Assembly (NCBI GenBank): GCA_964540655.1
Contig: CAZINR010000001.1
Location: 5,067 to 69,066 of the forward strand
Origin: an uncultured archaeon
GTDB taxonomy: Archaea; Altiarchaeota; Altiarchaeia; JAFGQM01
Length of the DNA: 64,000 nt
Direction: 5' to 3'
The notes below the pieces were generated by a model, which did not search any database, was not told the origin of the DNA, and saw only the letters and a program-made list of their open reading frames with translations. A program made the position numbers and the translations under genes. Every line of letters begins with the position of its first letter. The first letter of the stretch is position 1. Positions 1 to 64,000 of the stretch are shown here, one piece after another.

Positions 1-670
1 AAAGCCCGATAAGGAGCACCCGTTCGGACATCACCGGGCGGAGCCGGTAGCTGCGCTCATCATCGCCATACTGGCCGGCATATTGGGCTTCGAGATAATC
101 AAGGAGGGTTTCATGGGTCTCTTTGCTTCACAGGCCCACATTTTCAGCATATTTGGGATCACCGCACTTCTGACTAGCATGGCCGTCAAATCCGGCATGT
201 GGGCCTATTTCAAGCGCGTGGCCAAGCGTCTGGACAGCCCGGCGATATCGGCCAGCTCGGTGGACAGCAGGAATGACGTTCTGGTTTCATTAGTGGCGCT
301 ATTGGGGTTTTCCGGACCGGCGATGGGTTTGCCGAATCTGGATTTCTACGCGAGCATACTGATAGGTGCCTTCATAATATGGTCCGGCTACGAAATCGGC
401 TCCAAGAATATAGACTACTTGATGGGCAGCTCCCCGGGTTCGAAGAAGCTTAAAGAAATACGAGAAAAAGTGGAATCTATAGAGGGCGTTCTGGGGATCC
501 ACGATACCCGCGCGCATTTCGTCGGCAACTATCTGCACGTGCAGATACACATAGAAGTGGACAAGGACCTGCATACGGACAAGGCCCACGAGATAGGCAA
601 GAGGGTCGAGACGGCCGTGGAGGGCATACCTTCCGTCGATAAGGCCTTCGTGCACATAGACCCGAAATAG
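1..670 (+). CDS. Cation diffusion facilitator (CDF) family metal efflux transporter, C-terminal part (5' end outside window)
   Basis: Reading frame is open from position 2 (KPDKEHPFGHHRAEPVAAL...), in frame with the 83..670 ORF. TM region followed by a cytoplasmic CDF-type C-terminal domain (HDTRAHFVGNYLHVQIHIEV). Confidence 0.7.
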   Translation, partial: KPDKEHPFGHHRAEPVAALIIAILAGILGFEIIKEGFMGLFASQAHIFSIFGITALLTSMAVKSGMWAYFKRVAKRLDSPAISASSVDSRNDVLVSLVALLGFSGPAMGLPNLDFYASILIGAFIIWSGYEIGSKNIDYLMGSSPGSKKLKEIREKVESIEGVLGIHDTRAHFVGNYLHVQIHIEVDKDLHTDKAHEIGKRVETAVEGIPSVDKAFVHIDPK

Positions 671-719
671 CCGACCTGAAGGCTTTTTAAGGCCGAGCGG
701 CAAAATATCGAGGTTCAAA

Positions 720-905
720 ATGGCAGTGAAAATCGAACAGACGATTGACGATTGCATAGGATGCGGGGCCTGCGTGGCCGTGTGCGACAACTGGGAGATG
801 GGCTCGGACGGCAAGTCCCGCCCCAAGGAGACCGAGCTCGACGAGGCCGGCTGCAACAAGGAGGCCGCGGACGTCTGCCCCGTCGGATGCATACACATAA
901 AATAA
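720..905 (+). CDS. Small 4Fe-4S ferredoxin-like protein
   Basis: 61 aa with CIGCGACVAVC and CPVGC cysteine clusters typical of 4Fe-4S ferredoxins. Confidence 0.6.
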   Translation: MAVKIEQTIDDCIGCGACVAVCDNWEMGSDGKSRPKETELDEAGCNKEAADVCPVGCIHIK

Positions 906-958
906 GATTCAGCCTTATCTTAAAAACCTATTTTTCTAAAACGCCTTCCTAGATTTAC

Positions 959-1180
959 ATGGCCGACATAGAGGTGGATTGTGTCAACCAGACCTGCCCC
1001 GTCCCGCTCATAGAGACGAGAAAGGCCATAAATTCGGCTAAAAAGGGTCAGACAATAGAGGTCAGAGGGACCCATCCCGCCTCGAAGAAAGAGATACCGA
1101 TGGCGGTCGAGGCGATGGGACTGAAGCTGCTGAAGGTCGAGGGGCCAGACAAGGACTGGAGAATATTAATAAAAAAATGA
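959..1180 (+). CDS. tusA: TusA-like sulfur carrier / sulfurtransferase
   Basis: 73 aa, N-terminal CPVPL (CPxP) motif and size typical of the TusA family. Confidence 0.7.
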   Translation: MADIEVDCVNQTCPVPLIETRKAINSAKKGQTIEVRGTHPASKKEIPMAVEAMGLKLLKVEGPDKDWRILIKK

Positions 1181-1602
1181 AAAAGCCGAAGAAGACCACC
1201 ATAGTATTGCATTCCGGGGACTTCGACAAGGTCTATAGCGCGCTTATAATAGGCACAGGCGCTCTTTCCATGGGCATGGAGTGCTCCATCTATTTCACCT
1301 TCTGGGGCCTGCAGCGCCTGAGGAAGGGTCAGCTATCCGGCGGCCCGCTATCCAAGATGAACATGCTCGGCCTGGGCAAGTGGTTCATGAGTAGGAAGAT
1401 GAAGGCCGCCAATGTCGCTCCGCTCGAGAAGCTGATAAAGGACTTCAAGGAGCTGGGCGGCAAGATAATCGCCTGCGACATGACTATGGAGGTCATGGGG
1501 TGCAGCATGGAGGACCTGGACAACGAGCTCATAGACGAGTGCGGGGCCGTCGGCACCTACATCAAAGAGGCGGCAGAGTCCGACATAAACCTATTTATAT
1601 GA
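1177..1602 (+). CDS. DsrE/DsrF-like family protein
   Basis: 141 aa; 4-nt overlap with the upstream TusA gene; DsrE-like fold signature (IVLHSGDFDK...GMECSIYFTFWGL...ACDMTME). Classic TusA-DsrE pairing. Confidence 0.55.
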   Translation: MKKPKKTTIVLHSGDFDKVYSALIIGTGALSMGMECSIYFTFWGLQRLRKGQLSGGPLSKMNMLGLGKWFMSRKMKAANVAPLEKLIKDFKELGGKIIACDMTMEVMGCSMEDLDNELIDECGAVGTYIKEAAESDINLFI

Positions 1603-1657
1603 GCAGAAGTAATAATATTCACTCCCTTATATTAAACTACCAGCGCCAACCTTAAGC

Positions 1658-1807
1658 ATGGAAACTGTCAAGTGCTGTCCTAAGTTCATCAAGAACGGAC
1701 CATGCGGAGGCTACGAGGATAGCCGGTGCGAGGTCCACCCGGACAAGAAGTGCATCTTCGTGGCCGCATGGGAGCGCAATCCCGACAGCCTGAGGAGGGA
1801 GATATGA
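1658..1807 (+). CDS. MetV-like zinc-ribbon small subunit associated with methylene-H4F reductase (MTHFR_C-like)
   Basis: Manually translated 49 aa: METVKCCPKFIKNGPCGGYEDSRCEVHPDKKCIFVAAWERNPDSLRREI. Cys-rich, and the stop overlaps the metF ATG (ATGA). Below the 60-aa cutoff of the ORF track. Confidence 0.45.
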   Translation: METVKCCPKFIKNGPCGGYEDSRCEVHPDKKCIFVAAWERNPDSLRREI

Positions 1808-2604
1808 GTTTTGTCGACAAACTCGGGAAAGAGTTCATAGTCACCGGGGAGGTGGAGCCAGAGGCGGCAGTCTCAGACTCGTTCCTGAAGAAAGCCGAGA
1901 AGTACGAACCGCACGCCGATGCGATAAACGTAATCGATTCCCCCCTAGGCATACCGCAGGTGTCTTCCCTCGCCGCCTCTCATCTTCTGAAGCAGAACGG
2001 ATACGAGCCGATCTTCCAGATATGCGCGCGAGACCGCAACCGGACTGCGATAGTCAACGACCTGCTGGGGGCGAATCTGCTAGGGATAGAAAACGTCCTT
2101 GCCATAACGGGCGACTATCCGCAGGAGTCCAAGCCGGTCTACGAGTTCGATTCTGTCAGCCTCCTGCGTCTGATTAAGAAAGAGATGCCCAAGAGCTATA
2201 AGGGATTCGGCATGAATGTGGGGGCCGCCTACAACCCCATGGCGCAACCGAACGAGCCGGAGCAGATAAAGCTGGAGAAGAAGCTGAAGTATGCCGATTT
2301 CATTCAGACCCAGATGGTCTTTGATTTGGAGAAGCTGGAGAGCAAGGTCGTCAAGAGGAACAGGAAGAAGATAATAGTCGGAATCTTCCCGCTCATACCC
2401 GGCATAGCCGACTACTTCAACAAGAACATCCCCGGGGTGAGCATACCGAGGGAAATGTCCGATTCGATAGAAACCGAGGACGACGGCGTCAGGTTGGCAA
2501 ACGACCTGGCGCTGGAGGTCAAAGAGCGCGGCTTCGCGGGCGTGCACCTGATGGTGTTCAAGATAGAGGACAGGATCGGCGAGATTTTGCAGGGTGTAGT
2601 GTAA
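1804..2604 (+). CDS. metF: 5,10-methylenetetrahydrofolate reductase (MetF family)
   Basis: MSFVDKLGKEF...ICARDRNR...ITGDYPQ; TIM-barrel MTHFR motifs. Start chosen at the internal ATG 1804 rather than the track start 1726. Confidence 0.8.
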   Translation: MSFVDKLGKEFIVTGEVEPEAAVSDSFLKKAEKYEPHADAINVIDSPLGIPQVSSLAASHLLKQNGYEPIFQICARDRNRTAIVNDLLGANLLGIENVLAITGDYPQESKPVYEFDSVSLLRLIKKEMPKSYKGFGMNVGAAYNPMAQPNEPEQIKLEKKLKYADFIQTQMVFDLEKLESKVVKRNRKKIIVGIFPLIPGIADYFNKNIPGVSIPREMSDSIETEDDGVRLANDLALEVKERGFAGVHLMVFKIEDRIGEILQGVV

Positions 2605-2608
2605 CCGC

Positions 2609-2851
2609 TCACTTCTCTCCCAGTTGCTTCAGCCTGACCTTCTTGTTCCTCTTCCTGCCCCTCCGCATCTTTCTCAAACGCTCTACCCGCTTCGGATTGG
2701 TGCTGCTGGGCTCCGTCTTGGCCAACTCTGCTTTCCTCTCCTGTTCTCTCCTTTCTCTATGGGGTTTTTGGAGGACCCAAGGGTCAAAAGCCTGAAAGAA
2801 CCAATTAAGCCCTTCGTTCTTGCTGGTAGTTCTGACTACTCTCCTGGGCAT
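2609..2851 (-). CDS. Possible small basic protein (80 aa), hypothetical
   Basis: C-terminal part of a long minus-strand ORF that does not overlap mtd: MPRRVVRTTSKNEGLNWFFQAF...KRVERLRKMRRGRKRNKKVRLKQLGEK. Purine-rich coding strand. Could be spurious. Confidence 0.2.
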   Translation of the reverse strand: MPRRVVRTTSKNEGLNWFFQAFDPWVLQKPHRERREQERKAELAKTEPSSTNPKRVERLRKMRRGRKRNKKVRLKQLGEK

Positions 2852-2889
2852 TGAGTATTTATGGTAAAGGGCAATATAAGTGCTATTTC

Positions 2890-3744
2890 CTACTTTGAAA
2901 GCTCTCTCGCCAATATAAGCGAGTCGTTGTAGTCGTAGAATTTGATTTCCTGCAGCGCCCTCTTTAGCATCTTCTTCTCCACCAGGTTCTTCAAATCCCC
3001 GATTGCGCACGGTCCCAGGCCCTTGGCGCCGCCGATGCGGTCGCCATCCATGTCCGGCTTTATGCTCTCTATGCCATAGGGCTGTATGGCATTTACGTCC
3101 GCAACTATCTTGGGGCTCAACTTGGAGAGTGTCTCCGAGTCCATCAACTGGGTGGCTTTGGCGCCCGTGGCTAGAATGATGTCCGCGTCCTTGCAGGCGG
3201 CTGCCCTCTCCGAGACGTTCATACCCTGCGCGCCCGTGACCTTCCCGCGCACGTCGTCTGAGAGCTTGTTGGCTATCTTGGTGGCCTTGTCTTTGGTCCT
3301 TGAAGTTATCGTAACCTCCGCCCCCAGATTCCTCAGGAGCAGCGCGGATATCTGCCCTATGGGCCCCGTCCCGGCCAGTATCGTGACTTTCTTTCCTTTG
3401 AGGCTGCCGGCCAGCTTCTCTATCTTGGCTATGGTCGCAGCTGCGGTCGTGCATGCCCCGTTGGGATCGAATATCACCGACATGCTGAACGGGTCGCGCA
3501 GCATGCGCTTCAGCTTCTGGAATATCTTCTCGGAGCCGTCCAAGTCGCTCCCCACCATTATGACGGTGTTCCTGAGTCCCTCCTCGTCTCTGGCGAACAT
3601 GGCATTGTGGATGATGTAATCCACATTATCAGCCGTCACACCGGCGTAGGGTATAACGGCATCATAGTCGGCGTCCAGGGCAAGGAGTAGGTCGAAGGGA
3701 TTGGCTACCTTGTTCGTGTCCAGGTAAAGCAGCGCCTTCTTCAT
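2890..3744 (-). CDS. NAD(P)-dependent methylene-H4MPT / methylene-H4F dehydrogenase, MtdA/FolD-like
   Basis: 284 aa; Rossmann motif KVTILAGTGPIGQISALLLRNLGAEVTITSR; size and layout of MtdA-type dehydrogenases; lies next to fae-hps. Confidence 0.5.
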   Translation of the reverse strand: MKKALLYLDTNKVANPFDLLLALDADYDAVIPYAGVTADNVDYIIHNAMFARDEEGLRNTVIMVGSDLDGSEKIFQKLKRMLRDPFSMSVIFDPNGACTTAAATIAKIEKLAGSLKGKKVTILAGTGPIGQISALLLRNLGAEVTITSRTKDKATKIANKLSDDVRGKVTGAQGMNVSERAAACKDADIILATGAKATQLMDSETLSKLSPKIVADVNAIQPYGIESIKPDMDGDRIGGAKGLGPCAIGDLKNLVEKKMLKRALQEIKFYDYNDSLILARELSK

Positions 3745-3750
3745 TTAGCC

Positions 3751-4953
3751 TTACTCCCAGTGCGTCCTGTACAGATCTGTGTCCTCGCCCAGAAGGGACA
3801 GCAGCTCCCTCGCGGCCCTCTCCGGGTCCTTCGACTGGGTTATGTACCTGCCGACTATCAGTATGTCGGCTCCGTTTATGAGCGCCTGCTTGGCGGTCTT
3901 GGGGTTTATGCCCCCGGCCACGGCGCACAGAATCTTGTCGGATACCTCGGACTTTATCTGTTTTATCAGCTTCCAGCGGGCGTCTTCCGACTGCTCTTCC
4001 TTGCCCCTGCCGGAATCCACGTTCCTGTGAAGAATGACCACGTCCGGCTGCTCCTTGAGTTCCTTGAGAACGCCCTTCGGGTCGCCGACGTTCATCATGT
4101 CCACGTAAGCGTAGATGCCCATACGATGCGCCTCGTATACTACGTTGTTTATGGTCTCTTTCGTGGACAATCCAGAGACGACCACCGCGTCGGCGCCCTG
4201 GTTGTAGGCGATGTCCACCTCTACCTTCCCCACGTCCAGGGTCTTCAAGTCCGCTATGAGGAATGTGTCGGACCTGACCTTCCGTATGTCCTTGAGGCCC
4301 CTGACGCCCCATTCCTTGATGAACGGTGTGCCGGCTTCCAGCAGCACCATGTCGTTGCGAGGTATCTGCTCGACCACCCTCTTTATCGCCGACAGATCGG
4401 TTATGTCGAGGGCTATCTGCAGGTACGGCGGCCTCCATAACCGCGTCATCTTGACCCCGGCTATCGCGTGGGTGGCCCTGTCCTTTTCGAAGTTTATCTT
4501 CTTCAAACTCGGGTATTTGTCCAGAGCCCTCTTTATAGCCATCTTGGTGGCAGAGTAGTTGTAGCGGTATATCCTATCGAAACTCTCCGCCTCAGGGTGT
4601 ATGAACACCGAGGCTATTATGACGTAATCTTCTGAGTATTCCTCGGGTATGGTGCCTTCGGAGACCGAGTCCGCGACCGCCTTCGCGACCGCCGCCTGGG
4701 CCGGCCCGAATATCTTGCCGGCGTCGTCTAGGTTCTTGACAGTGACTTTCGGTATTATCAAAGTAGCGGGCTTCGGTATTAGATTGGGCCGGATGACCGC
4801 CAGCAACGGGGTGTGGCCCTGCGAAAGCTGCGTCATGCCGTTCAGAAACGCCGACCCGACCGGGCCGTCCTTCTTCCCTATGGTCAAGTCCACGTGCGCT
4901 AACTCGTTGCCCTCTCCGACCAATGCCTCGCCGATCAAAAAATCGTTTTCCAT
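3751..4953 (-). CDS. fae-hps: Bifunctional formaldehyde-activating enzyme / 3-hexulose-6-phosphate synthase (Fae-Hps fusion)
   Basis: N-terminal Fae signature (IGEALVGEGNELAHVDLTIGKKDGPVG...GHTPLLAV) and C-terminal OMPDC-like Hps domain (LQIALDITDL...LLEAGTPF...ADLKTLDVG). Confidence 0.8.
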   Translation of the reverse strand: MENDFLIGEALVGEGNELAHVDLTIGKKDGPVGSAFLNGMTQLSQGHTPLLAVIRPNLIPKPATLIIPKVTVKNLDDAGKIFGPAQAAVAKAVADSVSEGTIPEEYSEDYVIIASVFIHPEAESFDRIYRYNYSATKMAIKRALDKYPSLKKINFEKDRATHAIAGVKMTRLWRPPYLQIALDITDLSAIKRVVEQIPRNDMVLLEAGTPFIKEWGVRGLKDIRKVRSDTFLIADLKTLDVGKVEVDIAYNQGADAVVVSGLSTKETINNVVYEAHRMGIYAYVDMMNVGDPKGVLKELKEQPDVVILHRNVDSGRGKEEQSEDARWKLIKQIKSEVSDKILCAVAGGINPKTAKQALINGADILIVGRYITQSKDPERAARELLSLLGEDTDLYRTHWE

Positions 4954-4968
4954 TATCTCCTCCAGTTA

Positions 4969-5373
4969 TTAAGCGTTCTTGGACAGCTTCACCGCCGATT
5001 CCACACCTCTCTTGGCGTAATCGTCTATCCTGCTCATGGCCTGCGCGCGCGTCTGGCCCGGTCCGCTGACCCCCAGTCCCACCGGCTTGTCGTATTCGAG
5101 CGACAAGTCGGTCAGCTTCCTTGCGAGCTGCCCGGCTATGACCTCGTCGTGTTCGGTCTCCCCCTCTATTATCGCGCCGAGCGCCACGACCGCGTCTACG
5201 CCCTTGTTCTTCAAGAGCTTTTTGACCATGATGGGCATGTCATATGAGCCGGGCACCGCGGCGACCTCTACCACCTTCGCACCGAGCAGTTTGGCGTGCT
5301 CCTTGGCCCTTTCCAGCATGGCGCTGGTTATGTCATAGTTAAACTCAGAAACAACTATACCAAGATTCGTCAT
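4969..5373 (-). CDS. ribH: 6,7-dimethyl-8-ribityllumazine synthase
   Basis: 134 aa; [13 protein letters not shown]...VPGSYDMP...[12 protein letters not shown], lumazine synthase motifs. Confidence 0.85.
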
Positions 5374-5421
5374 TTTTAGAAACCCCTATAATTTGTTTTT
5401 GTTTGAATTAAAATAAAAGCC

Positions 5422-6146
<725 letters not shown>

Positions 6147-6164
6147 TTATTACTAAAAGTAATA

Positions 6165-7382
6165 TCATTCCTCGAAGTGCCCCAGCTTGCGCTTCTTGGT
6201 GTTGATGTATCGCTCGTTGTGCGGGTTCGTCGGCAGGTAGAGCGGCACCCTCCCCACTACCCTCAGCCCGTAACCTTCGAGCCCCACAATCTTCCTCGGA
6301 TTGTTCGTCATCAACCTTATGGTGCTCAGCCCTAGGTCTCTCAGTATCTGGGCGCCGATGCCGTACTCCCTCAAATCGTCCTCGAAACCCAGGGCGTGAT
6401 TGGCCTCGACCGTGTCCAGGCCCTCATCCTGCAAGGCATACGCCCTCATCTTGTTCCTCAGGCCTATGCCTCTGCCCTCTTGCCTCATGTACAGAAGGAC
6501 TCCCTCGCCCTCCTCGTCAATCCTCCGCAAAGCCTCGTGCAGCTGCTCCCCGCAGTCGCATCTCAGGGAACCCAGCAGGTCGCCGGTCAGGCACTCGGAA
6601 TGAACCCTCACCAAAACGTTTTTCTCACCCTTGACATCTCCCCTGACAAGGGCCAGATGGTCCTTGTCGTCCACTACCGACCTGTAAAGAATGACTTTGA
6701 AATCACCGTGTCTGGTCGGAAGTTTGGCCTCGGTGATCCTCTCGATTAGCGGCTCCTTCTTCTTGCCTATGTATGTCTTGTCCTTCCTTATGCGGTACTC
6801 TATCAAATCTTCGATAGAGATTATCTTCAGACCGTGCTCATCGGCGAACTCTTCTAGCTGCGGGAGCCGGGCCATGGCCCCGTCCTCTTTGATTACCTCG
6901 CAGATGACACCGGCCGGATAGAAACCGGCCAGACGTGCCAGGTCCACCGCGGCCTCGGTATGGCCTGCCCTTTTCAGCACCCCACCCTCCTTTGCGCGCA
7001 GGGGGAATATGTGCCCAGGGCGACTGAAGTCCTCGGGCCTAGCCAGCGGATCCAGGAACTTCCTTATGGTGCGCGCGCGGTCATGAGCGGATATGCCGGT
7101 GGTCGTCCCGTCTTTCGCGTCTATAGAGACGGTGAAGGCAGTCTCTTTCTTGTCGGTGTTGTCCTTCACCATCTGCCTGATGTCCAGCTCGTCCAGACGG
7201 TCCCCGGAGGAGGCTAGACACACTAGTCCGCGGCCCTCTTTTATCATGAAATTGACCGCTTCTGGCGTCACCTTCTCGGCCGCCATAACCAGATCGCCCT
7301 CATTCTCCCTGTTCTCGTCGTCCACGACTATCACCATCTTCCCCTCTTCGATGTCCCCTATGGCCTCTTCTATCTTGTTCAC
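6165..7382 (-). CDS. ribBA: Bifunctional 3,4-dihydroxy-2-butanone-4-phosphate synthase / GTP cyclohydrolase II
   Basis: 405 aa; N-terminal DHBP synthase ([18 protein letters not shown]) and C-terminal GCH II (CDCGEQL...RGIG) motifs. Confidence 0.85.
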
Positions 7383-8443
7383 TTTTTCGCAGGATATCCC
7401 AGCAGGAGGAAATCTTCCCCCACCCTCTTCATCTCCACCCGCTCCAGGCGAGTGGCGTCTTTTATGTTCTTCGCCCCTCGACCGGTTATCACAGCCCCAC
7501 TCCCACTGATTATCTTCGGGGATATGAAGAACATGACTTTGTCCACTATGCCTGCGTCGAGGGCCGAGCCGATGAGCTCCCCCCCACCCTCTACCATTAT
7601 GGAGGTTATCTCCTCTGAGACAAGCTCTCCCAAGAGCTTCTTCAAATCCACTTCGCCATCGACATCATCCACGACCACGACCCTTTTCCCCCTTTTCCTG
7701 AGGGCCTCTATCCGGTCCATGGGAGCTTGGTTGGTCGTAGCTATTACAGTCTTGGCATCGTTGTTCAGTATCTTGGCGTCAGCCGGGATTCTCAGTCTGG
7801 AATCAGCGACAATCCTTATGGGATTTTTGCCCTCGCAGGTTCGGCAGGTCAATTCCGGGTCGTCCTTCAGGACAGTCTCAATCCCCACCATTACCGCGTC
7901 CACCTGCGCGCGCAAGTCGTGGACCGCACTCCTGGCTTCTTCGCCGGTTATCCACCTCGAACTCCCATCAGCCGCGGACATCTTGCCGTCCGCGGACAGC
8001 GCCGCCTTTGCGATTACGAACGGCTGCTTGGTCGTTATGAACTTCTCGTATGCCTCGTTCATCTCTCTCGCTTCCATCTCTAGGATTCCCTTCTCGACTT
8101 CGATGCCCGCGCGCGACAATTGCGCTATCCCCCGGCCCGAGACCTTCGGGTTCGGGTCCTCGGAGGCGATGACCACCCTGTTCACGCCCGCCTCGATTAT
8201 CGCGTCCGTGCAGGGAGGCGTCCTCCCCTCGCAGCAGCAGGGCTCCAGGGTGACGTACATGGTCGCACTCCTCGCCTGTTCCCTAGCCCCCTCCAGGGCC
8301 TTCACCTCGGCGTGAGCTTCTCCAGCCTTCTCGTGAAACCCGCTCCCCACTATTTTCCCGCTCTTGACTATTAAACATCCCACCGCGGGGTTCGGTGATG
8401 TCCTGCCCAGCCCCTTCCTGGCCAGATTCAGCGCCTCGCGCAT
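7379..8443 (-). CDS. ribD: Riboflavin biosynthesis deaminase/reductase
   Basis: CMP/dCMP deaminase zinc motif (HAEVKAL...TLEPCCCEG) plus a C-terminal RibD reductase domain. Start placed at the Met of [11 protein letters not shown]; the 152-aa N-terminal extension of the track ORF 7379..8899 is judged spurious. Confidence 0.75.
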
Positions 8444-8600
8444 ATATTCCTCGTCAGAATTCACGTTTAAACAGCCATATAATTCAGAACAACGGCTAAA
8501 AATCAGAATTTTCCACCGGTCTATTGACCTGTGGTTTTTGACAGGTGCCGCATCGGCGATGGTCCATATTTGTTCATTTAGACTCATAATATACGAAAAG
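8444..8600. promoter_or_regulatory. Divergent intergenic promoter region (ribD <-> DHPS-like gene)
   Basis: 157-bp AT-richer spacer with TATA-like elements (tttaaa, atataat) and a 6-bp inverted repeat acctgt-N8-acaggt. Confidence 0.3.
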
Positions 8601-10064
8601 ATGTCCGAACTCCTTCTGATAACGGGGAAGCTCGCAGAGGAGCAGGTCAGGGAATGCGCGCAGGAACTGGGCGCGGATGTCCTCGCCCTCCCAGTCAGCG
8701 TCGCCCAGTTCATCGGCCCCAAATTGGCCAGTTCCAGGATAAAAGATTTGGGCAAAACATACGGCCGCATAATCTTCCCCGGATTAGTCAGATTCGACGT
8801 GTCAAAGGTGGAAAGAGAGGTGGGCATGCCCTGCTTTAAAGGGCCCAAGCACCCCTGTGACCTCATCGAGGTTCTGAAAAAGGGCCTGCACCTATCCAAG
8901 ACGCAATCCGCGGACGCCCTGATGGAGAAATCGGGGGAAGAGGATTACAAAAAGCTGGTTGAAGAGGCTGAAAAATCGCACAAGGGCCTCACGGTCGGCG
9001 GACTCAAAGTCGCCGGCGGCCTGCCGCCCCGGATAATCGCGGAGATAGTCGACGCCCCCCTCCTCTCCGACGAGCAGCTCACAGAGCGCGCGCAGTATTA
9101 CCTCAACTCGGGCGCAGACATAATAGACGTGGGCGCGATAGCCGCGGAAGACAATTCCAAAAGACTGGGGCAAGCTGTCGCTCTTCTCAAAAAGAGGTTC
9201 TCCGTTCCGGTGAGCATAGACGCCCTAAACCCGAAAGAGATAAACGCGGGGATAGGGGCTGGAGCGGAATTGGTGCTCAGCCTGTGCGGCAGGAATATGG
9301 AGCAAGTCACAAAATCCGATGATGTCGCTTATGTGGTCATCGCAGAGGAGGACGAAGACCTGCGTGACAATATAAGGCGCGCGCAGGAGCTCGGCTTCAA
9401 GAACCTCATAGCCGACCCCATACTCGCCCCCCCGTTTAGAATAGCGCGGTCTCTGGCTGAATATCGCTCATTCGCCCAGGCCCCAGGCATGCCCCTCCTG
9501 ATGGGCATAGGCAACGTCACCGAGATGATGGATGTGGACTCTCCGGGCGTGAACGGCCTTCTGGCCGCTATAGCCGTAGAGCTGGATGTCTCCCTGATGC
9601 TGACTACAGAGAACAGCCACAAGACCCGCAATTCGGTAAGGGAGCTGAAGCGGGCAATAAAGCTGATGTTCCTGGCGAGGTCCAAGGGAACCCTTCCCAA
9701 GGACCTGGGCTTCGACCTCCTTCTCGCCAAGGGCAAGGGGGAGGGCCTGTCTTTTGATTTGGGAGATGCAAAGGTGATGCAGGTTCTCGACAGCAGCCAG
9801 GGCTTCAGACCCGACCCGAAGGGCCATTTCAACGTCTTCGTGGACTTCGGTAAAAACAAGATAATCGCCGCCCATTTCAAGGACGATTTCGACCGGGTCT
9901 TGTCGGGAGACAGCGCCGAGGCCTTATCAAAAGAGATAATAGACAAAGGCTTGGTATCTGACCTAAACCATGCCGCTTATCTGGGCAGGGAGCTGCAGAA
10001 GGCGGAACTTTGCCTCAAACTGGGCCGCGGGTACGTTCAGGACGACGATTTGCCCGGCTTGTGA
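8601..10064 (+). CDS. Dihydropteroate-synthase-like pterin-binding protein with C-terminal extension (H4MPT/folate-type cofactor biosynthesis)
   Basis: Start at MSELLLITG (ATG 8601). Central DHPS/Pterin_bind-like region (GADIIDVGAIA...VPVSIDALNP) plus a roughly 150-aa C-terminal domain, as in archaeal MJ0107-type proteins. Confidence 0.5.
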   Translation: MSELLLITGKLAEEQVRECAQELGADVLALPVSVAQFIGPKLASSRIKDLGKTYGRIIFPGLVRFDVSKVEREVGMPCFKGPKHPCDLIEVLKKGLHLSKTQSADALMEKSGEEDYKKLVEEAEKSHKGLTVGGLKVAGGLPPRIIAEIVDAPLLSDEQLTERAQYYLNSGADIIDVGAIAAEDNSKRLGQAVALLKKRFSVPVSIDALNPKEINAGIGAGAELVLSLCGRNMEQVTKSDDVAYVVIAEEDEDLRDNIRRAQELGFKNLIADPILAPPFRIARSLAEYRSFAQAPGMPLLMGIGNVTEMMDVDSPGVNGLLAAIAVELDVSLMLTTENSHKTRNSVRELKRAIKLMFLARSKGTLPKDLGFDLLLAKGKGEGLSFDLGDAKVMQVLDSSQGFRPDPKGHFNVFVDFGKNKIIAAHFKDDFDRVLSGDSAEALSKEIIDKGLVSDLNHAAYLGRELQKAELCLKLGRGYVQDDDLPGL

Positions 10065-10342
10065 ACTATGGTAGACTTCTCTATGAGCATTATGCCCATT
10101 ATGACTGCTATCGCGAGTATCAGCATCACACTTGCGTTGATAACTGTGGTGGGCCATCCGACCACCGTCCCATAAATCAGTATGGACATTATGGCCCCTA
10201 TAAGTACAAGAACATAGACCAGTTCTAGGACCTTCTTGTGGGCGTGGGGAAGCTCGAAGTGCAACGGGTCGGGGAGCTTGCTGAATGACTCTTTCACCGC
10301 GTCGTTGAGGGTCCCCTTCTCCCTTCTAGACTTTAGAACCAT
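10037..10342 (-). CDS. Small membrane protein, hypothetical
   Basis: Two hydrophobic helices (VLVLIGAIMSILIYGTVVGWPTTVINASVMLILAIAVIMGIML); overlaps both neighbouring gene ends slightly. Confidence 0.3.
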   Translation of the reverse strand: MVLKSRREKGTLNDAVKESFSKLPDPLHFELPHAHKKVLELVYVLVLIGAIMSILIYGTVVGWPTTVINASVMLILAIAVIMGIMLIEKSTIVHKPGKSSS

Positions 10343-11204
10343 CCTTCTCACGAATCTTCTTGAACTCTGCCATCAGCTTTTTTGTCAAATTGCCCGGCTT
10401 GCCGTCAGCTATCTTGCGCGCATCGCACTGCACGACAGGTATGACCTCTGCCGCCGTCCCGGTCATGAAGGCCTCATCGGCCGTGTAGACGTCGAAGAGT
10501 GTGAGGTTCTTTTCCTTGACTTTGACACCCATCTTCCCCGCCAACTCCATTATGGCGCCTCTGGTTATGCCTATGAGCACCCCGGCACCCGTGGGCGGCG
10601 TCCAGAGCTCTCCGTCCTTGACTATGAAGAAGTTGTCGCCCGTCCCCTCGGCGACATGGCCCAGGCTGTTGAGCATGAGGGCCTCGTCGCATTTGGCGAG
10701 ATTGGCCTGTATCTTGCCCATTATGTTGTTCAGGTAATTCAGAGTCTTTGCCTTTATGTCCAGCGCGTCGCAGGCGGTTCTTCTGGTTCCGACGGTAACG
10801 ACGCATATGCCCTTGTCATACAAATCGCCGTAGAGCGGGGCGAAATGCTGCGCTATGCATATTATCGTAGGCTTCGGGCACTTCCTCGGGTCGAGGCCCA
10901 AATCCCCGACGCCCCTTGTGACTATGAGCCGGACATAGGCGTCCTTCAGATTGTTCTTCCTTATGCTGCTTAGAACGATATCCGCCATCTCCTTCTTGGA
11001 GAGAGGGACCTCTAGATTTATAGCCTTGGCACTGTCATAGAGCCGGTCTATGTGCTGCTTCAGGCGGAAGACGTTGCCGTTGTAGCACCTTATGCCCTCA
11101 AAGACGCCGTCGCCGTAGAGCAGGCCGTGGTCGTAGACCGATATCTTCGCTTCCCCTTTGGGATAGAACTTCCCGTCGATGTAAATGACCTGTTCGGAAC
11201 TCAT
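10326..11204 (-). CDS. ilvE: Branched-chain amino acid aminotransferase
   Basis: 292 aa; fold-type IV aminotransferase signatures (GDGVFEGIRCY..., EAFMTGTAAEVIPV). Confidence 0.85.
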   Translation of the reverse strand: MSSEQVIYIDGKFYPKGEAKISVYDHGLLYGDGVFEGIRCYNGNVFRLKQHIDRLYDSAKAINLEVPLSKKEMADIVLSSIRKNNLKDAYVRLIVTRGVGDLGLDPRKCPKPTIICIAQHFAPLYGDLYDKGICVVTVGTRRTACDALDIKAKTLNYLNNIMGKIQANLAKCDEALMLNSLGHVAEGTGDNFFIVKDGELWTPPTGAGVLIGITRGAIMELAGKMGVKVKEKNLTLFDVYTADEAFMTGTAAEVIPVVQCDARKIADGKPGNLTKKLMAEFKKIREKDGSKV

Positions 11205-11240
11205 TCCGCTATATTTTGGGCTGGGGGTAGAAAAATGGGA

Positions 11241-12698
11241 TTATCCCTTCACTGATATCATCGGCTTGACCACAGCGACCTTCTTCGCTATGCCGGCATT
11301 GTGCATGACGTCCACGACGCGGTCAACGTCCTTGTAGGCCCCGGGCGCCTCCTCGGCGACTCCCGCCAAGCTGTGACCCCTGATGATGATGCCCTTCTTG
11401 GCCAGCTCTTGGACGAGCTTCTCGCCCCTCCATTTCCCCTTGGCCTGCTTGCGGGACATGGCCCGCCCGGCCCCGTGACACGAGCTGCCCCACGTTTCGG
11501 CCATGCCCTGCTCGGTGCCGCGGAGTATGTAGGAATGAGTGCCCATAGTGCCGCCTATCAGAACGGGCTGCCCCACTTTGCGGTAGGCCTTCGGGACCTC
11601 CTCCCTGCCGGGCCCGAATGCGCGCGTGCTGCCCTTCCTGAGAATGACAAGCTCTTTGGTTTCCCCATCGATTTCGTGCTCTTCCAGCTTTGCGGTGTTG
11701 TGTCCGATGTCGTAGAGCATCCGGACGTCCTGCTCGTCCGTGCCCATGGCCTTTTTCACCGCCTTTCTGGTCAGATGCGCTATCGCCTGCCGGTTGGCGA
11801 AGGCCATGTTTATTCCGCAGTTGACCGCGGAGAAATACTTCTGGCCCTCATCACTGCTGAAGGGCGCAGAGACCAGCTCCTTTTCGCGGATGGGGATATT
11901 GTACTTCTTGCTGGCCTTCTCCAGGACCTTGAGGTAATCCGAACCTATCTGGTGCCCAAGCGCCCGTGAGCCGCAGTGGATGGAAATCAGCACCTGCCCT
12001 TCTTCCAGGCCGTAGGCTCCGGCCGCCTTCTCATCGAATATCCTGTCCACATATTGGACCTCCAGATAGTGATTGCCGCTGCCGAGCGTGCCCACCTGCT
12101 TGAATTGGCGCTGCTTAGCCTGTCGGCTGACGTTATCAGGCTTGGCCCCCTTGACCTTGCCGCACTCTTCCGTGTATTCTAAATCCTCTTTGAAACCATA
12201 ACCCTGGTCGACGACGTACTCCGCGCCCCTGACAAGAACCTCGTCTATCTGGTCTACTGATAGCCTGATGTCTCCGGTGGAACCAAGACCTGCTGGTACT
12301 GTGTCGAACAAGGAATCGGCGAGTTCTTTCTTCCTTTTCTCAACCTCTTCGCGCGTTAAACCAGTCTTGAGTGTCCTGACGCCGCAGTTGCAGTCGAAAC
12401 CGACTCCGGCAACACTAATAACACCAGTCTCGGTGTCGAACGCCCCGACCCCCCCTATCGGGAACCCGTAGCCTGGATGGACGTCGCTCATCGCCAGGCT
12501 GGCCTTCTGTATGCCGGGGAGGCACGCCACGTTGACTATCTGCTTTAGGGCGTTCCAGTCCTTGCCCGCGCGCACGTCGGCCACGAGGTGGTCGATGATG
12601 GCCGTGTCACCGTATATCCTGCCCGGCACCAGCATCTCGCCCTTCTTCGGCACCTCCCAGCGGTAGTCGTCTATCTGTTTGACCTCTATCTCATCCAT
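11241..12698 (-). CDS. rtcB: RNA-splicing ligase RtcB
   Basis: 485 aa; conserved RtcB motifs (DVHPGYGFPIGG, GFDCNCG, HNTAKLEEH, GSSCHGAGR). Confidence 0.9.
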   Translation of the reverse strand: MDEIEVKQIDDYRWEVPKKGEMLVPGRIYGDTAIIDHLVADVRAGKDWNALKQIVNVACLPGIQKASLAMSDVHPGYGFPIGGVGAFDTETGVISVAGVGFDCNCGVRTLKTGLTREEVEKRKKELADSLFDTVPAGLGSTGDIRLSVDQIDEVLVRGAEYVVDQGYGFKEDLEYTEECGKVKGAKPDNVSRQAKQRQFKQVGTLGSGNHYLEVQYVDRIFDEKAAGAYGLEEGQVLISIHCGSRALGHQIGSDYLKVLEKASKKYNIPIREKELVSAPFSSDEGQKYFSAVNCGINMAFANRQAIAHLTRKAVKKAMGTDEQDVRMLYDIGHNTAKLEEHEIDGETKELVILRKGSTRAFGPGREEVPKAYRKVGQPVLIGGTMGTHSYILRGTEQGMAETWGSSCHGAGRAMSRKQAKGKWRGEKLVQELAKKGIIIRGHSLAGVAEEAPGAYKDVDRVVDVMHNAGIAKKVAVVKPMISVKG

Positions 12699-12707
12699 GA
12701 TGTTGAA

Positions 12708-13130
12708 TCAAATGTCCAGCACGCACTGTACGTGGTGCTTGCCGCTGTCCGTCCAGCACTTCAAGCCCGAATAAGTGGCTGCTTTGACTTCCGTTTTCAC
12801 GTTATGCCCTTCCGGATTCAGCCTCTCCCCCCATGCTTCGGCCTTAAGCTTGCACTCCTTCTTCGACGCGTCTATATGTACCCTGAACCTCGAGAAAACC
12901 ATGCCCTCTGTGTCCACCTTCGCCAGAAGGGCGTTCAAGAACTCGACGAAAAGCGAGTCGACACTATCGGCAGAGACGCTTACTTCTATTTTCTTAGCTG
13001 GCTTCACCCTCGCTATGTCTACCATCTGGTTGAACATGGCCTTGGCGCCTTCCTCGAAGGCTTGCCCTAGGGTGTCCGCATTGGCCAGTATCCCCACATC
13101 TGCCTCATGCTCTAGATATTCAAAAGCCAT
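12708..13130 (-). CDS. Archease (RtcB activator)
   Basis: 140 aa; MAFEYLEHEADVGI N-terminus and overall archease architecture; immediately upstream of rtcB. Confidence 0.85.
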   Translation of the reverse strand: MAFEYLEHEADVGILANADTLGQAFEEGAKAMFNQMVDIARVKPAKKIEVSVSADSVDSLFVEFLNALLAKVDTEGMVFSRFRVHIDASKKECKLKAEAWGERLNPEGHNVKTEVKAATYSGLKCWTDSGKHHVQCVLDI

Positions 13131-13139
13131 TAGATTGAA

Positions 13140-14600
13140 TCACACGTAACCGGTCGCCTTTTTTTCCTCTGAGACCAAATGCCCGCTCACGTGGTCCTTG
13201 GACTTGCCTTTCCAGACGCTGCCGTACTTGTCGACAAGCTGCTGCTCCACGCTGCGCGCGTTCTTTACCGCCTCCTTGATGTGCCTGGCCTCGATGAGGC
13301 TCGCCTCCTCCATCTTGGCCACATCCCCGGCCAGCCGTATGACGCCACCCAGGTCGCGGAGTCTCAATGTCAGGGCGTTCTTCGTGTCGTCAATCTCCTC
13401 GGCCCTCCGCTCACCCTCCTTTATCAGCTCTTTCACGGCCCCGCGCGTGCCGTGGGCTATCTTGGTGTCTATCAGGACCTCCTGGGCGAAGAACTGTGCA
13501 ATCCTCTCCACGTTCTCCTTGGTCTTCGGCATGGTGGTGTCCAGCAGCACCTCGTATCCTGCGCCGAGTATCCTGGACCTGAGCGGTGGCAGTATCCCAC
13601 CCAATTCGTTGATGTTGCAGGCGCCCATGAATATGAAGTCGCATGGCACTCGAGTCACCTTCACCGCGGCTCCCGAGGACGTAGGGTTCATGCCGCTTAT
13701 GGGGAAGTGCTTGTCCTGCATTGCCGTGAGTATGTGGTGCTGGAGGTTCTCCAGCTGCGGCAGCTCGTCTATGAACAGCACCCCCTCATGCGCCTCGTGT
13801 ATGGCCCCCGCGACTACCCTCTCATAGGGCAGAAGCCCCCCGGCCTCCGGCATGCCCCCCCAGGGGTCATGTCTTACATCCCCGAGCAGCTCCGTTTCCG
13901 AGGCCCCGGTCGCCTGCACGAAACTGTTCCTTTTGAGCGGGACCAGAACCTTGCTCTGCTTTATCTTGTCCAGCTTGTTGAGGACCTTGAAGGCGTCGTT
14001 GTCTATTATGCGGACCTTCTTGGAGTCCACGGCCTGGTATATTATTATCTCTTCCTTCCCGCTCTTGTCGGTGCGCGTGACATGCACCTCCTCTTCGGGA
14101 TATTCGCACATCTCCACATTGAACACCTGAGAGAGCAAATCGGAGAACGGAGACCGGCTGACGCTGTCTCCCACCTTGACCTCTTTGCATGAAGGGCAGA
14201 TGTCTTCTTCCGCAGAGCTCATCTTCCCGCAGTGAGTGCACCTGAAGCCCAGCCGCTCCGAGACGTCTTCAGGCACTTTCTCAGGTCCTACGACCTTCCC
14301 TTTCGCCTTCTTCTCCATGCTCTTCTGCTTCTTCAGATCGTCGGAATCCCTCACGAAGATGAACGGCCTCTCAGCGTTCTTGGGGTTATGCGCCACAACA
14401 ATCTCCTGCCTGGGTTTCGGGAGATGGTAGGCCAGAGCGCGGGCGATCATGCTCTTCCCTATGCCTGGCGGACCTACAAGAAGGAGATGCCTTTTCTGCT
14501 TTGCCGCGATTCGAGCTATCCCGACCGCCTTGTCCTGGCCGATGACCATGTCCAGGGGGTCCCTGGGAAGCTCTACCTGCGAAGTGTCCTCAAAGTCCAT
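13140..14600 (-). CDS. LonB-like AAA+ ATPase lacking a protease domain, with an inserted zinc ribbon
   Basis: Walker A LLLVGPPGIGKSM, Walker B GVLFIDELPQL, LonB-like sensor segment FIFMGACNINELGGILPPLRSRILGAGYEVLLD and lid LTLRLRDLGGVIRLAGDVA. A CTHCGK...CPSCK Zn-ribbon lies between Walker A and B. No S-K protease domain. Confidence 0.7.
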   Translation of the reverse strand: MDFEDTSQVELPRDPLDMVIGQDKAVGIARIAAKQKRHLLLVGPPGIGKSMIARALAYHLPKPRQEIVVAHNPKNAERPFIFVRDSDDLKKQKSMEKKAKGKVVGPEKVPEDVSERLGFRCTHCGKMSSAEEDICPSCKEVKVGDSVSRSPFSDLLSQVFNVEMCEYPEEEVHVTRTDKSGKEEIIIYQAVDSKKVRIIDNDAFKVLNKLDKIKQSKVLVPLKRNSFVQATGASETELLGDVRHDPWGGMPEAGGLLPYERVVAGAIHEAHEGVLFIDELPQLENLQHHILTAMQDKHFPISGMNPTSSGAAVKVTRVPCDFIFMGACNINELGGILPPLRSRILGAGYEVLLDTTMPKTKENVERIAQFFAQEVLIDTKIAHGTRGAVKELIKEGERRAEEIDDTKNALTLRLRDLGGVIRLAGDVAKMEEASLIEARHIKEAVKNARSVEQQLVDKYGSVWKGKSKDHVSGHLVSEEKKATGYV

Positions 14601-14652
14601 CTGAAAACCCCACAGGTAATTATCCTGTGGTCTAAGGAAAACCTTTAGGCCT

Positions 14653-15969
14653 TCAGAACTTCGTGACTATTATCTTGTCCTTCGGAGCTTTGAGATTACC
14701 GGCAGTCGTTATGCCCACCAGATATTTGCAGCCCTTGGCCAGCTCAAGTATCTCGTTGGTTATTATGTCATCGATTACCAGCGCATTGGCCTTCTTCAGG
14801 TCCTTTTCCTTCTTGAGGGCGTCCAGGCTGACCTTCTTGATGTCCTTGAACTTGTCGTCAAGCAGAAGCGCCTCGTTCTTTATGTCGCTCAGCTTCTCGA
14901 GCAGCATGCCGGATTCCGAAGGCTTTTTGGCTTCCTCCGCGCTCCCGGAAGCTGAGCTGCCCCGCGAGGGCCTGCTTCTCGAAGGCCGGTCCTTCTCGGA
15001 TGAGCGGCTGCTCCTCTTCCTCGAGCTGTCCCGGCTGCTCCTCTTCCTCGAGCTGCTCTTGGACCTGGACGAGCTCTTCCTGTCGGAGCGCTCCTTGCGC
15101 GAGTCCCGGTCTGAAGAGGGCGGCTTACTCGAACCGCCGCCTTCCATCTCCTTGAAGACCTCATCGGCCGGCTTCTTCCTTCGCAGGGCCATTATCACAT
15201 CCTTCCTGCTAAGGCCCTCGACTTCACGCCCGGGCGGCGCCTTGGCGATGCTCTCGATTTTAATCCCGGCATTCCTCAGGGATTTGAGTATCAACTCTCC
15301 GCCGCGGTCTCCGTCAACGAATGCCGTGACCGACTTGCCCCTTGCCACATCCGTTATCTCGTTCGGTATCTTTATTCCGCCCACGGCCACCCCGTTCTTT
15401 ATTCCGTTCCTCAGGAGGTTCAGAACGTCGGCTCTGCCCTCCACGATTATTATGTTGTCGCTGCTCTCCACAGCAGGACCGGCGTCCAAGCCCTTCACTG
15501 TGGTTATGTGGCCTCCGCGTATATCCTCCCTCAGCTCCTCGCTTATCTCCTTGGCGTCCGGGAGTTCGGTCGACATGAAGGTCTTCAGTATCTCCCTCGC
15601 CCGGTCGACTATGTCCTTCCTTTTTTCCTCTCTGACGTCCTCAACGAGGCTTATCTTGAACGTGGCATCGCAAGGGCCTATCCTGCTTATGGTCTCCACA
15701 GCGGCTGCGATTATGGATGTCGCAACCATGTCAAGGCTGGAAGGTATGGTCACTTTGACCTGGGTTTTGCCCCCTTTGCCCTTCAGGGTGGCATCTATCC
15801 TGCCTATCCTGCCGGACTTCTGCAATTCTCTCAAATCCAAATCTTCCCCTAAAAGCCCCTCGGTCTGTCCGAATATAGCCCCGATAAGGTCGGGCTTCTC
15901 GACAAGTCCGTTGGCTTCCGCTTCAGCGTGTATTACGTATTTTATTATATCCACAGGTGCTTTGCTCAT
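14653..15969 (-). CDS. dnaG: Archaeal DnaG primase (Toprim), with Ser/Arg-rich low-complexity insertion
   Basis: N-terminus MSKAPVDIIKYVIHAEAEANGLVEKPDLIGAIFGQTEGLLGEDLDLRELQKSGRIGRID is the archaeal DnaG signature; Toprim region IIIVEGRADV. Confidence 0.85.
   Translation of the reverse strand: MSKAPVDIIKYVIHAEAEANGLVEKPDLIGAIFGQTEGLLGEDLDLRELQKSGRIGRIDATLKGKGGKTQVKVTIPSSLDMVATSIIAAAVETISRIGPCDATFKISLVEDVREEKRKDIVDRAREILKTFMSTELPDAKEISEELREDIRGGHITTVKGLDAGPAVESSDNIIIVEGRADVLNLLRNGIKNGVAVGGIKIPNEITDVARGKSVTAFVDGDRGGELILKSLRNAGIKIESIAKAPPGREVEGLSRKDVIMALRRKKPADEVFKEMEGGGSSKPPSSDRDSRKERSDRKSSSRSKSSSRKRSSRDSSRKRSSRSSEKDRPSRSRPSRGSSASGSAEEAKKPSESGMLLEKLSDIKNEALLLDDKFKDIKKVSLDALKKEKDLKKANALVIDDIITNEILELAKGCKYLVGITTAGNLKAPKDKIIVTKF
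15006..15056. repeat. Tandem 27-bp direct repeat (2 copies) inside dnaG encoding an SR-rich stretch
   Basis: cggctgctcctcttcctcgagctg occurs at 15006-15029 and 15033-15056 (plus-strand text); encodes SSRKRSSRDSS/SRKRSSRSS. Confidence 0.5.
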
Positions 15970-15982
15970 TTTGATTTCTCCT

Positions 15983-16294
15983 TTAAAGTGTCTTTTGTTT
16001 TTTCAATGTGTCCGACACTTCTTTCAGGGTTGCGCCGAGAATCAGGATTTGCTTATCCCTGGACTTCGCACCAGTTGACAAGACGACTTCCTTCCCGAAA
16101 AGGGAATTGAAAAAATCTAACAACGAACGATTGGCCCTGCCTTTATCCGCGGGCTCTGACGTCTTGAACCTGATTGATTTTTTCCAGTTATCATATCCAT
16201 CGAGAGCGGTCTTGGAAGCGCCGGGCACGACCCGGAGCCTCATCACCACCCCATCCTCGACTTCCCTTAAAGCATCAAACATCATAAAGCGCAA
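15983..16294 (-). CDS. DUF167 (YggU/UPF0235) family protein
   Basis: 103 aa; characteristic motifs LRVVPGASK...LDGYDNW...GKANRSL; 13 nt upstream of dnaG on the same strand. Confidence 0.55.
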   Translation of the reverse strand: MRFMMFDALREVEDGVVMRLRVVPGASKTALDGYDNWKKSIRFKTSEPADKGRANRSLLDFFNSLFGKEVVLSTGAKSRDKQILILGATLKEVSDTLKKQKTL

Positions 16295-16536
16295 AAAGCG
16301 CCGTTAGCTTGATGCCTCCCGTAAATCCCGATCTCATCGTGCGCGAACGCGCTCTTGACCGAGTTGACCCTCGGGAGGCTGTATCGCACCGTGTTGTGAA
16401 TCCTTCATCTTTATACGCAGCAGAAATCAGGATTACGCCCCAATGCGATGTTTAAATTGCGGTTAGTGCTTTAAAAAGGGATATTTAAGGCAAAATCACT
16501 AAATAAATTTTAAATAACCCTCCCAGTAACATAAAT

Positions 16537-16932
16537 ATGAATAAAATCATCGCTGCGTTTATCATATTCTTAATCATCATAGCTTTGCTTGTTCTACTCA
16601 TCCCGACCCCTTTAAATAACAAAGATGCAGTGGCCTTTACTATGAAAGACGTATCTGGCAATAAGACGATAATGTCCAAACTCCCATTAGATGCTGCATC
16701 GGCAAGGAGTGTAGCAGAAGAGGTCATAACCGTGATGGATCAGCCAGATTATAGGTGGGAATGCTTGCTTTTTGATTCCGCAGAAAAAAGAGTTGATGCA
16801 CGAAACGGGAAGGAATTTTGGTCAGTCGGGTTTAGATGTAACGATGAATGTAACACTAAGTTTATTAATTGTGCGGCAGCAGTAATGATTGAAGAAAAAA
16901 CTCGCGAAGTGTCAGTCGCCTTTCCAGACTGA
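16537..16932 (+). CDS. Signal-anchored secreted protein, hypothetical; AT-rich, probably horizontally acquired
   Basis: 131 aa; N-terminal hydrophobic helix (IIAAFIIFLIIIALLVLLI), six Cys in the C-terminal half; local GC about 40% versus about 58% background. Confidence 0.5.
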   Translation: MNKIIAAFIIFLIIIALLVLLIPTPLNNKDAVAFTMKDVSGNKTIMSKLPLDAASARSVAEEVITVMDQPDYRWECLLFDSAEKRVDARNGKEFWSVGFRCNDECNTKFINCAAAVMIEEKTREVSVAFPD

Positions 16933-16939
16933 TTCTCCT

Positions 16940-17311
16940 TTACTCAATTATCTCGATTTCTTGGGGATTTCCAGTCCCGTCGTAGGCCGCCACGTCCTCT
17001 GCTCCCCGGTACGGGTACCCCAGAATCAGGTTGACGTTGCCGACCCTCGAGAACATCCGCAGGTCCGCGCGGCTGGGGCGGTTGCTGCCAGAAGGGTGGG
17101 AGTGGACCACGCCCACGGTCTTCGAGTCTATCGGCAGCATGTTCATGCGGAAGCTGGCGAATTTCCTGCCTTGGATGGTGCCGGGCAGCAATAGGACCTC
17201 CTTGATTCTGTTTCCCTCGCCCCTTATCATCGCCCCGAACTCGCTGGGGTATGCGGTGCGCGCGGCATGGAGCACGAGCTCCAGGACCCCGCGGGGTATC
17301 TGTATGGCCAT
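16940..17311 (-). CDS. JAMM/MPN+ family metalloprotease
   Basis: Exact JAMM motif E...HSHPSGSNRPSRAD (H-x-H-x7-S-x2-D) in a 123-aa protein. Confidence 0.8.
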   Translation of the reverse strand: MAIQIPRGVLELVLHAARTAYPSEFGAMIRGEGNRIKEVLLLPGTIQGRKFASFRMNMLPIDSKTVGVVHSHPSGSNRPSRADLRMFSRVGNVNLILGYPYRGAEDVAAYDGTGNPQEIEIIE

Positions 17312-17318
17312 GATGCGC

Positions 17319-19478
17319 CTATATGAGCAGCTCTTCCAGCCCCTTCTCCCAGAGCTCTCTGGCCTCGTCGAGTTCTACGGAGAACTTCCCATAGGAGAGC
17401 TTGACTCCTCCGACCTCGCCGATTGCCTGGGCCTTGATGCCGGCATCTTCTGCGGCCTCCAGGACGCTCTCAGCCTCTTTTGCCGTAACCACGAAACGGG
17501 CGTTGGATTCCGAGAAGAGCCTCTCAGCATCGCTGATTTTCTCGCCCATCTTCGAGACGTCGGCGTGGAAGCCTACGTCTCCCCGGAACGCCATCAGCGC
17601 GAGGCCGACGGCCAGCCCGCCCTTGGACAAATCATGAGCCGCGTTGATTTTTTTGTTTTTGATTAATGAGATGACAAGACCGTTCGTCTTCTTCTCCGTT
17701 TTGAAATCCACCTTCGGCGCGTCGCCCAGGTCGGCCTTTGTTTCCCCTATCAGGACAATTGCATCGCCCTCGTCCTTGAGGCCCATGGTCGTGAGGTTCT
17801 CCATCCGCAGCTTGCCCAGGACCGTCACGATTGGCGACGGCTCTATGGGCTCGCCGTCCGACTCGTTGTAGAAGCTGACGTTGCCCGAGACCACGGGGAT
17901 TTTGTAAGATTCCAGCCCCTCGGCCAGCCCCTCGACGGCCACCTTGAACTGCCAGAAGGCCTTGGGCTTCTCTGGGTTGCCGAAGTTCAGGCAGTCCACC
18001 GCCGCCAGCGGCTCCGCACCCATAGCGGTTATGTTCCTCACCGCCTCCGCGAGCGCCTCTTTGGCCCCCTCGCGCGGGTCTATCGAGCAGTGGGCGGAAT
18101 TGCAGCCTATGCCTAGAGCCGCCCCTTCCTTGTCGGTTATCCTGAGCACCGCTCCGTCCTGGCCCGGTTTGACTGCCGTTCTGGTCTGCACCTCGTGGTC
18201 GTACTGCCGATATATCCAACGCTTCGAGGCGATGTTCGGCTCCTTCAGGAGCTTCAGGAAGAAGTCTCGCATATCCGAGACTTTCGGCTTCTCGACCTTC
18301 GGCCGTTCCTTAGGTTCGAATTCCCTGTCGAACAGGGGACCATCGGTGAGCATGTGAGTCGGCAGGTCGACCATGGGCTTGCCCTTCCGGGTTATCACAT
18401 ACCTTCCGTCGTCCGTTACCACTCCCACGCGTGAATGCAGGACGTCCCATTTGTCGAGGATTCTCTCAACCTCTTCTTCTCGCCCCTTCTTGACTATCAG
18501 CATCATGCGCTCTTGAGTCTCCGACAGCAGAATCTCCCACGGCTCCATGCCCGCTTCCCTCAGCGGAATCTTCTCTAGCTTTATTCGCGCCCCCATGCCG
18601 CCCTTGTGGACGATTTCGGAAGTCGCGCAGGTGAAGCCCCCGCCGCCCAGGTCCTTGCAGCCCGCGTAGGCATCTGTGGTTCTGAAGATCTCCATGAACG
18701 AGTCAATCAGAAGCTTCTCGGAGAACGGATCTTCTATCTGGACCGCGGGTCTCGACTCCTCCTCGCTCTCGCTGCTCAGCTCCTCCGAGGCGAAGGTGAC
18801 GCCGTGTATCCCGTCCCTGCCCGTCTTGCTGCCGATGAGCATCATGGTGTCGCCGGCGTTGGGGGCTATGCCCCTCACGATGTTGCCCTGCTCAACCAGG
18901 CCCACGCAGACCACGTTGACCAGCGGGTTCTTGTTGAAGCTCTTGTGGAACTCCGCCTCGCCGCCTACAGTCGGCACGCCGATGCAGTTGCCGTAATCTG
19001 CGATACCTTTGATTATGTTCTCGAACAGATACTTGGACCGCTCGTGCTTCTTTATGTCCCCTAGCCTCAGCGGGTCCAGGCAGGCTATCGGCATCGCGCC
19101 CTTGGAGATTATGTCCCTGACTATGCCGCCTATTCCGGTCGCCGCCCCGGCCACGGGCTCGATGGCGGAGGGGTGGTTGTGCGATTCCATGCCTATGGCG
19201 ATGCCGTACTTGTCGTCGAATCTGACTATCCCGCAGTCGTCGCCCACGCCCATCAGGACGTTCTCGCCCTCGGTGGGGAAGAGCTTGAGGTATTTCCTGC
19301 TGGACTTGTAGGCGCAGTGCTCGGACCACATGACGTCTATCATCGCCCACTCCGTGGCATTCGGCTCCCTGCCGAGGCGCTTCCTCGCGAGGGCTATCTC
19401 CTCGTCGCTGAGCGCGACGTTCGGCCTTTCCTTCTTGCCCTCTTCACATCCCCAACAGGCCTTTTCTTCCTCGGTCAT
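17319..19478 (-). CDS. purL: Phosphoribosylformylglycinamidine synthase subunit PurL
   Basis: 719 aa; MWSEHCAYKSS motif and two AIRS-like domains; start overlaps the purQ stop. Confidence 0.9.
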   Translation of the reverse strand: MTEEEKACWGCEEGKKERPNVALSDEEIALARKRLGREPNATEWAMIDVMWSEHCAYKSSRKYLKLFPTEGENVLMGVGDDCGIVRFDDKYGIAIGMESHNHPSAIEPVAGAATGIGGIVRDIISKGAMPIACLDPLRLGDIKKHERSKYLFENIIKGIADYGNCIGVPTVGGEAEFHKSFNKNPLVNVVCVGLVEQGNIVRGIAPNAGDTMMLIGSKTGRDGIHGVTFASEELSSESEEESRPAVQIEDPFSEKLLIDSFMEIFRTTDAYAGCKDLGGGGFTCATSEIVHKGGMGARIKLEKIPLREAGMEPWEILLSETQERMMLIVKKGREEEVERILDKWDVLHSRVGVVTDDGRYVITRKGKPMVDLPTHMLTDGPLFDREFEPKERPKVEKPKVSDMRDFFLKLLKEPNIASKRWIYRQYDHEVQTRTAVKPGQDGAVLRITDKEGAALGIGCNSAHCSIDPREGAKEALAEAVRNITAMGAEPLAAVDCLNFGNPEKPKAFWQFKVAVEGLAEGLESYKIPVVSGNVSFYNESDGEPIEPSPIVTVLGKLRMENLTTMGLKDEGDAIVLIGETKADLGDAPKVDFKTEKKTNGLVISLIKNKKINAAHDLSKGGLAVGLALMAFRGDVGFHADVSKMGEKISDAERLFSESNARFVVTAKEAESVLEAAEDAGIKAQAIGEVGGVKLSYGKFSVELDEARELWEKGLEELLI

Positions 19479-20140
19479 CTTGATTCTATGTACTCCACCA
19501 TCGCCTCGAATATGCGTCGCCCGTCGGTACCGCCCAGCACCTTTTCGGATGCCCTCTCCGGGTGCGGCATGAGGCCCAGGACGTTGCCCTCTTCATTCAC
19601 CACTCCGGCTATGTCGTCCACCGAGCCGTTGGGGTTGTCGCGGTAGCGGAAGGCTATCTGGTCGTTGTCCTGCATCCTCTTGAGCGTCTTCTCATCGCAG
19701 TAATACCTCCCCTCTCCGTGGGCTACCGGCATGCGTATCTTCTCGTTCTTTTTGTATTTCTTGGTGAACACGCTGCTCTCGTTGGCCACATCCAGGTCGA
19801 CCCACTTGCAGATGAACTTGACGTTGGTGTTCCTTGTAAGCGCCCCCGGCAGCAGGCCGGAGTCGCACAACACCTGGAACCCGTTGCAGATGCCGAGAAC
19901 CGGCTTGCCCTCAGATGCCATGGCCTTGACCTGCTCCATGACCGGCATCTTGGCGGCTATCGCTCCCGCGCGCAGATGGTCTCCATAGGAGAACCCGCCC
20001 GGGACCACCAGCCCGTCCAGCCCAGACAAATCCTGGTTCTTGAAGAAGATTAGCTTGGCTTCGGTCCTGACTACGTCTGCCAGCGCGCGCATGACGTCCA
20101 TGTCGCAGTTGCTGCCCGGGAATTGAAGAACCCCTATCAT
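19475..20140 (-). CDS. purQ: Phosphoribosylformylglycinamidine synthase glutaminase subunit PurQ
   Basis: 221 aa; class I glutamine amidotransferase with GICNGFQ and HGEGR motifs. Confidence 0.9.
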   Translation of the reverse strand: MIGVLQFPGSNCDMDVMRALADVVRTEAKLIFFKNQDLSGLDGLVVPGGFSYGDHLRAGAIAAKMPVMEQVKAMASEGKPVLGICNGFQVLCDSGLLPGALTRNTNVKFICKWVDLDVANESSVFTKKYKKNEKIRMPVAHGEGRYYCDEKTLKRMQDNDQIAFRYRDNPNGSVDDIAGVVNEEGNVLGLMPHPERASEKVLGGTDGRRIFEAMVEYIESR

Positions 20141-20164
20141 TTGTTGAAACTCATTGGACCTATT

Positions 20165-20422
20165 TTATCCGACGGTTATCTTGTAGTCCTCGATGACCGG
20201 ATTGACCAGAATACGCCTGCACATCTCGTCCGCCTGCTTCTCCGCCTCTTTGGCCGACGGCGCATCCACCTTCATGAGGAAGACTCGCTTGGTGTCGAAC
20301 CCCGAGACGTTCTTGTAGCCCAGCAGGTTCAGGCTCCTCTCTATGGTCTTGGCCTCCGGGTTCAGCAGCCCGTCCTTCAGCTTCACAATTATCTCTACGT
20401 CCTGTTTCATCATTGCCCCCAA
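20165..20422 (-). CDS. purS: PurS subunit of FGAM synthase
   Basis: 85 aa; PurS fold signature (IIVKLKDGLLNPEAKTIE...LNPVIEDY). Confidence 0.8.
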   Translation of the reverse strand: MGAMMKQDVEIIVKLKDGLLNPEAKTIERSLNLLGYKNVSGFDTKRVFLMKVDAPSAKEAEKQADEMCRRILVNPVIEDYKITVG

Positions 20423-20470
20423 GGAGTTTAAGTTATTTTGACTATGTTAAAAAAGCAAACTTAAAGAGAG

Positions 20471-21811
20471 TCAGCTCAGCCTCTTCACGACTCTCTCGAC
20501 CTGCCCCACGGACGTCCCCACGTACCTCTCCGGGTCCATGGCCTCCTCGAGCTCTTTCTGCGAGAGCAGCTTCATGACCTCGGGGTCGTCCTCCAGGACG
20601 TCGATGAACAGCTCGCCCGTCTCGTAGACCCTCATGGCATTCTTGCGCACCAGCTCGTGTGCCTCCTGCCGGCCCATGCCCTTGTCCACAAGGGTCACCA
20701 TCAGCTTCTCAGCCATTATCAAACCGTGTGTGAAGTCCAGGTTCCTCTTGATGTTCTCTGGCTTGAACTCCAGGTTCCTGAGGACATCGATGCTCTTGAT
20801 GAGTATGTAGTCCGCGAGTATGCAGGCCTCTGGGATTATCACCCTCTCTGGCGAGGAGTTGGTCAAATCGCGCTCATGCCACAGCGGTATGTTGTCCATG
20901 GCCGCGAAGGCGTTGGCCTTGATTATGCGGCTTAAACCGCAGATGCGCTCGCACATTATGGGGTTGCGCTTGTGCGGCATGGTCGAAGAGCCGACCTGAT
21001 TGCCCTTCTTGAAGCCCTCGGCCACCTCGTCGATTTCAGTGCGCTGCAGGTTCCTGATTTCCGTGTTTATCTTGTTGAGAGTCTCGCCGATGAGCGCGAG
21101 GTTGAAGACGAACTCAGCATGGCGGTCGCGCTGAATGACTTGGTTGGAGACGTTGACAGACTCGAGCTCGAGATACTCCATCACCAGCTTTTGTATCTCC
21201 ATAGCCTTCGGCCCTAAGGCGGCCTGCGTCCCGACGGCCCCGGTCATCTGCCCCACGAGTATGCGCGGCTTGTACCCCTTGAGACGGTCGATGTGTCGCT
21301 GGACCTCCTCGGCGTAGATGGCGAACTTGAGGCCGTAGGTGGTCGGCACCGCGTGTTGCGCGTGCGTCCTGCCTATGCACACGGTCTTCTTGTGCTTGTC
21401 CGCGAGCTCCACGAGTATCTTCCGCAAATCGTACAGGTCCTGTTCAAGGAATTTGATGAAATCCCTGAGCTGGAGCGCGAGCGAGGTGTCCATGATGTCC
21501 GCGGACGTGGCGCCCAGATGGATGTATTTTCCGGCATCGCCCTCGCACTGCTCTGAGTAAGCCTTGACCATAGCCATCAAGTCGTGGTTTATCTGGGCCT
21601 CTATCTCCTTGACCCTCTTAACTGTGACATATTTAGTGGAGCATTTCCTCTCGACCTCTTTGGCCGCGGACTTGGGGATGTTGCCGACCTCTGAGTGCGC
21701 CTTCACCAGTGCGCACTCGACGTCCATGAGCCGCTGCAGCTTGTTCTCCTCGTCGAAGATGTCTTTAACCTCCTTCCGCCCATACCGGTTGTCTATAGGA
21801 TGTATCGCCAT
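20471..21811 (-). CDS. purB: Adenylosuccinate lyase
   Basis: 446 aa; fumarate-lyase family signature GSSTMPHKRNP and an ASL N-terminus. Confidence 0.9.
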   Translation of the reverse strand: MAIHPIDNRYGRKEVKDIFDEENKLQRLMDVECALVKAHSEVGNIPKSAAKEVERKCSTKYVTVKRVKEIEAQINHDLMAMVKAYSEQCEGDAGKYIHLGATSADIMDTSLALQLRDFIKFLEQDLYDLRKILVELADKHKKTVCIGRTHAQHAVPTTYGLKFAIYAEEVQRHIDRLKGYKPRILVGQMTGAVGTQAALGPKAMEIQKLVMEYLELESVNVSNQVIQRDRHAEFVFNLALIGETLNKINTEIRNLQRTEIDEVAEGFKKGNQVGSSTMPHKRNPIMCERICGLSRIIKANAFAAMDNIPLWHERDLTNSSPERVIIPEACILADYILIKSIDVLRNLEFKPENIKRNLDFTHGLIMAEKLMVTLVDKGMGRQEAHELVRKNAMRVYETGELFIDVLEDDPEVMKLLSQKELEEAMDPERYVGTSVGQVERVVKRLS

Positions 21812-21891
21812 TTTCCCCTTATCTCACCCGCATTATAATTAGAAGGGGAAGGGACTTAAAAAGAGACTTTAGGTTATTTTTAGAGGCGGAC

Positions 21892-22515
21892 TTATACACC
21901 CTTCTTTCTAGGCTTTCTTTTCCTTTTCAGCGGAGCCTTCAGGAGCTTCTCTATGGTGGTGTCTATCTCGCCGAGTTCCCTTTCCACCTCGCCTTCCCGC
22001 TTCTTGACCCAGCTAAGCTTCTTCCTGACTAAGGGGCTCTTCTTCTTGAAGCCTGAGAGCTTCCCCTCCAGCCGCTTCAGCTCTTGGTCTTCATTACTAA
22101 GCGCGTTCCTCACCTTGGACAAGCGGTTGACCTCTTTCATCCGCGACAGCTTGGCTCTCTCCAGCTCCTCTATCTCCTTTCTGGCTTCCCTGTCCATCTC
22201 GGCGATTCTCTTGGCCATCTCCCGCTCGGCCTCCCTCCGCTTTGCCTCGCTGCCCTTGATTGCAGATTCCACTCCCTTGGCATGCGCTACGGATTCGGGC
22301 TTGTGCGCGGTAGAGTAGTGTTCGTGAGCCCGGTGGAACCATTCCCTCCCCTTGCGTGTGCCTATAGTTATGAACGTGGCTTCCTCCCTCGCCCTCTTGC
22401 GTATCAGTTCGTTTATCTGCCTTGCGCTGGGGGCCTTTGCGCGGCTCTTGCGCGCGGTTGGATTGGTGTTCCGCTTTCTGGGTCTTCTCGGCATGATGCA
22501 ATATTCTAGGGACAA
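21892..22515 (-). CDS. Basic coiled-coil protein, hypothetical (first gene of the pur operon strand)
   Basis: 207 aa, Arg/Lys/Glu-rich with predicted coiled coil; possible start at the internal MPRRPRKR (22494). No recognisable family. Confidence 0.4.
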   Translation of the reverse strand: MSLEYCIMPRRPRKRNTNPTARKSRAKAPSARQINELIRKRAREEATFITIGTRKGREWFHRAHEHYSTAHKPESVAHAKGVESAIKGSEAKRREAEREMAKRIAEMDREARKEIEELERAKLSRMKEVNRLSKVRNALSNEDQELKRLEGKLSGFKKKSPLVRKKLSWVKKREGEVERELGEIDTTIEKLLKAPLKRKRKPRKKGV

Positions 22516-22553
22516 CCAATAAATGTTTATTACTGACCTTTCGTAATTATCCC

Positions 22554-23438
22554 ATGGACCCGAAGACCGCCGCCAAGAAAATCAAATCCATGGAAGTTCG
22601 CGGCGCGCTCAAGATCGCCCTGACTGCCGCGAGCGCACTCAAAGAATACGCTCAGAACTACAAGGGGACGGACTTCATCTCCGATTTCAAGAAGCAGGCC
22701 GAGCTGCTGAAGAAGGCCAGGCCGACGGCAGTGTCGCTTCCCAACACAGTCGACTATCTGACTTACCTGTCCCGCGAGTTCCCAAGGGAGCATCTCCCCA
22801 AGCTGATAGACACGTTCGTGGAGAAGCAGGAGACGGCGCTGGAGAAGATAGCCGTCATAGGGGCCAAGAGGATAAAGGACGGCGACACGATACTGACCCA
22901 TTGCAACTCCTCCACGGCTCTGGACGTAATAGCCGAGGCCGCCAAGACCAAGAATATAAAGGTCATCTGCACGGAGACCCGGCCGAGGAACCAGGGCTAC
23001 ATAACCGCCAAGTTCATGGCTAAAAAGAAGATACCCGTGACATTGGTAATAGACTCGGCAGTGAGGTACGCCATGGAGAAGTTCGATGTGGACAAGGTGG
23101 TGCTGGGAGCCGACACCGTCGCAGCCAACGGGGCAGTAGCCAACAAGATAGGCACCTCTCAGATAGCGCTAATAGCCAAGGAGACCAACGTCCCGGTGCT
23201 GGTCGCCTGCGAGACCCTGAAGTTCTCGCCGCAGACCTATGAGGGCGAGATGATAACCATCGAGGAGAGGGACCCCACCGAGATTCGCCCGACGCTAAAG
23301 GGTGTCAAGATGTGGAATCCGGCCTTCGATTTCACGCCGCCGGAATACGTGGACGCCATAATAACCGAGGATGGAATAATATCGCCTTACATGGCTTATG
23401 AAGTGCTGAAAGATAAGTTCGCATGGGAGATGGAATGA
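22554..23438 (+). CDS. Ribose-1,5-bisphosphate isomerase (eIF-2B alpha/beta/delta-like, e2b2)
   Basis: 294 aa eIF2B-like fold (ILTHCNSS...GADTVAANGAVANKIGT); heads an operon with type III RuBisCO and AMP phosphorylase. Confidence 0.8.
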   Translation: MDPKTAAKKIKSMEVRGALKIALTAASALKEYAQNYKGTDFISDFKKQAELLKKARPTAVSLPNTVDYLTYLSREFPREHLPKLIDTFVEKQETALEKIAVIGAKRIKDGDTILTHCNSSTALDVIAEAAKTKNIKVICTETRPRNQGYITAKFMAKKKIPVTLVIDSAVRYAMEKFDVDKVVLGADTVAANGAVANKIGTSQIALIAKETNVPVLVACETLKFSPQTYEGEMITIEERDPTEIRPTLKGVKMWNPAFDFTPPEYVDAIITEDGIISPYMAYEVLKDKFAWEME

Positions 23439-23962
23439 CTGACATAAAGACTCTCATAGGCCATTCGATAGACGCACTGGAGCAGAGGGACGCCCTCGCG
23501 CTCAGGACGGTCTCTGCGGAAGCTCTCTCTGAAGCGGCCATGGAGGGGCATCGCGAGCACATACTCCTGGCCTTGGTGGATTACGCACTCAGCAAGATAC
23601 TCTCCAAGACCCACTATCAGGACATCAAAGAGGCGTTCTATAAAAAAATTGAGCGCCATTTCAGGGATGCGCGCACCAGCGACAAGAAGGGCATGATAAG
23701 GCACCTGGAGAATATAGAGGACACGGTCATAAAGCTGGACGCGGCGGAGGGCCACTTCTCGGACAACGTCATGGACAAGGCCAGGATAAAGAAGGGCGCG
23801 AAGCTCTATGAGCAGGGACTTTCGCTGCGGAGGGCAGCGGAGCTGACGAGTGCTGACCCGGTCGCGGTGCTGCATTATGTGGGGCACAGCAAGATACACG
23901 AGTTCCGCGGTTCGGGCAGGAACGCTAAACGATTAAAAGCCGCGAAAGAGGTGTTCGGATGA
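23435..23962 (+). CDS. Alpha-helical protein of unknown function embedded in the AMP-salvage operon
   Basis: Start MTDIKTL with ATGA overlap on the e2b2 stop. About 175 aa, predicted all-alpha, no recognisable family. Confidence 0.5.
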   Translation: MTDIKTLIGHSIDALEQRDALALRTVSAEALSEAAMEGHREHILLALVDYALSKILSKTHYQDIKEAFYKKIERHFRDARTSDKKGMIRHLENIEDTVIKLDAAEGHFSDNVMDKARIKKGAKLYEQGLSLRRAAELTSADPVAVLHYVGHSKIHEFRGSGRNAKRLKAAKEVFG

Positions 23963-24621
23963 GAAAGAGGGTTATATGCGACTCGAGTTCGCTGATATCG
24001 ATGGCGATGAACTGCATGCTGCCGTTGATAGCGGAGCTCAGCCAGTCGGCGGACTTCATAATAACCAAGACAGTATACGACGAGATAATCACAAATCCCC
24101 AGCGCAGCAGGCATCACCGCATGGGGCCGCTCAAGTTCAAGGCTCTCCTGGACAACGGCATACTGAAGGTGGAGAGCGCCGACAGGAAAGAGGTCGGCGT
24201 CATCCTTGACATATCCAACAGCATCTATTATGCGCGTCACAATCCACTAACCATCATACAGAAAGGCGAAGCAGAGGCGCTGGCACTGGCCAACGACGGC
24301 GACGTCCTCCTGATGGACGAAAGGACCATGCGCCTTCTGATAGAGAACCCGCGGGATTTGAAGGGTCTGCTGCAGCACCGCATGCATAAAGGCGTAACCA
24401 TGGACAAGAAGCGGAGGGACATGTTCGAGCGGTACTGCAAAGGAGTCTCGGTCATACGCTCCAGCGAGATAGTCGCGGTGGCCTACGAGAAGGGAATATT
24501 GGAGAAGTACTTCTCCGGCCCGAAAAGAGAGCTACTGGAAGCCTGCCTCTGGGCTCTCAAGCACAAGGGGTGCTCACTCTCAGCAGAGGACATAAACGAA
24601 TACCTGAGGATGATGTCATAA
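23959..24621 (+). CDS. PIN-domain-like protein (putative nuclease fold) embedded in the AMP-salvage operon
   Basis: N-terminal VICDSSSLI, ITKTVYDEI, EAEALALANDGDVLLMDE pattern resembles PIN-domain acidic motifs; ATGA overlap upstream and 1 nt before the rbcL ATG. Confidence 0.45.
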   Translation: MRKRVICDSSSLISMAMNCMLPLIAELSQSADFIITKTVYDEIITNPQRSRHHRMGPLKFKALLDNGILKVESADRKEVGVILDISNSIYYARHNPLTIIQKGEAEALALANDGDVLLMDERTMRLLIENPRDLKGLLQHRMHKGVTMDKKRRDMFERYCKGVSVIRSSEIVAVAYEKGILEKYFSGPKRELLEACLWALKHKGCSLSAEDINEYLRMMS

Positions 24622-24622
24622 A

Positions 24623-25885
24623 ATGGCCTATGTAGACCTGAACTACAAACCGTCCAAGGACGACCTGATATGCAAGTACTATGTGGAACCGAACGGCATA
24701 CCTTTGAAGAAGGCGTGCGAGGAAATCGCTGCCGAGTCGAGCATCGGCACTTGGACCGATTTGACGACCCTGAAGCCCGAGACCAGGGAGCGGCTGCAGG
24801 CGAGGGTGTTCGAAATAGACCAGAAGAAGAAGACAGCGCTCATCGCCTATCCCCTGCCATTGTTCGAGCTGGGCAGCATGCCCGAGATACTCTCGAGCAT
24901 CGCCGGCAACATATTCGGCATGAAGGCCTTGAAGAACCTGAGGCTGCTGGACATCTCATTCCCCCTGAAGGCGGTCAAGTCCTTCAAGGGGCCGAAATTC
25001 GGGATACCGGGAGTGCGGGACGTCCTGAAGGTGTATGACCGTCCCCTGGTCGGAACCATAATAAAGCCGAAGGTCGGTCTGGACTACAAAAACCATGCGA
25101 GAGTAGCCTATGAAGCCTGGACCGGCGGCATGGACATAGTCAAGGACGACGAGAACCTGACCAGCCAGACCTTCAACCCGTTCAGGAAGAGGGTCAAGGA
25201 GACCCTGAAGCTGAGGGACGAGGCGGAGAAGGAGACGGGCGAGAGGAAGATGTACATGGCCAACGTCACCGCCGAGACCACCGAGATGATAAAGAGGGCG
25301 GAGTTCGTCAAGGAGCAGGGCGGCGAGTACGTCATGGTGGACATACTGACCTGCGGGTTTTCCGGCCTGCAGACACTGAGAGATGCCGATTTGGATCTTG
25401 TGCTGCATGCGCACAGGGCAGGCCATGCCATGCTGACGCGCAACAAGAAGCACGGCATGACCATGCTGACCCTGGCCAAGATTACCCGTTTGGTAGGGCT
25501 GGACCAGCTTCATATCGGGACCATAGTCGGCAAGATGCACGGCGGAAAGCAGGAGGTCATAGACATAGAAAGGTCTATACAGGACTCTTTCATCGAGGCG
25601 CACGGCGATGTCCTTGAGCAGGAGTGGTACGGAATGAAGCCGGTCTTCCCCGTCTGCTCCGGAGGGCTGCATCCCGGGCACGTCCCCTCGCTGGTCAAGT
25701 ATCTGGGGAGGGACATAATAATCCAAGCAGGCGGAGGATGCCACGGCCACCCGAAGGGCAGCTGCGCCGGTGCGGCTGCGATGCGGCAGGCGGTCGAGGC
25801 GGCCATGGAGGGCAGTTCGCTGAAGGAATATTCACAAAGTCATGAAGAGCTCAAAGCGGCTCTCAAGAAATGGGGTGAAGGATGA
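24623..25885 (+). CDS. rbcL: Ribulose-1,5-bisphosphate carboxylase/oxygenase, type III
   Basis: 420 aa; GGMDIVKDDENL, carbamylated-lysine region, GGGCHGHP loop; archaeal type III length. Confidence 0.9.
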   Translation: MAYVDLNYKPSKDDLICKYYVEPNGIPLKKACEEIAAESSIGTWTDLTTLKPETRERLQARVFEIDQKKKTALIAYPLPLFELGSMPEILSSIAGNIFGMKALKNLRLLDISFPLKAVKSFKGPKFGIPGVRDVLKVYDRPLVGTIIKPKVGLDYKNHARVAYEAWTGGMDIVKDDENLTSQTFNPFRKRVKETLKLRDEAEKETGERKMYMANVTAETTEMIKRAEFVKEQGGEYVMVDILTCGFSGLQTLRDADLDLVLHAHRAGHAMLTRNKKHGMTMLTLAKITRLVGLDQLHIGTIVGKMHGGKQEVIDIERSIQDSFIEAHGDVLEQEWYGMKPVFPVCSGGLHPGHVPSLVKYLGRDIIIQAGGGCHGHPKGSCAGAAAMRQAVEAAMEGSSLKEYSQSHEELKAALKKWGEG

Positions 25886-27435
25886 GCAGCAGACTGGACG
25901 ATGAGCGCATGGGACCGTTGAGCGAGAAGATAAATACGGCCCAACTGGGCGAAAGGCTGAAAGTAAAGATAATAGACATAGATGCTGGTCGGGCAATAGC
26001 CCTTATGCACGAGGACGATGCGCGCAGGCTTTCCATACACATGGGCGACAGGGCATTCCTCTGCAAGAAATCGGCCACATGCGGCGGAGTCGCAATAGTC
26101 GATGTCACGGACACTATGGTCAAGGAAGGGGAAATAGGCGTCTTCAACGATCTGGCGTCGGCGATGAAGCTGACCTCCAGATCTACGGTTTTCGTTTCAC
26201 CGCGAGAGAAGCCCGAATCGGTGTCATACATACGGAAGAAGATAGATGGCCAGGAGCTCTCCAGGAAAGAGATACATACAATCACCAAAGACATAGTCGA
26301 TGATAACCTCAGCGACATAGAGCTCACCTCCTTCGTAACAGCATCGGCCATACACGGCTTCAGCAAGAGAGAGACGGTCTCGCTTACGATGTCTATGGTC
26401 AATACGGGTGACAGACTCGATTTCAAGGGAACGGTAGTCGACAAGCATTGCATAGGCGGGGTCCCCGGCAACCGGACCACCATGATGATAGTCCCGATGC
26501 TGGCTGCTCTGGGCCTTAAGATACCCAAGACCTCCTCTAGGGCCATAACCTCCCCGTCGGGCACCGCAGACACCATGGAGGTCCTAGCACCGGTGAGCTA
26601 TGGGGCCAAGGACGTCAGGAGGTTCGTCAACAAAGTGGGCGGCTGCATAGTCTGGGGCGGCGCAATAAACCTGGCACCGGCCGACGACAAAATAATCCGG
26701 GTGGAATACCCCCTATCTATAGATTCGGAAGGTCAGGTCCTCGCGAGCATAATCTCCAAGAAGAAGAGCGTCGGCAGCGATTATGTCCTTCTGGACATAC
26801 CACACGGCGAAGGCGCAAAGATAGGGGATCGGAAGAGTGCGGATGAGCTGGGGCGCAAGTTCGTCGATCTGGCTGAGGAAGTGGGGATAGAGCTGCATTA
26901 TATACTGACTGACGGGACCCAACCGATAGGAAACGGGATAGGGCCCATACTGGAGGCGAGGGACGTCCTCGGCGCTCTCAATGGCGACGGACCGAAAGAC
27001 CTGGTCGAAAAGAGCGTAATGATGGTCGGCGAGCTGATGGAGTTCTGCGGAGCCGCCTCCAGGGGCGAGGGCAGGAAAGAGGCAAGGGTCTGCCTGGACG
27101 AGGGGGCTGCCAGGAAGAAGATGATGGAGATAATCAAGATACAAGGAGGCGACCCAAAAATCTGCTCTTCGGACTTAAAGCATGGCAAGTTCATGAAGCC
27201 CGTCGTCTCTAAGACGGGCGGCAGAGTCAAGCATATCGACAACATGTCCGTGGCCAAGATAGCGCGGACTGCCGGCTGCCCGAAAGATCCGGCTGCCGGG
27301 ATGCTGCTGGAGAAGAAGGTCGGGGACCGGGTGGACGCAGGTGAGATACTTTTCACAGTATATGCCGAGAACCCGACAAAGCTGAACTATGCGATGAAGC
27401 TTATCAAGAAGAGGAATCCCTTCACGCTTAAGTGA
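25882..27435 (+). CDS. deoA: AMP phosphorylase (thymidine phosphorylase family)
   Basis: 517 aa with the N-terminal extension typical of archaeal AMPpase plus glycosyl transferase family 3 motifs; ATGA overlap with rbcL. Confidence 0.85.
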   Translation: MSSRLDDERMGPLSEKINTAQLGERLKVKIIDIDAGRAIALMHEDDARRLSIHMGDRAFLCKKSATCGGVAIVDVTDTMVKEGEIGVFNDLASAMKLTSRSTVFVSPREKPESVSYIRKKIDGQELSRKEIHTITKDIVDDNLSDIELTSFVTASAIHGFSKRETVSLTMSMVNTGDRLDFKGTVVDKHCIGGVPGNRTTMMIVPMLAALGLKIPKTSSRAITSPSGTADTMEVLAPVSYGAKDVRRFVNKVGGCIVWGGAINLAPADDKIIRVEYPLSIDSEGQVLASIISKKKSVGSDYVLLDIPHGEGAKIGDRKSADELGRKFVDLAEEVGIELHYILTDGTQPIGNGIGPILEARDVLGALNGDGPKDLVEKSVMMVGELMEFCGAASRGEGRKEARVCLDEGAARKKMMEIIKIQGGDPKICSSDLKHGKFMKPVVSKTGGRVKHIDNMSVAKIARTAGCPKDPAAGMLLEKKVGDRVDAGEILFTVYAENPTKLNYAMKLIKKRNPFTLK

Positions 27436-28659
27436 TTAAGGCCCATAACCTCTCTTTAAGGCCTTTACCACGTTGAACTCCAGGCGGTATCGGGGGTCTA
27501 TCCTGCTCTTTATCTTCCAATAGACTTCAGCCAGTACGGCTTCATTGTCCACCCCGAAGTCGTAGACGACCACATGTATCCCATCCCTCTGTATCGTGAT
27601 GTCTCCAAGCCCCAAATCCTGATATTCTGGCTCGGAGAAGACCTTGGATATCTCCTTTGCCGGGGCGCTGGTCACTATGTTTTCGTAGGTGAACCATATC
27701 AGGGGTATGGTCAGTATCACTATCAGGACTAAGCCGTATCTCACTATCCTGCTTACTGTGTCTTGGGTTATGTGGTAATCGTAAGCCAGATGTATGTGCT
27801 CCCTCTGCGGCCCCACGAACCAGAAAACGACGACCATTGACAGGACTATGGCCAGCATGGTTATGATTAGCAGAAGAAAGCCCCCGAAGACCACGAACGG
27901 GTTGAGGAAGACTACACCAAGACCTATTCCGCACATCACGGGCAACAGAGCTGCCGCGATCATGACGCCCACTATGCTGGAACCCCTCCCGCTCACGAGG
28001 ACGTAGCCCCCGGCCGCGCCGGCGGCAAGGCCTATGAACAAATCGAATATTGTCGGCAGCATCTTAGTCTGCAGTTCAGGGGTGAGCTCCACTCCCGGCA
28101 GCAGGAAACCCATCGCAGCAGCGGTCGCGACAGCGAGTAGCATTCCCATCAGCTCCGCCTTGATGCCGTCCTTGAACAAGTCCATCCGGTTCACGACCGC
28201 ACCCACGGCCACGCTGGAGATGGGTCCGAACGCGGGGGCTATTATCATAGCCCCGACCAAAACGGCTATGTTGTTGGTTATGAGCCCCATCGTTGCGACA
28301 ACTGCCGAAAAAAAGAAGAGGGCCAGGAATTTCGAGTCAGCATAGGAGTTCTGTTCGGCGTACTCTATTATGCACTCTTTAGCATACTTCTCATGGGTCT
28401 TCTTCTCCTTGTCTTCCTCCCGGGGGTAGATGGCATCGGGGCGCGATATTATTATGCTCCTCCGGTCGTCCCCCTCGAAGTCGAATTCCTCCCGGAGCTT
28501 GTCTATTATGCTGTCTGTCTTGTCAAGGGGATGTTTCACTATCAGAAGGTCGCCGGTTTCCGACTTCATCAGATTGAAGTCCCTGACCTCCAAATCCCTG
28601 ACTATCCTGGCAGCAGTCTCCCCCTCCCCCGGCGCAAGATAGACCTCGATAATCTGCAT
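27436..28659 (-). CDS. DUF389 family membrane protein
   Basis: 407 aa; N-terminal soluble part then multiple TM helices with Gly-rich segments (GLAAGAAGGYVLVSGRGSSIVGV), typical of DUF389/TIGR00341. Confidence 0.55.
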   Translation of the reverse strand: MQIIEVYLAPGEGETAARIVRDLEVRDFNLMKSETGDLLIVKHPLDKTDSIIDKLREEFDFEGDDRRSIIISRPDAIYPREEDKEKKTHEKYAKECIIEYAEQNSYADSKFLALFFFSAVVATMGLITNNIAVLVGAMIIAPAFGPISSVAVGAVVNRMDLFKDGIKAELMGMLLAVATAAAMGFLLPGVELTPELQTKMLPTIFDLFIGLAAGAAGGYVLVSGRGSSIVGVMIAAALLPVMCGIGLGVVFLNPFVVFGGFLLLIITMLAIVLSMVVVFWFVGPQREHIHLAYDYHITQDTVSRIVRYGLVLIVILTIPLIWFTYENIVTSAPAKEISKVFSEPEYQDLGLGDITIQRDGIHVVVYDFGVDNEAVLAEVYWKIKSRIDPRYRLEFNVVKALKRGYGP

Positions 28660-28694
28660 CTTGTTTATAAGGAGAGGGTCGTTAAAAATATTTA

Positions 28695-29801
28695 ATGGTG
28701 TTGCTACAACTTGTGCTGCTGGCCGGACTGCTTTTGGTACTCATAAAGAGCAGCGATTATTTCGTCGAATCCGTGGCGCGGATTGCGGAATACCTTGGGA
28801 TTTCGAAGTTCGTGATAGGCCTTACGGTCATAGCGCTTGGAACATCCCTCCCGGAGCTGGGCTCTTCGGTAATGGCCTCTTTCGCAGGGCAGACGGAACT
28901 GGCAATAGGCAATATTCTGGGTTCCAATATCGCTAACATAGGCCTGATTCTGGGCATAAGCGCCTTCTTCCTGAACATCAAGACGAACCGGCAGATATTC
29001 CTCAGAGACTGCATAATACTCATGGGCATATCTCTCGCTTTCTCCCTCTTCGCTATAGACGGCACCATCTCATTACTGGACGGGCTGGCGATGCTGGCGA
29101 TGCTGCCGATGTATATAGCCTATCTCTTCCATTTCAGGCCCCAGTTCAGAAAGCACGTCTACAAGCTCACTAAATATCTGGCCCTCTCCCATCGTTTCAG
29201 CCGCATAATACACTTCGGCGTCCCGGAGGTGTCGGAAAAGGAGGTGGAGAATGAGCTGAAAAAAGAGCCCTTCGAGGATTTCGTAGGCAAGGGGTTCGAT
29301 CTGGAAGGCTACAAGAGCGTAAGGAATAGGGTATCCTTATTCAAGAAGGGCATAATCAGGGATGCATTCATAACGGTACTAAGCGGAATATTCATCTACA
29401 TCAGCGCCAAATACCTTATTCCGGTTGCCGTTGACCTGGCGATGGAGCTGGGGGTGACCCAGAACGTCATAGGCGCCACGCTCATAGCAGTAGGAACCTC
29501 CGTACCCGAGCTGTTCGTCTCAATATCCTCTCTCAGAAAGGGCTTCGACAGCATGCTGTTGGGCAATGTCATAGGCTCTAACGTATTCAACTTAGCGCTG
29601 GTCGGCGGACTGTCGGCGGTAGTGCATCCATTGAATATACTCCAGGGGACCCTGCTGTTCTCCATACCCTTCATGATAACCATGACGGGGGTTCTCGTCA
29701 TATTCGTCAGGACGGACTGGAAGATAAAGAAAATTGAGGGGATGAGTCTCTTAGCCCTCTACTTGATATTCTTGTACCTGCTTCTCGCGAGCAGGTTTTG
29801 A
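28695..29801 (+). CDS. Ca2+/Na+ (cation) antiporter, CaCA family
   Basis: Two alpha-repeats GTSLPEL and GTSVPEL in a 368-aa polytopic protein. Confidence 0.8.
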   Translation: MVLLQLVLLAGLLLVLIKSSDYFVESVARIAEYLGISKFVIGLTVIALGTSLPELGSSVMASFAGQTELAIGNILGSNIANIGLILGISAFFLNIKTNRQIFLRDCIILMGISLAFSLFAIDGTISLLDGLAMLAMLPMYIAYLFHFRPQFRKHVYKLTKYLALSHRFSRIIHFGVPEVSEKEVENELKKEPFEDFVGKGFDLEGYKSVRNRVSLFKKGIIRDAFITVLSGIFIYISAKYLIPVAVDLAMELGVTQNVIGATLIAVGTSVPELFVSISSLRKGFDSMLLGNVIGSNVFNLALVGGLSAVVHPLNILQGTLLFSIPFMITMTGVLVIFVRTDWKIKKIEGMSLLALYLIFLYLLLASRF

Positions 29802-29836
29802 GACCCTTAAAAAAGCGACCAAGGACTTAAATAAGC

Positions 29837-29924
29837 ATTTTTATACTTTTACATTGTATAATATCCGGCGGGGTGGTAAGTGGGATGCCTTTCCTCCAGT
29901 TGGCGTTCTTTTTCTAACCCCGCC
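29837..29924 (+). promoter_or_regulatory. TATA-like box plus long leader hairpin upstream of aRF1
   Basis: atttttatac at 29837-29846; 8-bp inverted repeat ggcggggt (29867-29874) / accccgcc (29917-29924) enclosing about 42 nt, in an untranslated region of about 140 nt. Confidence 0.25.
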
Positions 29925-30009
29925 ATCTCATTCTTCTTTAAGGCCGTTATGCACCCATCCAATCCCAGCCGCCGCCCTTTTTGTCAAACCTGGTTCAAAA
30001 CTACACCGC

Positions 30010-31104
30010 ATGGATAAAACCAAGTACAAGATAAGGAAGATTCTGGAGAAGCTGAACGGCGTCAGGGGCAGGCACACCGAGCTCATAACAGTCTACATAC
30101 CCCCCGACACCGACATAATCCAGGTGATAAACCAGCTGTCACAGGAGCAGGGCACCGCCTCCAACATCAAGAGCAAGCCTACCCGCAAGAACGTCACCGA
30201 CGCCCTCGAGAAGATAATCCAGCATCTGCGCCTCTACAAGGAGACGCCCAAAAACGGGCTGGCAGTGTTCTGCGGCAACGTCTCGGAGAGGGAGGGGCAG
30301 CAGGATATAGAGCTTTGGGCGATAGAGCCCAGCGAGCCGATATCGGTCAAGCTCTACAGATGCGACCAGGAGTTCGTGACCGGACCCCTGGAGCAGATAC
30401 TGGCCCCGAAGAACAGGTACGGACTCATCGCCATCGACAACAAGATGGCCACACTTGGGATACTGAGGGGGGGGAACTACGAGGTACTGACCAAGCTCAC
30501 ATCCGGCTATTCCGGCAAGCATCGGGCCGGCGGCCAAAGCCACAGAAGATTCGAAAGGCTCATAGAAGAAGAGTCGCACAACTTCAAGAAGCGGGTGGCG
30601 GAGCATGCCGCGAAGGCTTTCCTCCCCGATATCAAAGACCTGACGGGCATAATAATCGGCGGGCCGGCGGGGACGAAAGACGAGTTCGTCGAGGGCGACT
30701 ACCTACACTACGAGCTCAAGAACAAGATAATAGCGGTCAAGGACATCACATACACCGACGAATCCGGGATAAGGGAGCTAGTGAACGCCAGCAGCGAGGA
30801 TCTGAGGGAGGTGGAGACTTCGCAGCACAGGAAGAAGCTGCAGGAGTTCATGAAGGCTTTGATGAAGAGCCCGGGCATGGTCGCCTACGGGCTGAAGGAG
30901 GTCGAGAAGGCGATGAAGATGAACGCGGTGGAGACTTTACTCCTGTCCGAGAAACTCGACGACGATAAGATAGACAAGTTCATGGAGGAGGCCGAGACCA
31001 GCGGCACCGAGGTGGAAATAGTCAGCGACGATTTCGAGGAGGGCAACCAGCTGTGGGTGGCTTTCGGAGGGATTGCCAGCATTTTGAGATATAAAATAGT
31101 CTGA
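30010..31104 (+). CDS. prf1: Peptide chain release factor aRF1
   Basis: NIKS motif (ASNIKSKPTR) and GGQ motif (HRAGGQSHRRF). Start at the internal MDKTKYK (30010); the 52 upstream codons of the track ORF are low-complexity. Confidence 0.85.
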   Translation: MDKTKYKIRKILEKLNGVRGRHTELITVYIPPDTDIIQVINQLSQEQGTASNIKSKPTRKNVTDALEKIIQHLRLYKETPKNGLAVFCGNVSEREGQQDIELWAIEPSEPISVKLYRCDQEFVTGPLEQILAPKNRYGLIAIDNKMATLGILRGGNYEVLTKLTSGYSGKHRAGGQSHRRFERLIEEESHNFKKRVAEHAAKAFLPDIKDLTGIIIGGPAGTKDEFVEGDYLHYELKNKIIAVKDITYTDESGIRELVNASSEDLREVETSQHRKKLQEFMKALMKSPGMVAYGLKEVEKAMKMNAVETLLLSEKLDDDKIDKFMEEAETSGTEVEIVSDDFEEGNQLWVAFGGIASILRYKIV

Positions 31105-31112
31105 AATCCTGC

Positions 31113-32816
31113 TCAGGAATGCTCCTGATGCGCGCGCACCTCGTCCCTCAGTTCTTTTAGAATCTCCCCGAGCTCCTCAACGTTCACAGAAAGCATTCTT
31201 TCGTAACCCCCGTCTTTTGTATCGATAATTGTCGTCACCTTTCCATTACCTTCACCCACCCCTCCCAAGTCCCTTATGACCGAGTCAACTTCCTCTACGG
31301 ACGGTCTGCTGCCCGTGCCCTTGTAAGACAGTAATTTTCCAATTCCGCGACGCACATCTCTTAGACTGGGCGACATTCTGACTCTCGCATTTGAAGGAGG
31401 ATTCGCCCTCCTGCCCCTAGAACCCCTCAGTACCCTGTGGTGTTCCGAGAGCTTTTCCAGCAGGGTGTCAGCAGTCAGCATATCTCTCCTCAATGGCGGA
31501 GACCCGCCTTTAACCGGGCGGCGCATGCCTCCCCAAAGAGTGACTTGACCCTCTGAAAAATAACTATCATACAACCTCTTCATGCCTCTGACGCCCACGC
31601 CGTGCTTTCGGGCTATATCCGTTAGACTCGCTGCCCCCCTCCTGACCTCCTGGAAGTCTCCCTCCAAATCGGTCTTCAAATAATCAAAATATTTTTTGAC
31701 CTGCCCCTCGCTTAGCCCCGTCGTGCCGACATGCGATTTCTGGGACCATCTCCCCGAGGCCCTGCGCAGGATTTCTCTTCTTATCCGATGGCCATGCCCC
31801 TCTCCACCCTCTATTATCTCTCTCTGACGATCGTTTATGAGGCCGGCCTCATGAAGGCACATGGCGGCGGCCTCGTGTCCGCTCACAGAATATTTTCGCT
31901 TATACCATCGTATAACTTTGTCGGGGAAATGCTTAGGCTGGACCTCCAAAGCTTTGCCCCCAGCCGCCTCTAAAGCCTTCTTAGCTTCTTCTGCTCTTCT
32001 CTCAGGCGTCCACCTGGTCGTATGCTGCCTAAGTTCGCCCCGGCTGAAAGGCTCCAGCATAGCTCTTCTTGCGTCTCTGCGGTCACCGTGTATGCCGCGC
32101 AGGGTCCTGAAATGTTGGGGTATCGCCCGTATGGACTCCACCCTCTTCAATATTCCCGGTCTGTTACTCCTAGGGACCCCTACCATCCCCATGGCCCCCT
32201 CCGGGTCGGTCCTGAGCAGCTCGGCAAATCTTTTTTCATTGCTTGCGGACCCGCGCTCCGGCCTGCCTATGAGTTTCCAGTAAAGGGCTCTAGCGTATCT
32301 CCGCTCAGCCTTTTCCAAATCCGCGACGCTCAATTCATGGGGGCCCCTGGCTTCTCCCCCCCATATATGCCGTGGCATGTAACCTCTGACTTCGGAGACT
32401 GCCCTAGTGTAATCTTTTAGTGCAGATCCAAGTTCCTTTTCATTGGGGGGCGTTGACACGTTCGGATTGAACACATGCTTCATTGCGCCCATCTGTCGCA
32501 GACGGTGGACTCTTTCACCCCATTCCTGGCCCAACGGCGGCCCCCCCTCGACCAACCGCACCCCCGCCACTTCACTAGGGCTTTCCCTGCCTGCGATAGA
32601 TTCTTCCAGAGAAGACCTCAGATGTCTCTTCAGAGCTTCGGTCCTGTTTCTCAGAGTAGTTTCGGCCAGATGCCTCCCGAAGACCCTCCTGCCGAGCTCC
32701 AGCGTAGAAAGGTCTGGGCCGTGGTCTATAAGCAATTTGAGGGCACGTCGCCTGACTTCTACAGGGAAACTGGAATATTTTTTATATTCGCCCCCAGACC
32801 GCCGTCGCCTGGCCAT
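31113..32816 (-). CDS. Large Arg-rich protein of unknown function (567 aa)
   Basis: Uninterrupted 1.7-kb ORF in a high-GC context; no recognisable catalytic motifs; a possible HTH-like segment (SLTDIARKHGVGVRGMKRLY). Confidence 0.5.
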   Translation of the reverse strand: MARRRRSGGEYKKYSSFPVEVRRRALKLLIDHGPDLSTLELGRRVFGRHLAETTLRNRTEALKRHLRSSLEESIAGRESPSEVAGVRLVEGGPPLGQEWGERVHRLRQMGAMKHVFNPNVSTPPNEKELGSALKDYTRAVSEVRGYMPRHIWGGEARGPHELSVADLEKAERRYARALYWKLIGRPERGSASNEKRFAELLRTDPEGAMGMVGVPRSNRPGILKRVESIRAIPQHFRTLRGIHGDRRDARRAMLEPFSRGELRQHTTRWTPERRAEEAKKALEAAGGKALEVQPKHFPDKVIRWYKRKYSVSGHEAAAMCLHEAGLINDRQREIIEGGEGHGHRIRREILRRASGRWSQKSHVGTTGLSEGQVKKYFDYLKTDLEGDFQEVRRGAASLTDIARKHGVGVRGMKRLYDSYFSEGQVTLWGGMRRPVKGGSPPLRRDMLTADTLLEKLSEHHRVLRGSRGRRANPPSNARVRMSPSLRDVRRGIGKLLSYKGTGSRPSVEEVDSVIRDLGGVGEGNGKVTTIIDTKDGGYERMLSVNVEELGEILKELRDEVRAHQEHS

Positions 32817-32856
32817 GTACTCTTAACGCCCCAAGGCAGAAAAAGGCTAATGGATG

Positions 32857-34113
32857 CTAGGAGAGCTCCCCGATTAACTCGCTCTTCCTGGACCCGACGA
32901 TTTTTACGCTACAGGTCTTCCCCAGCAGATTCTTCCCCTCAACCAAAACCGGGCGGTAGAGCGAATTCCGTCCAACGAAGCACTCGCCCTTTTTGTCCGT
33001 GAAAGTTACATTACACGCCTTCCCGATCCAGTCTCTGTTCTTCTTTTTAACCATCTTGGAGAACAATTCTGCGACCTTCCTGCTGCGCGCGGCTATTGTA
33101 TCCCGGGGAAGCTGCTTCATCTCTCCCGCCTTCGTTTTCTTCCTCGGCCAGTATTTGGAAAGGTTCAAAAAGTCGGGGTGCGCGCGCTTCAGGAGCTGGA
33201 CGGTTTCCTGGAAATCCCCTTCAGTCTCGGTCGGGAAGCCGACTATGATGTCCGTAGAGACGGTCAGCTCCATGGCCTCCCTGAACTTGGATACAATTCG
33301 CAGGAAATCCTTTGTAGTGTAACATCGGTTCATGTCCTTCAGGACCTTGTCTGAACCGGATTGGACGGGGATGTGCAAGAACTTGAAAATCTTCTCGCTC
33401 TGGTAGATTTCAATCAAATCATCAAGGAAGCCTCGCATATGCGATGGATTCATCATACCTACCCTGACTCTGAAATCTCCCGGAATCTCAACTACTGCGC
33501 CCAGCAGTTCGGCCAGATTAGTGCCTATGTCGAAGCCGTAGCATCCGTTGTCCTGAGAGGTCAGCCAGATCTCCTTTGCCCCATCTTTGACTGCCCGGCG
33601 AATTCCATCCAATAGCGCTTCAGGATTGTAGGAGACCAGATTGCCGCGCGCGAACTTGACCGCACAATAAGAGCAAGAGCCTAGGCAGCCCTCTGATAGT
33701 GGGATTATCTCGATGAACTCGTTGTATTTCACTCTCTTGGGAAAGACCTTTCCTGACTTGTGACCCTTCTTGCCTATCATGGTCTGCCCCAAATAGTCCC
33801 TCACCACGCCCACGATGTCGAAGCTGTTTATGCCGAGCACCGCGAAATCCGGGAACCTTCGGGCCAGATGCGGGTACGCTTCCGGCATGCAGCCTGCGAT
33901 GATGACTCCTTTGCCCGCCTCCTGCAAATCCTTCAGTTTACGCAGAATCTTGTTCTCGGTCGGTCCTTTGACTATACAAGTATTTACCACCAATAAGTCA
34001 GGCTTTTCAGTCTCCAATTCGGGCTCGAATCCGGCCTTGGCTAGCAGAGTGGCCATCAGCTCAGAATCCGATCTGTTAACGGAGCACCCGTAGGTGAGGA
34101 TGCCTATCTTCAT
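32857..34113 (-). CDS. MiaB-like tRNA methylthiotransferase (archaeal e-MtaB/CDKAL1-type radical SAM)
   Basis: N-terminal MTTase domain (ILTYGCSVN...VNTC), radical SAM CSYCAV motif, C-terminal TRAM-like domain. Confidence 0.85.
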   Translation of the reverse strand: MKIGILTYGCSVNRSDSELMATLLAKAGFEPELETEKPDLLVVNTCIVKGPTENKILRKLKDLQEAGKGVIIAGCMPEAYPHLARRFPDFAVLGINSFDIVGVVRDYLGQTMIGKKGHKSGKVFPKRVKYNEFIEIIPLSEGCLGSCSYCAVKFARGNLVSYNPEALLDGIRRAVKDGAKEIWLTSQDNGCYGFDIGTNLAELLGAVVEIPGDFRVRVGMMNPSHMRGFLDDLIEIYQSEKIFKFLHIPVQSGSDKVLKDMNRCYTTKDFLRIVSKFREAMELTVSTDIIVGFPTETEGDFQETVQLLKRAHPDFLNLSKYWPRKKTKAGEMKQLPRDTIAARSRKVAELFSKMVKKKNRDWIGKACNVTFTDKKGECFVGRNSLYRPVLVEGKNLLGKTCSVKIVGSRKSELIGELS

Positions 34114-34847
34114 CAGGATTTCTTCTTGGAGGTCTTGGGTTTCTTTTTTGCTTTCTTTTCGGTCTTCTTATCTTCCTCTTTTTTCCCGGGCTCTTCGTAC
34201 TCGACCTCTTTGACGTCCAGGTACTTCTCGGCGTCCGCCTTGAACACCGCCTTCATGACTGGGTAATACTTGTCCTTCGACGTCTCCTCTGGGATCTTGA
34301 CGATGAGCTTCTTCTCGCCCTTCTTTCCGGAGGTTTTGAACTCCAGGGAGTCATCGCGGAAATCGCGCTCCAGGAGGAATCCTATCTTATCCCTCTCGGT
34401 CTTCGCCTGCGCTTCCACCTTCAGCTCGTACTCGACCTCCTTGCCGGCCAGCGGGTGGTTGAAATCCACTCTCACCCTGCCGCTCGAGACCGACTGTATC
34501 TTGGCTGGCCTGCCCTCGATTTGGAGCACCATGCCCGGGAACGGGCTGACGTTCTGCTTTTTGAAGTCTCGCATCGGGACCAGCTTTATGAGCTTGAAGC
34601 TCCTCTCTCCGAAGGCGTCTTTGGCCTCTAACTCAAGCTTCTTCTTCTCGCCGACCTTGAGCTTCTCCAATCCTTTGTCCAGGCCTGGGAGGACCATGCC
34701 CTCGCCGACTATGACAACGGCCGGCTCGTACTGCCGCTTCTCGTCGTAGGCGTCCTCTTTCTTCGCGGTCTTCTCGTCCGTCGTCTCTATGAGCTCCCCG
34801 TCCACCCGTCCGGTGTAGGAGACCTTGACGAAATCGCCTTTTTTCAT
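34113..34847 (-). CDS. Long-type FKBP peptidyl-prolyl cis-trans isomerase with Lys-rich tail
   Basis: FKBP domain with IF insertion (VKVSYTGRVDGELIETTD...VIVGEGMVLPGLDKGL) and a C-terminal KKxEKKAKKKPK tail. Confidence 0.8.
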   Translation of the reverse strand: MKKGDFVKVSYTGRVDGELIETTDEKTAKKEDAYDEKRQYEPAVVIVGEGMVLPGLDKGLEKLKVGEKKKLELEAKDAFGERSFKLIKLVPMRDFKKQNVSPFPGMVLQIEGRPAKIQSVSSGRVRVDFNHPLAGKEVEYELKVEAQAKTERDKIGFLLERDFRDDSLEFKTSGKKGEKKLIVKIPEETSKDKYYPVMKAVFKADAEKYLDVKEVEYEEPGKKEEDKKTEKKAKKKPKTSKKKS

Positions 34848-34889
34848 TGTTAGATGATGCGCAGTATTCGAAGATGGGCATATAAAAAA

Positions 34890-35363
34890 TCAGAATTTTA
34901 CAAAACGTGATTCCTTCGTATCTTTCTTAGTGTGCTCTGGATCAAAAACATGATTATCTATGCAAATGTAAACTCCTGGATTCAGACTCTTAACCTTTGA
35001 TATTGAATATCTCAAATTCTTAGGAGCATCGGAATTTTCATTCACGAGTGGCTGGAAAGAGCCTGTAAGTACGGCAGTCTTATCAGAACCGAGTCGCTGT
35101 TTTAGAAAACTTCCCGTCTTCGCTATCGTGTACGTGCCGTGTGTTATTATGACTTCGTCGTGTTCAGACTCTTCGATAATCTTCAGGATTTTATCCAAAT
35201 CGTGTTGGGTAATATTCCTACTATCCTTCATACAGACAATTTTGAAATCAGCATCTATGTCCTCTTCCTTAATGAAATTTGGTATATTAGATTCTTTGCC
35301 ACATACTAATCCATTACATGAATCTATGGTTCCGCCCGTAATTATAAACAGAATTCTACCCAT
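34890..35363 (-). CDS. Asparaginase N-terminal-domain-like small protein; AT-rich, probably foreign
   Basis: MGRILFIITGGTIDS resembles the asparaginase/GatD threonine-nucleophile motif (TGGTIAG); only 157 aa; gene GC about 38%. Confidence 0.4.
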   Translation of the reverse strand: MGRILFIITGGTIDSCNGLVCGKESNIPNFIKEEDIDADFKIVCMKDSRNITQHDLDKILKIIEESEHDEVIITHGTYTIAKTGSFLKQRLGSDKTAVLTGSFQPLVNENSDAPKNLRYSISKVKSLNPGVYICIDNHVFDPEHTKKDTKESRFVKF

Positions 35364-36440
35364 CTAGAAGTCCAATAGGATTCCCTCCATGACCTCGAGC
35401 ATCTCTTCGGCATCGCCCATGTGGACGTTGCCCATGTTTCCGACGCGGAAGCTCTCCTCCTTGAGCTTTCCGTAGCCCGAGCCGACGATGTAGCCCTTGG
35501 CCTTCATCTTCGCCAGGAGCTCCTTGGCGTTGATGCCCTTCTCCCCGGTGCTTATGCAGCTGAGGGTCTGTGACGCGTAATCCTGGTCGGGGAACAGCTC
35601 GAAGCCCATGTCCTCGACGCACCGCTTCTTGACGAAGTCGGAGACCTTCTTGTGCCGGGCCCAGACGCTCTCCAGGCCCTCATCAAAAATCAGGTCCAAC
35701 GCCTTCGACAAGCCGAATATTTGCGGCATCGGCGGCGTTGCCGGAGTGTTGTTCTTGAGATGGTACTTCTCCAGAAGCTTCATATCGAAGTAGTAGCCCT
35801 TGTTCTCCGCTTTTTCGGAGCGCTCCAATGCTCGCCCGCTTATGGACGCGCAGGCCAGACCCGGCGGGACCGCCAGGCACTTCTGGACCGAGAACAGGCA
35901 TACGTCGATGCCCCATTTATCCACATACAGTGGGGCCCCTGCGACCGATGAAACGACATCCACCATGCTGACAACATCATGGTCTTTGCAGACCTTGGCC
36001 AGCTCCTCCAGAGGATTCATGATTCCGGTAGAAGTCTCGTTGTGGACTATTGACACCGAATCGGCGTCGCTCTTCGAGAGCGCGGCGTCCAGCTCCTCCG
36101 GCAGGATGGCTTGCCCCATCGGCTTTTCCAGGACCTCCACAGCCTTCCCGTTGGCCTCTATGACCTGCCCGAAGCGTTTGGAGAAGGCGCCGTTCACGCA
36201 GATGAGCGCCTTTTTCTCGACCACGTTGCGTGCGCAGGACTCCCAGACGCCTGTCGCTGATGAGGGGTATATGAAAGTAGGATTCTCCGTCTGGAGGAGC
36301 TTCTGCACCTTCGGTGTCAGGCCGCTGTGCAGGTCCACGTATTCCGAGCTGCGGTGGCTGAACATCTGCTTGCCCATCTCCTCGCGCACCTCGTCTCTCA
36401 CATACACCGGTCCGACAGTGAAAAGCTTGGGGAAGTCCAT
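35364..36440 (-). CDS. Class V aminotransferase (serine-pyruvate/alanine-glyoxylate/phosphoserine aminotransferase family)
   Basis: 358 aa; fold-type I PLP enzyme with SVQKCL (PLP-lysine) and VHNETSTG motifs. Confidence 0.8.
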   Translation of the reverse strand: MDFPKLFTVGPVYVRDEVREEMGKQMFSHRSSEYVDLHSGLTPKVQKLLQTENPTFIYPSSATGVWESCARNVVEKKALICVNGAFSKRFGQVIEANGKAVEVLEKPMGQAILPEELDAALSKSDADSVSIVHNETSTGIMNPLEELAKVCKDHDVVSMVDVVSSVAGAPLYVDKWGIDVCLFSVQKCLAVPPGLACASISGRALERSEKAENKGYYFDMKLLEKYHLKNNTPATPPMPQIFGLSKALDLIFDEGLESVWARHKKVSDFVKKRCVEDMGFELFPDQDYASQTLSCISTGEKGINAKELLAKMKAKGYIVGSGYGKLKEESFRVGNMGNVHMGDAEEMLEVMEGILLDF

Positions 36441-36527
36441 CTTTAGAAATCGGTTAATTAGAAAGAGCCGGGATAAAAAGCGGCCCTATAAGATTAACTT
36501 TTTAACTCTTATCCCTATAACCATCCT

Positions 36528-36863
36528 ATGCCGCATATGCGTGGAGGGACGCACAAGTCTCAGAAAAGGACGGCTCAGCAGGTCTTCGCCCGACGCCGGG
36601 GCCTGATTGAGAAGAGGCTCGCGGGTCGAGAGAAGCATAGGGACAGGGCCCTGCAGACACTCGATTTATTCTGGAAGCGGCATGGCTCAGGCATTGCGAA
36701 TGAGGCTGCCAAACTGCTGGCCAACGCTTCGACTCACTCCCCTAGCGTTCTTCCGAGGGTGTTGGACGAGATAAAGGGGGCGAGCAATGGAGGGTCGGCA
36801 GAATTGCAGTCTCTGCTGTGGCATCTGAATCGTAGGTATGGCGAAGTCAGGAAAAGGCGCTAG
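36528..36863 (+). CDS. Hypothetical basic protein
   Basis: 111 aa, Arg-rich, convergent with purM with a 4-nt overlap; no family recognised. Confidence 0.3.
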   Translation: MPHMRGGTHKSQKRTAQQVFARRRGLIEKRLAGREKHRDRALQTLDLFWKRHGSGIANEAAKLLANASTHSPSVLPRVLDEIKGASNGGSAELQSLLWHLNRRYGEVRKRR

Positions 36864-37798
36864 AACCTCAGTTTCTTGCGGGGGACGCTCACATCTTCCC
36901 CCTTGACTATTCTGCCGACGACTTTTGCTTTTGATTCCAAGTTGCTTACTATTCCGCCCACGGCCCCCGGCTCGCAGACTATTGCGAAGCCCATCCCCAT
37001 GTTGAACGTCCTGTACATCTCCCGGTCGGAGACCTTGCCCTGCTTTTTAATCTCCGCGAAGACCTCCTGCGGTTCTAGCGGGTCTGTGATTTCCGCGCCC
37101 AGACCCCTGGGAAGGATGCGCTTGAGCTTCTTCAGCCCGCCGCCGGTTATGTGTGACAGGCCATGTACTCTCGGCGTTAGGACGGAGAGAACCTCCTTGA
37201 CATAAATCCTGGTCGGCGTCAATAGCTCCTTGCCCCACGAGTCCAAATCCAGGACCTTGCGCGCAAGGGTGAGACCATTCGAGTGGATGCCGCTGGACTC
37301 GAGACCGATTATCGCGTCGCCCTCCTTGATGTCTTCACCAGTTATGATTTCGTCTTTCTTCACGGCACCCAAGCAGGTGCCGGCCAGGTCAAAGCCGTTG
37401 ATGACATCTGGCAGAGTCGCGGTCTCACCGCTAATGACTTCGCAGCCCGCTTGTTTAGCTCCCTCGGCCACCCCCTTCATAATCTCGGAGATCTGCTTTG
37501 ACTCGACCTTCTCTACCGCCAGATAATCAACGAGCGCGATGGGCTTGGCGCCGATGGCTATAGCGTCATTAACCACCATCCCAATCATATCGATTCCGAC
37601 GGTGTCGTACTTTTTCAAATGCTCGGCAACAAGAATCTTACTGCCAACCCCATCAGTGCAAAGAGCGAGATAGTAATCGCCGAACTCTACAACCCCCGCA
37701 AAGTGCCCAGATAGTTTAGTCGGCAATATCGAGAGAATATTCTTGATGGCTTCATCCTCCGCCTCAATATCAACTCCCGACTCTTTATAATCAACCAT
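36860..37798 (-). CDS. purM: Phosphoribosylformylglycinamidine cyclo-ligase (AIR synthase)
   Basis: 312 aa; AIRS N and C domains (LCTDGVGSK, GGGLKKL). Confidence 0.9.
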   Translation of the reverse strand: MVDYKESGVDIEAEDEAIKNILSILPTKLSGHFAGVVEFGDYYLALCTDGVGSKILVAEHLKKYDTVGIDMIGMVVNDAIAIGAKPIALVDYLAVEKVESKQISEIMKGVAEGAKQAGCEVISGETATLPDVINGFDLAGTCLGAVKKDEIITGEDIKEGDAIIGLESSGIHSNGLTLARKVLDLDSWGKELLTPTRIYVKEVLSVLTPRVHGLSHITGGGLKKLKRILPRGLGAEITDPLEPQEVFAEIKKQGKVSDREMYRTFNMGMGFAIVCEPGAVGGIVSNLESKAKVVGRIVKGEDVSVPRKKLRF

Positions 37799-38125
37799 TA
37801 TAGAAATCTATTTAGAGTCATTAACAATTAAAAGGTCGGGCCCCTGACCGAAAGAACCTTGACCCAAGTAGCATTTTCAGGGCTCTTTGCTCCCCCTCTT
37901 AAGGCTTTTTAGCCTCGCGTGAGTCCCTTGGGCTTCCTGAACAAGACTCTGCGTGCTTCTTCGGCTTCTCTATACTACTTTCCCTTTCCCCCAACCATAA
38001 TTCTATCCGATTGGCTTAGATGGGATGGGAAGTTAAGTCGCCTCTTGTCTCGAATTCATATTTGAGAGCGCTAAATCTAGCTAGTAATGCTTTTCCTAAA
38101 ACCGGTATGCGAGGAGGCTCCAGAC

Positions 38126-38470
38126 CTATTGCGCGTTAAGCTTCTTCCACTCCGAAACCACAAGCTCCTTGAACATCTCCCTGAGCTCTTCTACTGACAT
38201 GTCTCTCAGAGACCTGGCAGACTGGCTTTTCAGGCTCACTTTCTGCCCGCCTTTAGTGGAGAAACTCGCCCTTGACCGGAAGAAACTCGAATTCGAGAGT
38301 AGGGTCAGCGCCTCTCTGGTCTGCCCTGTTCTGAGCCCTCCGAGCTTTGCATGCGTGCTCTGGGCTTGCCTGAATAAGATCTCCTGCTCTTCACGTGTGT
38401 CCGCTGCGTCCTGGTCTTTCGAAGGCATAATGAATAGTCTTGGTTCTAAGGGCTGTTGTATAGTCCCCAC
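38126..38470 (-). CDS. Doubtful ORF in a gene-poor region (hypothetical)
   Basis: 114 aa with no family resemblance; sits in the 780-bp low-coding-density stretch between purM and csp. May be non-coding. Confidence 0.2.
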   Translation of the reverse strand: MGTIQQPLEPRLFIMPSKDQDAADTREEQEILFRQAQSTHAKLGGLRTGQTREALTLLSNSSFFRSRASFSTKGGQKVSLKSQSARSLRDMSVEELREMFKELVVSEWKKLNAQ

Positions 38471-38579
38471 ATATATTGAAGGTCTGCACTCTTAAATGCG
38501 CCGCGACCCCTCAAGATTGGTTTTTAAACATCTACTGACTAAACCAACGCAAGACCTTCGCGTCTTGTTAAGTTGAAAA

Positions 38580-38771
38580 ATGGAAGGAAAAGTAAAGTGG
38601 TTCAACGAAAGGAAGGGCTACGGTTTCATTGAAGGCGAGGATGGCAACGACTACTTCGTCCACTATACCGCTGTGGAGAGCGGCGGTTACCTCAATGACG
38701 GCGACGCTGTTTCTTTCGAGCCTACAGATGGCGACCGAGGAAAAAAGGCTGAGAAAGTCAAAAAGGCATAA
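38580..38771 (+). CDS. Cold-shock protein (CspA family)
   Basis: 63 aa; KWFNERKGYGFI (RNP1) and VHYTAV motifs. Confidence 0.85.
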   Translation: MEGKVKWFNERKGYGFIEGEDGNDYFVHYTAVESGGYLNDGDAVSFEPTDGDRGKKAEKVKKA

Positions 38772-38797
38772 GCAATAGGTTAGCGCTTATTCTTATC

Positions 38798-38830
38798 AGG
38801 TCCGAAACGGACCGGAATTCATTTCTTTTT
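38798..38830 (+). terminator. Hairpin plus T-tract downstream of csp
   Basis: ggtccg-aaa-cggacc perfect stem followed by ggaattcatttctttttac; oligo-T tracts act as archaeal terminators. Confidence 0.35.
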
Positions 38831-38863
38831 ACGCTTATTTTCTCCCTCCCGCAAAATACTAAG

Positions 38864-39811
38864 ATGGATGTCAAACTCTTTGTCATTCTGATAATCGTCA
38901 TGTTGATAGCAGCTCTTGCTCTCGTGCTTCTCAGCCCGGTACCTGGGGGCGGGGGATGTGCGGAAGATGGGGACTGCCCCCCGGGTTTCATATGTCAGCA
39001 GGAGACCTTCTGCAGCCAGGACGAACCGGAGAACTGCTTTGAAATGAACAGGTGCCGCCAGGCGCCGGAGTCAGATGGGGCTGTTTGCGGAAACCTGATT
39101 TGCGAGCAGGAAGAGCTGCAAACTTGCTCAGAAGATTGCATAGAGCCGGCGAACAAGATAGCCGGCACACCGTGTGTGGGTAACGAGCAGTTCGTCGATG
39201 TAGGGTTCGGGGGCTGGCGGACCTGCACCACAGACCCAGAGCAAAGGGGTGTCATGTGCAAAGAGGCGGGGGATGCGGCATCAGATTATGGACTGCCCTC
39301 CGATTCCCCAAGCGGGTGGTGGTGCGTTGTAGAGGAAGCGCCCTGTGCCGCGCCCTTCTGCTGGGGGACATTCGGAGACTATTCTAGCGAAGCCGACTCC
39401 ACAACAGTATATGAATGCAATTCTCCGGGCGGGTGCATCAGGACCAAGCCCACTCCCTCTCTCTGTGAGAACGGCGTTTGTGAAGCGGGTGAAGAGACAT
39501 CCTGCCCCCAGGACTGCAGAGAGCCGTATCCTGGTCCGCCCGAACTCTCGTGCGATGAAATAGATGGGGAGATGGAACGGGTGATGACGTGCCAACAGGA
39601 CTCGGACTGTGTTTTCAGCGAGGACATAACTGGATGTGGGTTCCCATGCGGAATGGCCCACAACAAGGGCTACGGCGCGGGAGAGATCCAGGCGCTCATA
39701 AGCCAGTGGGACAATTGCCACGAGTGGCCGTGCCCCGCTTATGGCTGCCCGACGGATGCCACGGCCAATGCCGTATGTGAGAACGGCGCTTGCGCGGAGG
39801 TGACGACATAG
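38864..39811 (+). CDS. Cys-rich acidic secreted/membrane-anchored protein (32 Cys in 315 aa)
   Basis: N-terminal TM/signal anchor (LFVILIIVMLIAALALVLL), repeated CENGxCxE and GDCPPGFIC-type motifs; 6 nt upstream of the Cas4-like gene. Confidence 0.6.
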   Translation: MDVKLFVILIIVMLIAALALVLLSPVPGGGGCAEDGDCPPGFICQQETFCSQDEPENCFEMNRCRQAPESDGAVCGNLICEQEELQTCSEDCIEPANKIAGTPCVGNEQFVDVGFGGWRTCTTDPEQRGVMCKEAGDAASDYGLPSDSPSGWWCVVEEAPCAAPFCWGTFGDYSSEADSTTVYECNSPGGCIRTKPTPSLCENGVCEAGEETSCPQDCREPYPGPPELSCDEIDGEMERVMTCQQDSDCVFSEDITGCGFPCGMAHNKGYGAGEIQALISQWDNCHEWPCPAYGCPTDATANAVCENGACAEVTT

Positions 39812-39817
39812 ATTAAA

Positions 39818-40723
39818 ATGGATATCAAAAACCGATTCTCCTGGTCGCAGTCGCGCCAGAAGATGTTTGACCAGTGCAAGCGCAGGTACTACTACAACTA
39901 CTACGGCTTCTGGGGGGGCTGGGAGTTCACCGCCGACCGGAGGACCCGCGAGATATACATCCTCAAGAAGCTTCAGAGCATGCCCATGTTCCTGGGGGAC
40001 AGCGTCCACAGGACCATCGAGAACTATCTCAACCAGCTGCGCAAGCGGCGCGAGATGCCTCTGAACTCGATGGTGCGCCAGTTCCGCGGTTACATGAACC
40101 ATGGGTTCGAGGAGTCGAAGGGAAAGAAGTACAGGGTCAACCCCAAGAAACACTGCGGGCTCTGGGAGCACGAGTACGGCGCCCCCATTGACGAGGGCGC
40201 ATTGGAGGACTTGATCCGCCAGGGAGAGCTGTGCCTGAAGAACTTCTACAACTCCAAGGTGCTCGAGGGGATAAAGGCCACCGACATAAACGACTGGCTT
40301 CCCATAGAGACGTTCCAGGACTTCAATTTCGAGGGGACGACAGTCTACGTCAAAATAGACTTCGCCATGATGAGCGGGGGCAAGACCACCATCTACGACT
40401 GGAAGACCGGGAAGACCGACAGCGGCACCGACTCTCAGCTGGCCGCCTACGCCCTCTACGCCACCAAGAAGTGGGGAGCGCAGCTGCCCATAACGACACG
40501 CGAGTACAACTGCCGCTTCGACGAGCTGAAGGAATCGAATGTGGGTGAGAGGGAGATAGAAGAGGCAAAAGAGCTGATAAGGAGCAGCATCGCCGAGATG
40601 AAGGAGCTCTTGTTCAACCCGGAAACCAACGCCGCGAGGGAAGCGGACTTCGAGAAGTGCGAGGGGCCGGAGTGCGATTACTGCAATTTCAGGAAAATCT
40701 GCTTTGAGGAAGAAAAGCTTTAA
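39818..40723 (+). CDS. Cas4-like PD-(D/E)xK nuclease with 4Fe-4S cluster (PDDEXK_1 family), standalone
   Basis: N-terminal Cys (FDQCKRRYYY), PD-(D/E)xK elements (VKIDFAM, IYDWKTGK, QLAAYALY) and C-terminal C-x2-C-x5-C (CDYCNFRKIC) preceded by CEGPEC. No CRISPR array in the window. Confidence 0.7.
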   Translation: MDIKNRFSWSQSRQKMFDQCKRRYYYNYYGFWGGWEFTADRRTREIYILKKLQSMPMFLGDSVHRTIENYLNQLRKRREMPLNSMVRQFRGYMNHGFEESKGKKYRVNPKKHCGLWEHEYGAPIDEGALEDLIRQGELCLKNFYNSKVLEGIKATDINDWLPIETFQDFNFEGTTVYVKIDFAMMSGGKTTIYDWKTGKTDSGTDSQLAAYALYATKKWGAQLPITTREYNCRFDELKESNVGEREIEEAKELIRSSIAEMKELLFNPETNAAREADFEKCEGPECDYCNFRKICFEEEKL

Positions 40724-41706
40724 TCCAATACCTTCAGTACTTCGGGCTTCTTCTTGAAATACTTCCTCACAGGCTCGAGATAATCGATTAGATAGCGCGC
40801 GCAGGCTTTCTTCAGGTCGGCCGGGTGCAGCCCTTCCACGAACGCCTTCTCTAGCTCGTCATAAGACTGGAGTTCCAAATCTCCGCCGAACTTCTCCGGC
40901 CGCTCGATGACCACCTTCTCATTCTTCGCGAATATGAAGAACCTGAACACGTCGAGTATCGGGTTGTTCTCCGCCTGGCCCGCCGGGCAGTAGGCCTTCT
41001 GGATCTTGGCCTCGGTGCTCTTCGGGTCTTCGTGGACCGCGATTATCGTCTCCGGTTTGCTCGAGCTCATCTTCGTCTCCGGCCCGCCCAGCGAGACTAT
41101 CAGCGGGGTGTGTATGCAGACTGGCTTCTTGCCTCCTATCTTTTCCAGCTCCTCGCGCGCCAGCATGTGTATCTTGCGCTGTTCGATTCCGCCGTAGCAG
41201 ATGTCGGCCTTGAGATGCTTCACGTCGGCGGCCTGCATGATTGGGTAGATCATCTGCGACACGTGCGCATGCTCCAAATCGCGCGCAACATCCTGCATGG
41301 AGCGTGTCGCCCTGTTAACAGTCACGTCGGTACCCAGCGCCAGAACGTCATGAAAATACTCGGGCTTCAGCTGGAACTCCGAGCCCTTGATGAACCGGGT
41401 ATTCTTCGGGTCCAGACCCAGAGCGATAAAGCAGTGGCGCCAGTACTCCACCATCTTGGCTATCCACTCCTCCCTACCCTTCATGTTGAGGAGGGTGTGC
41501 AGGTCGGCAAAAAGGACGGTCACATCCAGTCCAGCTTTTTGAAATTCGATAAGCTTCTGGACGGTCACCATGGTCCCTATGTGCACGGCCCCGCTGGTCT
41601 CGTAGCCGCAGTAGACGCGAGCTTTGCCCTTTTTAATCATCGCATCCAGCTCACTCTCCTCTACGACCTCTATGACGTTCCGCATGATAAGCCCTTTGTC
41701 CATCAT
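40720..41706 (-). CDS. tyrS: Tyrosyl-tRNA synthetase
   Basis: 328 aa archaeal-type TyrRS; HIGT (HIGH-like) motif and a KMSSS motif. Confidence 0.9.
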   Translation of the reverse strand: MMDKGLIMRNVIEVVEESELDAMIKKGKARVYCGYETSGAVHIGTMVTVQKLIEFQKAGLDVTVLFADLHTLLNMKGREEWIAKMVEYWRHCFIALGLDPKNTRFIKGSEFQLKPEYFHDVLALGTDVTVNRATRSMQDVARDLEHAHVSQMIYPIMQAADVKHLKADICYGGIEQRKIHMLAREELEKIGGKKPVCIHTPLIVSLGGPETKMSSSKPETIIAVHEDPKSTEAKIQKAYCPAGQAENNPILDVFRFFIFAKNEKVVIERPEKFGGDLELQSYDELEKAFVEGLHPADLKKACARYLIDYLEPVRKYFKKKPEVLKVLD

Positions 41707-42266
41707 AGCTCTATCCCCATGGCATGCTCCGACTCGAACCCTATGGTCGAGGTCCTTAGGTAGGCAGAGTCTTCGTCCAGCTCGTATAGATCGAAAACCA
41801 TGGTCTCGTTGGTCATGTTGGTTATCAGGCAGTCGAAATCCTCGCAGACCCCCACGGTGTAGATTATGAAATCCCCCCTCGCTTCGTCCGATATCTCATC
41901 CTCGCTGGCGTTGGTCAGGATGAGCTGCGAAAGCCCGTTGTCCAGGAGATAGAGGTCCCCTTCCAGCCTGCCGCTCAGGTCTTGTGGCACCTCCAGCTGG
42001 CCGAACAACGCCCGGTTGCCGGTCAGCTCTTCAACTGTCGCCTGGCCGGTCCCCGCAGGGAAACCAGTTCCGAAATCCATATTGTCATCCTCGACTGGCT
42101 CTTCAGGCGCCGTGTTCTGAGGCGAGAAACCCCAGTAGGCGGCCACAGTGAATCCAAGGAAAAGAAGCACGAGCACGAACATAGTCCCGATCTTAATCTT
42201 TCTGTCCTTCTTCTTCTGGAGCTTTATCTCCTTGCCGGTCTTCCTGCGCTTCTTAGCCTTGACCAT
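41703..42266 (-). CDS. Membrane-anchored acidic protein, hypothetical
   Basis: Basic N-terminus, one TM helix (MFVLVLLFLGFTVAAYWGF), acidic C-terminal domain; 4-nt overlap with the tyrS start. Confidence 0.45.
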   Translation of the reverse strand: MVKAKKRRKTGKEIKLQKKKDRKIKIGTMFVLVLLFLGFTVAAYWGFSPQNTAPEEPVEDDNMDFGTGFPAGTGQATVEELTGNRALFGQLEVPQDLSGRLEGDLYLLDNGLSQLILTNASEDEISDEARGDFIIYTVGVCEDFDCLITNMTNETMVFDLYELDEDSAYLRTSTIGFESEHAMGIEL

Positions 42267-42298
42267 CGTGGGTATAGTTGCTAGCCCTGACTAAAAAA

Positions 42299-43192
42299 TC
42301 ATTTCTTGGGCTTGCTTTTCTCGGATTTCTTTTTAGCCTTATTGGCCCTTCCCTCGGATTTCTTCTTAGCCCTGTCAGACTTGCCTTTGGATTTCTTCTT
42401 GGCCTTTCTTCTCTTGGAGACGCCCAGCCTGATGTCAAAGCAGTACCTGAAAGATCCGGGGGCGTAGTCTCCGGCCTTCGTCACGTCTATCTTGACCCTC
42501 GTCAGGCTCTTCTTGAGCTCCTGGATGAAATCCTCCAGCTCGTTCTCGTGGAGTATCTTGTAGAGGTGTATGCGCCCCCTCTTCTTTATCCTCTTCAGAG
42601 CCAGATAGAGGAAGTTCTCGCTGTCCTTGGGCAGCGGCATGACCACGCGGTCGAACTCCTCCTTCAGCTTCGGCACCTCCGCCTTGACGTCTCCCTCTAT
42701 CGCCCGTACCTTGCCTTCCAGCTTGTTCAGGACTATGTTGTCCTCGAAGAAGAGAACCGCGTATGGGTTTATCTCCACGCCCACAACCAGCTCCGGCTCC
42801 GCCAGCTTGGCTATGTTGATGGCATAGGGCCCGACGCCTGCGAACATGACCAGCACCCTTTCCCCCGGCTTGACCATCTCGGCGACTCGCTGCCGCTCAG
42901 TGCCCAACCGCACCGAGAAATAAGCCTCGGTCGGGTCGACCTTGAACCGGCACCCGTTCTCCTTGTGCACGGTCTCGGTCAGCTTCCTCGGCCTCAGCAG
43001 CGCGGAGACGTCCGAGAAGTCTCTGGCCTCCGCCCTGCTTGCCAAGATCTCATAGTCGCGTATTCGGTACTCGCCCTCGACATCGCCCTTCTTGGCTAGC
43101 ACTACGTTGACGTTCTTGTGCTTTTTCAGAAAATCCTCGCCGTCCGTCTCCGGCTCGACGATGGCGATGTCGCCGACTACGTCAAAGGCCAT
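42299..43192 (-). CDS. trm5: tRNA (guanine37-N1)-methyltransferase Trm5 family, with Lys-rich C-terminal tail
   Basis: Class I SAM MTase motifs (VLVMFAGVGPYAI, EINP). Start set at the internal MAFDVVGD so the overlap with taw3 is about 11 nt rather than 74 nt. Confidence 0.65.
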   Translation of the reverse strand: MAFDVVGDIAIVEPETDGEDFLKKHKNVNVVLAKKGDVEGEYRIRDYEILASRAEARDFSDVSALLRPRKLTETVHKENGCRFKVDPTEAYFSVRLGTERQRVAEMVKPGERVLVMFAGVGPYAINIAKLAEPELVVGVEINPYAVLFFEDNIVLNKLEGKVRAIEGDVKAEVPKLKEEFDRVVMPLPKDSENFLYLALKRIKKRGRIHLYKILHENELEDFIQELKKSLTRVKIDVTKAGDYAPGSFRYCFDIRLGVSKRRKAKKKSKGKSDRAKKKSEGRANKAKKKSEKSKPKK

Positions 43193-43760
43193 GTTCCAGT
43201 CTGCTCTGTAATCTAGCCAGTTTCCTGCGACCAGAATTAAACTTGATGTTGGCAATATTTACGAGATGGTCTAAATAAATGTCGCCGACCAGGATATCGC
43301 CGTTCTCGGCCACCGGGACCTCCAGCATCTCGGTGGAGCAGACCTCGACCAAAACCCGCTCGGGATTGACCGCCTGTATGCCGCTGCGCTTGAACCCCGA
43401 CTGCTGGGCGGCGAAGAGGAACCTCTCCGCAGCATCCAAGTTGCGCGCGACCACGTGCAGGATGGGACACTCCGACTGGAGGTAGGCCTCGTCGCGATCG
43501 TGCTTCTCGAGAGCACCTTTCAAATCCTGCAGCGTGACCTCTCTGTGCCACTTACCCAGCCAGTCGGACTTCAGCTTGTCGTGCTCTCTGGGAGTCTGCA
43601 GGACAGCTATCCTCCCGGCGCAGGAGGAGGTGGTGTAAAGGCCCTCATTAGAATTAATAAGATTGACTAACTCGGCGATGTCCTCGTCCGCCTTCCCCTC
43701 TTTGCGCGCGTCGGCAAGCTGCTTAAGGGCCTTCGCGCGCTGCATCGAGAATTTGCCCAT
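43182..43760 (-). CDS. taw3: tRNA wybutosine-synthesizing protein 3 (Taw3/TYW3 family)
   Basis: 192 aa; the TSSCAGRI motif is characteristic of TYW3. Confidence 0.7.
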   Translation of the reverse strand: MGKFSMQRAKALKQLADARKEGKADEDIAELVNLINSNEGLYTTSSCAGRIAVLQTPREHDKLKSDWLGKWHREVTLQDLKGALEKHDRDEAYLQSECPILHVVARNLDAAERFLFAAQQSGFKRSGIQAVNPERVLVEVCSTEMLEVPVAENGDILVGDIYLDHLVNIANIKFNSGRRKLARLQSRLEHGL

Positions 43761-43778
43761 TCTTTTCTTGGATGATTT

Positions 43779-44144
43779 TTATCTCCGGCCGCGCCGGTGC
43801 CGCTTCCCAGCCCTCATAGCCCTGGCATGCGCCTCACGTTCCTCGGCACCTCTCTTGCCCCAGACCTCCCTCATCGCATCACCGCGCTTTTCAGACGTGT
43901 GCAGGTTGGCCTTCCATCTCCTATACGCCGCCCAGGCATCCTCCCCTGCGAGGTGCTTTCTCAGATATTTATGAGCCCGGCGGACCGTAAGCCCCGGATA
44001 AGACCTGGCGAGCTCTTTGGCCGCATCGAGCCTGCTCCTGCCCGCGGCCACCATGCCCGCGGCCACCACCATCGCACCAGGGTTCTCCACCCAGTTGAAG
44101 TTCTTCCTGCCCCTTTGCGCCATATGACTCATTTTTAAAAACAA
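43779..44144 (-). CDS. Hypothetical Arg-rich protein
   Basis: 121 aa; divergent from topA across the inverted-repeat region; no family recognised. Confidence 0.3.
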   Translation of the reverse strand: MFLKMSHMAQRGRKNFNWVENPGAMVVAAGMVAAGRSRLDAAKELARSYPGLTVRRAHKYLRKHLAGEDAWAAYRRWKANLHTSEKRGDAMREVWGKRGAEEREAHARAMRAGKRHRRGRR

Positions 44145-44152
44145 ACCTCAAA

Positions 44153-44218
44153 AAGGAAACTCGCAAGGAGTTTCCTTGTCCCGCAAGATGGCTAAATGCC
44201 ATTTAAATCATCTTGCGG
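44153..44218. promoter_or_regulatory. Two perfect 10-bp inverted repeats flanking the topA TATA-like box (candidate operator)
   Basis: IR1 aaggaaactc-gcaag-gagtttcctt (44153-44177); IR2 ccgcaagatg-N18-catcttgcgg (44181-44218) encloses atttaaat about 30 nt upstream of the topA ATG. Confidence 0.4.
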
Positions 44219-44235
44219 TCAAAAACTGAGACGTT

Positions 44236-47200
44236 ATGACGCAGCTCATCATCGCCGAGAAGCCGAGCGTGGCAGGCAAGATAGCCAACGCCATAGGCCG
44301 CGCGCACAAGAAGAGCCGCAACGGAGCGCCCTACTACGAGGTGGATGCCCCCGACGGCAAGGCGATAGTCGCCCCCGCGGTCGGGCATGTCTACACGTTA
44401 CAGGAGACGCAAAACAAGAAGTGGAACCTTGAGTATCCGGTCTTCGACATCCAGTGGGTGCCCATCTACCAGGCGGAGAAGGGCGCTTCATACACGAAAT
44501 CCTATGTCAGCAACATCAAAGAGCTGTGCAAGGAGGCCGACTCTTATGTCAACGCGTGCGACTATGATGTCGAGGGCAGCGTTATCGGATACAATGTCCT
44601 CAAGCACGCCTGCGGCGCAGACCCGGAGAAAGACAAGATTAAACGAATGCACTTCTCGACCGTGACCACGCCCGACCTGGTCAGGGCCTACAACGAGATG
44701 GAGGAGTTCGACGACGGCCAGACCCAGGCCGGCCTGACCCGCCATGTCCTGGACTGGTACTACGGCATAAACCTCTCCCGCGCGCTCATCTCCGCCCTGC
44801 GCTCCACCCGCACCAGGGGGACCCTGAGCATAGGCAGGGTGCAGGGCCCCGCGCTGAAGCTGATAGTCGACAAGGAGCGCGAGATAAGGGCTTTCGTGCC
44901 AGAGCCGTATTGGGTGATAAGCGCTCTCCTAAACAAGGACAAGGATTTTGAGGCCGTCCATGTCAAGGAGAAGTTCGAGAAAGAGGAAGAGGCCAAGGCA
45001 GCGTATGAGAAGGTCAAGGGGCAGAAGACCGGCACGGTCAAGAGCGTCGACCGGAAGAAATACAAGCAGCCTCCTCCCAACCCCTTCGATCTGACGTCGC
45101 TGCAGGTGGAGGCACACCGCCATCACCGCATAGCTCCCAAGCAGACTCTGGAGATTGGCCAGACCCTATACGAGAGAGGATACATCTCATATCCGAGGAC
45201 ATCCTCGCAGCAGCTGCCGCCGAGCATCGGTTACAAAAAGATACTGGACAAGATAGCGCAGCAGTCCGAATACTCCGAGGGCGCGGAAAAACTGCTCTCC
45301 AAGCCTTCGCTGCGGCCGAACAACGGCAAGAAGAAGGACCCGGCGCACCCGGCCATCTATCCGACCGGCGAGGTCCCGAAGGGAATCGCCGACCGTGAGA
45401 AGAGGGTCTACGACTTAATAGTCCGCAGGTTCATGGCCACCTTCGGAGAGTGGGCGGTGAGGGAGAGCATGAAGGCGATAATCGACATCAACACCGAAGA
45501 CTTCAAGGCCGAGGGCAAGCGCACCGTGGAGAAGAACTGGCACGAGCTCTACGGCAAGTACGCCAAGTTCGACGAGGTGATGCTGCCCGATTTGAAGGAG
45601 GGCGAATCCGTAGACATCAAGAAGCTCGGACTCGACAAGAAGATGACCCAGCCGCCGAAGCGCTACACCGAGTCGTCCATAATCAGCGAGCTGGAGAAGA
45701 GGAACCTGGGCACAAAGTGCGCAGAGTATGGCACGGAAATCTATATCAAAAGAAACGGCAAAATTAGTAAGGTCCCCATAGGAAAGTTTGTTGATAAACA
45801 ACTTAAATCGGGCCTGAACTCAAAAGAAATAAAAAAAGGGACCCATACCCTATGCTGCGATATTAAAAATCATAGAATGGTATGGAAACCCATCAGTTCA
45901 GTCAGTAGGAGACCTGTTGAGGAGAATGAGCTCAAAGAAGTAATGGCAGCAGGGTCCTCAATAAAACTTACAAATGAGCATCCCGTTGCAATCTTAAAGG
46001 AGAATGCGATTAAATTCAAAGAAGTAAAAAAACTTAAGATAGGGGATAACTTAATTCGGGCAAGACCTATACGATGGGATCCTAAATCCAGAGTAATCGC
46101 AAATATGATTGGCGATGGAAGCATCTCTATAAGAAAAGATATCCATGAAAAGACCCCGGACATGCGTTATCACAATAAAGAGCTGGCCCTTATCGACGTT
46201 TTTTCATCCGCTGCCAATATTGCCTTTTGCGCCGGGGCCATTAAGAGAAAGGCTTCAAGAGGTAGATACTATGTTGCCTTGCCCTTGGCTGCAGGCAGAA
46301 AAATTCTGCAACAGTATCCGGAAATTGAAAAAGGGGAGTTTCCTGAGTCGATTGATAAACCTACTGCAATAGGAGCCTTTTTTGATGACGAAGGTTGTGT
46401 TTATTTAGAGCAAATAAAAGAATATGGCAACATTCAGTCCTCGGGGGTGCCCAAGATAAAGATGGCACAAAAGATCAGAGGACCCCTGGACCAGATTTCC
46501 CTATGGTTGCGTGATTTGGGCATATCATCTAAGGTTTACAAAACCAATGTTAATTATCGTGGCTCTAAACGGGAATGCTATGAGCTATGGGTGCGCGGCA
46601 GGAAGAATCTTGAAAGATTTATGCGGAACATCCCCTTTTTCCATCCAAGAAAGTTTGAGAAACTTATGCTCGGCCTGTCCAGATATCCATCGGTTTTGAA
46701 GAAAGCCCGGATTTACAGGAATATAGATCTACAGGGCAACACACATGACAGCGATTTAAGCAAATCTCTGGGATTATCCCTAACTCACACTAGGGCCTTA
46801 TGCCGGGAATTGGAAGAAGACGGCCTAATAAAAATAACGAGAAAGCCAAATCTTAAGAGGCGAAGCGCCAATAACTCACTATGCCTTACTGTCTCTTTAC
46901 CTTACTTTGACACCTTCTATTCAAGACTTGGCGATATTTGTCTAAGTTCGAAAATGACTGCGGTCCCAGTATCCGGAATAAGGCCGGCATGGTCTACCCA
47001 TAAATTTGTGTACGATATAACCGTGGATTCGGAAACTCCAAATTACTTTGCGGGACATTGTGGCCTTCTAATACACAACTCCACTCGCGCGACCGTCATA
47101 GACACGCTGTTCAAGCGCAATTACATAATCGGCAAGTCCATAGAGGCGACCGACCTGGGGGTAAAGACGGTCGAGACCCTGGAGAAGCACAGCCCGGAGA

Positions 47201-47664
47201 TTCTGGATGAGGAGCTGACCCGCAGTTTCGAGGAGGAGATGGACGAGCTGATGGGGGGGAAGAAGACTGGCGAGGAGGTTGAAGCCAAGAACCGACACGT
47301 CTTGCTGAAGGTGCTGGAGAAATTCAAGAAGGAGGAGAAAGAGATAGGCGAAGAGCTGAGGAGCGCTCTCTTCAAGGCACAAGAGGAGAAGGCGGAGAGC
47401 GACGCGCTCGGCAAGTGTCCCGTTTGTAAAGAGGGATTGCTCGTCATCAGGAGGAACCCCAAGACCAAGAAGCGCTTCCTGGGCTGCAGCAACTATCCAA
47501 AATGCACCGAGACGCAGCCCCTCCCGCAGAAGGGATCTGTCAAGCCGGCCAAGAAGGACTGCCCGACCTGCGGCTACCCGATGGCCAACGTCTGGAGCAG
47601 AGGCAAGAAGGCCCCTTGGGTCATATGCACGAACATCAACTGCCCGAGCAAGAAGAAAAAGTAA
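44236..47664 (+). CDS. topA: DNA topoisomerase I (type IA) interrupted by an intein; C-terminal zinc ribbons
   Basis: Toprim N-terminus (LIIAEKPSVAGKIA), active-site GYISYPRTSS, C-terminal CPVCK...CSNYPKC and CPTCG...CTNINC ribbons. Mature protein would be about 688 aa. Confidence 0.85.
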   Translation: MTQLIIAEKPSVAGKIANAIGRAHKKSRNGAPYYEVDAPDGKAIVAPAVGHVYTLQETQNKKWNLEYPVFDIQWVPIYQAEKGASYTKSYVSNIKELCKEADSYVNACDYDVEGSVIGYNVLKHACGADPEKDKIKRMHFSTVTTPDLVRAYNEMEEFDDGQTQAGLTRHVLDWYYGINLSRALISALRSTRTRGTLSIGRVQGPALKLIVDKEREIRAFVPEPYWVISALLNKDKDFEAVHVKEKFEKEEEAKAAYEKVKGQKTGTVKSVDRKKYKQPPPNPFDLTSLQVEAHRHHRIAPKQTLEIGQTLYERGYISYPRTSSQQLPPSIGYKKILDKIAQQSEYSEGAEKLLSKPSLRPNNGKKKDPAHPAIYPTGEVPKGIADREKRVYDLIVRRFMATFGEWAVRESMKAIIDINTEDFKAEGKRTVEKNWHELYGKYAKFDEVMLPDLKEGESVDIKKLGLDKKMTQPPKRYTESSIISELEKRNLGTKCAEYGTEIYIKRNGKISKVPIGKFVDKQLKSGLNSKEIKKGTHTLCCDIKNHRMVWKPISSVSRRPVEENELKEVMAAGSSIKLTNEHPVAILKENAIKFKEVKKLKIGDNLIRARPIRWDPKSRVIANMIGDGSISIRKDIHEKTPDMRYHNKELALIDVFSSAANIAFCAGAIKRKASRGRYYVALPLAAGRKILQQYPEIEKGEFPESIDKPTAIGAFFDDEGCVYLEQIKEYGNIQSSGVPKIKMAQKIRGPLDQISLWLRDLGISSKVYKTNVNYRGSKRECYELWVRGRKNLERFMRNIPFFHPRKFEKLMLGLSRYPSVLKKARIYRNIDLQGNTHDSDLSKSLGLSLTHTRALCRELEEDGLIKITRKPNLKRRSANNSLCLTVSLPYFDTFYSRLGDICLSSKMTAVPVSGIRPAWSTHKFVYDITVDSETPNYFAGHCGLLIHNSTRATVIDTLFKRNYIIGKSIEATDLGVKTVETLEKHSPEILDEELTRSFEEEMDELMGGKKTGEEVEAKNRHVLLKVLEKFKKEEKEIGEELRSALFKAQEEKAESDALGKCPVCKEGLLVIRRNPKTKKRFLGCSNYPKCTETQPLPQKGSVKPAKKDCPTCGYPMANVWSRGKKAPWVICTNINCPSKKKK
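45718..47079 (+). mobile_element. Intein (454 aa) with LAGLIDADG homing-endonuclease domain in topA
   Basis: Begins with Cys after LGTK and ends HN before STRATVI. Block B TNEHP, LAGLIDADG-like VIANMIGDGSI and AIGAFFDDEGCVY, terminal VYDITVDS...GLLIHN. AT-rich internal segment. Removal restores an LGTK-STRATVI motif like E. coli GIGRPSTYASI. Confidence 0.8.
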
Positions 47665-47693
47665 TTTTTTACCGAAGCGCGTCTAATATCGCG

Positions 47694-48179
47694 ATGGACG
47701 AGAAACTTCTTCTGGAGATACTGCAGAAGGACGCCAGGATATCGGACGGCAGCTTGGCCAAGATGCTGAACGCCTCCGAGAGTGATGTAAAAGAGAAGAT
47801 AAAAGAGCTCCGGAGCAAGGGAATCATAAAAGGGTTCAGGACATATGTCGACTGGGAGATGGCCGGAGAGGAATTCGTCACCGCCTACATAGATGTCAAG
47901 GTCACGCCGGAGGCGAGGACCGGGTTCTCCGAGCTGGGGGAGCAGCTTGCCTCCAATGAGAAGGTGGAGGAGGTAATCGTGGCGTCTGGAGAATACGACC
48001 TGATGGTGAAGATAAAGGCCCACGACATAAAGGATGTGAGCAACTTCGTGACCGAGGTGCTCGCACCCAAGAAGGAGGTCACCGGCACATACACCCATTT
48101 CGTCCTCAAGAAGTTCAAGGAGAACGGCGTCGTCCTGGCCGACGGCGCCAAGGACAAGAAACTCGTCATATCCGCCTGA
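47694..48179 (+). CDS. lrp: Lrp/AsnC family transcriptional regulator
   Basis: 161 aa; N-terminal HTH (LLLEILQKDARISDGSLAKMLNASESDVKEKIKEL) plus a RAM domain. Confidence 0.8.
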   Translation: MDEKLLLEILQKDARISDGSLAKMLNASESDVKEKIKELRSKGIIKGFRTYVDWEMAGEEFVTAYIDVKVTPEARTGFSELGEQLASNEKVEEVIVASGEYDLMVKIKAHDIKDVSNFVTEVLAPKKEVTGTYTHFVLKKFKENGVVLADGAKDKKLVISA

Positions 48180-48183
48180 TTCT

Positions 48184-49323
48184 ATGGTCTCCGAACGCGT
48201 CAGGGATGTGCCCCCCTCCGGAATCAGAAGGTTCTTTGACCTAGCCTCGCAGGAGAAGGACATAGTCACACTGGGTGTGGGAGAGCCGGACTTCGACACG
48301 CCCTACCGTATAAAAGACAAGGGTCTGGAGGCGATAGAGCTGAACCGCACGCACTACACCGGCAACGCCGGCCTGCCCGAGCTCAGGGAGAAGGTGGCGG
48401 AAAAGCTCAAGAAGGAGAACCTCGTCGATGTGACCGAGAAGGACGTCCTGATAACCGCCGGCTCCAGCGAGGGCCTGGACCTCGCGCTGCGGGCGATTCT
48501 CAATCCGGGCGACGAAGTCCTGATACCGGACCCGGCGTATGTCGCATACGGCCCCCTCACCCAATTGGCCGGCGGAAAGCCGGTCATGGTTCCGACGAAA
48601 GAGGAGCACGATTTCAGGGTGAGGGTCTCGGATCTAAGGAAGAGCCTCACTAACAAGACCCGGGCTATATTGTTCTGCTCCCCCAACAATCCCACAGGTG
48701 CCGTCCTCAATAAAAAGGACCTGCAGGAGATAGCGGACTTCGCGATAAAGAACAAGCTTACAGTCATCTCAGACGAGATATACGAGAAGCTCATCTACGG
48801 AGAGAAGCACGTGTCCATAGCGTCCCTGCCGGGTATGGCTGAGAAGACGATAACCCTCAACGGCTTCTCGAAAGCATATGCGTCCACCGGATGGCGGGTC
48901 GGGTATGTCGCCGCAAAGGGAGAGCTCATGAAGGCGATGTTCAAGATACACCAGTACTGCATGCTGTGCGCGCCTACGCCGTCGCAGTACGCCATGCTGG
49001 CCGCGTTCGACGAAAAAGACGGCGTCAAGAGCATGGTGAAGATGTACGATGCGCGCAGGCGGCTGCTGGTCGACGGCCTCAACGAGATACAAGGCATAAA
49101 GTGCCATATGCCGAAGGGAGCATTCTATGCCTTCCCCAACATAACCGGGACCGGGTTGAGCTCCGAAGAGTTCGCCGAGAAGCTGATAACAGAGGCGAAG
49201 GTTGCAGTGGTTCCCGGCAGCGTATTCGGCCCCGCCGGCGAAGGGCATGTACGCTGCTCTTATTCCGTCTCCACCGGCGAGATAACCGAAGCCTTGGAGA
49301 GGATTTCCAAACTGTTCTCCTGA
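48184..49323 (+). CDS. Class I/II aminotransferase (aspartate/aromatic aminotransferase-like)
   Basis: 379 aa; GEPDFDTP, NNPTG and SKAYA (PLP lysine) motifs. Confidence 0.8.
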   Translation: MVSERVRDVPPSGIRRFFDLASQEKDIVTLGVGEPDFDTPYRIKDKGLEAIELNRTHYTGNAGLPELREKVAEKLKKENLVDVTEKDVLITAGSSEGLDLALRAILNPGDEVLIPDPAYVAYGPLTQLAGGKPVMVPTKEEHDFRVRVSDLRKSLTNKTRAILFCSPNNPTGAVLNKKDLQEIADFAIKNKLTVISDEIYEKLIYGEKHVSIASLPGMAEKTITLNGFSKAYASTGWRVGYVAAKGELMKAMFKIHQYCMLCAPTPSQYAMLAAFDEKDGVKSMVKMYDARRRLLVDGLNEIQGIKCHMPKGAFYAFPNITGTGLSSEEFAEKLITEAKVAVVPGSVFGPAGEGHVRCSYSVSTGEITEALERISKLFS

Positions 49324-49325
49324 CT

Positions 49326-50015
49326 ATGGAATTCATCCAAGACGAACCGGCTCTCCTCATAAACAAAGATCTTGTCGTCGCCGACCTGCACAACGGCATA
49401 GAGTTCGAGATGGAGCGAAGGGGCGCCGCCATGCCGAGCCAGACCAAAAGGAAGCTTGAGAGGCTCAAGGGTATAATCAAGGACACCGGACCGGACAAAC
49501 TTATAATACTGGGAGACCTCAAGCACAACGTCCCCGTGACGTCTTACCAGGAGAAGCTGGAGGTGCCCTTCTTTCTGAGGGAGCTGCAAGGGCTAGTCTC
49601 CAAGATCGTCATAACCAAGGGCAACCACGACGGCAGCATAGAGCGGCTGGTCCCGCCGAGCGTTTTGGTGACGGACGAATTCATCGAAGACGGTGTGGGG
49701 TATTTCCACGGGCACAAGAAGCCCAGCGAGGAGCTTCTCTCCCAGGAGCTCATAGTCTGCGCCCACACCCATCCATCGATTCTCCTCAAAGACATCCGCG
49801 CCAACATACAGCAGGCTTGGATTGAGACGAAGGTCAAGGGTTCTGATACCAAGGTCCTCGTTGTCCCTGCCTTCGATGACTCCACCCGCGGCTCCGCGGT
49901 CAACAACACCGAGCCGTTGGGCCCCTTTCTGAAGCGCATGATAGATTTGGACAGCGCGGACATCTATCTCCTGGACGGCAGCTACCTGGGAAGCCTCGAC
50001 GAGCTGAGGGTTTAA
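49326..50015 (+). CDS. Metallophosphoesterase (MPE) partner of Lhr helicase
   Basis: Start MEFIQDE (ATG 49326); calcineurin-like motifs GDLKHN, GNHD, GHKK, CAHTHP; immediately upstream of lhr. Confidence 0.7.
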   Translation: MEFIQDEPALLINKDLVVADLHNGIEFEMERRGAAMPSQTKRKLERLKGIIKDTGPDKLIILGDLKHNVPVTSYQEKLEVPFFLRELQGLVSKIVITKGNHDGSIERLVPPSVLVTDEFIEDGVGYFHGHKKPSEELLSQELIVCAHTHPSILLKDIRANIQQAWIETKVKGSDTKVLVVPAFDDSTRGSAVNNTEPLGPFLKRMIDLDSADIYLLDGSYLGSLDELRV

Positions 50016-50076
50016 ACTCTTCTTTTTAAGCGCCCAACCTCAATCTGAGTTTCGCGAACGTTGGGGAGAATAGTAT

Positions 50077-52878
50077 ATGACTAAGCTGCTTAGCCGTTTC
50101 AGCCCCGAGATGCGGGATTTGATAAAGGCCAACTTCAAGGATTTCACCCAGATACAGAAGCAGGCCATGCCCTCGATACTCGGCGGCAGGAACACCCTGG
50201 TCATAGCCCCGACCGGGAGCGGGAAGACCGAGGCGGCCTTCCTGCCGGTGATGAACGAGCTGGCTGGAGCGGCTGATGGCAAGAGCGCAAAGGGCAAGAG
50301 CGCTAAAGGTATTGTGGCTCTGTACATCGCCCCTCTCCGCTCCCTCAACCGGGACATGCTCAGGCGCATGGGGGACTGGTGCGAGTCTCTCGGCTGCCGT
50401 GTGGAGGTGAGGCACGGCGACACCACCCAGTACCAGCGCAGCAAGCAACGAACCAACCCTCCGCAGATGCTGATAACCACCCCCGAGACCCTGCAGGCCA
50501 TACTGCCGGCAAAGATAATGAGGAAGCATCTCCAGTCCGTGAGATATGTCATAATCGACGAGGTCCACGAGCTGGTCTCCGACAAGCGGGGGACCCAGCT
50601 GGCCGTGGCCCTGGAGCGGCTCCGGAATGCCTGCGGCAAGTTCCAGACGATCGGCCTCTCCGCGACCGTGGGGACTCCTAAGCTTGTGGCTGACTACTAT
50701 GGGCTGGATGAGATCGTCATAGACAAGAGCTTCAAGGGGTTGCAGCTCAAAGTGGAGAAGCCGGAGGGCGTGGTTGCGCGCATAGGGCAGCTCACCGGCA
50801 AGAAGCCGACTTTGATATTCACCAACACCCGGGTCGCAACCGAGCTCCTGACCAAGCAGCTGCGGGCAGTGAAGGACGTGGGCATACACCATTCCTCCCT
50901 CTCAAAAGAGGAGCGCATCGAGACGGAGCGGCAGCTCAAGGAAGGCGAGCTCAAGACGCTCGTTTGCACGTCAAGCATGGAGCTGGGCATAGACGTGGGG
51001 GAGATCGAGCAGGTCATACAGCTCAACTCGCCCCGCCAGGTCGCGCGCCTGATACAGAGGGTAGGCCGGAGCGGACATGCCGAGCACAGGATATCCAGGG
51101 GGACGGTCATGGCCACGGACTTCGACGACATATTGGAAGCGTCCGTCATAGCCAAGCACGCACTCAAGTCGGAGATAGAGGAGACCGACTGCTTTGAGGG
51201 CTCTCTGGACATACTCGCACATCAGATAGTGGGTCTTGCCCTGGACTACGGCGACATATCCATGAAGGACGCCTATCTGATAATCAAGCGAGCGTACCCA
51301 TACCGCAAGCTCACGCGGGAGCAGTTCGACAGGGCTGTGGACGTGCTCAAGCGCCTGCGGCTGGTCGGCTGGAGGGAAGACCACCTAAACAGAAAGCGCA
51401 GCTCCCTCTTCTACTATTATGCGAACCTTTCGACCATACCTACGTACAACCGCTATACCGTCATAGACCTAGCTTCGCACAAGCCGGTAGGGGTCCTGGA
51501 CGAGGAGTATATAGTGGATTGCTACGTCAACTCGCTGTTCATCCTCAAGGGCGAGGCCTGGAGGATAGTGGACTTCAGGGACAGGCGAGTCATGGTGGTC
51601 CCGGTGAGCGAGATCGGCGCCGACACGCCGATATGGGTTGGCGAGGACATACCCGTTCCCTACGAGGTGGCGCAGGAGGTGGGGCGGATAAGGAGGAGGA
51701 TGTCCGCACTTCTGTCAAAAGGGAAGGGTCGGAAGGCGATAGCCAAAGAGCTGGACCTGCCCCTCGACTCCAAAGGTTTGTCTGCGGCCTTGGGGGCTAT
51801 AGAGAAGCAGAGGAAACAGGGAGCTGTCCCCACTGACAAAAAGATAACCGTCGAGAAGTTCATCGAGCGCTATCACCAGATAGTAATCAACACCTGCTTC
51901 GGGACGAAGGTCAACGACGCCATCAGCCGCATACTCGCTTCCATGCTGAGCAGCCAGTACGGTGAGACGGTCGGCGTCAGGGTGGACCCCTACCGCATAG
52001 TCCTTACCGGCATGGTGCTTGAGGAAAAAGACGTCGTGGACGTGCTGAAGAGCCTCAACCCGGAAAGCGCCAGGCAGATTTTGGAGAAGACGGTCTCACA
52101 GACCAACCTCTTCCGCTTCTCGTTCGTCCACGTCGGAAAGAGATTCGGCGTCTTCAAGGAGGGCACCAACTTCCGGGAAATAAACATCAAACGCGTCATC
52201 GACGCATATAAAGACACGGCAGTCTATCAGGAGACGCTCAACGAACTGTTCAAGAAGTACTTCGACCTGGAGAACTCAAAGCGCGCGCTGGAGAGGATAA
52301 AGAGCGGGGAAATCAAGATAGCGACCCAGCCCCTCAGCACCTTGTCCCAGTTCGGACTGGAGCAGTTCAAGGACGCCGTCTTGGCGGAGACGCCGGAGAG
52401 GGCCATAATCGAGACGGTCAAGAAGCGGCTGATGAACCGCAAGGTCAATCTGGTCTGTCTGAACTGCGGAGAGGTCATGCGTCATCGTACAATCAGCAAG
52501 CTGGACTATCCCCTGAACTGCCCGGTCTGCGACTCCTGGATGGTATCGTACATGGGGAAGACGGAAGAGGAGCTGAGCAGGATAGTCAGGATGCAGAAGA
52601 GGGGCGACGAGCTGACCAAGGACGAACAGCGCTTCCTCAAGCGGGCCAGACAGTCGGCCGGGCTGGTGCATTCCTACGAGGCAAGGGCTCTGATAGCCCT
52701 CAATGCGCGCGGGGTGGGCCCTAGGACTGCAAGCCGCATACTGGATCTGAACCTCTACGACGACGAGTTCTACAAGGAGATACTGCGCGCGGAGAGGGAG
52801 TTCATCCGGACCAGCCGATTCTGGAAGGGGAAGAAGAAGCAGTGGAAGAAGGGCGGCCGGAAAAAGTCGAAAGGATGA
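50077..52878 (+). CDS. lhr: Lhr-family large ATP-dependent DEAH-like helicase
   Basis: 933 aa; Walker A APTGSGKT, DEVHE box, SAT (LSATVGT), Lhr-type C-terminal domains, Lys-rich tail. Confidence 0.8.
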   Translation: MTKLLSRFSPEMRDLIKANFKDFTQIQKQAMPSILGGRNTLVIAPTGSGKTEAAFLPVMNELAGAADGKSAKGKSAKGIVALYIAPLRSLNRDMLRRMGDWCESLGCRVEVRHGDTTQYQRSKQRTNPPQMLITTPETLQAILPAKIMRKHLQSVRYVIIDEVHELVSDKRGTQLAVALERLRNACGKFQTIGLSATVGTPKLVADYYGLDEIVIDKSFKGLQLKVEKPEGVVARIGQLTGKKPTLIFTNTRVATELLTKQLRAVKDVGIHHSSLSKEERIETERQLKEGELKTLVCTSSMELGIDVGEIEQVIQLNSPRQVARLIQRVGRSGHAEHRISRGTVMATDFDDILEASVIAKHALKSEIEETDCFEGSLDILAHQIVGLALDYGDISMKDAYLIIKRAYPYRKLTREQFDRAVDVLKRLRLVGWREDHLNRKRSSLFYYYANLSTIPTYNRYTVIDLASHKPVGVLDEEYIVDCYVNSLFILKGEAWRIVDFRDRRVMVVPVSEIGADTPIWVGEDIPVPYEVAQEVGRIRRRMSALLSKGKGRKAIAKELDLPLDSKGLSAALGAIEKQRKQGAVPTDKKITVEKFIERYHQIVINTCFGTKVNDAISRILASMLSSQYGETVGVRVDPYRIVLTGMVLEEKDVVDVLKSLNPESARQILEKTVSQTNLFRFSFVHVGKRFGVFKEGTNFREINIKRVIDAYKDTAVYQETLNELFKKYFDLENSKRALERIKSGEIKIATQPLSTLSQFGLEQFKDAVLAETPERAIIETVKKRLMNRKVNLVCLNCGEVMRHRTISKLDYPLNCPVCDSWMVSYMGKTEEELSRIVRMQKRGDELTKDEQRFLKRARQSAGLVHSYEARALIALNARGVGPRTASRILDLNLYDDEFYKEILRAEREFIRTSRFWKGKKKQWKKGGRKKSKG

Positions 52879-52907
52879 TTTTAGTTGCCTGCGGATAGAA
52901 TTAAGCG

Positions 52908-53291
52908 ATGACCATGCTGCTGCTGGCCGACACGGTTCCCGGATTTGAGAAGACGGTCCATGAAGTCGAGGCGATGTGCCATGAAGCCGGCCTGGGGCTG
53001 ATGATACATCACGAGGGCGAGGACCTGGACGACATACTCGACCACGCGCGCATCAAGGCGGTCGTGTTCTCTCCTCAAGGAGAGCTGACTCTGGACGAGA
53101 TGGTCGAGAAGTACGGGCGGGACGTCCTGCTCGTGGTGGGCGGATTCACCGAGGAGCGCGACTTCAAGAGCGACGTGTATGCGCGCGCGGATGCGACCGT
53201 CTCGCTGGGGGGCGATTTTTTACCAATCCCCGAAGTAATTAAGAGGATAATCCAAGCCTATGAGAAGAAAGCAGAAAGAGCAGGCGATTGA
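52908..53291 (+). CDS. Hypothetical protein (127 aa), overlaps the rpp21 start
   Basis: No confident family. The VLLVVGGFTEE segment is faintly reminiscent of SPOUT/RlmH-like folds. 32-nt overlap with the Rpp21 gene. Confidence 0.35.
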   Translation: MTMLLLADTVPGFEKTVHEVEAMCHEAGLGLMIHHEGEDLDDILDHARIKAVVFSPQGELTLDEMVEKYGRDVLLVVGGFTEERDFKSDVYARADATVSLGGDFLPIPEVIKRIIQAYEKKAERAGD

Positions 53292-53568
53292 GATAGCCCA
53301 GGAGAGGGTCGACAGACTCTTCGAGATGGCCGAGAAGGCGGCGGCAGAGGGAGATTTCCAGAGCGCCGACCGCTACGTCGAGATGGCCTGGGGCATCAAG
53401 CAGAAGTTCCGCATAAAGCTGAACGATTATCAGAAACGTCTCTTTTGCAGGAAGTGCCGAAGCTTCCTCGCCGAGGGTGACACCGGCCGCTACAGGACTG
53501 AGGGCGGGATGGCGGTGGTGACCTGTTTGAAATGCGGGAACGTGAGGAGATACCCTCTAAATCCCTAG
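53260..53568 (+). CDS. rnp4: RNase P protein component 4 (Rpp21/Rpr2)
   Basis: 102 aa; helical N-terminus plus zinc ribbon CRKC...CLKCG, characteristic of Rpp21. Confidence 0.7.
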   Translation: MRRKQKEQAIEIAQERVDRLFEMAEKAAAEGDFQSADRYVEMAWGIKQKFRIKLNDYQKRLFCRKCRSFLAEGDTGRYRTEGGMAVVTCLKCGNVRRYPLNP

Positions 53569-54393
53569 GTCCTCTTTCTCCCCGAAGACGGCCGCCGCGC
53601 ACAATGCCATCTGGTAGAACAGTGCGAAGACTAGGGACAGCAGTCCCAGGAAGAGCTTGAGGAGGGTGGTCACCGTGACGGAGTCAAGGTTGAGTATAAG
53701 CGGGGTCGTGAAGATGAGGAGCCCTATGGGTATCATTATTGCCGCCCCCATGCACCCGATGTAGCTGGCGATGACCCGGCCCAGGTTCTTGGACATGAAC
53801 CTGAACGCCTTGAAGATGCTCTCCCCCAGCGGCTCCCCCGCCGCGGCGAAGGGGATTGAGAAGGTGAAGAAAAGGCCGAAGTTTATCATCAGCAGGAGCT
53901 TGAAGCCACCTAAAGAGAATGAGGTTATGAATATCATCAAGAATGCGGCTATCAGACTGAGGACTATGGTGGCCGGGTTTATGCCCTTTAGTGAGGAGCC
54001 CTTTTTATCCTGCCCTATGAGCGAGCTGACCGAACGCGCCACTACGGCGTAGCTGACGAACCCCAGGAAGAGCACGGTGAACACCAGCAGGAAATTGGCC
54101 GAAAGCGGGCTGTTCAGCTCGCTGATGTCGCTGACCTCGGCGATGCCCCCTAGCCGTATTATGGGTATCTGCACGTTGGTCGAGAGCTCGTTGAAGGCGG
54201 TGAGATTAGCGGCGGAGAGGTACATGGTCCCGCCCAGGTATTCGTCCGTCTTCTCGAGCAGGGCAGTGGGTTCTCCAACGCCGCCCATCATGACAAAATA
54301 CGCCATGAGGAAGAGAACGGGTATCGCGGGCACAAGCACCAGCCCTATCCTCTTGCGCGCAATCTTGAACGGGGCCATGAGGAAGGATTCCAT
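53557..54393 (-). CDS. Polytopic membrane protein, hypothetical
   Basis: 278 aa with about 6 hydrophobic helices; convergent with rpp21. Confidence 0.5.
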   Translation of the reverse strand: MESFLMAPFKIARKRIGLVLVPAIPVLFLMAYFVMMGGVGEPTALLEKTDEYLGGTMYLSAANLTAFNELSTNVQIPIIRLGGIAEVSDISELNSPLSANFLLVFTVLFLGFVSYAVVARSVSSLIGQDKKGSSLKGINPATIVLSLIAAFLMIFITSFSLGGFKLLLMINFGLFFTFSIPFAAAGEPLGESIFKAFRFMSKNLGRVIASYIGCMGAAIMIPIGLLIFTTPLILNLDSVTVTTLLKLFLGLLSLVFALFYQMALCAAAVFGEKEDLGI

Positions 54394-54541
54394 GGGATTT
54401 TTAAGCCCAAGGAGAATAAAAACATAGGTTCATCTGAATGAACCTTTAAGACTATTTTTATACCCCTCCCTTCAAACATACCGCAATCTCCCTCCGACGA
54501 GGGGCATCGGACCGCAAGGTCCAGTTCTGAGATTCGCGTAA

Positions 54542-54961
54542 ATGACTACAGTATACGATGTCGAGCCTGAGGCGCTCATAAACGCCGCGGCCCAGGACTT
54601 GAAGACGAAGGTCAAAGCGCCCGACTGGGCGCCGTTCGTCAAGACGGGCGTAGCCAAGGAGCGGCCGCCCGAGGCCCCCGACTGGTGGTACGTCAGGGAG
54701 GCGTCCATACTGAGGAAGATTTATGTCAAGGGTCCGCTCGGCATATCGCGCTTAAGGAACGAGTACCGCAGCAAGAAGAACAAGGGTGTGCAGCCGGAAG
54801 AGTCGCGCAAGGCCTCCGGAAAAGTGACCCGGCTTGCTGTACAGCAGTTAGAGGAGCTCAAGCTGGTGAGGAAGGCCCAGGACAAGAAGGGCCGGGAGAT
54901 AAGCCCCGCCGGCATGAAGTACCTCGACAATCTCGCTCACAAAGTCAAGAACAATGGATGA
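54542..54961 (+). CDS. rps19e: 30S ribosomal protein S19e
   Basis: 139 aa; APDWAPFVKTGVAKERPPE...WWYVREASILRKIY matches eS19. Confidence 0.85.
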   Translation: MTTVYDVEPEALINAAAQDLKTKVKAPDWAPFVKTGVAKERPPEAPDWWYVREASILRKIYVKGPLGISRLRNEYRSKKNKGVQPEESRKASGKVTRLAVQQLEELKLVRKAQDKKGREISPAGMKYLDNLAHKVKNNG

Positions 54962-55280
54962 GCTGGAGGCCATCAGGGCCAGGAAACTGCAGCAGATGCA
55001 GCAGCAACAGATGCAGCAGGAGGTGCAGCAGCAACACCAGGTCCAGAAGGCGCTGAGGCATATAGACGCGCTGGTGCGCCGTTTCCTCACGCAGAAGGCT
55101 CAGGACAGGCTGGCAAACCTCAAGCTCGTCGACCCAGAGCTCGTCCAGAAGCTGAAGATATACCTGGCGCAGATGTATGCGGGCGGCCAGATAAAGGACA
55201 AGATGACCGACGAGCAGCTGAAGTCGATACTGATGAAGATAAAGTCTTCGCAGAAAGAGACCACGATAAAACGGATGTAA
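54954..55280 (+). CDS. PDCD5/TFAR19-like dsDNA-binding protein with poly-Gln stretch
   Basis: 108 aa; conserved position after S19e in archaeal clusters; QQMQQQQMQQEVQQQHQ low-complexity segment. Confidence 0.65.
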   Translation: MDELEAIRARKLQQMQQQQMQQEVQQQHQVQKALRHIDALVRRFLTQKAQDRLANLKLVDPELVQKLKIYLAQMYAGGQIKDKMTDEQLKSILMKIKSSQKETTIKRM

Positions 55281-55281
55281 C

Positions 55282-55437
55282 ATGAGTTCGAACAAAGACC
55301 AGGAGACCAAGAAGGAGCTCAAGAAGGCGGAGAAGGAATCCAGGCGAGCCCCGATATGGGCGTTCGCCGCAACCAACCGCAAGGTCAGGCGCTCCCCGAA
55401 GAGCGGTCGCAACTGGCGCAGAGACAACATCTACTGA
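55282..55437 (+). CDS. rpl39e: 50S ribosomal protein L39e
   Basis: Manually translated 51 aa: MSSNKDQETKKELKKAEKESRRAPIWAFAATNRKVRRSPKSGRNWRRDNIY; below the ORF-track size cutoff; conserved eL39 pattern (R.P.W...NWRR). Confidence 0.7.
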   Translation: MSSNKDQETKKELKKAEKESRRAPIWAFAATNRKVRRSPKSGRNWRRDNIY

Positions 55438-55439
55438 AG

Positions 55440-55964
55440 ATGGCCGGCAAGGAAGAAGACAGGGAAAAGAAGAAGCCTGAAGAAGGCAAGGCCGAGGATA
55501 ATACTAAAGAGGTAAAAGAAGCAAAGGAAGAAAAGACCTCCGAGGACGGGAAGTCCAAGACCAAGGCCGGAAAAGAGGAGGCGAAGACCGAATCCAAGAA
55601 AGATTCAAAATCCGGGAAAGAAGAGAAGGGCAAAAAGGCAAAGAAGAAAGCCGATGAAAAGCCCAAGGAAGAAAAGAAGAACGAGAAAAAGAAGGGGGAG
55701 AAGGTCGACGTAGTTTCCGAGGACATCTACACGATTCCCCTCAGCAAGGTCTACCGAACCAAGCCCAACTACAAAAGGACCAACAAGGCGGTCCGCATGC
55801 TAACCCAATATCTCAAGCGTCACACCAAATCCGAGGACATAGTGATAGACGGCCAGCTCAACCGCCACATCTGGAGCAGGGGCTCCAAGAAGCCTCCTCG
55901 AAGGGTTCAGGTAAAGGCCGTCAAGGACTCAGAAGGCAGAATAACCGCCACCCTCCTCAAATAA
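55440..55964 (+). CDS. rpl31e: 50S ribosomal protein L31e with about 85-aa Lys/Glu-rich N-terminal extension
   Basis: C-terminal 90 aa match eL31 (IYTIPLSKVYRTKPNYKRTNKAVRML...RHIWSRGSKKPPRRVQV). Start at MAGKEEDREKK directly after the L39e stop. Confidence 0.75.
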   Translation: MAGKEEDREKKKPEEGKAEDNTKEVKEAKEEKTSEDGKSKTKAGKEEAKTESKKDSKSGKEEKGKKAKKKADEKPKEEKKNEKKKGEKVDVVSEDIYTIPLSKVYRTKPNYKRTNKAVRMLTQYLKRHTKSEDIVIDGQLNRHIWSRGSKKPPRRVQVKAVKDSEGRITATLLK

Positions 55965-56626
55965 TGGCTATATACCAGACCGATTTTCTGGGGGAGGGCT
56001 ACCTTGGCCTCTTCGGCTTCGCGACCGACGAGTATTGCCTGATTTCAAATCGCCTAAACCAGCGGAAGTTGAAGGAAATAGAGGATACTCTCGGAGTCGA
56101 GACAATCTCCACACCCATATTCAACTTCTCTTTGTCCGGCATAATGTCGGCCGGCAACTCCCGGGGGGCGTTGCTCCCCTATCTGATCGAGGATGACGAG
56201 CTGGAAAGGATCGGCAAGAAGGTGGGCGTTGCCATAGTCCCAGACAAGTTCACCGCCCTGGGCAACCTCATAGTCGCCAATGACCGCGGCGGGATGATAA
56301 GCGACGTCTTCTCCCAGCGGGCCAAGGTGTCCATCGACGAGGCTCTGGGAATCAACACGATTCAGGGCCAAATCGCCGGCTCCAGCGAGGTCGGAGCGCT
56401 CTGCGCAGCCACAAACAAAGGTTTCGTCGTCAGCCCCGACGTCAATGATGCTGAACTGAAGCAGCTGGAGAAGGTCTTCGGCGTCCCGGGTGGAAGGGCT
56501 TCGGCTAATATGGGCTCCAAGGTCGTGGGCGCCTGTCTGATAGCCAATTCCAACGGCTTCATAGCTGGCCAGGACACCACGCCCATCGAGCTGGAGTACA
56601 TAAACGAGGCGCTGGGCTTCTTATAG
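55964..56626 (+). CDS. eif6: Translation initiation factor 6 (aIF6)
   Basis: 220 aa; pentein repeats with eIF6 signature. Confidence 0.85.
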   Translation: MAIYQTDFLGEGYLGLFGFATDEYCLISNRLNQRKLKEIEDTLGVETISTPIFNFSLSGIMSAGNSRGALLPYLIEDDELERIGKKVGVAIVPDKFTALGNLIVANDRGGMISDVFSQRAKVSIDEALGINTIQGQIAGSSEVGALCAATNKGFVVSPDVNDAELKQLEKVFGVPGGRASANMGSKVVGACLIANSNGFIAGQDTTPIELEYINEALGFL

Positions 56627-56648
56627 GAATACCTTCAAAATTAGCGAA

Positions 56649-56828
56649 ATGAAATACGTTCTGAAAGGCAAACTCAGGATAGGCTCCAAGATTGAGAAGT
56701 TCAAAAAAGGGGTCGAGGCAAAGGATGAGGGCGAGGCCAGGGAGCTCACTCTCTCGCTGTTCGGGAGCGAGCACGGCACCAAGAGGCGCCATATAACCAT
56801 AGACAGCGTGGAGAAATCAGAAGGATAA
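56649..56828 (+). CDS. rplX: 50S ribosomal protein LX (eL20/L18Ae)
   Basis: Manually translated 59 aa: MKYVLKGKLRIGSKIEKFKKGVEAKDEGEARELTLSLFGSEHGTKRRHITIDSVEKSEG; expected position between aIF6 and prefoldin alpha; stop overlaps the pfdA ATG. Confidence 0.6.
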   Translation: MKYVLKGKLRIGSKIEKFKKGVEAKDEGEARELTLSLFGSEHGTKRRHITIDSVEKSEG

Positions 56829-57259
56829 TGCCGGAAGAAAATGACCAAAGGAAACTGCAGTCCCTTCTGATTCAGATTCAGTCCTATCAGAGCACCCTGC
56901 AGGCCGTCTCCAGGCAGACTGCCCTGATCGAGAGGAGCCTCGAGGACGTCTATATGACTCTCCAAGCGCTCGAGGAACTGCCCAAGACCAAAGAGTCTGA
57001 GTCTTTGGTCCCCATAGGCGCGGGCGTGTACGTCAAGGCCGACATAACCGACAAGAAGAAGGCTCTGGTCTCCGTAGGGGACGGAGTATTCATCGACAAG
57101 ACAATGGCCGAGGCGAAGGCCTACCTGAAAGAGCGCCAGGCTGAGATGGAGAAGAACGAGAAGCTTCTGCGGGAGCGGGGCCAGAAGATAAGCGAGGAGC
57201 TCAACGCCGCTAATCAGTCTGCAGAAGAGCTCTACGCGAAACTCCAATCCGGCCAGTGA
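56828..57259 (+). CDS. pfdA: Prefoldin alpha subunit
   Basis: 143 aa coiled-coil/beta-hairpin/coiled-coil layout (VPIGAGVYVKADI...), conserved cluster position. Confidence 0.8.
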   Translation: MPEENDQRKLQSLLIQIQSYQSTLQAVSRQTALIERSLEDVYMTLQALEELPKTKESESLVPIGAGVYVKADITDKKKALVSVGDGVFIDKTMAEAKAYLKERQAEMEKNEKLLRERGQKISEELNAANQSAEELYAKLQSGQ

Positions 57260-57292
57260 GCGGATTTATTAAATCCTAGCCATTAATCCTAC

Positions 57293-58657
57293 ATGGCACC
57301 TGACAGACTTCTCCGAGAGATAGTCTCCGACATCACTCCCACCGAAAAGGAGAAGGAAAAAGAGAAGAACCTCATAAAGGAGGTGATTGCCATTCTCAGC
57401 GCAGTCATCCAGAGGACCAACCCAAAGGTCAAGCCGGTGATGGTCGGCTCTATAGCCAAGGGCACAGACCTTCGCGGCGACAAGGACTTCGACATCTTCA
57501 TCCAGTTCCCCCAGGAGACCAGCCGCGAGCTGCTGGAAGAGCATGGCCTTCTCATAGGCAGGAACTTCTTCGAGCTGGTGAAATCCGAGCCGGAGATAAG
57601 CTATGCGGAGCACCCCTACGTCAAGGGCCAGTATCACGGGTTCGTGGTCGAGATAGTCCCCTGCTACAAGCTGGACAAGTCCAGGAAGAGGATAAAGAGC
57701 GCGGTCGACCGCAGCCCCCTGCACACCAAGTTCGTGCTGGGTGAGCTGGAGAAGAAACCCCGACTTCGCGACGAGATACGCCTCCTGAAGAAATTCATGA
57801 AGTCTAACGGTCTGTACGGCGCGCATGCTGCCGTCGAGGGCTTCTCCGGCTATCTGTGCGAGCTGCTGACCATAAAATACGGTTCTTTCATGGATGTGAT
57901 AGAGGCGGCTGAAGAGTGGAAGAAGAACGAGCATCTCCATCTGGGCAGGAAGGCCGGAAAGAAGAAGTTCGCCGATGCGCCCCTGGTCTTCATCGATCCC
58001 GTGGACCAGGACCGCAATGTGGCGGCCGCGGTCTCTGTTGAGAAGATGGCTAGGTTCGTCTACCTGGCCGAGGCCTTCCACAGCTATCCAAGCCACGAGT
58101 TCTTCAAGGAGAAGGAGACAGAGCCGATGAGCAAGAAGGAGTTCTACAAGAGCATCAAGGATCGGGGCACTCAGCTGATATGCGTCCATTTCCAGACCCC
58201 ACGACTGGTCGAGGACACCCTGATACCGCAGATGTACAAGAGCCTCAAGAACCTTGCCAACGAGTGCGAGCGGGCGGAGTTCAAGATACTGAAGAAAGAC
58301 TACTGGACCGACGGGAAGGAAGGGGCCTTCCTCATGGAGTTCGAGGTCTGGAAGCTTCCAAGGGTGATGAAGAAGGAGGGCCCGTTCTTCGACTCCAAAG
58401 TGGCCGACATGAGAGGATTCGTAAGCAGCAACCGGGGCAAGGCCATGTCGCAGCCGTATCTGGAGAGCGACCGGTGGGCCATAGATGTCGAGCGGCCTTA
58501 TCGCCACGCCGACGATCTGGTCAAGGCCTACCTCAAGGAGCCCAAGGGGTTCGGCAAGAACCTGCGGGACATAAAGGACTTCAAGCTGGAGATAAACTCG
58601 GACATAACCAAGCTCAAGAACCGGGACTTCTGGAGGTTCATGGGGGAGTTCTGGTAG
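57293..58657 (+). CDS. cca: CCA-adding enzyme (archaeal class I tRNA nucleotidyltransferase)
   Basis: 454 aa; GSIAKGTDLRGDKDFDIF nucleotidyltransferase motif and archaeal CCA body/tail domains. Confidence 0.85.
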   Translation: MAPDRLLREIVSDITPTEKEKEKEKNLIKEVIAILSAVIQRTNPKVKPVMVGSIAKGTDLRGDKDFDIFIQFPQETSRELLEEHGLLIGRNFFELVKSEPEISYAEHPYVKGQYHGFVVEIVPCYKLDKSRKRIKSAVDRSPLHTKFVLGELEKKPRLRDEIRLLKKFMKSNGLYGAHAAVEGFSGYLCELLTIKYGSFMDVIEAAEEWKKNEHLHLGRKAGKKKFADAPLVFIDPVDQDRNVAAAVSVEKMARFVYLAEAFHSYPSHEFFKEKETEPMSKKEFYKSIKDRGTQLICVHFQTPRLVEDTLIPQMYKSLKNLANECERAEFKILKKDYWTDGKEGAFLMEFEVWKLPRVMKKEGPFFDSKVADMRGFVSSNRGKAMSQPYLESDRWAIDVERPYRHADDLVKAYLKEPKGFGKNLRDIKDFKLEINSDITKLKNRDFWRFMGEFW

Positions 58658-58687
58658 TTTTTATCCGTTTATAGATAATCTTGTGAA

Positions 58688-59581
58688 ATGGCCCGAGGGC
58701 CCCGGAGTAAAAGAAGGTCAGTAAAAGGTCTTGCTGAAGATTTGGTTCAGAAGGTGCCCGCTAAAAACGGGGAAACTCCCGAAAGCTGGTTAAGAAGATT
58801 CAAAACCCTTCTGAGACGTCATCCAGATATCAAGGCCGCATTATTCCATGGTAGCGCGCTTTGGGGTCATGAGCCTAACAGATCGAGAAAGGAACCAAGG
58901 AAAAGGAAAGTCCAGAGAGATTATGATTTCCTTGTCGTTGCGAGGGGAAAAGCCGAAGAGAGCGAAGCCGCATATGTCCCTCAAAAAGTCAGGCGCCCGG
59001 ACGGTTCTGTCCTCATGCAAGTGACGCCGGTCGTGGCTACACAAGACCATCTCACTTCTGAAGCCATCCCTGTGACGGGCGGATTGGGACATTTTGCATC
59101 CTATGCGCTCTCTCCGAGGGAAATAGTCAAAGGCCGTCCCCTCATCGATGAGCACATGACTAGACTTTGGCAGACTACATTACCGGATTTAGTCCAATAT
59201 GGGATTATCCCCCGGGAAATCAAACTGAAGAAAGGAGAAGAAGGCGATTTCCTATTTGATGTTGCCAAAAAATATTTCACCCGCATGGAACCGGACAAAT
59301 ACCACCCGATAAAGTCGGTATTGTTCGGTTGGGGCGCTAGGCCGAATGCAGTCTCTAATTTCCAGAAGGAGAGCGTCGGCCCCTTCGTCAAGGCTCTTAA
59401 AAGAGCTGGTTTCAAGGTAAGAGAGACCGAATCAGGACTCCATGCTATGGCCCCCGATACCATGAAGAGGTCACGCTTCCCTAGACTCTCGGCTTTGACT
59501 ACCACGCCTCAAACCCTAAAGTGGCGCGGAGGCGCAAGAAAGGCGTTACGGATGGCGCGGGAAGATAGAAATGCCAAATAA
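58688..59581 (+). CDS. Pol-beta-superfamily nucleotidyltransferase-fold protein of unknown function
   Basis: AALFHGSALWG...RDYDFLVV fits the hG[GS]...[DE]h[DE]h minimal NTase motif, with a basic insertion; 30 nt downstream of cca, same strand; GC lower than surroundings. Confidence 0.45.
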   Translation: MARGPRSKRRSVKGLAEDLVQKVPAKNGETPESWLRRFKTLLRRHPDIKAALFHGSALWGHEPNRSRKEPRKRKVQRDYDFLVVARGKAEESEAAYVPQKVRRPDGSVLMQVTPVVATQDHLTSEAIPVTGGLGHFASYALSPREIVKGRPLIDEHMTRLWQTTLPDLVQYGIIPREIKLKKGEEGDFLFDVAKKYFTRMEPDKYHPIKSVLFGWGARPNAVSNFQKESVGPFVKALKRAGFKVRETESGLHAMAPDTMKRSRFPRLSALTTTPQTLKWRGGARKALRMAREDRNAK

Positions 59582-59709
59582 CAGTATCAATCCACCCTCA
59601 TCCATTTTTATACCCCCAGTTTCTAATAACCAGGTAACCCGAGCGGGAATACATTTGTTTTCTTGAATTTTCTTTTCAACCAATCTTAGCACCTTTAACG
59701 GGGGATAAC

Positions 59710-60333
59710 ATGGAGAATCAGAACAAAACAGGAACCACCACCGTCGCTCTGAAATGCAAGGACGGGGTGATACTGGCTGCCGACAAGAGAGCCACTATGG
59801 GCAATTTCATCTCCAACAAGGAAGCGTTGAAGATATACCCTGTGGACGAGAGGATAGCCGCCACCATAGCCGGCGGCGTGGGAGACGCCCAGAACGTGAT
59901 ACGCATACTGCGCGCGGAGGCTAAGCTCTTCAAGATGAACCGCAAGCAGCCGATGACTGTAAAGGGCGCGGCCACATTGATGTCCAACATACTCAACGGC
60001 AACAGGTATTTCCCTTATCTGGTCATGAGCATAATAGCCGGGATAGACGAATCCCCGAGGGTCTTCTCCATAGACCCCGTCGGCGGTCTGATGGAAGAGG
60101 ATTACATCTCAACAGGTTCGGGCTCCCCGATAGCATACGGCGTGCTGGAGAGCGATTATAAGAAAGACAAGTCCGTGGAAGAGAACGTCTCCATAGCCGC
60201 CAAGGCGATAAAGGTGGCGCAGGAGAGGGACTCGGCATCCGGCAACGGCGTGACGCTTGCTTCCGTGACCGGCAAGGGATACAAGCAGTACACTGAATCC
60301 GAGGTCCAGGAAATACTCAAAACCCTAAATTAA
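59710..60333 (+). CDS. psmB: Proteasome subunit beta
   Basis: Propeptide MENQNKTG followed by catalytic TTTVAL; 20S beta fold motifs. Confidence 0.9.
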   Translation: MENQNKTGTTTVALKCKDGVILAADKRATMGNFISNKEALKIYPVDERIAATIAGGVGDAQNVIRILRAEAKLFKMNRKQPMTVKGAATLMSNILNGNRYFPYLVMSIIAGIDESPRVFSIDPVGGLMEEDYISTGSGSPIAYGVLESDYKKDKSVEENVSIAAKAIKVAQERDSASGNGVTLASVTGKGYKQYTESEVQEILKTLN

Positions 60334-60357
60334 TGAATCTTTTTTTCTAAGGCGAAA

Positions 60358-62256
60358 ATGCCCACACTAGAAGAGCTACAAGAGCAGATAAAAGAATTCT
60401 TGCCCAAGGAAGTAGGCGTGCAGAGCATATCTGCCGAGGCATCGAAGATAGTCTTGACCACGGACCGGCCTGACGTGTTCATAGACCATCCCGACATAAC
60501 CAAGGACCTTGCCAAGACCATAAAGAAGAGGATACTCATCAGGCCAAAGTCGTCGATGCTGGTTGAGCCTTCCGAAGCGGAATCCATGATAAAGAAGATA
60601 GCCGGCGAGGAGAGCGGCATAACCAACGTCATATTCAACCCCTACCAGAAAGAGGTCATGATCGAGGCTGAGAAGCTCGGCAACGTCATCGGCCCCAATG
60701 GTGAGAACATCAAGAAGATAATCAAGGCTACCGGATGGAGCCCCATGCTGGAGAGGGCCACGCCCCTGAAGAGCAACATACTCGCCTCCCTCAGGAAGAC
60801 TCTCTGGGACAAGAAGGTCTGCAGGAGGAGGAAGGACTTTCTAGAAAGGGTTGGCCGCGGAATATACTCCAAGCCTGACCACACAACCGACTGGATACGC
60901 GTCACCCCGCTGGGAGGGGCGGCCGAGGTAGGCAGGTCTTGCTTTTTGGTGCAGACGCCGAACAGTAACATACTCCTCGACTGCGGCATAAACGTCGCGG
61001 CGTCGGACTCCAAGCGCATGTTCCCGGACTTCAGGGCAATGCAGCTGACAATCGACGACCTGGACGCGGTCGTGCTCTCGCACGCTCACCTGGACCACTG
61101 CGGCTTCATACCCTACCTTTACAGATACGGCTTCGACGGCCCCATATACGCCACCAAACCGACCAGGGACATAATGGCGATGCTCCAGCTGGACGCGGTG
61201 GAGATATCCATGAAGGAAGACAAGGAGCTGCCCTATTCCAGCACGGACATAAGGAATGTCATAGAGCACGTGATACCTCTCGAATACGAGGAGGTGGCAG
61301 ACATAACCACTGACGCCCGGCTGACGCTCTATAACGCCGGCCACATACTTGGCTCTTCGATAGTCCATCTTCACATAGGGGACAGCCTCTACAACATAGT
61401 CTACACGGGCGACATGAAGTTCGGCGAGACTAGGCTTCTTAACCCGGCTGAATATCAGTTCCCGCGCCTCGAGACGCTGATAATAGAATCTACTTACGGT
61501 GGCAGGAAGAGCATCCAGCCCAAAAGGAAAGAGGCCGAGGAGCAGCTGATAGACGCGATAAAGAAGACTATCAAAAGGGGCGGCAAGGTCCTCATACCCG
61601 TATTCGGCGTCGGCCGTTCGCAGGAGGTCCTCGTCACGCTTGATGAATACCGCAACCAGCTGTCCGATATACCAATCTACATAGATGGGATGGTCTACGA
61701 AGCCACGGCCATACACACCGCCTATCCGGAATACTTGAAGAGGCGGCTCATGAACATGATACTGAGGGGTGCCAATCCCTTCCTGGCCAAGAACTTCGAG
61801 AAGGTGGATGCAAAGGAGCGCATAGACCTGGCGGAGAGCGACGAGCCGTGCATAATAGTGACCCCGTCGGGCATGCTTACCGGCGGCCCGTCCGTGGAGT
61901 ATTTCAAGCGGATGGCCGGCAACAAAAAGGACACCATACTCTTTGTAGGCTACCAGGCCGAGGGCTCTCTGGGGCGGAGGGTCCAGAAGGGCATGCGCGA
62001 GGTCGTCGTGATGGAGGGCAAAAAACCGAAGAAGATCGATGTTAACATAGAGGCGGTCACTGTCGAAGGATTCTCCGGCCACGCCGACCGCAGGCAGCTT
62101 CTGGGCTATGTAAAGCGCATGAATCCCAAGCCGGAGAGGGTGCTGTGCGTGCACGGAGAGGCCAGAAAGTGCCAGGATCTAGCCAAGGGCCTCAACCGCA
62201 TATTCCACATGGAGACTCGAGTCCCCATGGACCTGGACACCATAAGGATACTTTAA
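60358..62256 (+). CDS. aCPSF1/FttA-type KH-domain beta-CASP ribonuclease
   Basis: Two N-terminal KH domains, metallo-beta-lactamase HAHLDHCG, beta-CASP and RMMBL region; 632 aa. Confidence 0.85.
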   Translation: MPTLEELQEQIKEFLPKEVGVQSISAEASKIVLTTDRPDVFIDHPDITKDLAKTIKKRILIRPKSSMLVEPSEAESMIKKIAGEESGITNVIFNPYQKEVMIEAEKLGNVIGPNGENIKKIIKATGWSPMLERATPLKSNILASLRKTLWDKKVCRRRKDFLERVGRGIYSKPDHTTDWIRVTPLGGAAEVGRSCFLVQTPNSNILLDCGINVAASDSKRMFPDFRAMQLTIDDLDAVVLSHAHLDHCGFIPYLYRYGFDGPIYATKPTRDIMAMLQLDAVEISMKEDKELPYSSTDIRNVIEHVIPLEYEEVADITTDARLTLYNAGHILGSSIVHLHIGDSLYNIVYTGDMKFGETRLLNPAEYQFPRLETLIIESTYGGRKSIQPKRKEAEEQLIDAIKKTIKRGGKVLIPVFGVGRSQEVLVTLDEYRNQLSDIPIYIDGMVYEATAIHTAYPEYLKRRLMNMILRGANPFLAKNFEKVDAKERIDLAESDEPCIIVTPSGMLTGGPSVEYFKRMAGNKKDTILFVGYQAEGSLGRRVQKGMREVVVMEGKKPKKIDVNIEAVTVEGFSGHADRRQLLGYVKRMNPKPERVLCVHGEARKCQDLAKGLNRIFHMETRVPMDLDTIRIL

Positions 62257-62321
62257 GACTTTTTTCCGCCAAGCCCTAATATACCCGACTAAGTCTGCAA
62301 GAGCAGGCCTTAGCGGGAAAA

Positions 62322-63407
62322 ATGGAATTCGACCCCTGGCAGATAGGAGACATCACCGACTACGAGCAGCTGTTCAAGTTCGGCATCTCCCCCATGGCCA
62401 AGTTCAAGGACCGATACAGCGACAACCGCTACATACGGCGCGGCATGATATTCGGCCACAGGGGGTTCGAGAAGATAGACAAGGCCATAAGGAACGGCGA
62501 CCCGTTCGTGATGATGACCGGGCTGATGCCGTCGGGAAAGTTCCACTTCGGCCACAAGATGGTCGCCGACGAGATAATCTGGTTCCAGGAGAAGGGGGCC
62601 AAGACATATATCGCCGCCGCCGATATCGAATCTTATCTCATGCGCAGCGTGCCCCTCAAAGATGCGCGCAGCATAGCGGTGGAAGAGTACTTGACCAACT
62701 ACATAGCCCTTGGCCTCGACCCCAGAGCTACGAACTTCTGGTTCCAGAGCGACTATGTGCCGGACTATTATAGGCTTGCCGACGTTGCGGCTAACGAGGT
62801 CACCTTCAACGAGCTGCGCGCGATATATGGGGACATGAGCCCCAACAAGATAGTCTCGGTACTCAAGCAGGCGGCAGACATACTGCACCCTCAACTCCCC
62901 GCTTTCGAGGGCAAGATGCCCACTATCGTCCCAGTGGGCGCGGACCAGGACCCGCACATCAGGCTCACGCGCGACATAGCCTCGAGACTCAACCAGCTCC
63001 ACGACTTCGAGGTTCCATCCGCCACATTCCACCGTTTCATGGAGGGCCTGCAAGGCGGGAAGATGTCGTCTTCCGACCCAAAGAGTTATATAGCGCTCAG
63101 CGAAGACCCCAAGAGCGCGCGCAAGAAGCTGATGTCCGCAACAACCGGCGGGCGCGAGACTGCCGAAGAGCAGAAGAAGCTGGGCGGCATGCCCGACGTA
63201 TGCTCTGTCTACAAGTTCTATTATTACCATCTCGTGGACGACGACGAGAGGATGAAAGAGATGTATGAGGAGTGCAAGTCCGGCGACATATTGTGCGGGG
63301 AGTGCAAGCAGAGGTGCGCCGACATGCTGGAGGCCTTTTTGGAAGAGCACCAGAAGAAGATGGGCAAGGCCCGAAAAGCCGCCAGGAAGCTGGTCGAATC
63401 AAGATGA
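62322..63407 (+). CDS. trpS: Tryptophanyl-tRNA synthetase
   Basis: 361 aa; HIGH-region HFGH, KMSSS variant KMSSSDP, archaeal/eukaryotic-type TrpRS. Confidence 0.9.
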   Translation: MEFDPWQIGDITDYEQLFKFGISPMAKFKDRYSDNRYIRRGMIFGHRGFEKIDKAIRNGDPFVMMTGLMPSGKFHFGHKMVADEIIWFQEKGAKTYIAAADIESYLMRSVPLKDARSIAVEEYLTNYIALGLDPRATNFWFQSDYVPDYYRLADVAANEVTFNELRAIYGDMSPNKIVSVLKQAADILHPQLPAFEGKMPTIVPVGADQDPHIRLTRDIASRLNQLHDFEVPSATFHRFMEGLQGGKMSSSDPKSYIALSEDPKSARKKLMSATTGGRETAEEQKKLGGMPDVCSVYKFYYYHLVDDDERMKEMYEECKSGDILCGECKQRCADMLEAFLEEHQKKMGKARKAARKLVESR

Positions 63408-64000
63408 AAATAGTGTTTGCGTTAGGGGGCTCTGTGGTAGTGCCCGACAAGGTCGACGAGAAGTATGTGGAGAGATTCGCTGGATTCGCGCTCGAATTGG
63501 CCAAGAAGAACTCTCTTGCCATAGTCGTCGGAGGGGGCAAGACCGCGCGCCGGGCAATAGCAGCCGCGCGCAAGAGGGGCGAGAACGAGGCCCGCTGCGA
63601 CTATGCCGGTATAGAGGCTTCCCGATACAACGCATCCATAATATCACAGGCCATGGGAATCGAACCCCATGTACCGGAAACGCTAATGGGGGCGGAGAAG
63701 GTCCTGAAGACCGAGGGCATCGTCCTGATGGGCGGCACCGAGCCAGGCCACTCGACCGATGCGGTCGCGGCCCTTCTCGCCGAACTTACTGACGCGGACC
63801 TGGTCCTCAAGGTTACGGACGTCGACGGCATCTACGACAAGGACCCGCAGAGACACAAGAAGGCCACGATGTTCCAGGAGCTCTCCATAGACCAAGTCGA
63901 GAAGATGGTTTTGGGGCTCTCGCAGGATGCGGGCAAGTATGAGCTCTTCGACATGCTGGCGGTCAAGATACTCAAGCGCTCCGGCATCAAGTGCGTGGTC
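63404..64000 (+). CDS. pyrH: UMP kinase, archaeal type (3' end outside window)
   Basis: MKIVFALGGSVVVP...VVGGGKTAR...MGGTEPGHSTDAVAALLAE matches archaeal UMP kinase; ATGA overlap with the trpS stop. Confidence 0.8.
   Translation, partial: MKIVFALGGSVVVPDKVDEKYVERFAGFALELAKKNSLAIVVGGGKTARRAIAAARKRGENEARCDYAGIEASRYNASIISQAMGIEPHVPETLMGAEKVLKTEGIVLMGGTEPGHSTDAVAALLAELTDADLVLKVTDVDGIYDKDPQRHKKATMFQELSIDQVEKMVLGLSQDAGKYELFDMLAVKILKRSGIKCVV

Follow-up and report, generated by a model that had tools for sequence, protein, structure and literature searches.

The topA gene of the analysed stretch of DNA (64 kb, referred to here as the window) lies on the forward strand at 44236..47664 and encodes a 1142-aa precursor, an archaeal type IA DNA topoisomerase carrying an intein. 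The precursor ORF matches the archaeal TopA model TIGR01057 (topA_arch, NCBIfam) with 722 bits at a cut-off of 458. In Pfam, it matches Topoisom_bac (389 bits) in two stretches that flank an insert, as well as Toprim and Zn_ribbon_Top1. The insert, at 45718..47079 on the same strand, is the 454-aa intein, which runs in frame from Cys1 to Asn454 over codons 495-948. It starts with CAEYG and ends with LLIHN, and STRATVIDTL comes next. An earlier note made from the sequence had proposed a 454-aa intein in this 1142-aa ORF, and its coordinates are confirmed to the base; the initial Cys, the final His-Asn and the following Ser that it had described can be read in the translation.

The insert separates two exteins that together make up a complete topoisomerase. 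The N-extein (44236..45717, + strand; aa 1-494) contains Toprim and most of the topoisomerase core, including the candidate active-site Tyr319 (YPRT), and ends in ELEKRNLGTK. The C-extein (47080..47664, + strand; 194 aa plus stop) provides the rest of the core and two zinc ribbons, and its first codon is the Ser codon TCC of the +1 extein nucleophile (47080..47082, + strand). Removal of the insert leaves a 688-aa TopA that is collinear with the 687-689-aa orthologues encoded at syntenic loci and is 83%, 80% and 77% identical to intein-less orthologues of that length. The best solved relative of the spliced protein is Sulfolobus topoisomerase III (6k8n, E 6e-100). The spliced junction reads ELEKRNLGTK|STRATVIDTL, so that excision does restore the continuous motif, as the earlier note had claimed.

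The same note had located the insertion in a GIGRPSTYA-like motif, and alignment agrees with this. NLGTK|STRA aligns on G490-IGRPSTYA-498 of E. coli K-12 TopA, with the intein point at the equivalents of P494/S495. In the 118 intein-less homologues retrieved, the motif [N/G]LGTK[A/S]TRA is near-invariant, and the insert thus interrupts one of the most conserved motifs of TopA. A literature search on what the individual residues of the GRPSTYA motif do found nothing usable. In annotation, the 1142-aa "topoisomerase" ought to be entered as a 688-aa TopA and a 454-aa intein.

Within the intein, the N-terminal splicing (Hint) region (45718..46077, + strand; intein aa 1-120) carries Cys1 and block B, L-T85-N-E-H88-P (45967-45984, + strand; intein 84-89), and matches the NCBIfam intein model TIGR01445 (intein_Nterm) with 30.1 bits against a cut-off of 24.5. 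The C-terminal splicing region (46945..47079, + strand) carries block F, VYD433ITVDSETPNYFAG (47008-47055, + strand; from intein residue 431 onward), and block G, LLIH453-N454 (47065-47079, + strand), which forms the C-terminal end of the intein; it matches TIGR01443 (intein_Cterm, NCBIfam) with 18.4 bits against a cut-off of 15.6. While these two NCBIfam intein models pass their cut-offs, the Pfam model Intein_splicing (PF14890) scores 31.7 bits, under its cut-off of 35.8. The residues of a class 1 intein are all present: Cys1, T85, H88, D433, H453, N454 and Ser+1.

The splicing regions enclose a LAGLIDADG homing-endonuclease domain (46078..46677, + strand; intein aa 121-320), which matches PF14528 (LAGLIDADG_3) with 36.4 bits against a cut-off of 22.5 (E 6e-9). 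Its motif 1, KSRVIANMIGDGSIS, is found at 46084-46128 (+ strand; intein 123-137) with the acidic residue D133, and its motif 2, TAIGAFFDDEGCVY, at 46363-46404 (+ strand; intein 216-229) with the acidic residue E225. Both helices close with the acidic residue followed by Gly (MIGD133G and FDDE225G). A winged-helix DNA-binding domain (46687..46893, + strand; intein aa 324-392) follows the endonuclease, ahead of the C-terminal splicing region, and matches the Pfam model HTH_24 with 21.9 bits, exactly at its cut-off; a literature search on winged-helix domains in inteins found nothing usable. The motifs quoted in the earlier note (LTNEHP, IANMIGDGSI, FFDDEGCVY and VYDITVDS...HN) were all recovered, at intein positions 84-89, within 123-137, within 216-229 and at 431-454. 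Judged on sequence, the intein and LAGLIDADG matches (LAGLIDADG_3, TIGR01445, TIGR01443 and the TFIIB mini-inteins described below) are far beyond chance.

A structural model of the intein was generated with AlphaFold (AF2) from a 15-sequence alignment of TopA inteins (mean pLDDT 89.9, pTM 0.87). In this model, residues 1-115 and 413-453 form a beta-rich Hint domain, and the intein is predicted to have the Hint fold. The endonuclease is modelled as two halves of alpha-beta-beta-alpha-beta-beta-alpha topology; its LAGLIDADG helices span 122-132 and 214-225, and a strand follows each. The winged helix is modelled as helix 324-339, strand 341-343, helices 344-351 and 355-367, and strands 371-376 and 387-392. 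A Foldseek search of the PDB with the model placed full-size inteins at the top, namely PI-PfuI (E 1.5e-19), TliVMA, PI-TkoII and PI-SceI; mini-inteins came next, matching the Hint part with rmsd of 2.2-3.2 A, and I-Tsp061I and I-DmoI matched the endonuclease part. With the PF14528 match and intact catalytic residues, these folds bear out the description of the insert as a full-size LAGLIDADG intein in the earlier note.

It could still be argued that the insert does not splice and is retained in the mature enzyme as a lineage-specific insertion domain of TopA, a reading for which nothing specific speaks apart from the sub-threshold Pfam Intein_splicing score. We consider it hardly credible. 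All splicing blocks are present and are invariant across distant homologues, the Hint fold is recovered in the model, the insert splits a highly conserved TopA motif, and its composition is foreign, with sharp boundaries. The earlier note had named a non-splicing insertion lacking intein blocks as the alternative to its proposal; such an insertion is excluded, since the blocks are invariant in 13-15 TopA inteins and orthologues without the intein occur at syntenic loci.

The insert is therefore treated here as an intein, very probably of class 1, that combines a two-motif LAGLIDADG endonuclease with an accessory winged helix in an archaeal topA and that is predicted to splice and to cleave DNA. 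Under this reading, topA would be translated as the 1142-aa precursor, and Cys1 would attack the K494-C495 peptide bond in an N-S acyl shift that yields a thioester. The N-extein would then move to the Ser+1 side chain by transesterification, Asn454 would cyclise with the help of His453 and release the intein, and an O-N shift would produce a normal K-S peptide bond, giving the 688-aa TopA with its NLGTK-STRA motif restored. The freed 454-aa intein would act as a monomeric LAGLIDADG endonuclease aided by the winged helix. Its target would be uninterrupted topA across the junction, approximately AACCTCGGAACAAAA|GCCACGCGCGCC in empty alleles, where the intein would cut. Homologous repair of the double-strand break from an occupied copy would carry over both the intein and the Ser codon next to it. 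Splicing, cleavage and target are all predictions from the sequence.

Splicing might also be conditional, gated for example by redox through a putative disulfide of Cys1, such that TopA responds to conditions. The intein of the window has about 10 Cys (2.2% of its 454 aa), Cys is the majority residue at position 46 of the TopA-intein alignment, and conditional splicing is reported for archaeal replication and repair inteins (PMC11409957). Position 46 is not invariant, however, and the present data fit ordinary constitutive splicing equally, which makes a gated intein quite improbable.

To place the intein among its relatives, an exhaustive phmmer search was run against 1.84 billion representatives, and it returned 87 matches at E<1e-3, 18 of them at E<1e-10. 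Of the latter, 12 were inspected and every one is a TopA precursor, as is each of the top 11, and in the best matches the Topoisom_bac (PF01131) alignment breaks at profile position 341/342. All 17 further representatives of TopA-intein clusters that were inspected have the common junction G-T-K/R|C...N|S-T-R. Inteins at this same site occur in Halorutilus salinus and Haladaptatus sp. (Halobacteria), in an Aenigmatarchaeota MAG and in a Micrarchaeota MAG, so that one conserved TopA insertion site is in use across very distant archaea. The exhaustive search was needed because word-indexed protein searches were weak: the intein alone gave no match, and a 15-sequence intein profile gave only five. 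A metagenome scan with the intein returned no matches, and one with a 3-sequence profile returned only distant LAGLIDADG relatives at 38% identity or below and no further close alleles.

Cys1 and Ser+1 occur in all 20 TopA inteins examined. In two alignments of these inteins, A1 (13 sequences) and A2 (15 sequences), C1, T85, H88, V431, D433, N454 and G226 do not vary, and conservation reaches at least 90% at H453, G132-D133 and D223. All 13 sequences of A1 have E or D at position 225. HTH_24 was matched in 8/15 TopA inteins.

In the longer members of the family, of 505-548 aa, the N-terminal splicing region and the endonuclease are separated by an additional stretch of about 80-90 aa, which comes on top of the winged helix. 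An XRE-type HTH_3 was matched within this stretch in 4/15 aligned TopA inteins (the matches among long inteins include P0124, P0126 and P0133); the window intein is without it. Reverse gyrase was considered as a host of the homologous site and is unsupported, since the candidate, P0130 (1621 aa), is a long TopA and not a reverse gyrase. P0130 has the same-site intein and, upstream of this intein, about 400 aa inserted into the topoisomerase core; its organism is very AT-rich (K/N/I-rich).

TopA inteins are already present in published surveys, and the window intein is thus not a new kind of system. Soucy et al. (2014) reported a topA intein in four Halobacteria, with a Methanotorris igneus relative (PMC4071816), and Novikova et al. 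(2016) listed TopA among the top archaeal intein hosts, with 11 inteins, all from Euryarchaeota (PMC4760082). The case is therefore less unusual than the earlier note implied, TopA being already on record as one of the top intein-bearing archaeal proteins (PMC4760082; PMC4071816). The window intein shares with the known archaeal topA allele the host protein and the GTK|C...HN|STR site, a likeness established with the halobacterial member P0128/P0212. The halobacterial intein is homologous to the window intein (E 2e-16), and Cys1, Ser+1, a LAGLIDADG domain and the winged helix are common to them all. The two are, in contrast, only about 24-29% identical, taken over the matched region and over the whole alignment, and the window intein is the shorter one (454 aa against 505-548 aa) because the extra stretch of about 80-90 aa (including HTH_3) is missing from it. 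Among named organisms, those nearest to the window host by TopA are MAGs of Altiarchaeota, a group not among the Euryarchaeota of the 2016 list. By these comparisons, the window intein is a divergent new member of the known archaeal TopA intein allele with a shorter architecture, and it extends this allele from Euryarchaeota to an uncultured lineage related to Altiarchaeota MAGs.

Two solved systems are closest in other respects. PI-PfuI (the Pyrococcus furiosus RNR intein, 1dq3), the best structural match, likewise has 454 aa and the same domain order as the window intein: Hint, two-motif LAGLIDADG, an additional domain and the C-terminal Hint part. For the splicing domain, the nearest solved sequences are the Methanocaldococcus TFIIB mini-inteins 5o9j and 5o9i (E 6e-12 and 3e-11; rmsd of 2.2 A to the window model over 125 columns). 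These are without an endonuclease and sit in another host protein, whereas the window intein is full-size and sits in TopA.

Close relatives of the intein are few. A search with spliced TopA recovered an identical precursor in NCBI (P0001) and one more 1142-aa precursor (P0022); all other TopA homologues listed, including those at 83-66% identity, are intein-less and 686-751 aa long. Looking up the exact precursor sequence yielded no contig. In GTDB genomes, a scan turned up L006 as the third occupied allele, along with more empty ones (L007-L009). The close intein clade thus has only three members across all collections searched, and the window intein is 33-36% identical to its nearest relatives outside this three-allele clade.

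The intein-less topA alleles of relatives that the earlier note had wished to see compared do exist, and at syntenic loci. Occupied and empty loci have a common downstream order of TopA, an AsnC-type regulator, an aminotransferase, a metallophosphatase and an Lhr helicase, and by this shared order the occupied and empty sites are orthologous. TYW3/TYW2 genes were seen upstream of topA in occupied loci (the window and L001). At L001, an IS1595-family DDE transposase gene (14578-15111, - strand) lies just downstream of the Lhr helicase; none was seen at the corresponding place in the window.

In a neighbour-joining tree of the exteins, the window is sister to the intein-less P0002, followed by the intein-less P0003/L007 and then by the occupied L006, and the occupied P0022 is sister to the intein-less P0021. 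The intein is accordingly distributed sporadically. The +1 codon differs between the two states of the site: it encodes Ser (TCC or TCA) in occupied alleles and Ala (GCC, GCT or GCG) in empty close relatives, and in this close set Ala versus Ser at +1 marks occupancy. One such empty topA allele, L003, reads GAGCTGGAGAAGCGGAACCTCGGAACAAAA|GCCACGCGCGCCAACATAATCGACACGCTC across the site. Overall, Ser is found at +1 in 20/20 occupied but 15/118 empty alleles (Fisher P 5e-15), a bias in keeping with splicing chemistry, which requires a +1 nucleophile, and with co-conversion of the neighbouring codon when the intein homes. The 15 intein-less Ser alleles (P0007, P0013, P0025, P0029 and 11 others, P0007/P0013 being sister taxa) may be scars of past occupancy or sites permissive to invasion. 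The three close occupied alleles and their empty sister alleles form a small natural data set on the homing cycle.

The base composition of the intein is distinct from that of its host gene. Its GC content is 42.1%, compared with 58.6% and 57.2% for the exteins. In the window, GC3 is 42.5% in the intein, 83% in the N-extein and 82.5% in the C-extein; in L006 it is 40% in the intein and 87-88% in the exteins, and in L001 36% and 58-61%. The earlier note had ascribed AT-richness to the centre of the intein; the AT-richness is borne out, but it holds for the whole intein and not for its centre in particular. At the N-junction of the window, GC3 in 25-codon bins falls from 84 to 36, at the C-junction it rises from 40 to 84, and sharp steps are also seen at the junctions in L006 and L001. 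Other genes in the window mostly have GC3 of 70-81%. Together, the empty sister lineages with Ala at +1 and the sharp GC3 steps at both junctions provide evidence of mobility, and the intein appears to be a mobile element.

Divergence among the alleles was used to assess selection. The inteins of the window and L006 share 79% identity and align without indels, with dN 0.120, dS 0.85 and dN/dS 0.14; as dS against L001 is saturated, only this pair gives a usable dN/dS. In the endonuclease domain of the same pair, dN is 0.068, dS 0.90 and dN/dS about 0.075, and the other parts of the intein have dN of 0.13-0.20, above that of the endonuclease. Between the window and L001, intein identity is 69%, here too without indels, and the endonuclease once more has the lowest dN. 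By these rates, the endonuclease domain is under strong purifying selection, and such conservation argues that it was functional over the time sampled. Splicing and homing activity are predicted from conservation and selection.

The exteins of the window and L006 have dN 0.142 and dS 0.76, the latter close to the dS of 0.85 of the intein. This equal divergence suggests co-divergence of intein and host gene; it looks more like vertical co-inheritance than recent homing, and current endonuclease activity is a prediction. The intein might accordingly be splicing-competent with an inactive endonuclease. It would then be a passenger under vertical inheritance, domesticated or in decay, that needs only to excise itself. 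Vertical co-inheritance predicts just such equal divergence of intein and extein as is seen between the window and L006. Dead endonucleases are found in many full-size inteins in the course of the homing cycle, which also favours this reading. Against it, neither acidic LAGLIDADG residue has been lost, and conservation within the intein is highest in the endonuclease. Relaxed selection and deletions would be expected of an endonuclease in decay, and there are no indels over 454 residues in three intein alleles at identities down to 67%. The sister lineages are moreover empty, with Ala at +1. We therefore regard an inactive endonuclease as unlikely and retain the reading of a homing intein.

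The persistence of the AT-rich composition was analysed by polarising synonymous third-position changes with L001 as outgroup. With about one synonymous substitution per site in a background of 83-88% GC3, drift toward host GC would be expected. Counted as AT>GC versus GC>AT, the changes number 17 versus 15 on the window branch and 12 versus 13 on that of L006. Pooled, they are balanced (29 AT>GC versus 28 GC>AT), whereas about 50 of 57 (~88%) would be AT>GC under the host bias (binomial P 2e-11). The result is conservative, because an AT-rich outgroup such as L001 pushes the count toward AT>GC. It raises the possibility, which we hold to be a doubtful one, that the intein evolves outside the substitution regime of its host, through re-seeding from an unseen AT-rich reservoir of TopA inteins or through an intein-specific constraint that keeps it AT-rich. 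Both hosts may have been invaded recently, each from diverged AT-rich donors, which fits sister lineages that are empty and carry Ala; or the AT-richness of the intein may be maintained in some way. Continual re-seeding of GC-rich hosts, if true, would turn the intein into a live tracer with which to follow gene flow between uncultured archaea.

No low-GC island in the 64-kb window is longer than the intein. An Rfam scan of the entire window at gathering thresholds found no RNA family. A 157-aa ORF at 34890-35363 (- strand), whose only match is to the N-terminal domain of asparaginase (PF00710, 79 bits), is as foreign in composition as the intein, with GC of 37% and GC3 of 36% between flanking genes of GC3 ~81%. 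A third low-GC island is a 131-aa ORF at 16537-16932 (+ strand), which has no match in Pfam and encodes an N-terminal hydrophobic helix, with GC of 41% and GC3 of 40%.
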